A stretch of 64,000 nt of DNA from Octopus vulgaris (Eukaryota): positions 31,682,001 through 31,746,000 of the forward strand of contig OX597832.1 in NCBI GenBank assembly GCA_951406725.2, read 5' to 3'. Under the pieces are notes generated by a model. That model made no database searches and had not been told where the DNA came from. It was given only the letters and a program-made list of their open reading frames with translations. The position numbers and the translations under genes are program-made. Of this stretch, positions 1 through 64,000 are shown one piece after another (the first letter of the stretch is position 1; each line of letters opens with the position of its first letter).

Positions 1-226
1 TACGCATGTACGTACATACATATGTGTGTGTACGCATTTGTATATATGTATGTATATATGTTCACATACAGATAACCACACACATGCACACATACACGAT
101 ACGTGTGCAATATGTACATAATCATACGCGGACGTGTACAAACACATAGGCATACAAACACATATTTATATAGTTATATATGGCCACAGCTCATGAGCTG
201 AAACTAGAAAAATCAAAATCAAAATC

Positions 227-282
<56 letters not shown>

Positions 283-1014
283 GTATGTTTGTATATATAT
301 ATATAAATATATATAAGCATATATGTATATATACATATAAACACGCACCCATATGAACGTATATACATTCACAATACTTTCACATAACAAAGCCACATAC
401 ACACACAGTTCACATAGACACATGCATACACACACACGCGCATACGCACCTCCATACCTCACCGAATTATTATTAAAATGATTGTCCGCTGAGCAAGCGA
501 AGTCCTATTTGGTCACGTCTAGATTATCGCTTCGAAGACTTGATATCGATTTGATAAGAGAATTCATATTAAGTGTTGTGAATGAAACTAACCAGATACC
601 TTTGTCACCGGAAGTAGTTCACCAATTTTCTCATAGATCATCAATAAGAAGACAGAATTGAAAGATAAGCTTTCATTTTGGATCCTCTGTCTACATAACT
701 CAATTATGTTACCACATTACATCCATCAATTTCTGTTGCTCCCGTTGACCTTCCATAACACCGACCTGCTGGACAAACTGTTCAGGCTTATTGGAATATA
801 TTACATATAATAATGCGTGTATATATGTGTGTAGGTATGTAACTATACATGTATGTATGTGTGTGTGTATATGTAAATATATATATGTATGTATGTATGC
901 ATGAATGTATGTAGATGTATGACATCTGTATCTGTGTATAATTACATACGTTACGCGCACATACCTACACACAGAGACACACACATTAATTGAACGCCAC
1001 GTATTCATTTCGAA

Positions 1015-2050
<1,036 letters not shown>

Positions 2051-2134
2051 TATATATATATATATATATACATACAGGCATTCGTACACTTACACACATA
2101 CATACATATATTATCTATTTATATATACACATAC

Positions 2135-2165
<31 letters not shown>

Positions 2166-2969
2166 GTATCTTTGTATGTATGTATGTATATATGTATGTG
2201 TGTGTGAGTATGCGTTTGTTGTATGTATATTTATATATACATATATTTGCTTCCATCTTTCCGTGTATACGTATATCTCTGTATCTGTGTGTATGAGCTG
2301 TATCAATTTATCTAGGTACGTGTGGATGTGTATGTATATATATATATATATATATACATATATACATATATATGTATATGTGTATGTGTGTCTGTGTGTG
2401 TGTGCGTGTGTGTGGATGTGTATATATATGTATATTATGTGTTTATGGCAAAGCATTATCTACACCAGATTGTGCGCAATGGAATATCAAAAATGATAAC
2501 GCAGCTAGTTTACATGAAATTGTAAACAGACACACATGCACACACACAGATTTGCACACACATTATATACATACACATGCATACACGTATCACTGACATC
2601 AGTAAACAAATATGATAAAAAATGTATACACATGGTAGGTTTGTATATAAACATATACATACATGCATACATGTGTATATATATATATGTTCATACACAC
2701 ACGCACATATATGTAAATGTATATATATATATATATATAAAAACACGTACATACATACATATATACATGTATATTTATCTATGTGTATCTATGCATGTGT
2801 GTGTATATATATATATACGAATGCACAGTCATAAACATATTTACTCGTATATGTATACGAGTGTTTATAAATTATATACACAAATAAATCTCTATCTCCA
2901 TAAACACCTCCATATACTTGCATGTATGTATGTATGCACGTATCTATCTATCTATCTATCCATCCATTC

Positions 2970-3001
<32 letters not shown>

Positions 3002-3154
3002 GTATCTATCTATCTCTCTATCTATACACATAAATAAGCAGATATTCCAATGGAGGATGCAAGCGGAAGTGCACACGCAACACAACACATATACTGCAGC
3101 ATAGCCTCATTGAAAACCGTGTTACACATTCCTTCACGGCAATGCGCACTACAT

Positions 3155-3223
<69 letters not shown>

Positions 3224-4021
3224 ACGCACACGCATGCAAACATTATAGAAATAAAAATGCATACATGTTTCACTCACACCAGTCAATAAATATAAAAAAC
3301 TAGTACACACATGGCAAGTTTGTATATAAACATATACATATAAACATATACATAGATAAATACATAAATACATACGTACATATATATATATATATATACA
3401 TACATACATATACGTAAACACATATGCATACGTACGCAAACATATGTATTGTGTTTAACGATGCATTTGTAAATATTTATACGCATGCACGGTCATAAAC
3501 GTGTTTACTCGTATATATATACGTGTGTTTATAAAATTATACATACAAACAAATCTCCGCATGCTTGCAAGTATGTATGTATGTATGTATATATGTATGT
3601 ATGCACGTATGCCCGTATCTTTTTATCTATCAATCTATCAATCTATCAACATGTGTTTGGAATGTGTGTGTATGTGTATCCATAAATTCTCTTGTCAACG
3701 TTGTATATTGTATTTCCTTATAAGGTATGATAGGTTTAACGACCTTGCTGTCAACTGCTGAACAATAAGCTGACAATAAACGAATGTATATTCCGAAATA
3801 TGATCGATACCCAATCATGATATTGGTTACCTCCCTGATTACCTCGTTAGCTATTTTCTCTACAGTCACTGGTTACTAAACAAATATGGCGAACTGTCTT
3901 TGTTGTCTGACAGTTAAAATGAGACGCACAGATTGTTGAACAAACTATTTTCCTTGGTTACAGAAGAATTTCAGCCTCTTACATGAGTACCGCTATTATG
4001 TATACATAAGACTATAGAAGT

Positions 4022-4115
<94 letters not shown>

Positions 4116-4160
4116 GATCGATCCATCCATCCATCCATCTATCCATCTATCTATCTATCT
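4022..4160. repeat. (TCTA)n/(TCCA)n microsatellite
   Basis: Direct reading. Confidence 0.95.
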
Positions 4161-4291
4161 GTCTGTCCGTCCGTCTGTCCGTCTGTCCGTCTGTCTCCTT
4201 ATCTCTCTCTCTCTGTTTGTCTACCCATCTGTGTATCTATTGGTCTCTCTATCTCGCGAGTTATCTATCAATATGTATGTATATGTATATT

Positions 4292-4327
<36 letters not shown>

Positions 4328-6039
4328 CCTGTTTTTATACTTGGAGACATATGTATAATACACATGTAAATATACATAAACATTTCTCTCTCTTACACAC
4401 ACCCACACACACAAATATTTGTGTTCTTGAAGCGCCTGTCTGCTTGTATACGACTCTTTCAAACATTTATTCATTGAAATTTCATAAACTGTCTCCTTCG
4501 TTCATTATATATGTTGAATTCAACGTTATTGATTCGCCATAATTGTCCATTTGTAGCTGACGCAAATGGAGACCGCTGAATATTACGTTATACCTCTCCA
4601 AATATCAAATGTGAATCGCAAGGCTAGTATCGAGTCGTCTCCTTAAATGTACGAAAGCTAAATTATGTTGCTAATATCTAAGCTTAAATAGTTTTACAGT
4701 TAATCCGATTTATCTGATTACTGCTACATTTAGCTGTGGCCAAAATAGGTAAACTGATTTTTCAAGACAATTACATACTATTAGACATGTGCTCGAATAA
4801 TGACAATTACATTTGGGTAACCGTTGTTATTTAGATTCAGTAATTTAAAACAGTCATTGATATATTTATCATTAACGGATGGTAAATTATTAGCGATGTT
4901 TCCCAGCGTTGAATAGTTAATTTTATGTGAATTTATGTCGGCAAATTTCTCTCTCTCTTTACAGAGGCACGGAAGGAAAGTGCATTCTACCATATTCAAT
5001 CATTGTCGCTTCCTTGATTAGAAATATATTTCTTCATGTTGTTCGTGCACTTCCCTCCTGAACATAAATATGTAAAAACAAATTCAACACGATTTTACAC
5101 AGAATTATCTATTCCGCGCTAACGAACTTCGTTAATACTTTAACATCCATTAATAATATCAATAAATAAGCAAATAAATAATTTGAGTAAGAAAAATCCA
5201 AATAACAACACACCCCTAAATTTAACAGTCATCCATCAATATTATGTCCGGCCACTAGCAATTGTCTCGGAAAATCAGTTTATCTATTCGGCCAGTCAAA
5301 TCAAAACATTAATCAGATCGGCATATATTACATTATTATTCGGTTAAAGGCAAATCAATCTAAATCTTCCTACACGATCCATACTCTTTCCACACACATA
5401 ATCGCTCCACTAATCTCCCATCATTATTCACTCATGTTTCATTGGTCACTCACAGAATTTTTTTACTTTGATCATTTGAAACACGGACAAGGAAAAAAAA
5501 TTGGAAACGCAATAACTAGAAAAGAAGAAACCACGACGATAACAAAGAACAAGAACACTAGTAGCAACAAGTGCAACATCGTTGACTCTTCTTCTGGGCT
5601 GCAAAGTTTTGTAAGTGAGAAGGAGGGAAGTATTCATACGTTAGAGATATGAACGGAACGCGAGCAAAAGGCGTAGAGCCCGCGAAAGGCGCCTCACATC
5701 CAGATGCTTGTGAGAAAAGGGTTAACATATTAACAGCAACAACCAATAGGAATGGCCCAACAAATCATTTCTCACCCTTTATATTTGCACACATTACACA
5801 TGAACACTCACACACACACACACACATACACACACAAACACAAATATACATATATGTGTATATATACACTTCTATATATATATGTGTGTGTGAATATAGA
5901 TAATATATATAAAGCTGAAGTTGTCTGTGTGTGGCAGGTTTGCGGCGCAAGTTCACCAAAGTTGAGAGTATGATAGAATAAGGCTTGCTCTTCCTTCATT
6001 AGAAGAATAAATTCAAATCGGACCATGTTAACACAAAAA

Positions 6040-6254
6040 ATTATTTACATCAATAAGGTACTTTTTTTTCTATAAAAATCCCTATTTTTTACGATTTTTT
6101 TTACTGCTGTGTCGCCATTTTTCAGTGTATTTGAACCAGAAAAATGTTCACTTAAAGAGAATAACAAGCTACATAATGCAAAATTTTTACTTTTCAAAAA
6201 TTCCAATACTAAATGGTCGAAACAAACCTGAGCAACGCCGGGTGATACTGCTAG
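6040..6254 (+). mobile_element. Putative Helitron-type 3' end (non-autonomous remnant)
   Basis: Subterminal hairpin ACCTG-AGCAACGC-CGGGT (6226-6243) followed 7 nt later by CTAG (6251-6254); next base is A rather than the canonical T; 5' limit uncertain. Confidence 0.5.
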
Positions 6255-6255
6255 A

Positions 6256-6332
<77 letters not shown>

Positions 6333-7122
6333 TATATGAATATATGAATATATATATACATATATGAGCGTGTGTGTATATATATCTGTTTCTATATATA
6401 CATACATACATGCCTACATACATACAATACATACGTAGCGGATTGCTAGTCGCGCGTTTCTGGCTCTTTAGCCTTCATTAATGAGAAATAGCAAAGGGAG
6501 ATAACCCTGGGCATATTGAGAGTTTTAGTAGAAAAAAAAAAGAAACAGTCAGCGTCAGTGAATGAGTTGCATTAGTGGTCTGCCTGGTCGGAATAAAGCT
6601 AGCAGTGTTGAGGAATAAACGAAGTTTAGGTTAGTTAAAATACGTTTGTGACACATTTTGACATTCAAAGGCAAAATCATTGCAGATACCGTGAAAGAAA
6701 AAAAAAAATCTCTAATGGTGTCAAAACACCACGTCTGCCCAGGGCTCCCCTAACAAAATATAAAACATCTGCTAGAAATAAAAAAAACAAAACTAAAATG
6801 TTCGCAGAATGTTCTTTGAGCATCTGCAATAAAACATTTTGCCGTTAATGTTTTATTCCTCCCACCACACCTCATTGTATCATACTACATTATGCTACAT
6901 CACACTGGACCTGACCACCTCACACCACTTCACCTCACACCATGCCACAAAATGATCTCTTCCAGGACGTCTCTGATTCTTTTACAATCCATATTTAGAC
7001 CATTATGTGCCAGTCAAACAGTCGGTCTTAATTAATGATTTTTGTAAAACAAAAAATTAATACCAAAATACAATCAAGTTCAATTTATTATCTCAGTAAT
7101 TTCAACACAAGACCACTACCAG

Positions 7123-7185
<63 letters not shown>

Positions 7186-7585
7186 CGTTATTACGAATGC
7201 TTAAATATGTTTCGTTTAAGCTCGAGGCATCGAAATTCCTTGTCAAATATCAAATCAAAAAGATTATCTTTAAGTGTTCTTGAAGTGACTTTTTAAATTT
7301 GAAATAATATTTTTCACAATCGAAACCCACGAAAATTCCATCAGCTTTGCAGGTGAAAGATGAGAACCGTGGTCGTTTGTTAGTGTTGCGACGGTGGAGA
7401 CGATGGGAAGTGGCAGGCAAGACATATTCATAGAAGATAGAGAGTGTGAGAGAGTGAGAGAGGGAGAGAGAGAGAGAGTGAGAGAGAGAGAGAGTGTGTG
7501 TGTGTGTTTGTGTATGTGAGGAAAGGATAAAGAGAGAGAGAGAGAAAATCGAGTTGTCATACACACACACACATTCACACACATG

Positions 7586-7632
<47 letters not shown>

Positions 7633-7771
7633 ATATCTATCTATCTATCTATCTATCTATCAATCTATATATATATATATATATATATACATACATACAT
7701 ATTCGCACACACACATACACACATACATAGATGCACCCATACATACATACATACATAGATACATAGATACA

Positions 7772-7802
<31 letters not shown>

Positions 7803-7809
7803 CTATATT

Positions 7810-8780
7810 TGATCCAATACATCCAACAAGGACAGATGACGAAATGGGAGGAACACGTTGTTGAGAGGAAAATAAGTTTGGATGAGATATGGAGGTGGGC
7901 TACATCACGGTTAAGTTTTCCGATTCGTTCATCCAACGATGTCTCGCCATCACCTACAAATCTAGTAAAGATGGAACGCCTCAGAAAATGATAAATGCAG
8001 ATGCGGAGAAATCGGAACACTGAAACATATTCTTTCCAGCTGTTCACTGGCATTGAATAGATATACCTGGAGACTCCTTAATGTTATTTTCAGTTCTTTA
8101 AAGAACCAAATTGCTCTCATCAACAGAAGGCAAAAAAAAAAAAAAAAACCCACTGAAATGACCAACCAGAAATTTCATTACCATCGTGCGCTTAGGATAG
8201 CAGATCCGTTTGAAAAAGAAAAAGAAACTTCCTGTGAGCGAAGAAAAGTGGAATGGTCATTGGGAGGTAGCTGCAGATTTACCAGGGTGCCAAGGATTCT
8301 TTGCCATCCCAATTACGAAGAAAACAGATATCATAATATGGTGAGAAAGAAAAAAGTGGTAAACCTAGTCAAGTTAACGGTTCCTCATGAACATGGACGC
8401 CGCTCGGACTCGAAACATTGACCGTTATGTAAACCTCCCCGAGGAATGTGAAGACGCAGGCTGGAGAGCGGAGCATTTTTCCAATCGAAGTTGGATGTAG
8501 AGGGTTTGTTGAACACAGTGTGAGACGACTGTTGTTATCGTTAGGCCTAACTCATCGTAAAGTAAATACCACCATGACTGATATCCAATCTACAGTGGAG
8601 AAGGCAAGACAATGGATTTGGTTAGAAAGACGATGAGCGATGGCTAGAAGAATATTGAGCTATATCTGACAACCAGTTGATCAAGCAAGCGGGGCCTCAT
8701 TTCAGTGAAGGGGTCAGTGCGCAATGATGCCGTCAGGAGGTAGGACTCCAACAGCGCGCATTCTCTCTTGATGACCTCAT
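7810..8780 (+). mobile_element. Degraded 3' part of a Hero-like (R2 supergroup, REL endonuclease) non-LTR retrotransposon
   Basis: Frameshifted translation: QQGQMTKWE..RKISLDEIW..RLSFPIRS.NDVSPSPTNL; knuckle CRCGEIGTLKHILSSC..ALNRYTWR; endonuclease region VKLTVP..GWRA..FPIEVGCRGF..EKARQWIWLERR. Confidence 0.8.
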
Positions 8781-8904
8781 ACACTTGTTGGCTTCCGGTA
8801 TGCCGAGCTTTCGACTGGTAGCACTTGCATCTCCAAGTTGCTTTCAACCACCCACACATATGCAACAACATTTTGTAAACAAACATCAAAAAGTAATACT
8901 TATA

Positions 8905-9121
8905 CATATTCCAGTTCTATATTTAAGAGACGAGGAATTATGTACATTATTTACATTATTTACATTTGACGGATATTTGTCCTCATCTTGTTTGTTGTTA
9001 ACACAACGTTTCGGCTGATATACCCTCCAGCCTTCATCAGGTGTCTTGGGGAAATTTCGAACCTGGCTTCTCATTCCAAAGGTATTTTTTGATGTTATTA
9101 TTATTATTATTATTATTATTA

Positions 9122-9208
<87 letters not shown>

Positions 9209-9262
9209 TCACTGCCTGGAATCGAACTCGGTATCTTGGGGTTAATAGCCCGCGCTCTTAAC
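8905..9262 (-). mobile_element. Composite element: tRNA-like head + (AAT)n spacer + hammerhead segment (family H2)
   Basis: Minus strand reads GTTAAGAGCGCGGGCTATTAACCCCAAGATACC-GAGTTCGATTCC (B box)-AGGCAGTGACCTG-(AAT)n-about 50 nt-hammerhead-about 95 nt tail. Confidence 0.6.
9000..9045 (-). ncRNA. Minimal type I hammerhead ribozyme, canonical core
   Basis: GACAC-CTGATGA-A-GGCTG-GAGGGTATAT-CAGCC-GAAA-CG-TT-GTGTT; 5-bp helix I (one G-U), 5-bp helix II, palindromic helix III, GUU triplet. Confidence 0.85.
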
Positions 9263-9292
9263 TAAGAATCCGAGTTCGATTCCAGGCAGTGA

Positions 9293-9360
<68 letters not shown>

Positions 9361-9365
9361 TAATA
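9095..9365. repeat. Palindrome: (ATT)n + 31-bp arm / 31-bp arm + (AAT)n
   Basis: 9201-9231 TATTCAGGTCACTGCCTGGAATCGAACTCGG is the exact reverse complement of 9270-9300; complementary trinucleotide arrays extend the arms. Confidence 0.9.
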
Positions 9366-9731
9366 AATTTTGGGGGAAGGGGCCAGTCAATTAGATCAAC
9401 CCCAGTACGCAACTGGTACTTAATTTATCGACCTCGAAAGGATGAAGCAAAATCGACTTCGGTGGAATTTGAACTCAGAACGTAAAGACAGACGAAATAC
9501 CTATTTCTTTACTACCCACAAGGGGCTAAACACAAAGACAAACAAGGACAGACAAACGGATTAAGTCGATTACATCGACTCCAGTGCGTAACTGGTATTT
9601 ATTTAATCGACCCTGAAAGGATGAAAGGCAAAGTCGACCTCTGCGGAATTTGAAATCAGAACGTAGCGGCAAAAGAAATACCGCTGAGCATTTCGCCCGG
9701 CGTGCTAACGTTTCCGCCAGCTCGCCACCTT
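9365..9731 (-). mobile_element. tRNA-derived SINE family A, internally dimeric
   Basis: Head AAGGTGGCGAGCTGGCGGAAACGTTAGCACGCCGGGCG; two copies of the core GTCGACTTTGCCTTTCATCCTTTC..GTCGATAAATTAAGTACCAG (resembles the Meta-SINE domain, from memory). Confidence 0.85.
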
Positions 9732-9847
9732 CATAACAGAAATATCAATGATTTCAAATTTTGGCAGAAGGCCAGTAATTTCGGGGGAGGGGGTACTCAA
9801 ATAGTACTTTTTTTTATCGATGACTAAATGCAAAGTAGAGCTCAGTG

Positions 9848-9904
<57 letters not shown>

Positions 9905-10362
9905 TGATGATGATGATGATAATAATAACAATGATAATAATAATTAATGATAATATTAATAATAATAACATTAAAAATAGCATTATTATTACGAAAAAGA
10001 TGAAGCTAGGCGCATTATTACGCAACGGCAACAACTGAGGTAACGCTGAACGGACGTAGCCATCATGGCGACTGCACTTAAAGAGAGCATTGAAATGAAT
10101 GTGCTACGTTTGTATATTGCCGGATGTGATGAACTCTTCCTAGCAGACTCTATAGAATTCGGAGACTATTCAGAGTGAAGAAGAGAGAAAAGGGGAGGGA
10201 AAAGGGAGAGGAAAAGAGAGAATGGTAATAATAATGATAATAAGCAATAAGTTCTTTTAAGAAGTTGTTATAACGCTTAGACCTCGGCCTGAGTTCAACA
10301 TGAAATATGATTTCAAAACTAGTAATGTGTGCATATCAGTGTGAGTGTGTGTGTGTGTGTGC

Positions 10363-10424
<62 letters not shown>

Positions 10425-10519
10425 GTGTGTGTGTGTGGGTGTGTGTGGGGTGCGTGTATGCATACATAAATACATACTTATGTGTGTTTGGGTATATAAT
10501 TTTATGCATTTATGTATAT

Positions 10520-10577
10520 TTATCTATCCATCCATCTATCTATCTACCTATCTATCTATCTATCTATCTATCTATCA

Positions 10578-10636
<59 letters not shown>

Positions 10637-10637
10637 C

Positions 10638-10680
<43 letters not shown>

Positions 10681-10685
10681 CATCC

Positions 10686-10744
<59 letters not shown>

Positions 10745-10805
10745 CATCCATCTATCTATCTCTATCTATCTATCTATCTATCTATCCATCCATCTATCTA
10801 TCTAC

Positions 10806-10838
<33 letters not shown>

Positions 10839-10839
10839 A

Positions 10840-10922
<83 letters not shown>

Positions 10923-10923
10923 C

Positions 10924-10983
<60 letters not shown>

Positions 10984-11111
10984 GTCTGTCTATCTTATCT
11001 CTCTCTCTCTCTGTTTATCTTTCTGTCTGTTTGTCTGTCTGTCTGTTTGTCTATCTGTCTGCTTGCCTGCCACTCTGTCCGTCTATGTATGTATGTATGT
11101 ATGTATGTATG

Positions 11112-11142
<31 letters not shown>

Positions 11143-11200
11143 TGTATGTATGTATGTAATGTATGTATGTATGTATGTATGTATGTATCTATCTATCTAC
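10520..11200. repeat. Compound (TCTA)n, (TCTG)n, (TATG)n microsatellite
   Basis: Direct reading; source of the LSIY and MYVC ORFs. Confidence 0.97.
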
Positions 11201-11581
11201 ACACACATATATATACATACACAATATATAATAATTATACGTATATACAATATCTAAATATATGCATAGATATATATAATACATGTGTATATATATATAT
11301 AGGTATAGGTATTTATATATTATAAATGCAATTACTTGTATATATATTAATATGTATGTATGAGTGTGTTTGTGTAGATATGTCAGATAAGAGAAGAAAC
11401 ACAGCAACTCCTAATAATATTTCAAACCTCTTTCTTTCTTGTTTCTTCCTTTTTATTTTATTTCACTAAAGTTTAAAATCAATTCATAATTTTTGCGTCT
11501 ATAGAATATTGAGTGAATGGGCGGGTGATAGGGTGAGGCTGGATTCTGCAGGGTAGGAGGCGAGACTGAATAGATTAAAAA

Positions 11582-11625
<44 letters not shown>

Positions 11626-11808
11626 GAGAGAGAGAAGTTAAGAGAGGGAGCGAGAGAGGAAAAAGAGACAGTGAGTGAACAAAGAGAGACAGAGAGAGAG
11701 TGAGTGAAAGAGAGAATTGGAGAGGGTGAAAGAAATTGAGAATAATGGAATAGGAAAGGTTTTGTAGACAGCGGAAGTAAGAAAACGAGGAAGAGTACTG
11801 TTAACTAC

Positions 11809-11846
<38 letters not shown>

Positions 11847-11891
11847 CAGAAGTGTGTGTATTTGTGTGGTTTTGGGAATTTACATACATAC

Positions 11892-11929
<38 letters not shown>

Positions 11930-12634
11930 GTGAATATACACATACACTTGCAATCCGAATAAGAGTATTGGATGAGAAGAAATCTTGTAATTTTGTCAAC
12001 GTGTTGAACATTCAAGAGTATATATAAAATGAAAAAAACAGAAAGTAGGGACAAAGAGCAACTCCGAAGTCGATAAGTTAGCTACGCATTCAGATAATGA
12101 AAAACATGAATTTGAAGGAAGCAATACGTTTCGGATTGTTTATCTTTCTTCACAGAGTGAAATAAACTTGGAGAAAACAAGGGAACATGAAGAATAAAAA
12201 AAACATTTCTGGTAAATACCAGCCATACTGGAAAGCGTGAGAGAGTGAGATTAAGAAGAACAACTTTAACTTCGAAGAGAGCGAATGACAGTGCTGACAG
12301 TAAGAGAAGGAGAGTGTAGGGGGTCTGTGCGCATGACATTGCGTGTATGATGCGTTTGTACGCGTGCTTAGCGATATGGATATATGTATATATATATATA
12401 TACATATATACACATATATATTTAGATACATACATACACATACATATACATACACACACACATGTATATATACATACACACACACATATATATACATACA
12501 TACACACATATATATATAATTATATTAAGATTAAGATTATTACGTATATATATATAGGTATATATTTATATATATATATTACACATATATATATATATAT
12601 GTATATATATCATATATATATTTATATATATATA

Positions 12635-12872
12635 TCACGTGATGACGTGACCGACCAGACCATGGCATGTTGCTACACATCGTTGGTCACAATGCGATCG
12701 CATTGTTTTAGCCTTTGAATGACGCTGGCTAAGAGTGAGAGAAAGAGTGGTGAAAGAGGACAGCAGGGATCACTTTTTATGTGTTTTCGCTCAATAAACA
12801 CACACGACGAATCGAAACCGCGATCTTACGACCGCGAGTCCGCTGCCCTAACTACTGGGCCATTGCGCCTCC
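12635..12872 (-). mobile_element. tRNA(Arg)-like SINE family C with internal deletions, tail type F
   Basis: Minus strand GGAGGCGCAATGGCCCAGTAGTTAGGGCAGCGGACTCGCGGTCG..GGTTTCGATTC; tail matches 44391-44512. Confidence 0.8.
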
Positions 12873-13019
12873 ACATATAATTATATATATATATATATAT
12901 ACTTTATGGTAGAGTAATATGCTTTATTTTAAGCAGCAGAAAATTCAACATATTACTCTACCACTGGTATTTGAGTACTCTTTTTTCCACCTTGTTTCAC
13001 ATTTATGTGTTTACTCCGG

Positions 13020-13119
<100 letters not shown>

Positions 13120-13423
13120 CACATATATACATATATATATATGTTCAAAGGCGAGGCCTTTTGACTGATGACCGAATGTCAACGTTGCTTACACAGCTTC
13201 TCCTTCCACAATCGTTTTCCTTTCCAAGGTTCGACTGAATTGTGTCGAGCAAAAGATATCGAGTTACGTAATCACTGTTTATTCCACGTGAATCACCATT
13301 CACACACACGCACACAAACTGTAATACACACACATATATACACAGAAATAGATGCATTCATCTCTCTCTCTCCCCTCCTCACTCTCTCTCTTTCTCTCTC
13401 TCTCTCTGTCTCTCTCTATATAT

Positions 13424-13458
<35 letters not shown>

Positions 13459-13728
13459 GACACACACACACACACATATATATATATACATATACATAAT
13501 ACATATATATATATATAATTTATATATAACATATGTATATGGATACTTGCATATATATATGTGTATATATATGCATATATATACATATATGTATACACAC
13601 ATATACATATATACATACACATATATATATGTATATGTACACATATATACATATATATAAACACATACATATACATGTATGTATGTATATATATATGTGT
13701 GTGTGTGTATATATATATATCATATATA

Positions 13729-13797
<69 letters not shown>

Positions 13798-14293
13798 GGG
13801 AGAGGGAGCGAGAAAGAAAGAGTGAGAGAGAGAGAGGAACGGGCGAATGGTAAGGGTGGATGAAAAATAGGTATTGAGTACCTCGCTATCTCGCTAAATT
13901 ATCTCTTTATTAATTTGTCTAGTTGTCAATTCATATTATTGTTGATGGAAAGTAATATACGAGGAAATATTCGTCGAAAGTTGCTTAGCAGCACACATAC
14001 GGACACGCACACACACATATACACTGACACACAATCTCATACGCACACGCAATCCTACGCAGAAACACACACACTCTCTCGCACACACACTTTCAGACAC
14101 ATATTCGAACATACAGCGCTATACAGACCCATTTATATATCTGTATCTGTGTGTGCATCTGTGTTTGAATGTTTAAGACGTATACATCTATGTGCGTATA
14201 TATGTAAATGTTTGTCATACATACACACGCACACACACACACACACACGCTATAATATATATATACATTCTCGTACATACATACATACATCCC

Positions 14294-14335
<42 letters not shown>

Positions 14336-14529
14336 GAGCGAATGGATACGTTCTTACGTCGGTTTCTGCTAGGTTTTTGCGTGGAACGTGTATAGCTGTA
14401 CAAATAATGTATCTTCTCTCATAGAAAGTTGATACGTTTATATGTGTATATTTAGACATTCTGTAATTCTTTCATTCTTACATTCGTTTCGGCTCAAAGG
14501 CTGTGGCCATGCTGGGGCACTGTCGGAGT

Positions 14530-15140
14530 TTTCGCCTTATCAATAGCATTTCTTTTGTGACTGCTTTTTGGTGAAGAAGGAAGTTCTACATTGCAACTCC
14601 GTTTTGAGTTTCTTGTAATGTAGGTTCATCTCGGACCTTGAGGAGCAGGAAGTCAAGTTGTTTCTTGAAAACCTCTACCGCAACTCCATGATAATCTCTC
14701 AGATCTTTTGGCACAATATTAAATAGCTGTGGGCCCTTGAATCCCAAATTATTCCAATGCAAGACCTCTCCATACAGTGCAGAGACGTCCAATTCGGTAC
14801 CTGGTATAACACTCGATGCCAAAATCTGTTGCCAGACCCTCTAGGATGTACCAAAAATATATCACCACATATCTCTCATGTCTTCACTTCCGGAAGCAGA
14901 GTCGTAAATTTTTCAGACTCTGCCCGTTGCTCGGCTGTTCATTTGATACAAACATCCTGGTGTAGCATCGCTGAACTACTTCAAGCCTCGCCATAAAGGT
15001 GACTCTGTGGGATGACTCCAGTTGAGAACAGGAGTCCAGAGAGCTGAGTAAAATGTCCTCCATAGAACCAGCATAGTTTCCGGATCTCTCGTTCTGAAAG
15101 TTCTCAGTAGCCATCCAGCTCATCGCCTGCGCATTGCCAC
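14530..15140 (-). mobile_element. CR1/L2-group LINE, degraded ORF2 C-terminus
   Basis: ILLSSLDSCSQLESS..ARLEVVQRCYTRM and FKGPQLFNIVPKDLRD..VFKKQLDFLLLKVRDEP are typical post-RT motifs of the CR1 group. Confidence 0.75.
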
Positions 15141-15265
15141 CATATCTATCTATATGTGTGTATGTATTTAAGCATGTATGTATGTATGTATGTATGTATG
15201 TATGTATGTATGTATGTATGTATGTATGTATGTATGTATGTATGTGTGTATGTATATATGTATGT

Positions 15266-15392
15266 ATGTTGCCAATTTTGTACAAGATATTGTAGATCTT
15301 TAGCTGGGCTAAAAAGTCACATTCTATCACAGCACCAATAACAGTTAAGCTTCGTGCAATGGCCATACTCGATAACGAGGGGGCAGCCATAA
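15266..15392 (+). mobile_element. RTE-like LINE extreme 3' end inside (ATGT)n
   Basis: CQFCTRYCRSLAGLKSHILSQH* zinc finger, short UTR GGCCATACTCGATAACGAGGGGGCAGCCATA, then (ATGT)n. Confidence 0.65.
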
Positions 15393-15406
15393 TGTATGTA
15401 TGTATG

Positions 15407-15438
<32 letters not shown>

Positions 15439-15566
15439 TGTATGTATGTATGTATGTATGTATGTATGTACGTTATGTATGTATGTATCTATGTATCTAT
15501 CCATCTATCTACCTATATGTCTGTATATATATGTAAATATGTATGTATACATATATATGTAAATAC

Positions 15567-15608
<42 letters not shown>

Positions 15609-15653
15609 GGTGAATAAAAGACGGAAGATTGAATGTACGAGAATTTATTAATA

Positions 15654-15756
15654 ATCACAATTGTTTCGTCACGTCTAGCATCGATCCCTCACGAGTGGGA
15701 CACTTAACAACTGGTTCAGTAGCATCCGGCGGTGCAGATGTGTCTTCTCGGGTGAT
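15654..15756 (-). ncRNA. Degenerate hammerhead-like fold with long helix II
   Basis: ATCAC-CCGAGAA-G.CACATCT.GCA...TGC.AGACGTG.C-GAAA-CAATT-GTGAT; core and cleavage triplet damaged. Confidence 0.35.
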
Positions 15757-15928
15757 AAATCGACAAAACCCGTTAGAATAACATTTCTGCAATGCATCTT
15801 CTCGTTTCGTTGAAAGAAAAGCGGCAAAACGAAGAGAATATCTACATTTTCATAGGAAATAAAAAATGAAATCACAGATGGCAGAAAGAAACGAACACGC
15901 AATAGAATGAGAAAAGTACACACACGCG

Positions 15929-15997
<69 letters not shown>

Positions 15998-16171
15998 ACA
16001 CACATACACACATACCCAAATGCACACACACACACAAACACGAACACACACACAAACACACATTATGTGAAGTATAATCATATATGCATGTGGGTGTGTG
16101 CTTTCGTTGATAGAGAGTGTCAACTCTGTGTAGAAGCATATACATACATACACACACACAATATATATATA

Positions 16172-16227
<56 letters not shown>

Positions 16228-16637
16228 GCATATGCCTGTGTGTAAATGTATATAAATGTAAATATATGAGTGTGTGTGTGTGTGTGTATGGGTATATATG
16301 GATACATGTGTGTGTATGTATAAAGTTAGAGAGTGTTGAAACTAAACCATACAAGAATTCTGCATCTACAAATTGAATCTTTGTCAAATGTAATAACTTC
16401 CAGAGATCAGGCAAGACTCGGGCAAGCAGGCAGACAGGCAGAGAGACAGACACACACGCACACACGCACACACGCACACACGCACACACGCACACACTCA
16501 TTTGTATAATATAACTTCGATACCTGCGTAAGTAAATATGCGATTACGGCTATATGTGTGTGTATGTGCGTGTATGTGCGTGTGTGCATATGCATATATA
16601 CATGTCTGTGTATATATTTATATAATATATTTATATA

Positions 16638-16691
<54 letters not shown>

Positions 16692-16797
16692 GTAAAACAT
16701 GTTAATTCACGTATACTTGCATATCTGTTTATCTATACATATGTATATATATATATATATATATACATACATACACACATACACAATATATATATAC

Positions 16798-16923
<126 letters not shown>

Positions 16924-17317
16924 ATGTATATATATATATATATATACACATGTATAGATAAACAGATATGCAAGTATATGCTGAATTAACACTGAACTTC
17001 ATGTTTTACACGAAGACAATTATCCGTAAACGCACCAAAAACCCCTCCACCTATTCGCACAACCATATATAAATACATTCACCCACGCGCGCGCACATAC
17101 ACACTCACAGACACCCGCGTACACACACGCACAGCCTCATACTCACTCACTCACATTCATTGGAATACATGTCGTATAATAGAGTTGTCTTGCAGAGAAA
17201 TAAGACGAAATGTCAAAATATATATTTTCTGAATATAGGGATTATGTTCATCGTGACCTTTACGTAGGTTCTCCTCCACCCCTGCCCTCTCTCCCTCCCC
17301 TGAACAAATATAGACAT

Positions 17318-17354
<37 letters not shown>

Positions 17355-17373
17355 CATACATATATATATATAA

Positions 17374-17416
<43 letters not shown>

Positions 17417-17745
17417 AGTGTGTGTGTGTGTGTGTACAGCTGTAACTCTCTAACATGCGAAATATCGATTTTAATGGACTAAACATTCGAAATTCCACGA
17501 ATATATTCTGGTATATTGTCAAGCAGCAGTTTACCAGTGTGCTCAATAATTTCCTATGACAACTAAATTAGAGCTGCATTCATGTAACATACAACGACAA
17601 AAACAGGCAAAATACAAAATATGTCTACCTAGAAGTCGTATATATGAAAACTGTACACCTTAGCAAATAGATATGTGTATATTTTACACATACACATATA
17701 TATATATATATGTGTGTGTGTGTGTATGCATATACATACATGCAT

Positions 17746-17798
<53 letters not shown>

Positions 17799-17802
<4 letters not shown>

Positions 17803-18015
17803 ATCCAAACATGAAAAGACAAAGAGAAAACATGACAACACGAGGACGTGGAACAACTACAGTATTATTGGACGTTCAGGAAGGAAGGGAAGAAGGAGGG
17901 TTTTACGTTTCGAGCGGAGCTCTTCGTCGGAAACATAGGAGAAGGAAAGATCCAGAGAAGGGAAGACAGAGGGAAAAAAATCGCCAACGGTACACACGCG
18001 GTCACATTTTGAATG
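17799..18015 (-). mobile_element. Family H1 hammerhead element, 5'-truncated, in (TA)n
   Basis: Homologous to about 1860-2050; TA-rich repeats on both sides. Confidence 0.75.
17900..17934 (-). ncRNA. Minimal type I hammerhead ribozyme (CCGACGA variant)
   Basis: GTTT-CCGACGA-A-GAGC-TCC-GCTC-GAAA-CG-TA-AAAC; all helices pair, GUA triplet. Confidence 0.8.
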
Positions 18016-18018
18016 AAT

Positions 18019-18065
<47 letters not shown>

Positions 18066-18110
18066 TTTGAATATATATATATGCATATATATGTCTGTGT
18101 GTGTATGCAT

Positions 18111-18204
<94 letters not shown>

Positions 18205-18229
18205 GTTTTTAATGTTTGACTCATCTCTC

Positions 18230-18930
18230 TGTTGTTTAAAGCTTCCTGAGGTAAAATATCCGTCTACATCCTCGGTTGTACACTGGTCAGTTAAACAGAC
18301 CTTATAATAACTTCAAAAGACGCTCCTAGTGAGAACGTTTGAGCAACCATTGCTCAGTTGATGTCGTATAATTTACCTTAGCAAAACAGCGACACCAGTT
18401 GATTCCATATATACTCCACGTAGCAGGAGAGACATCAAACTGGTTGGTACACTTTTAGGCCTTAACTCTCCAGTGACGTCACTTACTGAACACGTGGCAA
18501 AGTAACTAGTTTGATTTTTGTGTGCTTGGTGACAGAATATTTTTTGTCAAGCATTGGGTGCAGGATGTAATTCTAGTCGTTGATATTTGTTCAAGGAAAG
18601 AACATGATCACATTCCACTGTTCAACACAATGAAAACTGCTAGCTGAGCGCCACAGCACAGCTTGTAACTACGAAAATTACGCCAAATAAGCATTGGGAG
18701 TATCTTGCCCCTAAAAGCGATAGTCTGTAGCACTTCCTTATTTGAGGGGACACGTGACATTGTAGCCAATCATTTTAAAGGAAGTTTTATGCAAAATAAG
18801 CATAACTTTAGGATTTCAGCAGAAAATACTCCACCCGTTCCTCCCACTTTATCTGGAGATTCCGGAACCAAGGAAATGAACTCACGAACGTTACATAGTG
18901 CCTTTGATATGGCACTTTCTTGATCACTTG
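18230..18930 (-). pseudogene. Possible highly degraded hAT (Charlie/Buster-like) transposase fragment
   Basis: Scattered minus-strand motifs in the expected order: [44 protein letters not shown]; many stops and frameshifts. Confidence 0.35.
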
Positions 18931-19045
18931 TAGATTGTTACTACTAAAACTGCATCCGTGAGAAATTGCATAGATTTATTGTAGTTTTCAATCACGATAA
19001 ATTCCTATAAATGCATATCTAATTATCTATCTATCTACCTATCTG

Positions 19046-19108
<63 letters not shown>

Positions 19109-19109
19109 G

Positions 19110-19180
<71 letters not shown>

Positions 19181-19199
19181 GTCTCTCTATACATACACT

Positions 19200-19253
<54 letters not shown>

Positions 19254-19258
<5 letters not shown>

Positions 19259-20117
19259 TATATAATTAGGGCTTAGTAAAATAAATTACTTTGCCACATA
19301 CTGAACTAAGTAGAAATAGCAGCCAAAAAAAATTTTTTTAGCCATTTCCACTACTTAAAGAAAATTTCTCTCAGATAATGTTTACTCCAGACAGCTCACG
19401 AAGGTTTGGAGGTAAATACAGAAAAATATCACAAGTACATAGATCGTTTGAGTACGTCAACGTTTCAAGAGTACGTCAACAATTCGCCTTAAATGGTCCT
19501 TTTACATACTGAACACTTGGTGAAATTGATTAATCAATTTTATCCTCAATTGTTGATATTATAATTCATTTCTCTCTATCATACTGCCTTGGTTCTCGCG
19601 GTTAAAATATAATGTTTGCTAGATAGACCACGTGGGTGGAAAAGGAGTGCAGAAATTTACGCCTGCGCATTTTGAATTTGTTGGCACTTCAGTTGGAGCT
19701 GGTTCATTTGAAGCGACAAGTTCGCCGAGAGGTAAAGTTCCTTCTTTTTAGTGTTTCCAAATCCAAATTAAGAAATTTTGAGCTGACGAAAGAAATGCTG
19801 ATTTTATTTGGCTAATCTTGAAACGTTGACGTACTCAAACGATCTATGTACTTGATATTTTTCTGTATTTACCTCCAAACCTTCGTGAGCTGTCTGGAGT
19901 AAACATTATCTGAGAGAAATTTTCTTTAAGTAGTGGAAATGGCTAAAAAAATTTTTTTGGGCTGCTATTTCTACTTAGTTCAGTATGTGGCAAAGTAATT
20001 TATTTTACTAAGCCCTAATTATATAATGTAATATTTTGAATTCGCCTTAAATGGTCCTATTACATACTGAACACTTGGTGAAATTGATTAATTAATTTTA
20101 CCCTCAATTGTTGATAT
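19254..20117 (+). mobile_element. Penelope-like/retrozyme element family H3: inverted arm + 558-bp unit + 79-bp terminal redundancy, in (TA)n
   Basis: 19254-19470 is a near-perfect inverted copy of 19816-20030; 19481-19559 is directly repeated at 20039-20117; hammerhead at 19777-19839. Confidence 0.85.
19777..19839 (+). ncRNA. Type I hammerhead ribozyme, canonical core
   Basis: TTTGAG-CTGACGA-AAGA-(22 nt)-TCTT-GAAA-CGT-TG-ACG-TA-CTCAAA; 6-bp helix I, GUA triplet. Confidence 0.85.
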
Positions 20118-20205
20118 ATATATATATATATACACATATATACCCATACAAATATATTACCTAAATATATGTTTGAGTATACATACAAACATACATACAC
20201 ACGTA

Positions 20206-20288
20206 CCCAAGGTTCCGCGCTGTGGGACTGAACCCGGAATCATGTGGTTGGGAAGCAGCTTCTTACCACACAGCCACTCCTGCACCTA
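20206..20288 (-). mobile_element. SINE family B head fragment
   Basis: Minus strand GGTGCAGGAGTGGCTGTGTGGTAAGAAGCTGCTTCCCAACCACATGATTCCGGGTTCAGTCCCA. Confidence 0.8.
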
Positions 20289-20456
20289 CACACATACTCA
20301 CACATATGGTTATATACACAAGCATATACCTATATGTATCTACACACACACACACACACACAAAAAACTACTAATGCATATATGTATATACGTTGAAGGG
20401 AAGTCAAGCACGGATTAAGAATCTTCATCCTGATTGGCTACTGCCTGTTGTTGTCT

Positions 20457-20526
<70 letters not shown>

Positions 20527-20938
20527 CAGCAGTAGTAGTTGTGGCAGCAGTAGCAGTAGTAGTAGATCTTTTTGTTGTTGTTTCCGAAGACTGTAATGAG
20601 CCAGCGATATCAGGGTAACGTGCCCCTTGCTAGGGATTTCAGGCATTCCACCTGTATAAACGCGAGATTAACAAACCTGTATGAACAGGAGATTAACAAA
20701 GCTGCTGGAATAGCAGATTAATTGAAGATTCTTGCGGATTTTTAGAAATAATGATTCGGCATCTCTTGTGTGTTTGTGTGTTTGAGTGTGTGTGTGTATG
20801 TTTGTGTGTTTGAGTGTGTTTGAGTGTGTGTGCGTGGGCGCACGTTTAGCGATTATTTCACAACTGTATTTATGAATGAAATACACCGTAGGACGTCCGT
20901 TTTGAACGTTTCTATCTATCTTTCTATCTATCTATCTA

Positions 20939-20969
<31 letters not shown>

Positions 20970-21132
20970 GTCCATCTATCTATCTCTTTATCTCTCTCCT
21001 TAAACATACATACACACACACATACACACATGCAAAGGCACATACGCACAAATATATATATGTATGTATATTTAAAGTTATATACATACTCATACGCGCA
21101 CGCACCTATACAAATACACGCACAACGCACAA

Positions 21133-21174
<42 letters not shown>

Positions 21175-21539
21175 GAAATAGTAAAGTACAGAGACACTGG
21201 TGCATACTCACACGCACCCACGGACGCGCATACTCACACGCACCCACGGACACACATACCACTCACACACCTGTAGCCTCTCATGCACACACCTCCGTAT
21301 CCGGACTATTCCTACAGTAATTGTGGTCTTCCAAACAGTAATTGCACAGCTCTCCGCACATGTTCAGCGTTGTCTTCGCACCTCCCCATAAATGATGGCT
21401 ACCTACGATACAGTGTCACGAAATTATTGGCTAAATTTGTACAAAACACATGCTACTAATACCTATTACATAAAATATAGAATTCTCTCAAAACCTATAC
21501 ACACACACACACATGTATACATACATATATAAATAAATA

Positions 21540-21583
<44 letters not shown>

Positions 21584-21627
21584 TTATATACTTACATAAA
21601 TATATATGTGTATATTTAATATATATA

Positions 21628-21783
21628 GGCGCATAAGTGGCTGTGCGGTACGAAGCTGCTTCCCAACCACAAGGTTCCAGGTTCGGTCCCACTGCGTGGC
21701 ACCTTGAGTAAGTGTTTTATGCTATATATTTGGGCCGACCAAAGCCCTGTGAGTGGATTTGCTAGACGGAAACTGAAAGAAGC
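21628..21783 (+). mobile_element. SINE family B, 5' half
   Basis: A box GTGGCTGTGCGG, B box GGTTCGGTCCC, body ..GTGGATTTGCTAGACGGAAACTGAAAGAAGC as in other copies. Confidence 0.85.
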
Positions 21784-22935
21784 TTACGAGTGGTTTCAAC
21801 GCTTTAGGAATGGTCACTTGTCGCTTGAAGACCAATCTCGTTCAGAAACACCGTCGACCTTCCGACCGAATGCAAACATCATGAAAGTTCATAAACTGAT
21901 CTCAGAGAACCGTCAGAGAACAATTGACGAAAATGTTGATATGAGTGGTGGGTCCTGAATTTTGAGCGACGAATTGCGAATGAAAAGAGTTGGAGCAAAC
22001 TTTGTGCCCCGCTTGCTCACGGAAGATCAAAAGCAGTCACGGCTGAATGCATGTCATGAACTGAAAGAACAGCTAGAAGCTGATCTGGACCTTTTTTCGA
22101 AGGTCATCTCTGGTGATGAAAGCTAGTGCTACGGAATTTGTCGACGTCGGAGAGCTGAAGAAAAAAAAAAAAAAAAACGACGGAGGCGTTAAAAGGCATC
22201 GCTTTACAAGAGTTCTAGGACTGCTTCGAACAGTGGAAAACGCGCCTGGACCGATGCGTTGCTTCAACTGGAGAATACTTTAAAGACGATAAAAGTGTAA
22301 ACACGTTAAACTACGTAATTAAAATTTTGGGTTGTCCGGAAAGTTCGTGCCGATTTATAGTAGCTTACGTTTCGACTTATTCTAGAACATGGTTGAGTTC
22401 ATAAAATAGGATTTTACAACACCTCCATTTAGAGCACAGTTTAAGCTATCTTTTCGTGGAAGAAGGTTTATGTTCCTATGACCTGTGTTAATTCTGTAAC
22501 CCTTTAAAATGGAAGATAAGAAAGTTCATTTTAGGCTCTTGATGCTTTGGTAACCAGACAAAAATTGCTGCAGCTCGGCTGGGATGTGTTACCCCACCCT
22601 CCATATTTACCAGATATTGTTCCTTCGTATTTCCACTTATTGAGGTCTCTGCAGAATAGTCTTAATGGTAAAAATTTCAATTCCTTGGATGACATAAAAA
22701 GATACCTTGATGAATTCTTTGCCATGACACCACCTCAATTCTGGGAAGAGGTTATTTTCAAGTTAAAGGAAAGATGGAGACGCATTATGCAACAAAATGG
22801 TTCATATTTGGTTGATTAAAAATGTAATGGCAAGTATTTAATGACCTTTTTTCTTTCCTTTAAAAATCTGCACGATCTTTCCGGACATCCCAATAATATT
22901 GCAAGATTCTGGTTTCTTTGGGATACAACCTCGTA
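21784..22935 (+). mobile_element. Mariner transposon remnant 1 (5'-truncated, internally deleted), interrupted by mariner 2
   Basis: YEWFQRFRNG..SLED..RS..PST; FVPRLLTEDQK; KVISGDES*CY; CFEQWKTRLDRCVASTGEYF; probable right end ..GGATACAACCTCG-TA at 22921-22935. Confidence 0.85.
22327..22893 (+). mobile_element. Mariner 2 (mellifera-like), internally deleted, both TIRs present
   Basis: 30-bp TIRs TTGGGTTGTCCGGAAAGTTCGTGCCGATTT / AAATCTGCACGATCTTTCCGGACATCCCAA + TA; MEDKKVHFR (ATG 22509) joined out of frame to TRQKLLQLGWDVLPHPPYLPDIVPSYFHLLRSLQNSL..QNGSYLVD. Confidence 0.92.
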
Positions 22936-23516
22936 TATATTTATGTATGCGTGTGTATACTAACAAATATAAATGTATTCACGTGTAAGTATATTTTAGT
23001 ACTTTGGAAACTGGTAAGTCTCTGGTATCATAAGATTCGTCAAAGAAGTTCCTTGTGAAAAATCGTCAGACGGCTTGGAAATTGGATAGATTCAAATTGC
23101 GTATAAATTAAAACGTGACTCGAAGACAGACGTACACATACTAACACGTCCACAGGCATATATATGGAAATGTCTATGTAAAAGTACACAGTTGTACACG
23201 TAACTGGATATACATGTGTGTGTATATATGTGTACATATTAGTATGTATATATATATATATTCATGTATGAATGTATACATGTGTGTATCTGTGTATTTG
23301 TGTATATATATGTCGCCTTAATATGACAAAGCATTAGGTCTGTGACGAAGTCTAATGGAATAATTTCTGGAATTCGAAATGGAGATTATCTTCACCTGAC
23401 AGAAGACAATGAAAGCTTTTAAATGACGCTTAAATGAAGACTAGAAACCAGCGGCATGGTCCGGCACTTGGTGTGTGTGTGTGTGTGTACTCGCTTGAGC
23501 GCACCTGTGTGTGTGT

Positions 23517-23557
<41 letters not shown>

Positions 23558-24306
23558 TGAGTGTGTGTACGCGTGTGGTTATATATACAATTAGTTGTGT
23601 ACGTATATGAGTTGTATTGGTGAATGCATGTACATGTATGCATGTATGCGTGTATGTGTATATGTATGTATGTATATATGTATGTATTCATGCATTTATG
23701 TATATATATGAAGCCTTCAAAAATTTATGCATACAAATATATATATATATGTATATATATATACGTATACACACATATATAATCATATGTACATAGTTAT
23801 TTATATATGTGTGAATGTGTGTGCATACTCGTTCGCGTCTGTATATGCACACGTACAGTCACAGATATATATAAATATATGCGTGTATGTGTGTTAATGT
23901 TTGTGTGTAAGTATACATAAGTATGCTTGTATGTATATATATTGGTATGTATGTGTGTATGTATGTATGCATGTATGTATGTATGTATGTATGTGTGTAT
24001 GTATGTGTATGCATGTATGTATGTGTGCATGTATGCATGTATGTATGTATGCATGTATGTATGTATGCATGTATGTATGTATGCATGTATGTATGTATGC
24101 ATGTAAGATATGAAGTCGTACTTTTACTTCAGCGTTTCAGGATCTTCCTTTAAACGTTTGTGCTTTAAGAGTGACATGTACTTTACATCTATATGAATAT
24201 TCCATTGTGAGTATATAAGTATATATATATATATATATACACGCACAGATAATATATACTTGTGTATGAGTGTACATATATACATATATATGTATATATA
24301 TATATA

Positions 24307-24367
<61 letters not shown>

Positions 24368-25127
24368 TATATACATGTATGTGTATATACACACAAGAAG
24401 GAAGTTTCTTCTTGCGTCGTTAATGCACAAGACTCGTAATGTTCGATGACTGGCGGGAAGAAGCGACAACAGCAACAGCAAGAAGAAGAAGGAAAACGAA
24501 TCATGACAATCGCAACTTTATTAAGAGAAGATTTAGAAGGAAACTAAATCATTTCTCGCCTCCTCCCGACAAAATAGATCAGTTTTCGCTTTCGAAGAGA
24601 GCTTTAGAAACGCAGCAATTAACACAATCCCACATATACACACAGACGCATATCTATGTATGTATGTATGTATGTATGTATGTATGTATGTATGTGTGTA
24701 TGTATTTATATATATACGCATATACATATGTATACATACATACACATATATCTGTATACATACATACATAAATACACATATATATATACCAAAGCACACA
24801 TGCACACACATAGACGGACATATATACATATGTACGTATATATATATGTATATATATAAAATATATATATATATACACTTATTCTATATATATATATATA
24901 TATTATATACATATGCATATACATATACATATATATATATATACATATGTGTGTATACCAAGGTGCGCGCGCACACGCCCCCATATGCTCCTATGTGGAT
25001 GTATAATGCGTATATATTGTTGGTGTATATTGCTGCAGAGAAGACGTTTGAAACGGTTTTAAGTTGAAGTGGTTGCAAATGTAATGGACGCAAATAGAAC
25101 ATCGAACACATCAAACCATTACAGTTC

Positions 25128-25454
25128 CATCATCATCATCATCGTCATCATCATCATCGTCATCATCATCATCGTTATCGTCGCCATCTTCTTCGGCGTC
25201 TTCATCACCCTCGTCGTTTTCGTCGTCGTCGTCGTCGTCGTCATCCTCATTTCCTCCACCCCCTCCCCTTCTCTTCCCCGTTGCCATCTTTCTCCTCTCT
25301 CGACCTCCTCCTTATCTTCTTAGTCGTCGTCGCCATGGTTTTTGTCACCATCATCGTCGTCGTAGTCGTCATAATCTTCCTCATTATTACCATCACCATT
25401 CACTTCGTTATCCTCCTCCTCCTCCTCCTCCTCATCATCATCATCATCATCATC

Positions 25455-25513
<59 letters not shown>

Positions 25514-25570
25514 TGTCATCATCATCATCATCACCACCACCACCATCATTATCATCACCATCACCAGCAC

Positions 25571-25668
<98 letters not shown>

Positions 25669-25685
25669 GCAGCATCATCAACATG
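25128..25685. repeat. Compound (CAT)n/(CGT)n/(CAC)n trinucleotide array
   Basis: Direct reading. Confidence 0.95.
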
Positions 25686-25829
25686 ACTATTATCGTTATC
25701 GTCGTCCTCTCCCTGTTCCCCTCCTCCTCATTATCCCCGTTCATAATTACCATGGTGTCCATCAGCCTAAGACTCACCCAGCTTCCAAGTTCTTCATTTT
25801 TCTCTTCTTCCTTTCTTCTAACTCTACGA

Positions 25830-25978
25830 CTCAGTGGTCAGGGCATCGAGTTCACAATCATGAAGTAGTGAGGGGTGGGGCAGCTGGTCTTCCACAAATA
25901 ACCTTGCCCGGACTTGTGCCTTGGAGGGGAACTTTCTAGGTTCAATCTCATGTCCCTTCATCACCGAAGGTGGGTTTT
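25830..25978 (+). mobile_element. Degenerate tRNA-derived SINE (family D) with internal deletion
   Basis: CTCAGTGGTCAGGGCATCGAGTTCACAATCATGAAGTAGTGAG head remnant plus tail ACCTTGCCCGGACTTGTGCC..ACCGAAGG; family recognised from memory only. Confidence 0.45.
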
Positions 25979-26205
25979 ATATAACATTAAATCTTTCCCG
26001 CTTTTCCTTTTGAACTTCGTCGCATTGGCAAACTTTCCCATGCCCTGAGTAGGTATGAGGATATCGATTAAGTAGTATATGAGTGATTTTATGATAATTT
26101 CGGTATTTGAATGACCGACATAGTTTGACGAAATCGTTGAAGCATGTCCCAGATACTTGGGTACGGAATGAACATATTTTAATACTCAGCGATTTATAGG
26201 AGTTC

Positions 26206-26271
<66 letters not shown>

Positions 26272-26899
26272 GAATCAAGTGGATGTTGTGGTGAAATGAA
26301 AAAGCTCCAAGTTTTTTTGCAGCGTTCAAATACTTCCCAAATTTAATTATTAGGAGAGCGAAAGTATTATGAAGTGGAATTTGGGAAGAAGAGGTGACTC
26401 AGGTATTGTTATAGTGGTGCTGGGAGTTGTGGAATATGGTAAAGAGAAAGAAATAGACGAATTGTTTTTTTCATAAAGGAAATGGTGTTTCTAGGAAGTC
26501 TTCCCAAACACATTAGTAAAGAGATAACAAAAGAGATAATAAAAGAGATAACAATAAACAGCAATAAACATGAAAAAAGAAAAGAAGAAACAATAATCGT
26601 TAAAGTGATGGACGGTAAACGGATCTCTGAAATGGCGGAAGGCAAAATGATTCCTCATTTCAGGGAGAACAAAAAATATCCCTCAAAGTGATATTGGAGA
26701 AATAGAACTCTGAAATGCTTGAGGAAAAATAATCCTTCAAATGTTCAAAGTGAAAAAGGCTCCTGAAATGATGAAGGACAAAAGGTTTCTTCATTTGAGG
26801 CAGGACAAGTTCTTGAAATGAAGAAGGAAAAGAAAGTATCCTTCAAGCGACGAAGGACAACCAGATAACATGGTGCTAGCAACCTCATTATTTTCTTAG

Positions 26900-27620
26900 A
26901 GAAAAGTGTCTTCCGCCAGTTCTTGCCACCAGTTTACACCTGCTCAGTTAATATTGGACGCTTTTAGCTACATCATCTTCACCTGCCTCACCCACGTCTC
27001 ATAAAATTTACTGGTGAGTCAGACTTTCCTCTCTATTTACGTCGTCTTCCTTCTCATGCTGCACCCGATAAAGTTAATGACTATTCCGTATAATGAAAGA
27101 CGCGCTATCTTAAATATTTCCACCACACTCACATTACAATTTCAGTTACCATGACAACCAGATGTAAGAGGAATTCCTGTTCTTTACTTGGTAAAGGTAG
27201 GTGGTCGTTCGAAATTCATGAGAGACTCGATTTCCGGATTAGTCCCGCACCTGGTACCACCTGTTAGTCATAGACCCTCAAATCAGCGATAGACATGCAT
27301 TGATCGAGTATGTGCCGGGTGGTTTCCTTACCCTCAGCACGTCGCCGACAAGTTTGGATGCTGACAGCTTTTGAAGGGCCCTAGCTTTTGAGTTGCTCCA
27401 GAACAGGCAAAGTCCCACTTTAACAATGTCAAGAGGAGAACTTTCGAAAATTGTCCACAACATGTGAACTGAAAGATGAGGCCCTTACGCTATCCCTGTC
27501 GACACCCATAGATCATCATCACTCACTCTGTACCGTTTCCTTTATAGAAGGATAAACCTGGCTTTCTCATGTTTACAGCGTCTAACAAACAAAACTCACA
27601 GAAAGCACCTGGCTGTATTA
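26900..27620 (-). mobile_element. Degraded Tx1/L1-like LINE C-terminal region
   Basis: TCRRRAEGKETTRHILDQCMSIADL (decayed CxxC..ETxxHxxxxC knuckle) followed by IESLMNFERPPTF..FLLHLVVM. Confidence 0.5.
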
Positions 27621-27899
27621 TGGTGCCATAAAATCTCACAAATAAGAGACGCGAAAGAATACGTTTCTATACTTGATATGTATATTACCGCCACTTGGAT
27701 CTAATCTCCCCAAAATGAAATTTTATCAATGTTGTGGTATAAAATTTGGGCAGGAACAACTTTGTGCTACATATAACATTGGATCCTCACAGACTAACTT
27801 AAGAAGTTACAGTCTAAAAGTCAATAAGATACCAGAAATTGAATTAGAATTCTAAAACCAAACAATGGAAGAAAACGCGCTGGGAATAAAATAAGAAGG

Positions 27900-29710
27900 A
27901 GAACAAACAACAACTACAAAGAAAAACCATTGAAAAGGTAAACCACGAAGATAAAATTAGATCATGCAACATGGGCAAAGAAGAAAGTAACAAGTTATAA
28001 GAAGAATAAAGTTTAGAACCTGTACAGAATACCGACCAAGCACCACAGAATCAGAGCAACACAAACAAACCATACGAGAAAAGAATACGATATTCTAAAG
28101 ATGGAAGCCATGAATATGACAATAATCTAAGCGGGAAAACAATTAAAGAAATTGAATGGTAGGCCTTACTACGGACAAGCAAAAGTAGGTCGCAAGGATA
28201 AGAACTTGACGTTAAAATAGTAACAACAATAAGAATACGCAACAGAAAAAGCGTACGTACACAAAAGCAGATACGTCCGTCAGTATCGCCAGGGAAACGA
28301 AATGATACATGCAACAGCCATCGTTGTTGGAAAGGAAAGTTGCAACAGTGTTAGATCTACACACATAGGGATATTAAAACAAAATCGATCTCTCAATCCT
28401 TATTGAAATCCACGATGAAAAGAGCCAATTGGAAAAGTTAAGAATAGACAAATACAACAAAAGTATAAAAATACAAGAATATAAATAAGTATCCGAAATC
28501 AAAGAACGTCAAAAGCGAAAGATCCTCGCAAGATTGCAAACACCAGTTTGCATGAAAAGCGACAAAGATTCTTTGAATAAAATAAAACTTTAGACTCCCC
28601 CCCCTCTCTCTCTCTATCTCTCACTCTCTCTATCTCTCTCGCTCTCTGAAACGATCTTATCAAGAACTGGGTAAAAATAAAATACAAATCAATGCAACAC
28701 CAACAGCCAAAGAACTGGAATTGTAGGGAGAAGTATGGCTGATGAAGGAATCGCAGCACGTAAGAGATTGTTTAAATCAACAAACACAGTCATTTGAACA
28801 ATCGCATGAGGCTATATCAACACAAGAAGAATCTAGTCTTGGCACTACTCAAAAGAAACCACTGGCAGGCACAAAGATAAATGATAAAAACCGAAATGTT
28901 TAGTTGAAATATTTAAGAAGCACACAAAGAATTTGAAAATGTATTTATTTTCATAGAAAAAGAAAGGAAAAAAACTACCCGAAACTGGAAACAACACCTG
29001 ACTGGTTCACTAACTTGAGAACCATTTTAATTATCAGTGAAATCTAAATAGGCGATAAACGCTAAATCTGAAAGCCCATAAAGTGCCATCCTACATGGCA
29101 GCGGTTTTATAACACAAAAGAAATATGAAGAAAATGTTTCGCGAAGAACGAAGGTGTGTTGCAAACAATCATATGAGTGTAAAGATTAGTTGCTGATCAA
29201 CAAAGCCATAAAATGAAAAGTGTTGAGGGAGGAAGAACAGTTTGAAAATAGCATGGTTCAGATTAGCAGATTAGTTTCCACAGAGTTCCATACCCGTGGA
29301 TCCAAGAGACATTAGCCCCAAGGAAAAGTGTATCTTTCTTGAGTATGGACAGTTTTTGTTTATGAGATTCTTTTGAGTAGAGAAGTAATTCTGAGAGGAA
29401 GATCTTTAATAGTTTCATAAGGGTTACGAAGACTTTTGGCGGATGGGTCATGGAGAATTTTGTTTATTTTTTTTTTTTTGGTCTGGTGCAAGTTATCCTC
29501 GGTATTAGTCTAAAACACGATTATCCTCGAATCACTAAAAATGCTATGGGAAAAAAAAGAAAAACCTTTCTGCAAATACAAAGAAGGGGGTTGATTATAT
29601 AATCTAAACCCAACCCCATCTCTCTTAGAAGCTGAATAAGACAAAGGGACACTGTCCCTCTCTAGTGTGACTTTTGTTTCACGCTAATCGTGTCCGCACT
29701 TAGATACGTT
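27900..29710 (+). mobile_element. Old, heavily degraded Dong/R4-like LINE RT region
   Basis: Ordered remnants: NHWQA, PDWFTNLRTILI, KD*LLINKAI, KIAWF..RVPYPWIQETL, IRQRDT..FCFTL (decayed QGD motif); 5' limit uncertain. Confidence 0.6.
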
Positions 29711-30051
29711 CAGCGTATCTGCACCGCTTTATGCTTCTGTTTGACAGTAAAAGCTTAAGACGTACAAGTGGAGACACAAATGTTATCTTTTGTATTTGGA
29801 CAACTTCGTGTTGGCCAATGAAAGTGATCAGCAACTAGAAACACTGCTACGTAAAGTGCTTTGGCTGGAGAAACCTCAGGGACAGAAGTATAGCAACGCA
29901 CTAAGTCGAATGACCAGACAATTGTGACCAATTTCCTCACTATCTGGACAGCAGAGTGATTCAGACCCCAACAGGGCAAAAAAGGCGCACACACACGCAC
30001 CAACATATTTTTTCAGGATTAAATAACAGACAACAAACGACAAACGTGTAT

Positions 30052-30135
<84 letters not shown>

Positions 30136-30166
30136 ATATAAATATGTGTGCGTGTATATATGTATG

Positions 30167-30222
<56 letters not shown>

Positions 30223-31190
30223 CATACTTCCATACATACAAACATCCATGCATACATATATGCGTACATTCATAAATACCTCCATACATCCAAACATACA
30301 TTTATATACGGAAACATTCATACATGAATACATTCAGATATTCAAGCGTAATACATGCATATATGCAAGCATTTATGTATGTGTGTATGCGTTTATATGT
30401 ACAAGTATATTCAAATATATACCTATACACACACACACACAAACACATACGCACACAGACATACATGCAGACAGCTAAACAGAGAGAGAGGGAGACAAAC
30501 AGACAGACAGATAGCTAGATAAATAATTGGGTAGAGCAGCGAATAAGCGTTCTATAATGAATAAATAAATAAATAAGTAAATAGACTGAAACTAAATTGA
30601 ATGAAATTTCGAGAGAACTGCTTTATATTTTTGGCACTAATCTCTCATTAAAATACTTTCGTGTTTTGTTTTGGGTCGAAATATTTAAATTAAATCTTGT
30701 TTTGGTTACGTTTAATGTATATATAATAAACACACAGCCATTGTTTTCTTGTTAGCGCTGCTGCTGCTGCTGCTGCTGTTGCTATTACTACGACTTGTAG
30801 TAGTACTAGTAGTAGTATTAGTAGTAGTAAAAGTAGTAGTAGTGTTTATTTTGTTTATGGTAAGTTTAGAAATTCCTGTGGTTAAATGTTGTTAACTCAG
30901 AGAAATAACTAATTGATGCAAGATGACTAAGTTCAGAATGAATTCCAGCGAATAACAACAACAACAACAACAATAACGACATCGACTGAAGTAAAAAAAA
31001 CAACCACAACAACAACAACAACAACATCATCAACAACAACAACAACTGTTGCAGCGATAACTGTGGCTGAGGTAACAAGAGCAGCAATTATAGTAATAAC
31101 AGTGACTAAAACCGAAATTCTAACAGACAAGAACATTAACAAGAAAAATATTAGCCGTGGCAAAATAATGGTTAGAGTCATTATAGTATG

Positions 31191-31773
31191 AGGCGGCGAG
31201 CTGGCAGAATCGTTAGCACGCCGGGCGAAATGCTTAGCGGCATTTCGTCTGTCTTTACGTTCTGAGTTCAAATTCCGCCGAGGTCGACTTTGCCTTTTAT
31301 CCTTTCGGGGTTGATGAATTAAGTACCAGTTGCGTACTGGGATCGATGTAATCGACTTAATCCGTTTGTCTGTCTTTGTTTGTCCTCCCTGTGTTTAGCC
31401 CCTTGTGGGTAGTAAAGAAATAGGTATTTTGTCTGCGTTACGTTCTGAGTTCTAATTCCGCCGAGGTCGACTTTGCCTTTTATCCTTTCGGGGTTGATGA
31501 ATTAAGTACCAGTTGCGTACTGGGATCGATGTAATCGACTTAATCCGTTTGTCTGTCTTTGTTTGTCCTCCCTGTGTTTAGCCCCTTGTGGGTAGTAAAG
31601 AAATAGGTATTTTGTCTGCGTTACGTTCTGAGTTCAAATTTCACCGAGGTCGACTTTACCTTTTATCCTTTCGGGGTTGATGAATTAAGTACCAGTTGCG
31701 TACTGGGATCGATGTAATCGAATGGCTGCCTCCCACAAAATTTCTACCCTTGAGCCTAGAGTAGAAAAGAATA
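31191..31773 (+). mobile_element. SINE family A, full length with three tandem 183-bp internal units
   Basis: TTACGTTCTGAGTTC at 31255, 31438 and 31621; single head, single tail ending CCTAGAGTAGAAAAGAATA. Confidence 0.92.
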
Positions 31774-31929
31774 GTTATCGTAACAACAACAACAACAACA
31801 GTAATATCAACAATAATTGCAACAGCAATTAAGAACAATTGTAGCAGCCAGAGAACCAACGAGAACAGGAGTAGGAGCAACCAGAGCGACAACAGCCATT
31901 AGAGTAATGTCCCCTACCGAAGATGAGAT

Positions 31930-32011
31930 GGTGGAGAGGGATTTGCTGTTGACGTAAACTGTTGGTTCAGCAGGCTTATCATGCTTATGTTTACCGCCAT
32001 TTTCAATAAAA
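31930..32011 (-). repeat. 82-bp perfect inverted duplicate of 34754-34835
   Basis: Base-by-base reverse-complement identity. Confidence 0.95.
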
Positions 32012-32016
32012 TCAGA

Positions 32017-32236
32017 CGGTTGTCAAGCGATGGTGAGTGGAACAAACACACACATATATATCTATATATACGATGGGCTTCTTTCAGTTTCTGTCAGCCA
32101 AATCCACTCACAGGGCTTTGGTCGGCTCGAGGCTATAGTAGAAAGACACTTGCCCAATGTGCCACGCTGTAGGACTGAACCCGGAACCATGTGGTTGGGA
32201 AGCAAGTTTCTTACCACACAGCCGCGCCTGTACCTA
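32017..32236 (-). mobile_element. SINE family B, 3'-truncated
   Basis: Matches copies at 21628 and 61111. Confidence 0.88.
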
Positions 32237-32889
32237 TATAAATATAGTCTTAAAAAGTAATTATCTACCATAGTCTTAAAAAGTAATTTCAATGATATTA
32301 ATATATATTTCCAATAGGATGTCTTCGATTTCTTTCCGAACTTTATTAATCAATTGTCTTACGGAAAATGTAAATTTCATATCGATTTTCTTCCATAGTT
32401 TATCATTTAAACATCTTACGAGTTAAGATTTATGTCTGTAATTTCCTTCCGTAGTTTGAACGTTACATATGTAGACAGAAAGGGTTGTTCCTATTTTCCT
32501 TTGCTTTATTTTGAAGAAGGGACAGGACCCTCCCTTGATGCCCGTCGGGAATGGTGAGATTGATGCTTTTAATGATCCATTTAGCAGACAGCTATTAATC
32601 GCTCCAAATGGGAAATGTTAAGTGATCGATAATTGAAAAAAAAAGTATATTTAAAACCAATAAACAAACAAAAATCTACATTGTTCGCCATCCCCACCCC
32701 CCACCATTAAACAATATCTTTAGTGATGACAACACCACGGCACGAACCACCGCGACGACCACCGCCCGAACACCAACACCACAAGGATAACCCACTAACA
32801 AAACTACTACCATCACCCCCCCCCACCACCACCATTAACGTTAACTACAAAACAGCACTATCAGCATTCTCCTCGTGACCAAGCCGTCC

Positions 32890-32924
32890 AGCCAATGTCT
32901 TCACCAATCGCAGCCGCCATTTTT
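32890..32924. promoter_or_regulatory. Two CCAAT boxes plus a YY1-type motif GCCGCCATTTT
   Basis: CCAAT at 32892 and 32904; GCCGCCATTTT at 32913-32923; motif match only. Confidence 0.35.
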
Positions 32925-33871
32925 ATGATCCCAGAATCTAGAAAAGCAATTGTGTTTTCAGATGCTTTGCCAAAACTTGTCTTCTTTTCTTTTCATTTAT
33001 TTTGTATGTACGTGTGTACGAGAGGGTGTATATGCTTGTGTGTGTGTGTGTGTTTATATATGAGAGTATGTATAAGTACTTTGTATACATATGTATATAC
33101 GCTTGCATCTTTGTATGTGTTTCTGTATGACAGCTTGCAGGTTTCTTTATATACACGCAAACATATGCATATATAGGTGTACGTAGATATGTATATAATG
33201 CATGTATATATTGATGTATGAGTGTAAGCGATGTGTATATATATATAAGTGCATACATATGTATACATATATATATATACACATAAATAGATGGACTTAT
33301 GTGTATGTAAATGCGTATGTTTGTATATATGCCTTAATTTCTGTATATGTCCGCCTTACAATAAACACAGCGTGTGTGTGTTTATGTATGTATGTATGTA
33401 TGTATATATATGTACATATATATACACACATACTTTATTAATAAAGCTGCAAAGACATCACAAAAACCTTGATATATATGTATACATACACACATATATA
33501 TGTATATATGTGTGTGTGTGCACATATATATATATATATGTATAAACATATAAACATACATATATACACGCACATACGTACATACACATGCACTCCGACC
33601 GACAACATATACGTATATATATAAGCATATATGCATATATGTATGTGCAGGTACGTGTGTATGTATGTATATGTGTGTATGTATTTACATATGTATTATA
33701 CATGCTTGACGTAGACATGTGTGAATGCTTGCTTATATTCAAAACATAAATGTCTGTATATATACACATTAATAGATTTCTGTACTTATGTTTATATAAA
33801 AGTATGTATTTAAGAAGATTGAGGTGCAGGCGGGTATACATACATATATATATATATATATATACACATAC

Positions 33872-33904
<33 letters not shown>

Positions 33905-34196
33905 CGTGTGTGTGAATAAACGGGTATAAATGTATCTTTGTGCTTCTGTAGGAGGGATTTGACTTAGGTTTATGCGTTTCTGTTTATTGTTCATTCTCAC
34001 AGTTATCAGCCGACACATACACTCACACGCACTCACACATCTGCGTAAACTATATATGTACATGGACACGTATATGTGTATGCATATGTATGTGTGTATG
34101 TATGTATATATGTAGAGATGGATACGTATAGATGCGTACGCATATCTATACATATATGTATATATATGTTTGTATATATATGTATATATGTATATG

Positions 34197-34254
<58 letters not shown>

Positions 34255-34412
34255 TAAATATATATGTGTGCGTCTTATACGGGTATATATAGATCGTGGC
34301 ATGTGTTTGAGTGCTTTTGTGTGTGTAATCGCGTGTCATTTTATGCAAGTATTTATGTCTGTATACGTGTATGTATGAAATTTAGGTGCGTATGGATTTA
34401 TGTGTATTCATC

Positions 34413-34447
<35 letters not shown>

Positions 34448-34517
34448 ATATATATATATATAGAAGTTAATGTATATATATTTATATATATATACGTTTA
34501 TATATATACACACACAC

Positions 34518-34552
<35 letters not shown>

Positions 34553-34689
34553 TATAAAGAAGGAGAGATTGAGAAAGAGTGAGAAAGAGAGATTAAGAGA
34601 AAGAGAGAGGGAGAGAAAGAAGGAGTGAATGGCTGATTGAGAGTAGAAGGGAATCAAGAAAAAGAAATGTGCCCTCGCTGAACTCAATG

Positions 34690-34835
34690 CATATAAAACA
34701 GAGCAATATTGTAAATGAGAAAAAATGGTTGCCAATCATAAAAAATGCTCTATTTTTATTGAAAATGGCGGTAAACATAAGCATGATAAGCCTGCTGAAC
34801 CAACAGTTTACGTCAACAGCAAATCCCTCTCCACC
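34690..34835 (+). promoter_or_regulatory. Promoter-like cluster (TATAAAA, CCAAT, AAAATGGCGG, TTACGTCA), includes right arm of the 82-bp inverted duplication
   Basis: TATAAAA 34692, CCAAT 34732, YY1-type 34762-34771, CRE-like 34808-34815; motif match only. Confidence 0.35.
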
Positions 34836-35165
34836 CTCCCCACCCCACCCCCTGGCTTATTTACCGCCCTTCGCTTTCTCTTTCTACTTTACCTCCATCC
34901 TATCTTACATCTCTTCGTTTTTTCTACTCACCAAGAAGTGCGATGTGTACTTCAGGACGCCATATTGTTGAGAATTCATCTTCCTGTACATACATCAATT
35001 TCTTTATCAATTTTTATCCTAAACGTCCCTATTTGTTGTTGTTGTTGTTGCTGTTGTTCTTGTTCTTGTTCTTGTTCTTGTTCTTCTTCTTCTTCTTCTT
35101 CTTCTTCTTCTTCTTCTTCTTCTTCTTCTTCTTTTCCTTAATTTCTTTTACCCTTACAAACTTCA

Positions 35166-35233
<68 letters not shown>

Positions 35234-35500
35234 GTGTCTAAATGTTTATCTCTGTATATATATATATATGTATATATATATATGTATTTATGTATGTACG
35301 GCAGTCTTACACGCATTCATTCTCTCTCTCTCTCTCTCCCTCGCTCTCTCCATTTCTTATTTACACTTACTGCAGACCATTAGCATAATTTTAACTGTCT
35401 TCTTCTTCTTCTTCTTCTTCTTCTTCTTCTTCTTCTTCTTCTTCTTCTTCTTCTTCTTCTTCTTCTTCTCCCCCTCCTCCTCCTCAGCATCATCATCATC

Positions 35501-35655
35501 AAGGCGGTGAGATGGCAGAATCGTTAGCACGTTGGGCAAAATGCTTAGCGTCATTTAGTTCATCCTTACGTTTTGAGTTCAAATTCCGCCGAGGTCGACT
35601 TTGCCTTTCCTCCTTTCAGGGTCCATAAAATACGAGAAAGCACCAGTTGAGCTCT
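35501..35655 (+). mobile_element. SINE family A monomer, 3'-truncated
   Basis: AAGGCGGTGAGATGGCAGAATCGTTAGCACG..GAGTTCAAATTCCGCCGAGGTCGACTTTGCCTTT. Confidence 0.85.
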
Positions 35656-35980
35656 GTTAGATTTTAGGAGTGTTGATGCCTTGCAGTACACTGCAGTGTT
35701 TTAATAACATGGCACTTAGATACGCTATCACGCTCGTCAAAAACGCATCCGACACCAGGTGGGGCTACGACCTGTCAATCTAGAAGTTCCCTTCTGTTTG
35801 TTTATTTAAGCGCGTCCACCATCCATCACCGGTTTGATAGGCCTGTCACATCCTCACCATATTACACGTTTTTGCCACCTGAATGAACGAGAGCAACATC
35901 AAATAAAATCGTTTGATCGAGAACACAACGCGTCGCCCGATCCATGAACCGAAACCACAAGAGTACAACAGCCTAACCTA

Positions 35981-36367
35981 ATAGGAGCACTCCGTCGGTT
36001 GCGACGATGAGGGTCCCAGCTGATACGATCAATGGAACAGCTTGCTCGTGATATTAACGTGCAAGTGGCTGAGCACTCCACAGATACGTGTACCCTTAAC
36101 GTAGTTCTCGAGGAGATTCAGCGTGACACACAGAATGTGACAAGACTGGCCCCTTTGAAATACATGTACAAGAGAAACAGGAAGAAAGAGCGAGAGAAAG
36201 TTGTGGTGAAAGAGTACAGCAGGGTTCACCACCACCCCCCTGCCGGAGCCTCGTGGAGCTTTAGGTGTTTTCGCTCAATAAACACTCACAATGCCCGGTG
36301 TGGGAATCGAAACCGCGATCCTCCGACCGCGAGTCCGCTGCTCTAACCACTGGGCCATTGCGCCTCC
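35981..36367 (-). mobile_element. SINE family C, full length, tail type E
   Basis: tRNA(Arg, TCG)-like head GGAGGCGCAATGGCCCAGTGGTTAGAGCAGCGGACTCGCGG..GGTTTCGATTCCC; tail shared with 61505-61620. Confidence 0.88.
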
Positions 36368-36479
36368 ACGACAACATCCTAACCAGCAAGCGACGCGCTT
36401 CCGCACTACTACGTCAGTGATAACTAAAATATAATATTATATATTTCAAGAGTGTTTATGAGATTTATAAAGTAGAGTA

Positions 36480-38180
36480 ACTGCGTGCCTTGGTTTACTT
36501 TAGGAATGAGTTGTGTTGTAGAGATGTTACACAATATAGAAGCGGTTGTACAAATGTATTAATGTAGAGTGATTGCATTTTCACAATACAATGTGTTATG
36601 GGAATAAAATGCAATGTAGACTAACGAAGTGTAGTTCTATTGTGACATGAAAATGTTTTGCTGTAGAAACTTTATACAGAGCAGAAGAGAGAGCCAAGAT
36701 TAAGCCTTTAGCATTTAAACCGGCCAAATCAGGTGCAAATATTCAACCTGTTATTATGCTGAAGCCAGCTTGATCTGGCCTCTTACATCTAACCGACAAT
36801 GCTATGCTAAAAAGAAATAATCGCATCCTCGAAATCTCAAAGCTATGAGATAATACAGGATTAATTGAAAACAATGTAAAATAAAGAAGCATAACATTTG
36901 ACAGTTTAATCTGAATGCTTAAAGTGTTCAAAGAAGGGAAACTAGAATCTTATATAATGCAGTGTTGCGTTAAACAAGTTGGGGGAATAAAGTGTAGCGT
37001 TGTAGAAATGTAGTGTAATTTAGAGCAGTGTAGTGTGTAAGACGTAAGTGTAGAGCAACAGTGTTGTGAGATTAAAGTGTTATGTAGAAGTGGGGTACAA
37101 TGTAGAATACCGTTCTTTGTGAGATTAGAATGCAGCAATTAGTATTCGGGGTGGGGGATTAAAATGTTATGTGTAGAAGCGTAGTGTAATGTTCTTTAGC
37201 GTAATACAGTGTTATGTAATGTATAGCTTGTCGTGCAGTATACGTGTAGGCAGTGTAAGGTAGTGAAAAGTAGTCAAGTGTAATTAATGGCAGGGAAGTG
37301 TAGTCGTTTGTAGTGTGGTGAAGTGTAGTTGATGAAGTTTGGTGTAGTGTATTGTGTATTGCAGTGTTATGTTCTCTGCTGCAATGAATGATGTAGTATA
37401 AGAGGCATATCTGAGTGTGGTGTAGTGTAAGAGAGTGTAGTGTAACGCAGTGCAGTGTGTTTATGTAATGAAGTTTATCGTTGTGTGGTTTGAAGAAGAG
37501 TAGTACTGTGCAGTGAACTGTTGCGCAGCGTTGTAAAACGCAATATAATGTAGTGTAGTGTTGTGTAGAGTAATACAGTGTAGCACCAAGTAGTGTAGTA
37601 TAAGACAATGTAGAAATGTAGTGCAGTGTAGTCTGGTGCAACGTAATGTAATCCCCTTTAGTTGAAAGTCGTTTTATTATATGACGTAATATGGTAATAT
37701 TGTGTGACATTGTGTAATATGGTTTGGTGTGCTTTAAGTGGTGTGGAGCAAAATAGTGTTGTAAAGCGCAATATAGATCTCAAATTTTGTCATAGGGCCA
37801 ACAATTTCCTGAAAGGAGCTAATCAATTACATCGATACCAGTGATTTTGTCCGGGGCGTTAACGATTCTACCAGCTCGTCGACTTCGTGAAGAGTAATAT
37901 TCAGTGGAGCAGTGTAGTGTTGTATATTGTAATGTTTATTTGATTCACTCAATGTTTGTTACGTAATGAAATGTAGTTTAACTAATACTACACAATACAG
38001 TGTCGAGTAACTTTAATGATATTGTCGTGTGGTGGTCTTGTGTTACGGCAACGAGTGCGGTGAAGGGTAACGCATTACAGTGTGATGAGGCGTAGCATAA
38101 TCTATCGTAACGTTTTCGCTTCTATATAACATGATATAATAGGTAAATAATGTTATATAATGCCGTGCAGTGTAATACAT
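36480..38180. repeat. Ancient degenerate (GTGTA/TAGTG)n pentanucleotide array
   Basis: Recurrent TAGTG, GTGTA and CAGTG in approximately 5-bp register. Confidence 0.7.
36704..36926. mobile_element. piggyBac-type MITE, degenerate
   Basis: TTAA-GCCTTTAGCATT ... AATGCTTAAAGTG-TTCA: imperfect TIRs and TTAA-like flanks, about 220 bp, interrupting the pentamer array. Confidence 0.55.
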
Positions 38181-38378
38181 TAGATTATTGTGAGCTCTAA
38201 AGTTGTGTGTGTGTATAACAGTCTCACGAATTCCAATCTTTAGATCTGACGCTGGTGCGACGCGAACTGGTCAACGGTGTTTCTTCAGATATTTGTCGAC
38301 TCTGCTTCCGTTCTCAGATGTAATCCTATGGCAGCGCCGAATAAGCACCGTAAACACACACATACAAACACACACACT

Positions 38379-38417
<39 letters not shown>

Positions 38418-39887
38418 GTATATATATACATTCACAGACCCCGCATACACACACACATACACGCACGCACCTTCCCCACAAACACAGACACATTCTAAAA
38501 CGTGTGTATTCATATGCATGCTGATACCCCCCCCCACACACACATACAACCACACACACACACACACAAACACACACACATATATAACCAGGCACTTGTG
38601 CACACAGTCACTCTTTTACACAGGCTGCAACATCTACTGGTACATACACATACACATCACAACACACAAATACTACACATATTCTCCAGACTACACACGC
38701 ATACACATATTATATCAGGCCTAGATACACACACATACAGCACAATACGCAATCCCTATATACATTCTATGTCACACGATCACACACTCACACATATACG
38801 CACACACGCACAAGCTACACAAGTATAAACACGCATAGTTCGCAACACACATTCTACACACGACACGTGACATACACTACCAACACGCATCACACAAGCA
38901 TCTCAGGTAACACCACGCAACACTGGATCATACACAAACAGGCACCGCCACACACGCCATGAGCCTCTACACACCAAAGTCCCATATAAAAACATATACT
39001 CACATATTGATATACACACACATACCATCATACACGTGATACACATGTACACACCTCAGCCACCTACAAAAGCACATATACATACATTAATACAGAGCCA
39101 TACACACACAACCTTAGGTAATTAGATGCATACACGTACAGACACAGAAACAGGCGTAAAGACAATGCATAACACATACACACACGGCATATCCTTGCAT
39201 GCCAAAACATCATCTACAAACAGGCGATATAAACACATGCACACGAAAGCAAGTTAATACATCCATACATACACACATCGCATATGTACAAAATATACTT
39301 ACATACATATATATTACATGCGCATATAAACACACACACACAAATCACGTATAAACATGAGCAATTGAATATGCGCAGATATACGAAGACACACACACAC
39401 AGAAATACGTTTATAGATTCGCAGTCACAAACACACATAGGAATGATGGCAGCTACGGAAGGATTGCTGTGCTCATTAACCGGAAGCGGTTGGTTTGCGT
39501 GACATAACCCATAATGCATTAGTCATTGGAATGCTCTGCAATTCATCATGTTATTCGATACTTTTCCAATCCTTTTGGTCCTAGCAGCAAGAATTCGCTG
39601 GATAACAACATCCGTACGCAGAAACACACACACACACACGAATTCATATACAGTGTATGTGTGCATATATATGTACATATACATATATGTGTATACTTAT
39701 GTATGTATGTATGTATGTATGTATATGTACACACACATATACATATATACACGTCTATATATATATGTATATATATATACTTATATATAAAAACACACAT
39801 TCACATACACTTACACACACACACGCTCATACACATTTATATATATATATGTATATGCATATTAGTATATATATATATGTATATATA

Positions 39888-40015
<128 letters not shown>

Positions 40016-40115
40016 ATACATACTTATATACATGCATACTCAGCTAAACCAAACACATTGAATATGCATGAATAGGCAAAAGGAACACATGTAACTCACG
40101 CAAACATGGACGCTG

Positions 40116-40161
<46 letters not shown>

Positions 40162-40563
40162 GTATGTACGTATGTGTGTCTATGCAACATAAGTGGAGAT
40201 GTTTATACATGCAAATTCCCATGCCTATACAAGCACATACACAATTGGTCTCTTTCTCTCTCTCCCCCACACCCACACACACAGATATAAATACATGCGT
40301 AAATATTTACATAAATACATACACAGATACCCAGGAGTGCGTACGTGTATGCGCGTGTGTGTGTGTGTGTGTGATTGTGTGTGTGTGTGTGTGGAAAAGA
40401 AGTGTTCGTGTTCGCTTACTACACAAGTATTTGTATAGCGTTTGGAAAAAGACATTATGATATATATATATATTTATGATATAGCCACGGCAACGCACAT
40501 GTTGAACATAGTGTATGTGTGGTGTGTGTTAAATATGATAAAGATCAATGCAATCATGAAGAG

Positions 40564-40598
<35 letters not shown>

Positions 40599-40952
40599 AT
40601 ATATATATGTGTGTGTGTGTATGTATGTATGTATGTATGTATGTATGTATGTATGTATGTGTGTATGTGTGTGTGTGTGTGCATTATTGAAAGTGAATTC
40701 GTATTGGAATATATATTAAATATATGTTTTAAATTACAAACTTATAAATTCTCATGATGTCCACCACACAAATTTGTATGGTTTGAATAAAGTTCCTAAA
40801 ATGAATTTTTACATTCAGAACTGTGCTTTGACTCAGTGGTAAAAAACCTGGCATGTTTACAGCAGATGTGAGTTCGAGTCGAACAGGCAGCTTTTGGTTT
40901 CCTCTCTTTGGATGTTATTTTTTTTTCATAAACCTAATATTTAGTCGCGATT

Positions 40953-41346
40953 AAGGCGGTGAGCTGGCTGAACCATTAGGACGCTGGGCGAAATGCTCAG
41001 CGGCATTTCGTCTGCTGTTACGTTCTGAGTTCCCATTCCTCCGATGTCGACTTTGCCTTTCATCCTTTCGGGGTCGATAAATTAAGTACCAGTTACGCAC
41101 TGGGGTCGATATAATCGACTTAATCCGTCTGTTTGTCCTTTTTTGTCTTCTGTGTTTAGCCCCTAGTGGGTAGTAAAGAAATAGGTATTTCGTCTGCCGT
41201 AACGTTCTGAGTTCAAATTCCGCCGAGGTCGAATTTTATCCTTTCGGGGTTGATTAAATAAGTTCCACTTACGCACTGGGATCGATGTAATCGACTTAAT
41301 CCCTTTGTCTGTCTTTGTTTGTCTCCTCTGTGTTTAGCCCGCTGTG

Positions 41347-41348
<2 letters not shown>
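40953..41348 (+). mobile_element. SINE family A, two tandem internal units, tail absent
   Basis: Head plus two core-linker units homologous to the 183-bp unit at 31255. Confidence 0.88.
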
Positions 41349-41405
<57 letters not shown>

Positions 41406-41785
41406 TTACTATTATGTTAAACTGCCGTATGCCAAATTGCGCCAAATGCGTTTTTTTTTTCCACTATTTAATTTTGCTCGCAATAGCCGGGTCTGTTGGT
41501 CACTCTGTCGTATCTCGAGCTGCTTCAGATGCCAAGATATCAAAAACTGTCAAAGTGAAGCACAATGGTTTTAGCATTTATCAAAAGTGTAGTAAGTCCC
41601 ACATACGACAGTTTTGCAACAATATTTCAGACTGAAAATATCAAACACGTTTGGAGTTGCGATTTTATGCTCCCAACAAAAGTATCAGAGTTAAGCTGAA
41701 ACTGTAAAAAGAAATGGAATGGTGAAACTAGTTTTTCGTTTTCTGAAAAAGAAACGTTTTGGACTTCAAATTTGCATAATAGCAA

Positions 41786-41855
<70 letters not shown>

Positions 41856-42368
41856 GTGTATGTATGTGTGTGTGTGTGTGTGTGTGTGTGATTATATGTA
41901 CATTATCACACACTTTACACGATTAGTAGATATATATACTTTCTCCTTCATTATGCAAAGACCCAGATGCATCGATACGTAATAGAACCATCCATGCGTA
42001 CATATACATACATACATACATACACACACAACAGACACACACATATATATATATAGAGAGAGAGAGGGGGAGAGAGAGATTTACACTTAGACACATGCAT
42101 AAATAATCGTATATATATATATGCTTCCACATACACACACATAGATGCAGTCTCAAATCATATATCCACCCTTAAGTCACACAACGCGACTTTTATAGCT
42201 CTTACGATTCGAGACCCGGTGATTTCTTTACACCTATTTCACTCTCCCTCCCACCCTCACTCTGCACACACACGCTCCTCCCACTACCACACATACATAC
42301 ACACACACACATGTATACATATACATGTACAGAAAGAGAGATACATATATGCACAGTTATTTTATATG

Positions 42369-42407
<39 letters not shown>

Positions 42408-42591
42408 TTATATGAATATATAGATATATTGGAATGTTGTATATATGTGTACATCTACATACATGCATACACACACGCACACAAACACACAAGCATATAT
42501 ATATATTTATATATATATATATGTGAATATTTTATATATGTATATACATATATGTGTGTATATATATATATATATACACATACATGTATAC

Positions 42592-42659
<68 letters not shown>

Positions 42660-43143
42660 ATGTACACCTCTGCATATGCCTATAATATCTCCCTCGCCTC
42701 TCTCCCCCGCTCCGTCTGAATTCTCTGGAGTCAAACCTTTAATTAAACCGTCCTACCTCACAGTTTATTGGGGAATATATCAAAGACCAACTTTCTCGAC
42801 GCAAAGCAGAAGGAGGGGGCGCGAGGGTGGGGGATGGACTCTCTGTTCATGTTTTCTCTTTGAACTTCTGCTGTTGGCGGGGGAGGAGGGGGGAATCACT
42901 CTCTCCTTCTCAGCATTTTCCTTCCTTTTTTCTTTCCTCTCTTCTCAGTTGCTTTTTATCTTTCTTTCTTTCTTTCTTTCTTCTCGTTCGTTATCTCACA
43001 TTCATTATGTCTTACTCTGTATTATCACTTTCCTTCTCTCTCTTCTTTTCTTCCTTTCTTTCATTGTCTCTCTGTCTTTCTTTCTCTCTCACTAAATATA
43101 TACGCACATGTCCGTGTGTTTTTGAGCACGCACACATACATAC

Positions 43144-43205
<62 letters not shown>

Positions 43206-43239
43206 ATATATATATGTTTATATATGTATATATATATAT

Positions 43240-43277
<38 letters not shown>

Positions 43278-43415
43278 GCATACATATATATACACGTGTG
43301 CGTGTGTGCACACGCATATGCACATATACACACGTACATACATACATGCATATATATAACTTTAAACATATCTATACATATATGTGCATACATAAAAATA
43401 TCTATGTGTATTTAC

Positions 43416-43462
<47 letters not shown>

Positions 43463-43851
43463 CATATATACATATATACATACATATATACATATATAGA
43501 TACATATATACATATATACATACATATATACATATATATATACATATATACATATATACATACATATATACATATATAGATACATATATACATATATACA
43601 TACTCACACATACAGAGACATGCATACATGAACACGCACACACACACACACACACACATACATCGAGAGAAGCACGGACCTGCATGCTAGGCTTTGCATA
43701 CATAAAACTCCGCGTTACGTATTTTATGCCCCCATAGAATAGAGAAATGTCTCTTTTACGTGTCACATTGCGTCCGCCGTTTATGTATGTTCCCTGCGTG
43801 AGCCTTTGCTGCGTTATATATCTCTACATATTTGCATATACGTGTATCTCT

Positions 43852-43897
<46 letters not shown>

Positions 43898-44032
43898 GTG
43901 TCTCTGTGTGTGTTTATTATGAGTCCTGTGTGGAATATATCACGAGGAGTGTAGAAGTGCAACAGTTACGTAAATGGTGAAGATATCGAGTTTACTTGTA
44001 GAATTTGTTGTATGGAAGCAACAGGGGAGCTC

Positions 44033-44200
44033 ATTCTTTTCTACTCCAAGCACAAGGTCCGAAAGTTTTTGTTGGGGGGAGCCAGCCGATTAGATCGACC
44101 CCAGCACGCAACTGGTACTTAATTTATCGACCCCGAAAGGAAGAAAGGCAAAGTCGACCTCTGCAGAATTTGAACTCAGAACGTAGCGGCAGACGAAATA
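44033..44200 (-). mobile_element. SINE family A, 5'-truncated
   Basis: Core and tail match other copies. Confidence 0.85.
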
Positions 44201-44390
44201 TGATGTGGGGGGGGGACATCTTCGGTGTTAACTCCACATATATGTATGTATGTATATATGTATGTATGTATGTAAGCATGTATGTATGTGTATATCTCTG
44301 TCTCTGTGTGTCTCACTCTCTCTCTCTCTCCACACACACACAAACACACACACACACGCACACATACATATATATAGATATATATATATA

Positions 44391-44648
<258 letters not shown>

Positions 44649-45168
44649 GTATATATGTGTCTCCGTCCAGTAGTGTGGGTGGATGTCTGTTTCAGTATTT
44701 ATATTTGCGCTACTAAAAATCCGGTGACCCTTTACAGAGCCGCCATGACAGGCGAAGGAGAAGCGGTGGTAAGGACCCTCAAATCAGAATTATGGCCCCA
44801 ATATTTTCAGCGTTGGGAATCTCGCTAATGTTACCCTGAATACCAGTGGTGGGGTTCAAATAAATGATGGTCTGAAACTACCATCCAAGTTGACCCTGTT
44901 GGGATTTGAACTCAAAACTCAAATTGATTGAAGAAATACCACAAAGCATCCGGACAGATGCTTTTGGCTGTTATGCCAATCCATCGCCCTGGATTTTCAC
45001 AATGTTTAACATCCACGAATGGCTGGAAGAGAAAGGTGACTTCGCCGGGGTTGGAACTTAAAGCGTGACGAGTCGGAAGAAATAAAGCGAGATATTTTGT
45101 CGGGTCACTCAGACGACAATTGCATGACGTAGAAAGAGACATCCAGAAGAATAGATAGATAGAGAGAG

Positions 45169-45218
<50 letters not shown>

Positions 45219-46050
45219 CTATAATGATAATGTTATAGATGGATAAATAAGTAGATAGGTAGATAGATGAATAGATAGATAAATGAATAGAAAGAGAGAG
45301 AGAGATCGAGAGAGCGAGAGAGAGAGAGAGGGAGAGAGAGAGAGAGCGAGAGAGAGAGAGAGGAAGAGAGAGAAGGAAAGCAAGGGAGAGTCGGTGTGTC
45401 TGAAAACGAGTCTGCAAGTGTGTGTGTGAAGTCTGTAAGAGAGAGAAAAACGCAAAGCGTCAGTGTCGTGTCTTGGAAAATTTCTGTGATTCATTAGAAT
45501 TACATTCTCAAAGACACCATTTCACATGAAAGTTATATCAGTGCAAACATTGTGTCCGATGGCATGGTGGAGTTTCCTTTGAGGTTCTCCGTTGCCATGG
45601 TACTCTCGTTTATCAATCTGTCTTGAATTCTTTCAATTTCTTAAGAACATGCTTTTCGCTCGCTTTAGCGAACATTTTTAATAGGAATTATGTTGGTATT
45701 GAATTAATAGCGATATATTCAACGAATAAATAAGAATAAAATTTCACCGCAGAAGACACAATAATTCTTAGCATCTAAATAAATATATATTTTATGTAGG
45801 TTTGTCTGCTTTTTCAGGGTGAAACGACGGCGTTGCGATTCTGCAAATGCGCTGTAGAAAATTGAAAGCTTGCTGCGAAATCTTGTTTTGAAAGGCAGCA
45901 AAATGGAACTCGGAGTAAACAAGTGAAAACTCAGATCTTCTATTACTGTATTTAACTTTACGTTTTGTGAAGCAGTGTTCAGTGCTTCCCTTCATCAGGA
46001 TTTATGCACATGTATGTACACATCCATGCGCACATACATAAAAAAATGCA

Positions 46051-46091
<41 letters not shown>

Positions 46092-46098
46092 TTCTATA

Positions 46099-46132
<34 letters not shown>

Positions 46133-46349
46133 TAAAAAGTGTCAAGGTAGAAGACGCATTTCAGTACCGGTTTCTGCTATTGAAACTTTTTCAATAGTAA
46201 GTATAGAAAACAATTAAATTTTAGAAAAATTAAATGAAAAGTACTTTTAAAGAATATTTGCATAGTATTCAAATACAAGGGGCATTTTCCTTGTTCCTGC
46301 CTGTCTTTGACTCAGTTGTTTACTCTTGTGGTTTCGAGGTCGATATATA

Positions 46350-46511
46350 CATATGTCCTAGTGTATAAGGAAATCCCTAATTTTCGGGGTTTAAAATTTG
46401 GAAAAAAAAAGGTTTTGTAACGAATTATAATTTTATCCATGTATAAGAAACTCCCATATTTTTCAACCTAATTTTTTAACAAGGATTCCTTATACACGTT
46501 AACATACGGTA
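46350..46511. mobile_element. Tc1/mariner-superfamily MITE end
   Basis: Terminus CTTATACACGTTAACATACGG-TA with internal GTGTATAAGG/CCTTATACAC inverted motifs. Confidence 0.4.
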
Positions 46512-46817
46512 TATATAAATTCGTACATAGACATAGACTAATGAAAATAGTTGCCAGACGCAACGAAAATTTTAGGAAAATAAAAATAAGAAATAAGTGG
46601 AAATTTTACCGGTGAGAGTGTCAAATTGCAAAGCACAAAAAGCACAAAAAGTCTCCCCAGACATAACAGAATATACTTCAACACAGGAACTCACATAAAG
46701 AATCTTGCAAACCAAATCCAAAAACGAAATATGTGTATAAATATATGTCCATCAAAAATAAGAAAGAAGGTGGAGATAAGATTAATAAAAGTTTATTAAT
46801 ATATTTACAAGACCAAA

Positions 46818-46929
46818 CCTACAATTGTTTCAATTCATCACTTGTAGCATTGAAATCAACCTAATTTAATTTAATTTAATTTAACAAAATCAAATTGGTT
46901 AATTACTACAAGCGAGAATATCTTCGGGG
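46818..46929 (-). ncRNA. Degenerate hammerhead with very long helix II
   Basis: CC-CCGAAGA-T-ATTC-TCGCTTGTAG...CTACAAGTGA-T-GAAT-T-GAAA-CAATTG-TA-GG; palindromic helix III ACAATTGT, GUA triplet, helix I only 2 bp. Confidence 0.5.
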
Positions 46930-47058
46930 AAGAACCTACAAAGAAATTTATCATATTAAAAAATATAAGAAAAACATAAAAGCAGAAGAATTCGGTGTAG
47001 CATTAAAGTTGCAGACACACCCATGCAAAAATACGAATAATGGTGATATGTAAAAGAA

Positions 47059-47148
<90 letters not shown>

Positions 47149-47167
47149 ATTGTATATATATATATAT

Positions 47168-48485
47168 AAGCATTTTTTCTTCATGATCTCTGACAACTAT
47201 ATCTGGCATATTGGCCTTAATTTCTCTATCTGTGTGTATTGGCATAGCTTCCAGTGTATGTAGGTCCCAACTCTACCGTGTCTGTGAGTATATTCCTTCT
47301 TAGCCAGGACTGGGCAGCTAGAGATAATATGATTTATTGTTTCTTGTCCATCTCCACATATTCCGCAGTTACTTGTTATATTTCCTTTCATTACATGTTT
47401 TTGGTAATTTCTGGTGGGGAGGCTTTGGTCTTGTGCTGCAATTAAAAATCCCTCCGTCTCTGATTTGAGTCCTGAGCTTCTCAACCATTGCTGGGATTTT
47501 TCTTTGTCTATTTCTTTTGCGTTTAGTTTAGTGCAGTATTTACCATGAAGGGGCTTTTCTTGCCATCGTTTTATCATGGTCCGTTGCTTTATCATGGTCC
47601 GTTTTAGTTTGGTTTTCAATTGTTTTATAGCTTTTGCTTCTTCTTCTTCTTCTTCTTCTTCTTCTTCTTCTTCTTCTTCTTCTTCTTCTTCTTCTTCTTC
47701 TTCTTCTTCTTCTTCTTCTTCTTCTTCTTCTTCTTCTTCTTCTTCTTCATATTTGTTCGGTAGTATGATTTCTTGTTTGTATTTGTCAGATTCCTTAAAT
47801 ACTGAGAACAGTTTTTTTTTATTTTGCTCGTGTTTTTGCCGCTATTTGTATAAGATTTCCTTCCTTCTGAAGTAGGTATTTTTGCAGTCTTATGGTAGTT
47901 ATTTTATAATAGTTTTCCAGCAGTATCAGGCCTCTACCACCTTCTATACGTTGTATATATAGCCTTTCTATGTCAGATTTTGGGTGATGCATCCTAGATT
48001 CTGTCATTATTTTTCTTGTTTTCTTGTCTATTTTGGTTGGTTCATTTAGTGTCCAGTCAAGGATATTGTAGTTGTAACTTATAACCGAGACGGCTAAAGT
48101 GTTAATACCTATTATCTTGTTTTTAGCATTGAGCTCTGTTTTTAGTATTGATCTAACTCGTCTATAGTATTCTTTCTTTATTTTCTCTTTCATTTGTGTG
48201 TGTTGTGTCTTATCTAGTTCATGGATTCCTAAATATTTGTATGTTTGGCTTTGGTCTAATTCTCTTATTTCATTGGGCTTATCTAATGTAATGTTACTAC
48301 TCTTAACTGGTTTTACTCTTTTCAGAGTTGCTTTGGCACATTTTTCTAATCCAAATGTCATATCTATTTGTTTGGTAAATCCATGAACTGTCTTTAATAG
48401 TGTTTCCAGCTGTTTATCATTTGCAGCGTATAGTTTTAAGTCATCCATACATAAAAGGCGGATGATTGTCTTGTTTTGCCGTAAC

Positions 48486-48487
<2 letters not shown>
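47168..48487 (-). mobile_element. Dong/R4-like non-LTR retrotransposon fragment (RT C-terminal half, CCHC knuckle, start of REL endonuclease)
   Basis: LLCMDDLKLY, FGLEKCA, YKYLGI, HHPKSDIERLYIQRIEGGRGL, KPLHGKY, ETEGFLIAAQDQSLPT, CGICGDGQETINHIISSC, HRH; frameshifted. Confidence 0.92.
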
Positions 48488-49490
<1,003 letters not shown>

Positions 49491-50087
49491 ACATTTGATA
49501 GTTTCAGGCAAATTTCTACTGCATCACCTGCTTCATCTCCATGTTGTTACTGGGGTGTGTGCCGCGTTGTGTGTGTCTTTTTGTTGTTGTTGTTGTTGGG
49601 TGAGTGCAAACTCTTCCCGGCATTGTATTGCGTTAGTTTGTTTTATTACGGGGTCGGGTTGCGGTCTTTTGTTGTGTTGGAGTTTGTATTGTGTGTTTGG
49701 TGTGTAAGCCACGCAAGGAATACACCAATAACGCATACACATGGATGATGTTGAGGCTGCTGTTCAGATCTCGCATTAAAGGATTTCCAACCGTGCCATC
49801 CCACCTTGTTTACGTTTGTATATGAATGACTCCTTTCTCTGATTGCTATGTCAATTAATTTTATATGTTTTAGTTATTTTAGTCATCGAATTCGCTTAAG
49901 GGTTTAATCGAACAAATAGACGCCAGCGCACACATTCTTTTAAAGCTTTCTATTTATTATATCAATACCTTTGCCGAACCACTAAGTTACAAGAACCGAA
50001 GCAAAACAAAACCAGTTGACAGGCGGCAATGGTGGACAAAAGGAAAAAGGTACAAAGACACACACACACGCACAAACACAAATAAAT

Positions 50088-50132
<45 letters not shown>

Positions 50133-50146
50133 TGCATGTATATATA

Positions 50147-50312
50147 GTTGGAATTTCCAAAATTTAAAAAAAATCAAAACAAAAGACGAAGACGGATGTG
50201 TAAACAACAAACAGATGTATTAGTTTAACGCTCGGGAAATGAGGAAGTCTTTTACGTTTCGAGCCTACGCTCTTCCACAGAAAGGAAAACAGAAATGAAC
50301 AGGGAGAGAAAA
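50147..50312 (-). mobile_element. H1-related hammerhead element, truncated, ending at TA repeats
   Basis: Hammerhead plus about 105-nt tail (TTTCCCGAGCGTTAAACTAATAC...) resembling the H1 tail TTTCCTGAGCGCC..AATAATAC. Confidence 0.7.
50249..50284 (-). ncRNA. Minimal type I hammerhead ribozyme (core variant CTGTGGA)
   Basis: CTTT-CTGTGGA-A-GAGC-GTAG-GCTC-GAAA-CG-TA-AAAG; all helices pair; A6 position is U. Confidence 0.7.
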
Positions 50313-50706
50313 TATAAATATATTTAAATATAAATATGCATACATTTGTGTATGGGTTTGAGTGTGTGTGTGTGTGTCATTGTCTGTACATGTGCGTGCC
50401 TGTGTATATTGAAGCGTCTGGATGGGTGTGAGTGAGCATGCGCATCTAAATCTCCAAGAGGATGCAGGTTTAATCTAGTTTTCATAAATGCCTGATGTTA
50501 GCATTACAGTAACTTTGGTAGAATTAAGAATATATATTCTGCGTTTTACTGACGGTTTGAAAATTACAGGATGACTATCTAAGGAAAGGAATAATAAAGA
50601 TGGAGAAGGAGGGTGCGAAAGAATGAAGAAAGGAAGAGAGAGAGAGAGTTAGACGGAGAGAGAAAGGGAGAGAGAGAGAAGGAGAGGTGGACAGAGGGAT
50701 TGTGAA

Positions 50707-50742
<36 letters not shown>

Positions 50743-50895
50743 TAAGATATCAATAAAAGATAGAAGAGAGATGTATTGGATGGAAATACAATGAGAGAAA
50801 GGGAAAGAAGAGGGTGAAGCACAAACACACATACACACATATATATAGACACATATATGTAAATATATGTATATATATGCACACGCATGTATAGT

Positions 50896-50948
<53 letters not shown>

Positions 50949-51117
50949 CTATATCTAAATATATATATAAACACACATATATATATACATATATATATAC
51001 ATGCATATATGTACACCTATATGTGTGCATGTCAATCTATAAGTGTATATATATATATTCATATATATATATACATGTAAAAATATATGTGTATATGCAC
51101 CTATAGATACATAATAC

Positions 51118-51201
<84 letters not shown>

Positions 51202-51330
51202 ATATATATATATATATATGTGTGTGTATATATTATATACATATATATATACACACATATATATATATATGTATATATACATACAAGCTTACATGCATAC
51301 ATATACACATACATACTCATACAAACACAG

Positions 51331-51377
<47 letters not shown>

Positions 51378-51723
51378 CATATATATACATATATATATAT
51401 ATACACATATATAACAATTAGCTCCAATGCTGCCAATATGGCTGCTGCTTAGAAATATTATACGTAGTGATATTCTATTTAAGCCTATTTGTAAGACGGA
51501 CGCTCTAAAATAACACGGCCAACGAATCATTCACAAGCAGTGAACTCTGCCCTATCATTGCTTCTATAGATATCTATGCGATAACAACAATACATCACTG
51601 TGTTATAAATAGATTCTCAAACTATTACGTTGCTTATTGATTTCTCGGAGAAATGTTTGCGCAGCATTCAAGGCATATCTTCGCCAGTGTAGATTTATGG
51701 GGTATAGATATGTGTTATATATA

Positions 51724-51784
<61 letters not shown>

Positions 51785-51786
51785 AC

Positions 51787-51841
<55 letters not shown>

Positions 51842-51929
51842 CGTGCACACATTCACCTACACAATCACAAGCATGCATGGATACTCATGAAAACGCATAT
51901 CTCTACACAAGTATACATCTATATATATA

Positions 51930-51972
<43 letters not shown>

Positions 51973-52013
51973 GTATATACATACATATGTATATGTATAT
52001 ATATATACATATG

Positions 52014-52075
<62 letters not shown>

Positions 52076-52617
52076 AACGCGTATGAACGCGCGCGAACGC
52101 CCACGCTTGGAAATTTACCGAATATACGGCACTGAGGAACGTTTGCTTGAAAAGAAAGAACCTTACACCAAAATCTGAAAGTAATATTAAAGAAACAAAA
52201 CATAAAAATCAGGGAAGGACTATAGTATTGAAAGGAGAGTGAATTCCGAAATGATGGTGTTGGACAGAGATAGATTCGAGAATCCAGTAGATGACTAATG
52301 ATTAATCGTATCTTAAGAGTTTGAGTGATGAAAGTGGTTTCTGTGGAGAAGGTTGAAGCAGAAACATGAGAAGAGAGTGAGACAGAAAGGAAGGAAGAAG
52401 GACGAAATAAAATGAGGGGAAGACGAAAGCCAGGGAGAAATAAAGAAAAACTAGAAAACAGCGCCAAAGATGGCCTTAAAGCTTTAGGTGTATAGAAGTG
52501 CAGGATTCAGTTCCCTATGGAGATTCTCCGGCTCCTTTTTTCCATCTTCTAAAGGGTATTTATCCGATTCTATAAGCTACCCTTTCATTCTTCCTCCGTT
52601 CGCGAATTGCTATATTT

Positions 52618-52664
<47 letters not shown>

Positions 52665-52665
52665 G

Positions 52666-52704
<39 letters not shown>

Positions 52705-53326
52705 ATGCATATATGAATGTGTGTCTGTGCATACGTACATTCATATTTACCTATCTATATATCGACCTGTTTGTCTATCGATCTATTGACCCATTTATCT
52801 AACCATCCGCGTGCATATCTATTTTTATACCCACTTCCTTATCCACGAATATTACATATATCCTTAAACCTTCAATACTTAGAATAACAAATGTATGTAT
52901 GCACTTATATATAAATATTAGATTGAGAATGATAGCCAGACAGAAAAATAGATAAAGAATGAGAGAGTGGGAGACTATGAATGCAAGAGGCTTAGCAAAC
53001 GACAGAGAAAGATGAAAAATGGAGGCATTGCACGAAAAATAGATGGAAAAGAGTCGCAGGCTGTTTGAGCGAAATATGCCATAAAATAAATATGCCATAA
53101 ACCATAAAACTGTGAAAATAAATGTCGACCGTAAACCTTTTCTGTGTCATAACATCGAACTGAGTTAAGCGTTGGTAACACGTTAAATGTCAACGACCGA
53201 TTTCTCTCTAAAGAATATGGATTTCTCTAAAGAAAGCAACACCACCACAATAGTAACAACAGAATATTATTATTGATATCCTGATCGCCAGTCGTTGAAG
53301 GTAAAAATGTCATTATCATCTCCACA

Positions 53327-53612
53327 CATGGCCTAGTAGTTAGAGCAGCTGACTCGCGGTCGAGGGATCGCTGATTCGAATCTCAGACCAGGCGATATGT
53401 GTGTTTATGAGCGAAACACCTAAGCTCCACGCGGCTCCGGCAGATGGTAATGGCAAACTTCTGCTGACACTTTCACCACAACTTTCTCTCACTCTTTCCT
53501 CCTGCAGCTCGCAGCTCACCTGCGACGGATCGGCGTCCCGTCCAGGTGGGGAACCTATGCGCCAAGGAAACCGGGAAACTGGCCCTTATGAGCCAGGCGT
53601 GGCTTGAGAAGG
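53327..53612 (+). mobile_element. SINE family C with a third tail type
   Basis: ATGGCCTAGTAGTTAGAGCAGCTGACTCGCGGTCG..GATTCGAATCTC..GAGCGAAACACCTAAGCTCCACG. Confidence 0.82.
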
Positions 53613-54134
53613 AATATTATCATCTGGGATTTTCTAGTCAACACCCACAGAACTATCCAGGCTAATTGACCAGACATAGTCATTAAAGACAGAGAAGAAA
53701 ATACTTGTAGACTAATAGATTTAAGAGTCCCCACTGATAAAACTATAGCTGTAAAGGAATTTGACAAATTAAATAAATATAAGGACCTTGAAATTGAAAT
53801 ACAAAAAATGTGACAGCTTAAAATGAGAAGTGTTATCCAGGTTGCCTTAGGTATGATAAGAAAGGGATGTCAAAATCATCTAGATAATATCCGAGAAGAA
53901 CCAAGTCTCAGAGAAATCCAAAAGATTATGCTGACAAGTACTGCCCATATCCCTAGAAAAACCCTATCAATTTAAATGTATGTGATGTATTACGTGAAGA
54001 TATTTTGCTACAGCCCCTGCCACCTCCCCTCCGCAAGCTTTCAGTCATACTGTAACACCTCTTATCCTTCACTCGCCCTGGGACGCTGAGTGTGTCTCGA
54101 CAAGTAATTGTAAAGAACATGTCGATTAAAAGTA
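53613..54134 (+). mobile_element. Second Dong/R4-like subfamily: REL endonuclease remnant plus 3' UTR followed by (AAT)n
   Basis: IIWDFLVNTHRTIQAN*PDIVIKDREENTCRLIDLRVP..KEFDKLNKYKDLEIEIQKM*..IQKIMLTSTAHIPRKTLSI*. Confidence 0.88.
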
Positions 54135-54220
<86 letters not shown>

Positions 54221-55471
54221 GAAGAAGAAGAAGAAGAAGAAAAAGCGACAGCAACATCAGGAGTACCAGTAGCAGCAGCCGAAGCAACAACAACAACAAC
54301 AACAGTGAAACGTTAACGACTAAAAACATGTCTATCACATGAATATCGAAGACTACAAGGTAGATCTATGAAGCCATTTCATTCTTCTTTACCATTGTTA
54401 CTCATCAGGGAAACGGTTTTGTTCTCCACTTCTATTACGAAGAACAACAGGTCACATCTTATCAGATCTTTCAGTTTGGAGACTTCTTCACCGTAATACA
54501 GGAGGAACACAACTCAATGATGCTGATATTATTCCTTGAGATACACGACCTGGAACTGAGGACTACCAAATCTATTGGAGAACAAAGATTTCCGGCTTCG
54601 TGGGGTGAAACTAATCTCGTTTGTTATCGCTTGGAAAAAAAGGAAGAATTGATCGAAACCGTACCTGTAGTTACACTCTCTGCTACAAAAAGCAATCGTG
54701 TTTTCCCCTGAAATCATTGCCTTACTGTGTTTTTATTAAATAGGAAAGATACATTTGATAAGGTAGTTCTAGATTGACTCTATCGGAATAAAAGAGGAGT
54801 TGTGCTGTGACTTTAATCTCTTTGATCATACGTCGGCTCAGTCGCCGTTGATCTGGAGCAAAAATATCATCATCATCAACAACAACAGCAACAAAAATCG
54901 CAACCGCCACCACCACCACCACCACCACCACAAGAACAACAATAACAACAACGACGACATCAACAACAACAACAACAATATAGCAAAAACAGCAGCAATA
55001 ACAAACAGTAATAGGATAGCAAATCACTTCAAAGTCAATAATTCTAGCAGCACTCGATTGCTGTTATGTTGGATGAACTCAACTGGTGGCGATTCCTGGT
55101 TTTGGAATTAGAACAAATGTTTGAGATTTGGGAAATATTAAATGTAGTGAGACATTGATTCAAGTCGGTATTAATGTTCACATAACTATATTGACTCACA
55201 ACATCACACAAAATGTTATGGCGGTGATTTCGTCAGCGCAAACATGGCTAATATACACTGCGATGCGCAAACACAGATACACCCACGTACAGAAAGACAC
55301 ACACACACAGACAGACACACACACACACAGACACACGCGCGCGCATAGATGCACAGGCATTGGCAGACACCAGACGCACACAAAAGAATGTGTACAGATG
55401 CAGACACGTGCGTGCATTCACGTTGCCACACACCAAAGGCGCGCATTTCAGTCAACAGATTTAGACAGAAA

Positions 55472-55558
<87 letters not shown>

Positions 55559-55682
55559 ATCTGTACCGAAGCATATCTACTAATACATAGACATGAAACA
55601 GACACACAAACACACACACGAAACATATAATTATACATATATATATATGAATATATATATATATATTTACAAATATATATAT

Positions 55683-55739
<57 letters not shown>

Positions 55740-56043
55740 CATGCATATATATATCTATATATATTTATATATATTTATATATATATAAATATATATATAT
55801 ATACATATATACACAAGCACATGAAGGCTCAGTAATACACACTTATGGCCATGCAATATCCATATATACATATGTGTGTATGTGTGTATATGCAACGAGC
55901 AATAGGGAGCAGAGAATAGCGGTTCACACAGACAAGGCTTTAAATTATAACATTTTCACCCTCCAACTGACAAACTGAGTGCAGCATTGTTAAATTGCAT
56001 TTAATTTCTGTCATCTGAGTCCAATTTGCTACACAAACCCAAA

Positions 56044-56077
<34 letters not shown>

Positions 56078-56431
56078 TACGCGGCGTCTATGTATATATG
56101 TATGTATATTTATTTATTTCTCTCTCTCTCTCCCTCCATATATATATATTTATGGATATACGCAATGTGTTTTATTAGAAATTTAAAAGTAACGAAATCC
56201 TTAGTACAGATTTTATGTTTCCGAGCTGTAGTCGGAAATCAAGGAAAATAGGAGAATATAAAAGTATAGAGAGACAACCAGAATGCAAGCATCAATCAGA
56301 ATAAAAATCGCACAGAAACTGAATAAAGCTTGTGCAACAATAATAAAAAGAAAGGACCTCCTTGCTTGGCTGTTAAAATATATTTCACTTGAATTATACA
56401 TACATACATTTATTGCTCCATTTCTTTTCTG

Positions 56432-56521
<90 letters not shown>

Positions 56522-56544
56522 TCATATATATGTATATATACATG

Positions 56545-56816
56545 CATATATGGGTACAGGACGTCAATAAAACCATGAACAAAATGAAAAACGAGAACAT
56601 GTAAAAGCAAAAACATGGAAAACGAACTTTTTTTCGGACAACGAAAGAAACAGAGAAACGAGACAGGCAACATAAAGAACAACCCCTTCATCAGTTGTCC
56701 CCTGTTTTATCTACTCTGCGTTTTGAATGTAGGCATAAGACATGACTTCGTTAAAACAGTCCTTCTTGCAAAGCAAATTAAATAAAATTTAGGATTTTTG
56801 CGGAGGGTTAAAGTGG
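56545..56816 (-). mobile_element. Repeat family H5 (three copies in window) with decayed hammerhead-like motifs
   Basis: Homologous to 57501-57790 (-) and 61920-62105 (+); shared terminus GTCCTGTAC(C/T)CATATATGC next to TA repeats. Confidence 0.65.
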
Positions 56817-57166
56817 TTTTTTCTGGTGCATGTGCCTATATAGACGTGTGTATGAACCTTTTCTGCGCGCGCGTCTGCGAGCGTGTATGCGTGTATGTAT
56901 AATTTTTTGGCGAATGTGTGGGTGAGCATGTGAGTGTTTCAAGTGAAGGTGGATGAGTATATACTTATAGGTCCATGCACGTGGGTGTGCGGGCGCGCAT
57001 GTGTAGTTATGGACATGCGGGCTTACGCGAATACTATGAACATTTTTACTCCCTTACCTTTACTCCCTCCCCTCACTTAGCGGTCATTCTAATAGCTCTT
57101 TTGTCTTAATAACGTTCAATCACGCAGTAATTTCCCTTTGTTTAACGGTCATTTTCATAGCATTTT

Positions 57167-57250
57167 TTCGATAGCCGGATAACTGAAGAGATGGCGACGA
57201 GGGTTTACGTCCCAACATCCGAAACTCGGAGTTTTATCATGGCTACCGAA
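57167..57250 (+). ncRNA. Type I hammerhead ribozyme with extended helices I and II (family H4)
   Basis: TTCG.TAGCC.GATAA-CTGAAGA-GATG..GACG..CGTC..CATC-C-GAAA-CTC-G-GAG-TT-TTATC..GGCTA.CGAA. Confidence 0.8.
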
Positions 57251-57340
57251 TAATTGTCACATATTATATTTACAGATAAATTCCTCTATTTACATAATAT
57301 CGAGGTCTCTTTCATTCTTTTGTTGTCTTGCCATTTCTAT

Positions 57341-57405
<65 letters not shown>

Positions 57406-57500
57406 CATATATATATATATATATTAATAAATAAAATAAAACATATGCATATATATAAACATATATATACGTACCTACCTCTACATGTACATATACACGC

Positions 57501-57790
57501 ATATATGAGTACAGGACACCAAAAGAACGTCGAACACAATGAGAAACGAAAACATAGACACAAACCAAAGGAACTGGACATTTTTTTTAAAACAGCAAAA
57601 AAAAAATAGAGTACAGGACAATTAACACAAAGAAAAAAACCCTTCTTCAGTTGCTAAAGGTTTCATCTACTCTACGTTTCGAAGGATAAAAGCGAGACGT
57701 ATCTTCGACAAGAAACTTTCCTTCCTGCGAAAAGCAAATCAATTAAAATTCTGAGATCTTTTCGCAGAGGGGTAAAAAATGGTAACAAAA
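57501..57790 (-). mobile_element. Repeat family H5, second copy
   Basis: Aligns by eye with 56545-56816. Confidence 0.65.
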
Positions 57791-57815
57791 GCAGGACAGT
57801 AACGACAGTACAAAT

Positions 57816-57856
<41 letters not shown>

Positions 57857-58240
57857 AGGAGAGGAGAGAGGGGAAAACAACAGAAGAATATGAGCGAGTA
57901 GGCTGGGAGAGGTGGAGAAGTGAAGGAATATAATAAAGGTAAAGAAAAAGAAGAGGTGGTAAAAGAAAGGAAGGAACATCAGGCCAGACGTGTAAAATCA
58001 AAGACAGGAGAATCGAAAATATGTAACATAACAGTTTTAAAAATACGTAAATGGCGAAAAACAATTGGAGTGAAATATAAATTGTAAAAGAAACGATGAT
58101 AATGATTAAAAAGGAAAAGATAACCGTCACAATTTTGGATGATATTTATCTGTTTGTCTGTATTATGCGTGTCTGTATTATGTATGTGCGTGAATGTAAG
58201 TATATATGTCTGTCTGTCTGCACGTATGCATGCATGTATA

Positions 58241-58366
<126 letters not shown>

Positions 58367-58465
58367 TACACACACACATATACATATGTACATATATATA
58401 AAGGATAGATAAGTATATATAATATATATGTATATATAAATATATATAATATATATATATACATA

Positions 58466-58514
<49 letters not shown>

Positions 58515-58598
58515 ATGCATACACACGTGTGCTTATATGTACAATACAGAGATATGTATGTCTCTTTTTATATATACCACTCCCTATCCCCATTTGGG

Positions 58599-59004
58599 GG
58601 TTGTCTACTCTTTATACAGAGTTTGACCCCCCTCCTGCACCTTAGCACCATCATGGCATCTGATGTGGCTTTTTAAAACAGACAATGTTCAGAAAAGACA
58701 CCCACATAGATTGTACCTCTGATTTGGACCACCAATACCTGTAGATAAGTTCTGCTCTTTATGGATCTTAAAATGTCTTTTGAGGTCTCTGTTGGATTAG
58801 CAAACCTCCTGGCATACACTGCATTCAAATGTGTGCACACACATATAGTCAGAATAGATGAGATTTGAGGCTAGCCAAAGACAGGCATGGTCTGTCACAC
58901 ACTGTGCACACAGAAAGGTCATTGTCATTCACCTCCTCGACCGTTACATTCTTCCTTAGATCTCTTTTGCGTCTTACATGCGTCATACTGGCCTTTTCAA
59001 ATGC
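58599..59004 (-). mobile_element. RTE-like LINE 3' end encoding three decayed C2H2-type zinc fingers
   Basis: AFEK..RRKRDLRK..CTVCDRPCLSLASLKSH; CSVCQEVC*SNRDLKRHFKIH; YNLCGCLF*TLSVLKSHIRCH; short tail GGTCAAACTC..GAGTAGACAACC analogous to 15361-15392. Confidence 0.65.
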
Positions 59005-59128
59005 ATACATACATATATATACATTCATACATCTATCAATCTGTCTTTATATATATACATACACACATATATATGCGTATATATACATATATAGGTATAT
59101 GTATATCCAGCCATCCAGCCATCCACCC

Positions 59129-59224
<96 letters not shown>

Positions 59225-59226
59225 CT

Positions 59227-59291
<65 letters not shown>

Positions 59292-59563
59292 TTAACTTAA
59301 CTTAACTTAACTATATACATATTGATTACTGTAGACGCTGTTAGAGTATGCGTGTATGCATGTTTGTTGAAACACAGGTGTCAGGTATGTGCGTATACAT
59401 ATGCGTATATAGATAAATACGCATTACATAAGCAAGACCAACCGTCTTAACCAAATAATCACCAAGAAACTGTGCCGTCATTACAAAGAACAAACGCCAT
59501 GTTTGTGACTCCCTGGTGGGTGAGAATGGAAACCTAATCAGCAGATAACGAGTATATGAGGTG

Positions 59564-59606
<43 letters not shown>

Positions 59607-59792
59607 AGCAATGTAGTGGGTGGGTGGTGTGGAGAGTAAGGAATGAAGAGGAAGGAGTGACAAAGCGTTAACTGCAACCTACAAGATCACAAGAACTTAA
59701 TTATTTGTATGGAGTCAACATTCACACATCAAACACGCCCATATACACCCACTTGTACACAATAATGCATATGTATGTATGTATGTATGTAC

Positions 59793-59849
<57 letters not shown>

Positions 59850-59857
59850 ATTCTATG

Positions 59858-59925
<68 letters not shown>

Positions 59926-60592
59926 TATATGTGTGCGTTTGTGAAAGAGAGAAAGTACATGTTCTCAAAGAAGTTTATATACATATAAAGAAAATTTGTA
60001 TACTCACGCTGATACAAACACACATATGTATATTTATATATATATATGTGTATAAATACATATATATGTATATATATATATACACATGTATATGTATTTG
60101 TACACACCAACACTTGTGTATATAAACAGACATAAGCACATGCATATGTGTACATACATAGCCGTGTGTGCTTGCGTTTGCGTGTGCGTACGTGAGTGTA
60201 CGCGTGCGTCACAGCGTGTAGCTTCCGTGCACGTGTTTGTTTGTGTCCGCATGTGCGTGCGCATGTGTGGGTATGCAATGGCGCTGGCTATAATTTAATA
60301 TTACATGGAGGGGAAAATAGATTGAAGCGTATAAAATATTTATTGTTGTTTGTCAAATCTGCTGTGTTGGAATCCTTACATCATGGCTTTTCAATTTAAT
60401 TTGGGATTTGGACTGCATTTTATTACATTCCATCATACAGGCATACACATATTTTCATATACTTACATATAAGTATATACATAACTATGCATGTATATAT
60501 ATATATATATACACATATGTATACATGTATATATATGTATATATTTGCACATGTATCACACATATATATATGTAACATTTTTAACACCCTCT

Positions 60593-60702
<110 letters not shown>

Positions 60703-60727
60703 ATCTATCTGTCTGTCTATCTATCTT

Positions 60728-61100
60728 GGTGTGGCTGTGGGGTAAGGAGATTCCTCCCCTGCCACCTAGGCCTTGGGTTCAGTCCTGCTGTGAGTGAATT
60801 TGGTAAACGGAAACTGGAAGAAACCAGTCAAATATCGAATCACACACGCGCGCACACACACACGCATATTCGATACCTACGTGTGTGTGTGTGTTTGTAT
60901 CTTTTCCCATGTATTTGCCGTCACACATTGCTAGACAACCAGCTTTCGTTTGCGACCTCGTAACTTAGCGGTTTGGCGTAAGTAATCGATAGAGTAAGTA
61001 TCATGCTTGAAAAAATAAAGTGCTGGGGTGAATTTACTCAGCTAATACCCTTCAAGGTGGTGCCCCAGCATGGCCGCGCTTCAATGACTGAAACAAGTAA
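60728..61100 (+). mobile_element. Old degenerate SINE family B copy
   Basis: GTGGCTGTGGGGTAAG head; tail CTTCAAGGTGGTGCCCCAGCATGGCCGC..ATGACTGAAACAAGTAA. Confidence 0.75.
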
Positions 61101-61110
61101 CTATATATAC

Positions 61111-61484
61111 ACAGGCGTGGCTATGTGCTAAGCTTGCTTTCCAACCATATGGTCCCGGGTTCAGTCCCACTGTGTGCCACATTGGGTATTTTCTACTCAA
61201 GCCTCGGGCCAACCAAATGTTCATAAGTGGATTTGGCTGACGGAAACTGAAAGAAGCCCGTCGTATATGTGTGTGTGTGTGTGTGTGTTTGTGTGTGTGT
61301 CTATGTTTGTCCCCCACCATTGCTTGGCAACCGATGTTGGTGAGTTTACGTTCTCGTAACGTAGCGGTTCGGCAAATAAGTACAAGTCTTACAAAGAATA
61401 AGTCCTGGTGTCTATTCGTTCGACTAAAGGTGGGGCTCCAGCATAGCCGCAGTCAAATGACAGAATCAAGTGAAAGAATAAAAG
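61111..61484 (+). mobile_element. SINE family B, near full length
   Basis: Head, internal (TG)n, tail ..CCAGCATAGCCGCAGTCAAATGACAGAATCAAGTGAAAGAATAAAAG. Confidence 0.88.
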
Positions 61485-61504
61485 CGTAAAAGTATACTGT
61501 CACT

Positions 61505-61700
61505 TGTCGTCTGCTCGTGCAATCAACTTGCAAGTGGCCGAGTACTCCGCAGACAGCCGTACCCATAATGTAGTTTCCTGGGTGATTCGGCGTGACACAG
61601 AATGTGACAAAAATGGACTGGAACAACCTGAAATAAAAGTGTCTTGCCAACAACGCGCTTCCAGTAATCGCACTTACAACCATACGATACTAAGCGGATT
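61505..61700 (-). mobile_element. Degenerate SINE carrying tail type E on a different, CORE-like head
   Basis: 61505-61620 matches 36040-36150; upstream part TGAAATAAAAGTGTCTTGCC differs from family C. Confidence 0.55.
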
Positions 61701-61919
61701 GTGAGTAGATGGATGTATTAATATACTTGTATATGGATAAGATATAAGGTTAAATTCTATATAAGATTTATCAAGTAACCAGCGTGGAAAACCAATTCAG
61801 GAAAATATTAATACAAAGTATAAAATACATTTTTATATTAAGGGCTATTACATTAAGTAATGCCTCACGCTGTAATGGCACTCAAAAGTCAAATTTTATT
61901 TTGGTATTTATGTGAGCAA

Positions 61920-62100
61920 CTATCTTCGAAGACTCACATTGTTGTTGATTGCTTGAAATAGGGAGTAGATAGACAGGCGACAACTGATAAAGGGTCGTTC
62001 TTTGCATTCTTTGTAATCCTTGACTTGCTTTCCATTTTCCTCCTCTCGTTATTTGCGTATTTCATGTTGTTTACTATTGGTGACGTCCTGTACCCATATA

Positions 62101-62105
<5 letters not shown>
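61920..62105 (+). mobile_element. Repeat family H5, third copy
   Basis: GAGTAGATAGACAGGCGACAACTGATAAAGGG..GACGTCCTGTACCCATATATGC then (TA)n. Confidence 0.65.
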
Positions 62106-62168
<63 letters not shown>

Positions 62169-62196
62169 TGTATGTATGTATATATATATATATATT

Positions 62197-62549
62197 TCAA
62201 CAATTGAGGGTAAAATTAATTAATTAATCAATTTCACCAAGTATTCAGTATGCAAAGGGACCATTTAAGGCGAATTCAAATTATTACATTATATAAAAGG
62301 GCTTAGTAAAATAAATAAAGAAGTGTCGATTTTGACTAATCTTGAAACGTACGTTCTCAAATAACCTTTGCATTTGATTTATTAATGTTTCTACCCTCAT
62401 ACTTTCGTGAGTTGAGTTGAGCAAACACTATATGAGAGAGATTTTCTTTAAGTATTGGAAATAGTTTTTAAAAAGTTTTTTTAGCTGCTATTTCTAATGA
62501 GTTCAGTATGCGGCAAAGTAATTTATTTTACTAAGCCCTTTTATATAAT
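62197..62549. mobile_element. Second family H3 element with internal inversion and a 5'-truncated hammerhead, in (TA)n
   Basis: 62197-62316 is the reverse complement of about 19996-20113; 62317-62549 is homologous to 19789-20027; half ribozyme at 62317-62361. Confidence 0.85.
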
Positions 62550-63589
62550 ATATATATATATATATATATAATATATGTATATACAGCATATATATGTATT
62601 TACACACACACTCACACACATATATATATACACTCACTTTCATCCATATATACAGGTGTAAACATACATGTAATACATTATCCTGTAAGTCGTTGCTAAA
62701 CACATCTCATTTGCATATATGTAAATTTTGCCTCCATGTATGCATGCGTTTGCACCTATACATACGTTTATTCATTCATGCATACATACATAGATGAGTG
62801 CGTATGCATGTGTATGCGTGTATGTATGTACGTTCGTGTGTATGTGTTTTTATAAGCATACATACGTGTAAGTCTATATACACATGCATGTATACACACG
62901 TCAAATAATCGTCACTTGTTTTATCGATGAGTTCCATCTCCGTTTGCTGCATCCGTGTTTGTTCGAGTATTTTGTTTGTTTGGTTATTTGTTGAGTTCTG
63001 TACGATATACGACATGGAATCTCACAGCAAACAAACTGCCGAATGCGTACATATAAATACATATATGTATATATGTACTTGTATATATATAAATCTGTAT
63101 ACACATACACACACAGGCACACACACACGCATATGTACGTGTATATATTTACTGTATAGAGATGCAGTGATATACTAATATGCATACACACGCACACAAT
63201 ATACACAGACACATAGACACACGCACAAATACGTAAACATATATATATATAGTACGTTATATTTTTTTAGACATTTCTTTTCCCGTATACAGAAGCATAA
63301 AGTATGTATGTATGTATGTATATATGTCCGTTTGTATGTTCGTATGAATCTATATAGGCATCTTATATCTATATGTGTGTGTGTATGATTATATGTATGC
63401 ATGTATATTTATTCAAATTCGGATTTCGCATACACTCATGCATGCGCGAACACACACGCACATATAACATATATATGAAACAGACAATTCTACGCACACA
63501 CGATTCCTTCCAAACAAGAGAGGACACTACCAACATCTCTTCTTGCAGTGATATAAAAACTGAAGAGAAAGACCTAGCCATCCTCCTCA

Positions 63590-64000
63590 CGATACAGGAT
63601 CGCGTAGACTTTCTTGCCACGCGCCCCTCTATATCACGCTTAAAGATCATAAACCCAACGGCTCTGGATAGGGATTGATGGCCTGGCACGTGTGAAGCCA
63701 TTTGAACGGGTATGCTGTAAATTCAGAAAGAATTTGATAATATGGTCAAAGAATATGGTCAAACTACAAGTGTCACCACCGATTTGAGGAAGATTGACTT
63801 CCAGGATGTAAGAATATACCTCGAGACGGTTCACAAACACAAGACACACTCTATATAGAAGATATCCAATAGAGTAAACAACGACCAACATAAAGACCAC
63901 AGTTCGCATTACACACAACACACAATACAACAAAAGACTGCAACACCAGGAAGAGTTTGCATTCACCCAATAACAAAAAAAAAGCAACAACAAAAAACAC
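63590..64000 (+). mobile_element. Degraded Penelope-type reverse transcriptase remnant and downstream repeat
   Basis: AGG GAT(T)GAT GGC CTG GCA = RDDGLA with a 1-nt insertion (63670-63688); KEYGQTTSVTTDLRKIDFQDVRIYLET (cf. VxFLDVxL); 63949-63970 recurs inverted at 49596-49617. Confidence 0.55.

Follow-up and report, generated by a model that had tools for sequence, protein, structure and literature searches.

The insertions of the 558-nt repeat described here were probably made by a Penelope-like element (PLE) reverse transcriptase (RT)/endonuclease that primes both strands of its target on one RNA, most likely a ligated circle; judging from the footprints left in the DNA, we give this reading a probability of about two in three. 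The copy at the centre of the analysis lies in the window, the whole stretch of 64,000 nucleotides that was analysed, and its sequence identifies it as a single insertion of a repeat that is young, non-coding and present in many copies and that carries a canonical type I hammerhead. At the sequence level the unit has the features of a metazoan non-LTR retrozyme, namely a type I hammerhead in each unit, dispersed short tandem units, no coding capacity, a GC content below 50% and a monomer predicted to pair with itself, and we assign it to that class of animal elements with high confidence. It also has features of PLEs, a partial tandem with an inverted 5'-truncated arm and a tail at one end bounded by two start sites, and is likely mobilised in trans by a PLE RT/GIY-YIG protein. 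As a genomic parasite the element falls in a known class; its value lies in the insertion footprint and in the two-primer, one-RNA model.

The 558-nt unit and its families

The window copy consists of a B arm of 217 nt and an A arm of 637 nt, A and B being the two classes of outer end described below, and lies between (TA)n microsatellite sequence on the left (19202-19253) and right (20118-20132) flanks of the target. The direct A arm (19481-20117, plus strand) amounts to 1.14 units and has its outer end at start site A. It comprises one non-coding unit of 558 nt and 34% GC (19481-20038, plus strand) followed by a 79-nt direct repeat, such that 19481-19559 recurs at 20039-20117 with 76/79 positions identical. 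Aligned in reverse complement with 19816-20030, the inverted B arm (19254-19470, minus strand) differs by a single mismatch and an indel of 2 nt; its outer (3') end falls, by alignment and end class, at start site B (unit position ~550). This arm is 5'-truncated at the first base of the helix II 3' strand and contains just half a ribozyme. The word GAGTACGTCAAC is present twice, at 19450-19461 and 19469-19480, the second (plus strand) being a templated 12-nt duplication at the arm joint, which we attribute to slip-back on a GA microhomology and which implies two readings of the template over the cut site. The original prediction for this locus had claimed the 558-period direct repeat, one canonical hammerhead per unit, the inverted arm breaking in helix II and the 12-nt junction duplication, and all of these are borne out. 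Since the window copy holds one whole ribozyme, it is probably no source of circles itself.

The canonical type I hammerhead (19777-19839, plus strand) has a helix I of 6 bp, the CUGACGA core, a helix II of 4 bp, GAAA and a GUA triplet, with a predicted cut after 19833; its helix III is short with a palindromic top, the form that PMC4209133 describes as 'canonical' for metazoans. A stricter motif scan of the window found this motif alone. An Rfam scan left the hammerhead unscored and returned 8 weak unrelated matches at E<=10, with microsatellite-driven miRNA matches only. The isolated motif is not predicted to fold into an active monomer (z -0.46), and the palindromic helix III is predicted to pair with a second copy at -12.8 kcal/mol. 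The 3' ribozyme core is identical in 105/113 passes of family A, the family of the window copy. Core and helices are kept across families, with both-sided (compensatory) changes at 7/13 pairs in a set of 5 sequences from 3 families in which the changes are mostly one contrast, A/B against C.

No open reading frame was found in the unit, the longest stop-free frame being 62 aa and the longest ATG frame 23 aa. In the phase 19560-20117 the predicted fold has a minimum free energy of -149 kcal/mol (z -5.86), and 0/100 shuffles were as good. By sequence comparison, a 3' domain (19925-20117, plus strand) is kept in families A, B, C, D and F; its predicted helices enclose site B and precede site A, and this domain is likely the RT-loading signal. 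In its consensus fold 5/31 pairs change on both sides and the covariation term is unfavourable (+0.67), values that come from 8 rows, one of them badly windowed, and serve as a hint only. Upstream of the ribozyme a CACG(T/C)GG-like word, with a TTTGAATTT word after it, stands at 19629-19640 and at the corresponding positions in families B, C, D and F; the two are possibly, as a guess, an internal promoter. The unit is covered by contigs from four runs that are guessed to be RNA, the shared 3' domain far more deeply, as DNA or passive read-through would also give; among the sequencing runs listed as containing the unit, none is recorded as RNA.

The repeat occurs in the genome far above chance. 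A search of the 2.8-Gb genome with the unit gave 1,645 first-look candidates, and among the best 40 that were scored many are full-length at 94-98%; the loci lie on many contigs. By unit part, the candidates, whose numbers are not copy numbers, rise from 537 (5' of the ribozyme) through 1,177 (ribozyme) to 1,446 (3' part), a gradient typical of 5' truncation. From 120 fetched loci, merged to 72, we obtained a non-random sample made up of the best-scoring copies for four queries. Family A has 76 insertions in this sample, 45 inverted and 31 single-armed, with arms of ~50 to 2,000 nt. Unit follows unit along an arm for as much as 2,026 nt, with no open reading frame. More than one unit is present in 44/109 arms, with a maximum of 3.6 units, so that the tandem arrays of about 558-bp period that the original prediction proposed to look for do exist.

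Four sister families, B, C, D and F, have units of ~555-600 nt and the 3' domain in common with the window unit, each with its own hammerhead-like motif, and their longer copies likewise run unit into unit. The family B unit is 557 nt long and matches the window unit at 77%; the periods of families D and F are ~600 and ~555. A separate short family B insertion, at 77-81% to the window unit, lies in (TA)n at 62194-62557 with an A arm and a B arm, and has a GUU triplet and the ACGTACGT palindrome in helix III. Another family B copy (L131 3674-8108; G000:C6, about 99.796-99.800 Mb) has 4 units in each inverted arm (2,235 + 2,196 nt), ~99% identical.

Other repeats were seen in the window. A short interspersed repeat that also flanks many of the loci follows the element (20205-20285); a second, widespread repeat (57178-57238) resembles a hammerhead weakly, under loose rules only. 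Broken non-LTR retrotransposon-like frames, split by microsatellites, lie at 47197-49487 on the minus strand.

Two fixed outer ends and scattered inner ends

The difference between outer ends A and B is the most informative feature of these insertions. With unit position 1 at 19481, outer ends lie at A (unit ~79) or at B (unit ~543-554), ~87 nt apart on the RNA, and (TA)n stands directly beyond 107/113 of them. From the family end positions, start site A maps in the window to 20114-20117 (plus strand; …TTGTTGATAT followed by (AT)n) and start site B to 20023-20034 (plus strand; TATATAAT/GTAATAT, 10-19 nt behind CCCT), and the stretch from B to A, by family end classes, to 20031-20117 (plus strand). 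At site A 41/58 ends are identical over 26 nt; at site B 19 fall between ...TATAAT and the ATATA that follows, the remainder within ~11 nt.

The two ends are paired. The 45 inverted insertions of family A divide into 38 AB, a single AA, no BB and 6 in which one end is of another kind; a strict recount gave 33 AB, 4 with A and a B extended by <=~10 nt, 1 AA and 7 other. In single-arm copies A and B are about equally frequent (13 A, 11 B, 2 extended B, 3 other), so that independent choice predicts about half AB; the observed 38/39 departs from this at p=1.5e-10. Family B (17/18 inverted copies AB) and family C (40/45) have no AA or BB copy either, counts that are partly query-biased because some queries were themselves AB-shaped, and from which 5 edge-cut family B loci were dropped. 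The segmental duplicates L173 and L246 were dropped from the divergence, haplotype, breakpoint and strict end counts.

The A/B difference is the tail signature of PLEs, present at one end only, at ~87 nt two to three times longer than the 30-40 nt published for PLEs. Together with the (TA)n target, the partial tandems and the inverted 5'-truncated arms, it upholds the earlier claim of Penelope-type insertion. As the target is (TA)n, target-site duplications are unreadable. Circularly permuted starts, also anticipated, were not seen at the outer ends; these occupy two fixed sites, and scatter is confined to the inner (5') ends.

The inner ends were compared with a uniform null in the query-biased sample, the window copy left out. 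The ribozyme contains 9/107 breaks where 12.1 are expected and its helix II 4 where 5.8 are expected, and 2 breaks, against an expectation of 1.7, lie no more than 4 nt from the cut; 11/107 5'-ends at unit 175-200 form a hot spot that is non-significant by the scan statistic (p=0.68). The 40 two-arm junctions comprise 25 with overlaps of 1-6 nt, 3 with more, 3 blunt and 9 with inserts, which occur at many positions and several of which copy nearby sequence. Inner ends are thus not drawn to the ribozyme, and the helix II break and 12-nt duplication of the window copy are ordinary end-joining; the template switching at the ribozyme that had been proposed for it finds no support in the family.

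A probable single RNA template per insertion

Divergence is lowest between tandem passes (0.9%), higher between arms (1.3%) and highest between loci (2.6%). For minor alleles at 22 diagnostic sites, arms of one insertion agree in 81/88 comparisons and tandem passes in 87/98, against 5,042/36,576 (14%) between loci. The single AA copy, L177, has the most discordant arms and accounts for 3 of the 7 discordant sites, as expected of two separate RNAs. In 13 loci, 11 locus-private and 12 rare alleles are present in all tandem passes of an arm, which suggests, from the sequences, a monomer bottleneck. In multi-pass insertions, 63/64 variable sites are limited to one pass.

The cleavage site is crossed ungapped and without scar in 113/113 passes. 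Such a monomer, read repeatedly and continuous at its cut site, is most simply a ligated circle; the earlier claim of a tandem or circular RNA template accords with this continuity. A arms extend beyond site B in 50/54 cases, so that the two cDNAs overlap on the unit. An A>G bias, as an RNA-editing footprint, was unsupported in family A: template-level changes comprise 8 A>G and 6 T>C, those limited to a single pass 7 and 11 respectively (Fisher p=0.48; spectrum without L213, L013 and L024).

A template of another kind, a linear multimer transcribed from a homogeneous tandem donor and left uncut, could be copied by the same PLE two-site priming, the ribozyme then being a passenger or an RNA trimmer. 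Uncleaved RNA is the dominant substrate of PAc in vitro (PMC11167929), arrays of 3.6-4 units exist as possible donors, and an uncut template would be just as scarless at the cut site. Two loci point the same way or towards exchange between RNAs: adjacent units of L011 differ in haplotype at 4 sites and L131 has one variant in three inner passes, patterns that a mixed multimer or a switch between RNAs fits better than one circle. However, the 13 loci in which new alleles are fixed across all tandem passes require that a monomer existed at some stage, a difference between passes hardly ever has its counterpart in the other arm, and across families compensatory changes preserve the core and helices of the ribozyme. 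We therefore consider the linear multimer unlikely, though it deserves to be kept in mind. Tandems might instead be built from cleaved linear monomers joined by precise RT jumps from 5' end to 3' end, with no circle, which would also yield homogeneous passes and an occasional change of haplotype as in L011; with no excess of 5'-ends at the cut (2/107) and no indel scar at any of the 113 passes, this is improbable. The ligated circle remains our preferred template.

Candidate enzyme, proposed mechanism and relation to known systems

The genome contains young intact PLEs with an RT plus, at the C-terminus, a GIY-YIG domain, in frames of 781 aa and 775 aa. A CxxC motif before GIY-YIG, the criterion given in PMC8557442, suggests that they belong to the Neptune clade. 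Both families carry hammerhead variants, and their ends lie in (TA)n. Of 30 ends in the 775-aa family, 18 are without a tail of ~33 nt, 11 extend through it and 1 goes on in tandem; of the three inverted insertions seen two are A+B and one is B+B (L261/L262), so that strict A/B pairing is not universal. Tails of Neptune-type families measure ~33-40 nt, against ~87 for the window unit. DNA and profile comparisons with the fetched PLE loci revealed no sequence in common between the unit and the young Neptune-type PLEs. The GIY-YIG family search and the distant-PLE-protein search, in which the families reached were of Neptune type, yielded no autonomous partner.

Further hammerheads and PLE remnants were observed at these loci. 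The hammerhead-like motif of the 781-aa family (L121 4880-4922; L042 2665-2707) has the core pair U3:A8 (UUGAUAA) and an ACAUGU palindrome, and a UUGAUAA-type U3:A8 core of the same kind is found in family F (L318, about 1360-1420). The 775-aa family, very young with near-identical intact frames and a tandem period of 4,271 bp, has a CCGAAGA-core variant (L258, about 4240-4285 in ORF orientation). Long-helix-II hammerheads of unrelated families adjoin PLE copies (L039 127-212 and 451-536; L038 39-123; L034 626-697). A family F copy is inserted into a divergent C-rich PLE family (L339 10-561, oriented; L308 2076-2380), which is ~28% to Neptune-type proteins and whose 3' part is long and CT-rich. 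Short foldback remnants from the 3' end of another PLE adjoin retrozyme copies (L226, about 1660-2300; L310, about 400-920), and (TA)n tracts gather nested PLE-type insertions.

Could the unit be just the pseudo-LTR of a long coding PLE, and the copies its 5'-truncated ends? PLE pseudo-LTRs bear hammerheads and tails (PMC4209133, PMC8557442), frog retrozymes resemble pseudo-LTRs (10.64898/2026.07.22.740005), and the search for a coding partner was non-exhaustive. Against this, arms run unit into unit over up to 2,026 nt with no ORF, the longest stop-free frame of the unit is 62 aa, and tblastn of 8 PLE proteins against 270 family loci matched 8 loci, in each case a separate neighbouring insertion. 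The case of a unit that always forms the LTR-like end of a long coding element, raised with the original prediction, thus finds no example, the unit being joined to a PLE frame in 0/270 loci; for the copies examined the idea is largely refuted and we hold it very improbable. The unit is not itself an autonomous PLE, as it has no RT + GIY-YIG frame. Taken alone, the window copy resembles a core between inverted repeats of 215 bp, which a foldback or MITE-like DNA transposon with terminal repeats of that kind, or a local rearrangement of the DNA, could leave; we dismiss this reading as barely credible since fixed-length matching inverted repeats are absent, arms vary from ~50 to 2,000 nt around scattered inner breaks, 31 insertions are single-armed, the ends, fixed at two sites, differ by the tail, and candidates fall with distance from the 3' end.

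Returning to two-site priming on one circle, we propose the following course. By analogy with known retrozymes, a tandem copy would be transcribed and its paired hammerheads would release a monomer that is ligated to a circle. The PLE protein would bind the structured 3' domain and, as PAc biochemistry suggests, nick both strands of the (TA)n target seen around the copies. One DNA end would prime at A and the other at B, the positions at which ends are observed, through AU-rich microhomology to the TA primer. Both RTs would circle the template in the same direction, presumably displacing each other, over the observed overlap and lengths of up to 3.6-4 units. The unfinished cDNAs would be joined via microhomology or a short templated insert, of the kinds present at the junctions, to give head-to-head arms; loss of one arm would leave single-arm copies. 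More tentatively, and at somewhat less than even odds, circular ribozyme RNAs (~555-600 nt) with a conserved loading domain may seat a Penelope RT dimer at two fixed sites separated by 87-100 nt, leading to chasing rolling-circle reverse transcription of one circle from both strands of one (TA)n cut.

How retrozymes return to DNA and how the tandem, inverted and tailed insertions of PLEs originate are stated as open questions in the sources consulted (PMC8557442, PMC7229834, 10.64898/2026.07.22.740005). If true, the more tentative reading with a loading domain and chasing rolling-circle copying would account at one stroke for the tandems, the inversions and the one-sided tails of PLEs, and the ribozyme RNAs may parasitise PLE protein without shared primary sequence. 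The unit is a small, young, polymorphic non-coding substrate with mapped starts, which makes the model testable in the existing in vitro PLE assay.

In L1 twin priming, too, both target strands prime on one RNA and an inversion results. There each of the two cDNAs is copied from its own part of a linear RNA and the position of the second site is variable, whereas in the present insertions that site is fixed and the cDNAs overlap (50/54).

Parts of the present model have been put forward before. Circle-templated, more-than-unit copying by PLE RT was proposed in 2014 (PMC4209133), and circle-templated tandem cDNA with PLE mobilisation was proposed for retrozymes by Cervera and de la Pena (2020; PMC7229834); PLE mobilisation is also proposed in 10.64898/2026.07.22.740005. 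Circle-templated PLE copying is thus already known as a proposal and two RT start sites from in vitro work, while counts of end pairing and arm haplotypes for a retrozyme were not found in the literature searched; supplements or Repbase may list the unit already. The metazoan non-LTR retrozymes of PMC7229834 are alike in their tandem units, which are non-coding, low in GC and each provided with one canonical type I hammerhead, in a highly self-paired RNA and in coexisting PLEs. Their units measure 170-400 nt, against 558 nt for the window unit; the text consulted from that source makes no mention of 'inverted' or 'microsatellite', whereas inverted arms, (TA)n and two fixed ends dominate here. 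Li, Clavereau and Pollet (2026; 10.64898/2026.07.22.740005) treat the same class with the same proposed PLE parent, and 558 falls within their range of 51-972 bp. Their case is built on co-occurrence and pseudo-LTR homology in vertebrates and favours local tandem expansion, whereas here the insertion anatomy is PLE-like and a homologous pseudo-LTR was not found; they also report that 8/9 frog retrozyme dimers did not cleave in vitro, which counts against our model.

Among PLEs, the non-autonomous Chlamys elements such as MRC1 (PMC8557442) are likewise non-coding PLE passengers with head-to-tail copies, but they match their autonomous partner at the 3' end, in a clade without canonical hammerheads, whereas the window unit has no partner match. 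For PLEs a tail at one end of insertions, 30-40 nt long, is described by Craig et al. (2021; PMC8557442), and Frangieh et al. (2024; PMC11167929) report that in vitro the PAc RT starts at two internal sites bounding the tail and extends both strands, that insertion is independent of ribozyme cleavage and that the start site is the same for both strands; the two start sites favour our model and the last two results count against it. The EN+ PLEs of these two sources resemble the present insertions in their partial tandems, inverted 5'-truncated arm and one-end tail, in two RT start sites downstream of the hammerhead, and in AT-rich or (TA)n targets. The unit differs from them in having no ORF, a tail of ~87 rather than 30-40 nt and a canonical instead of a minimal hammerhead, and in the near-strict A/B pairing and common arm haplotype that are counted here.
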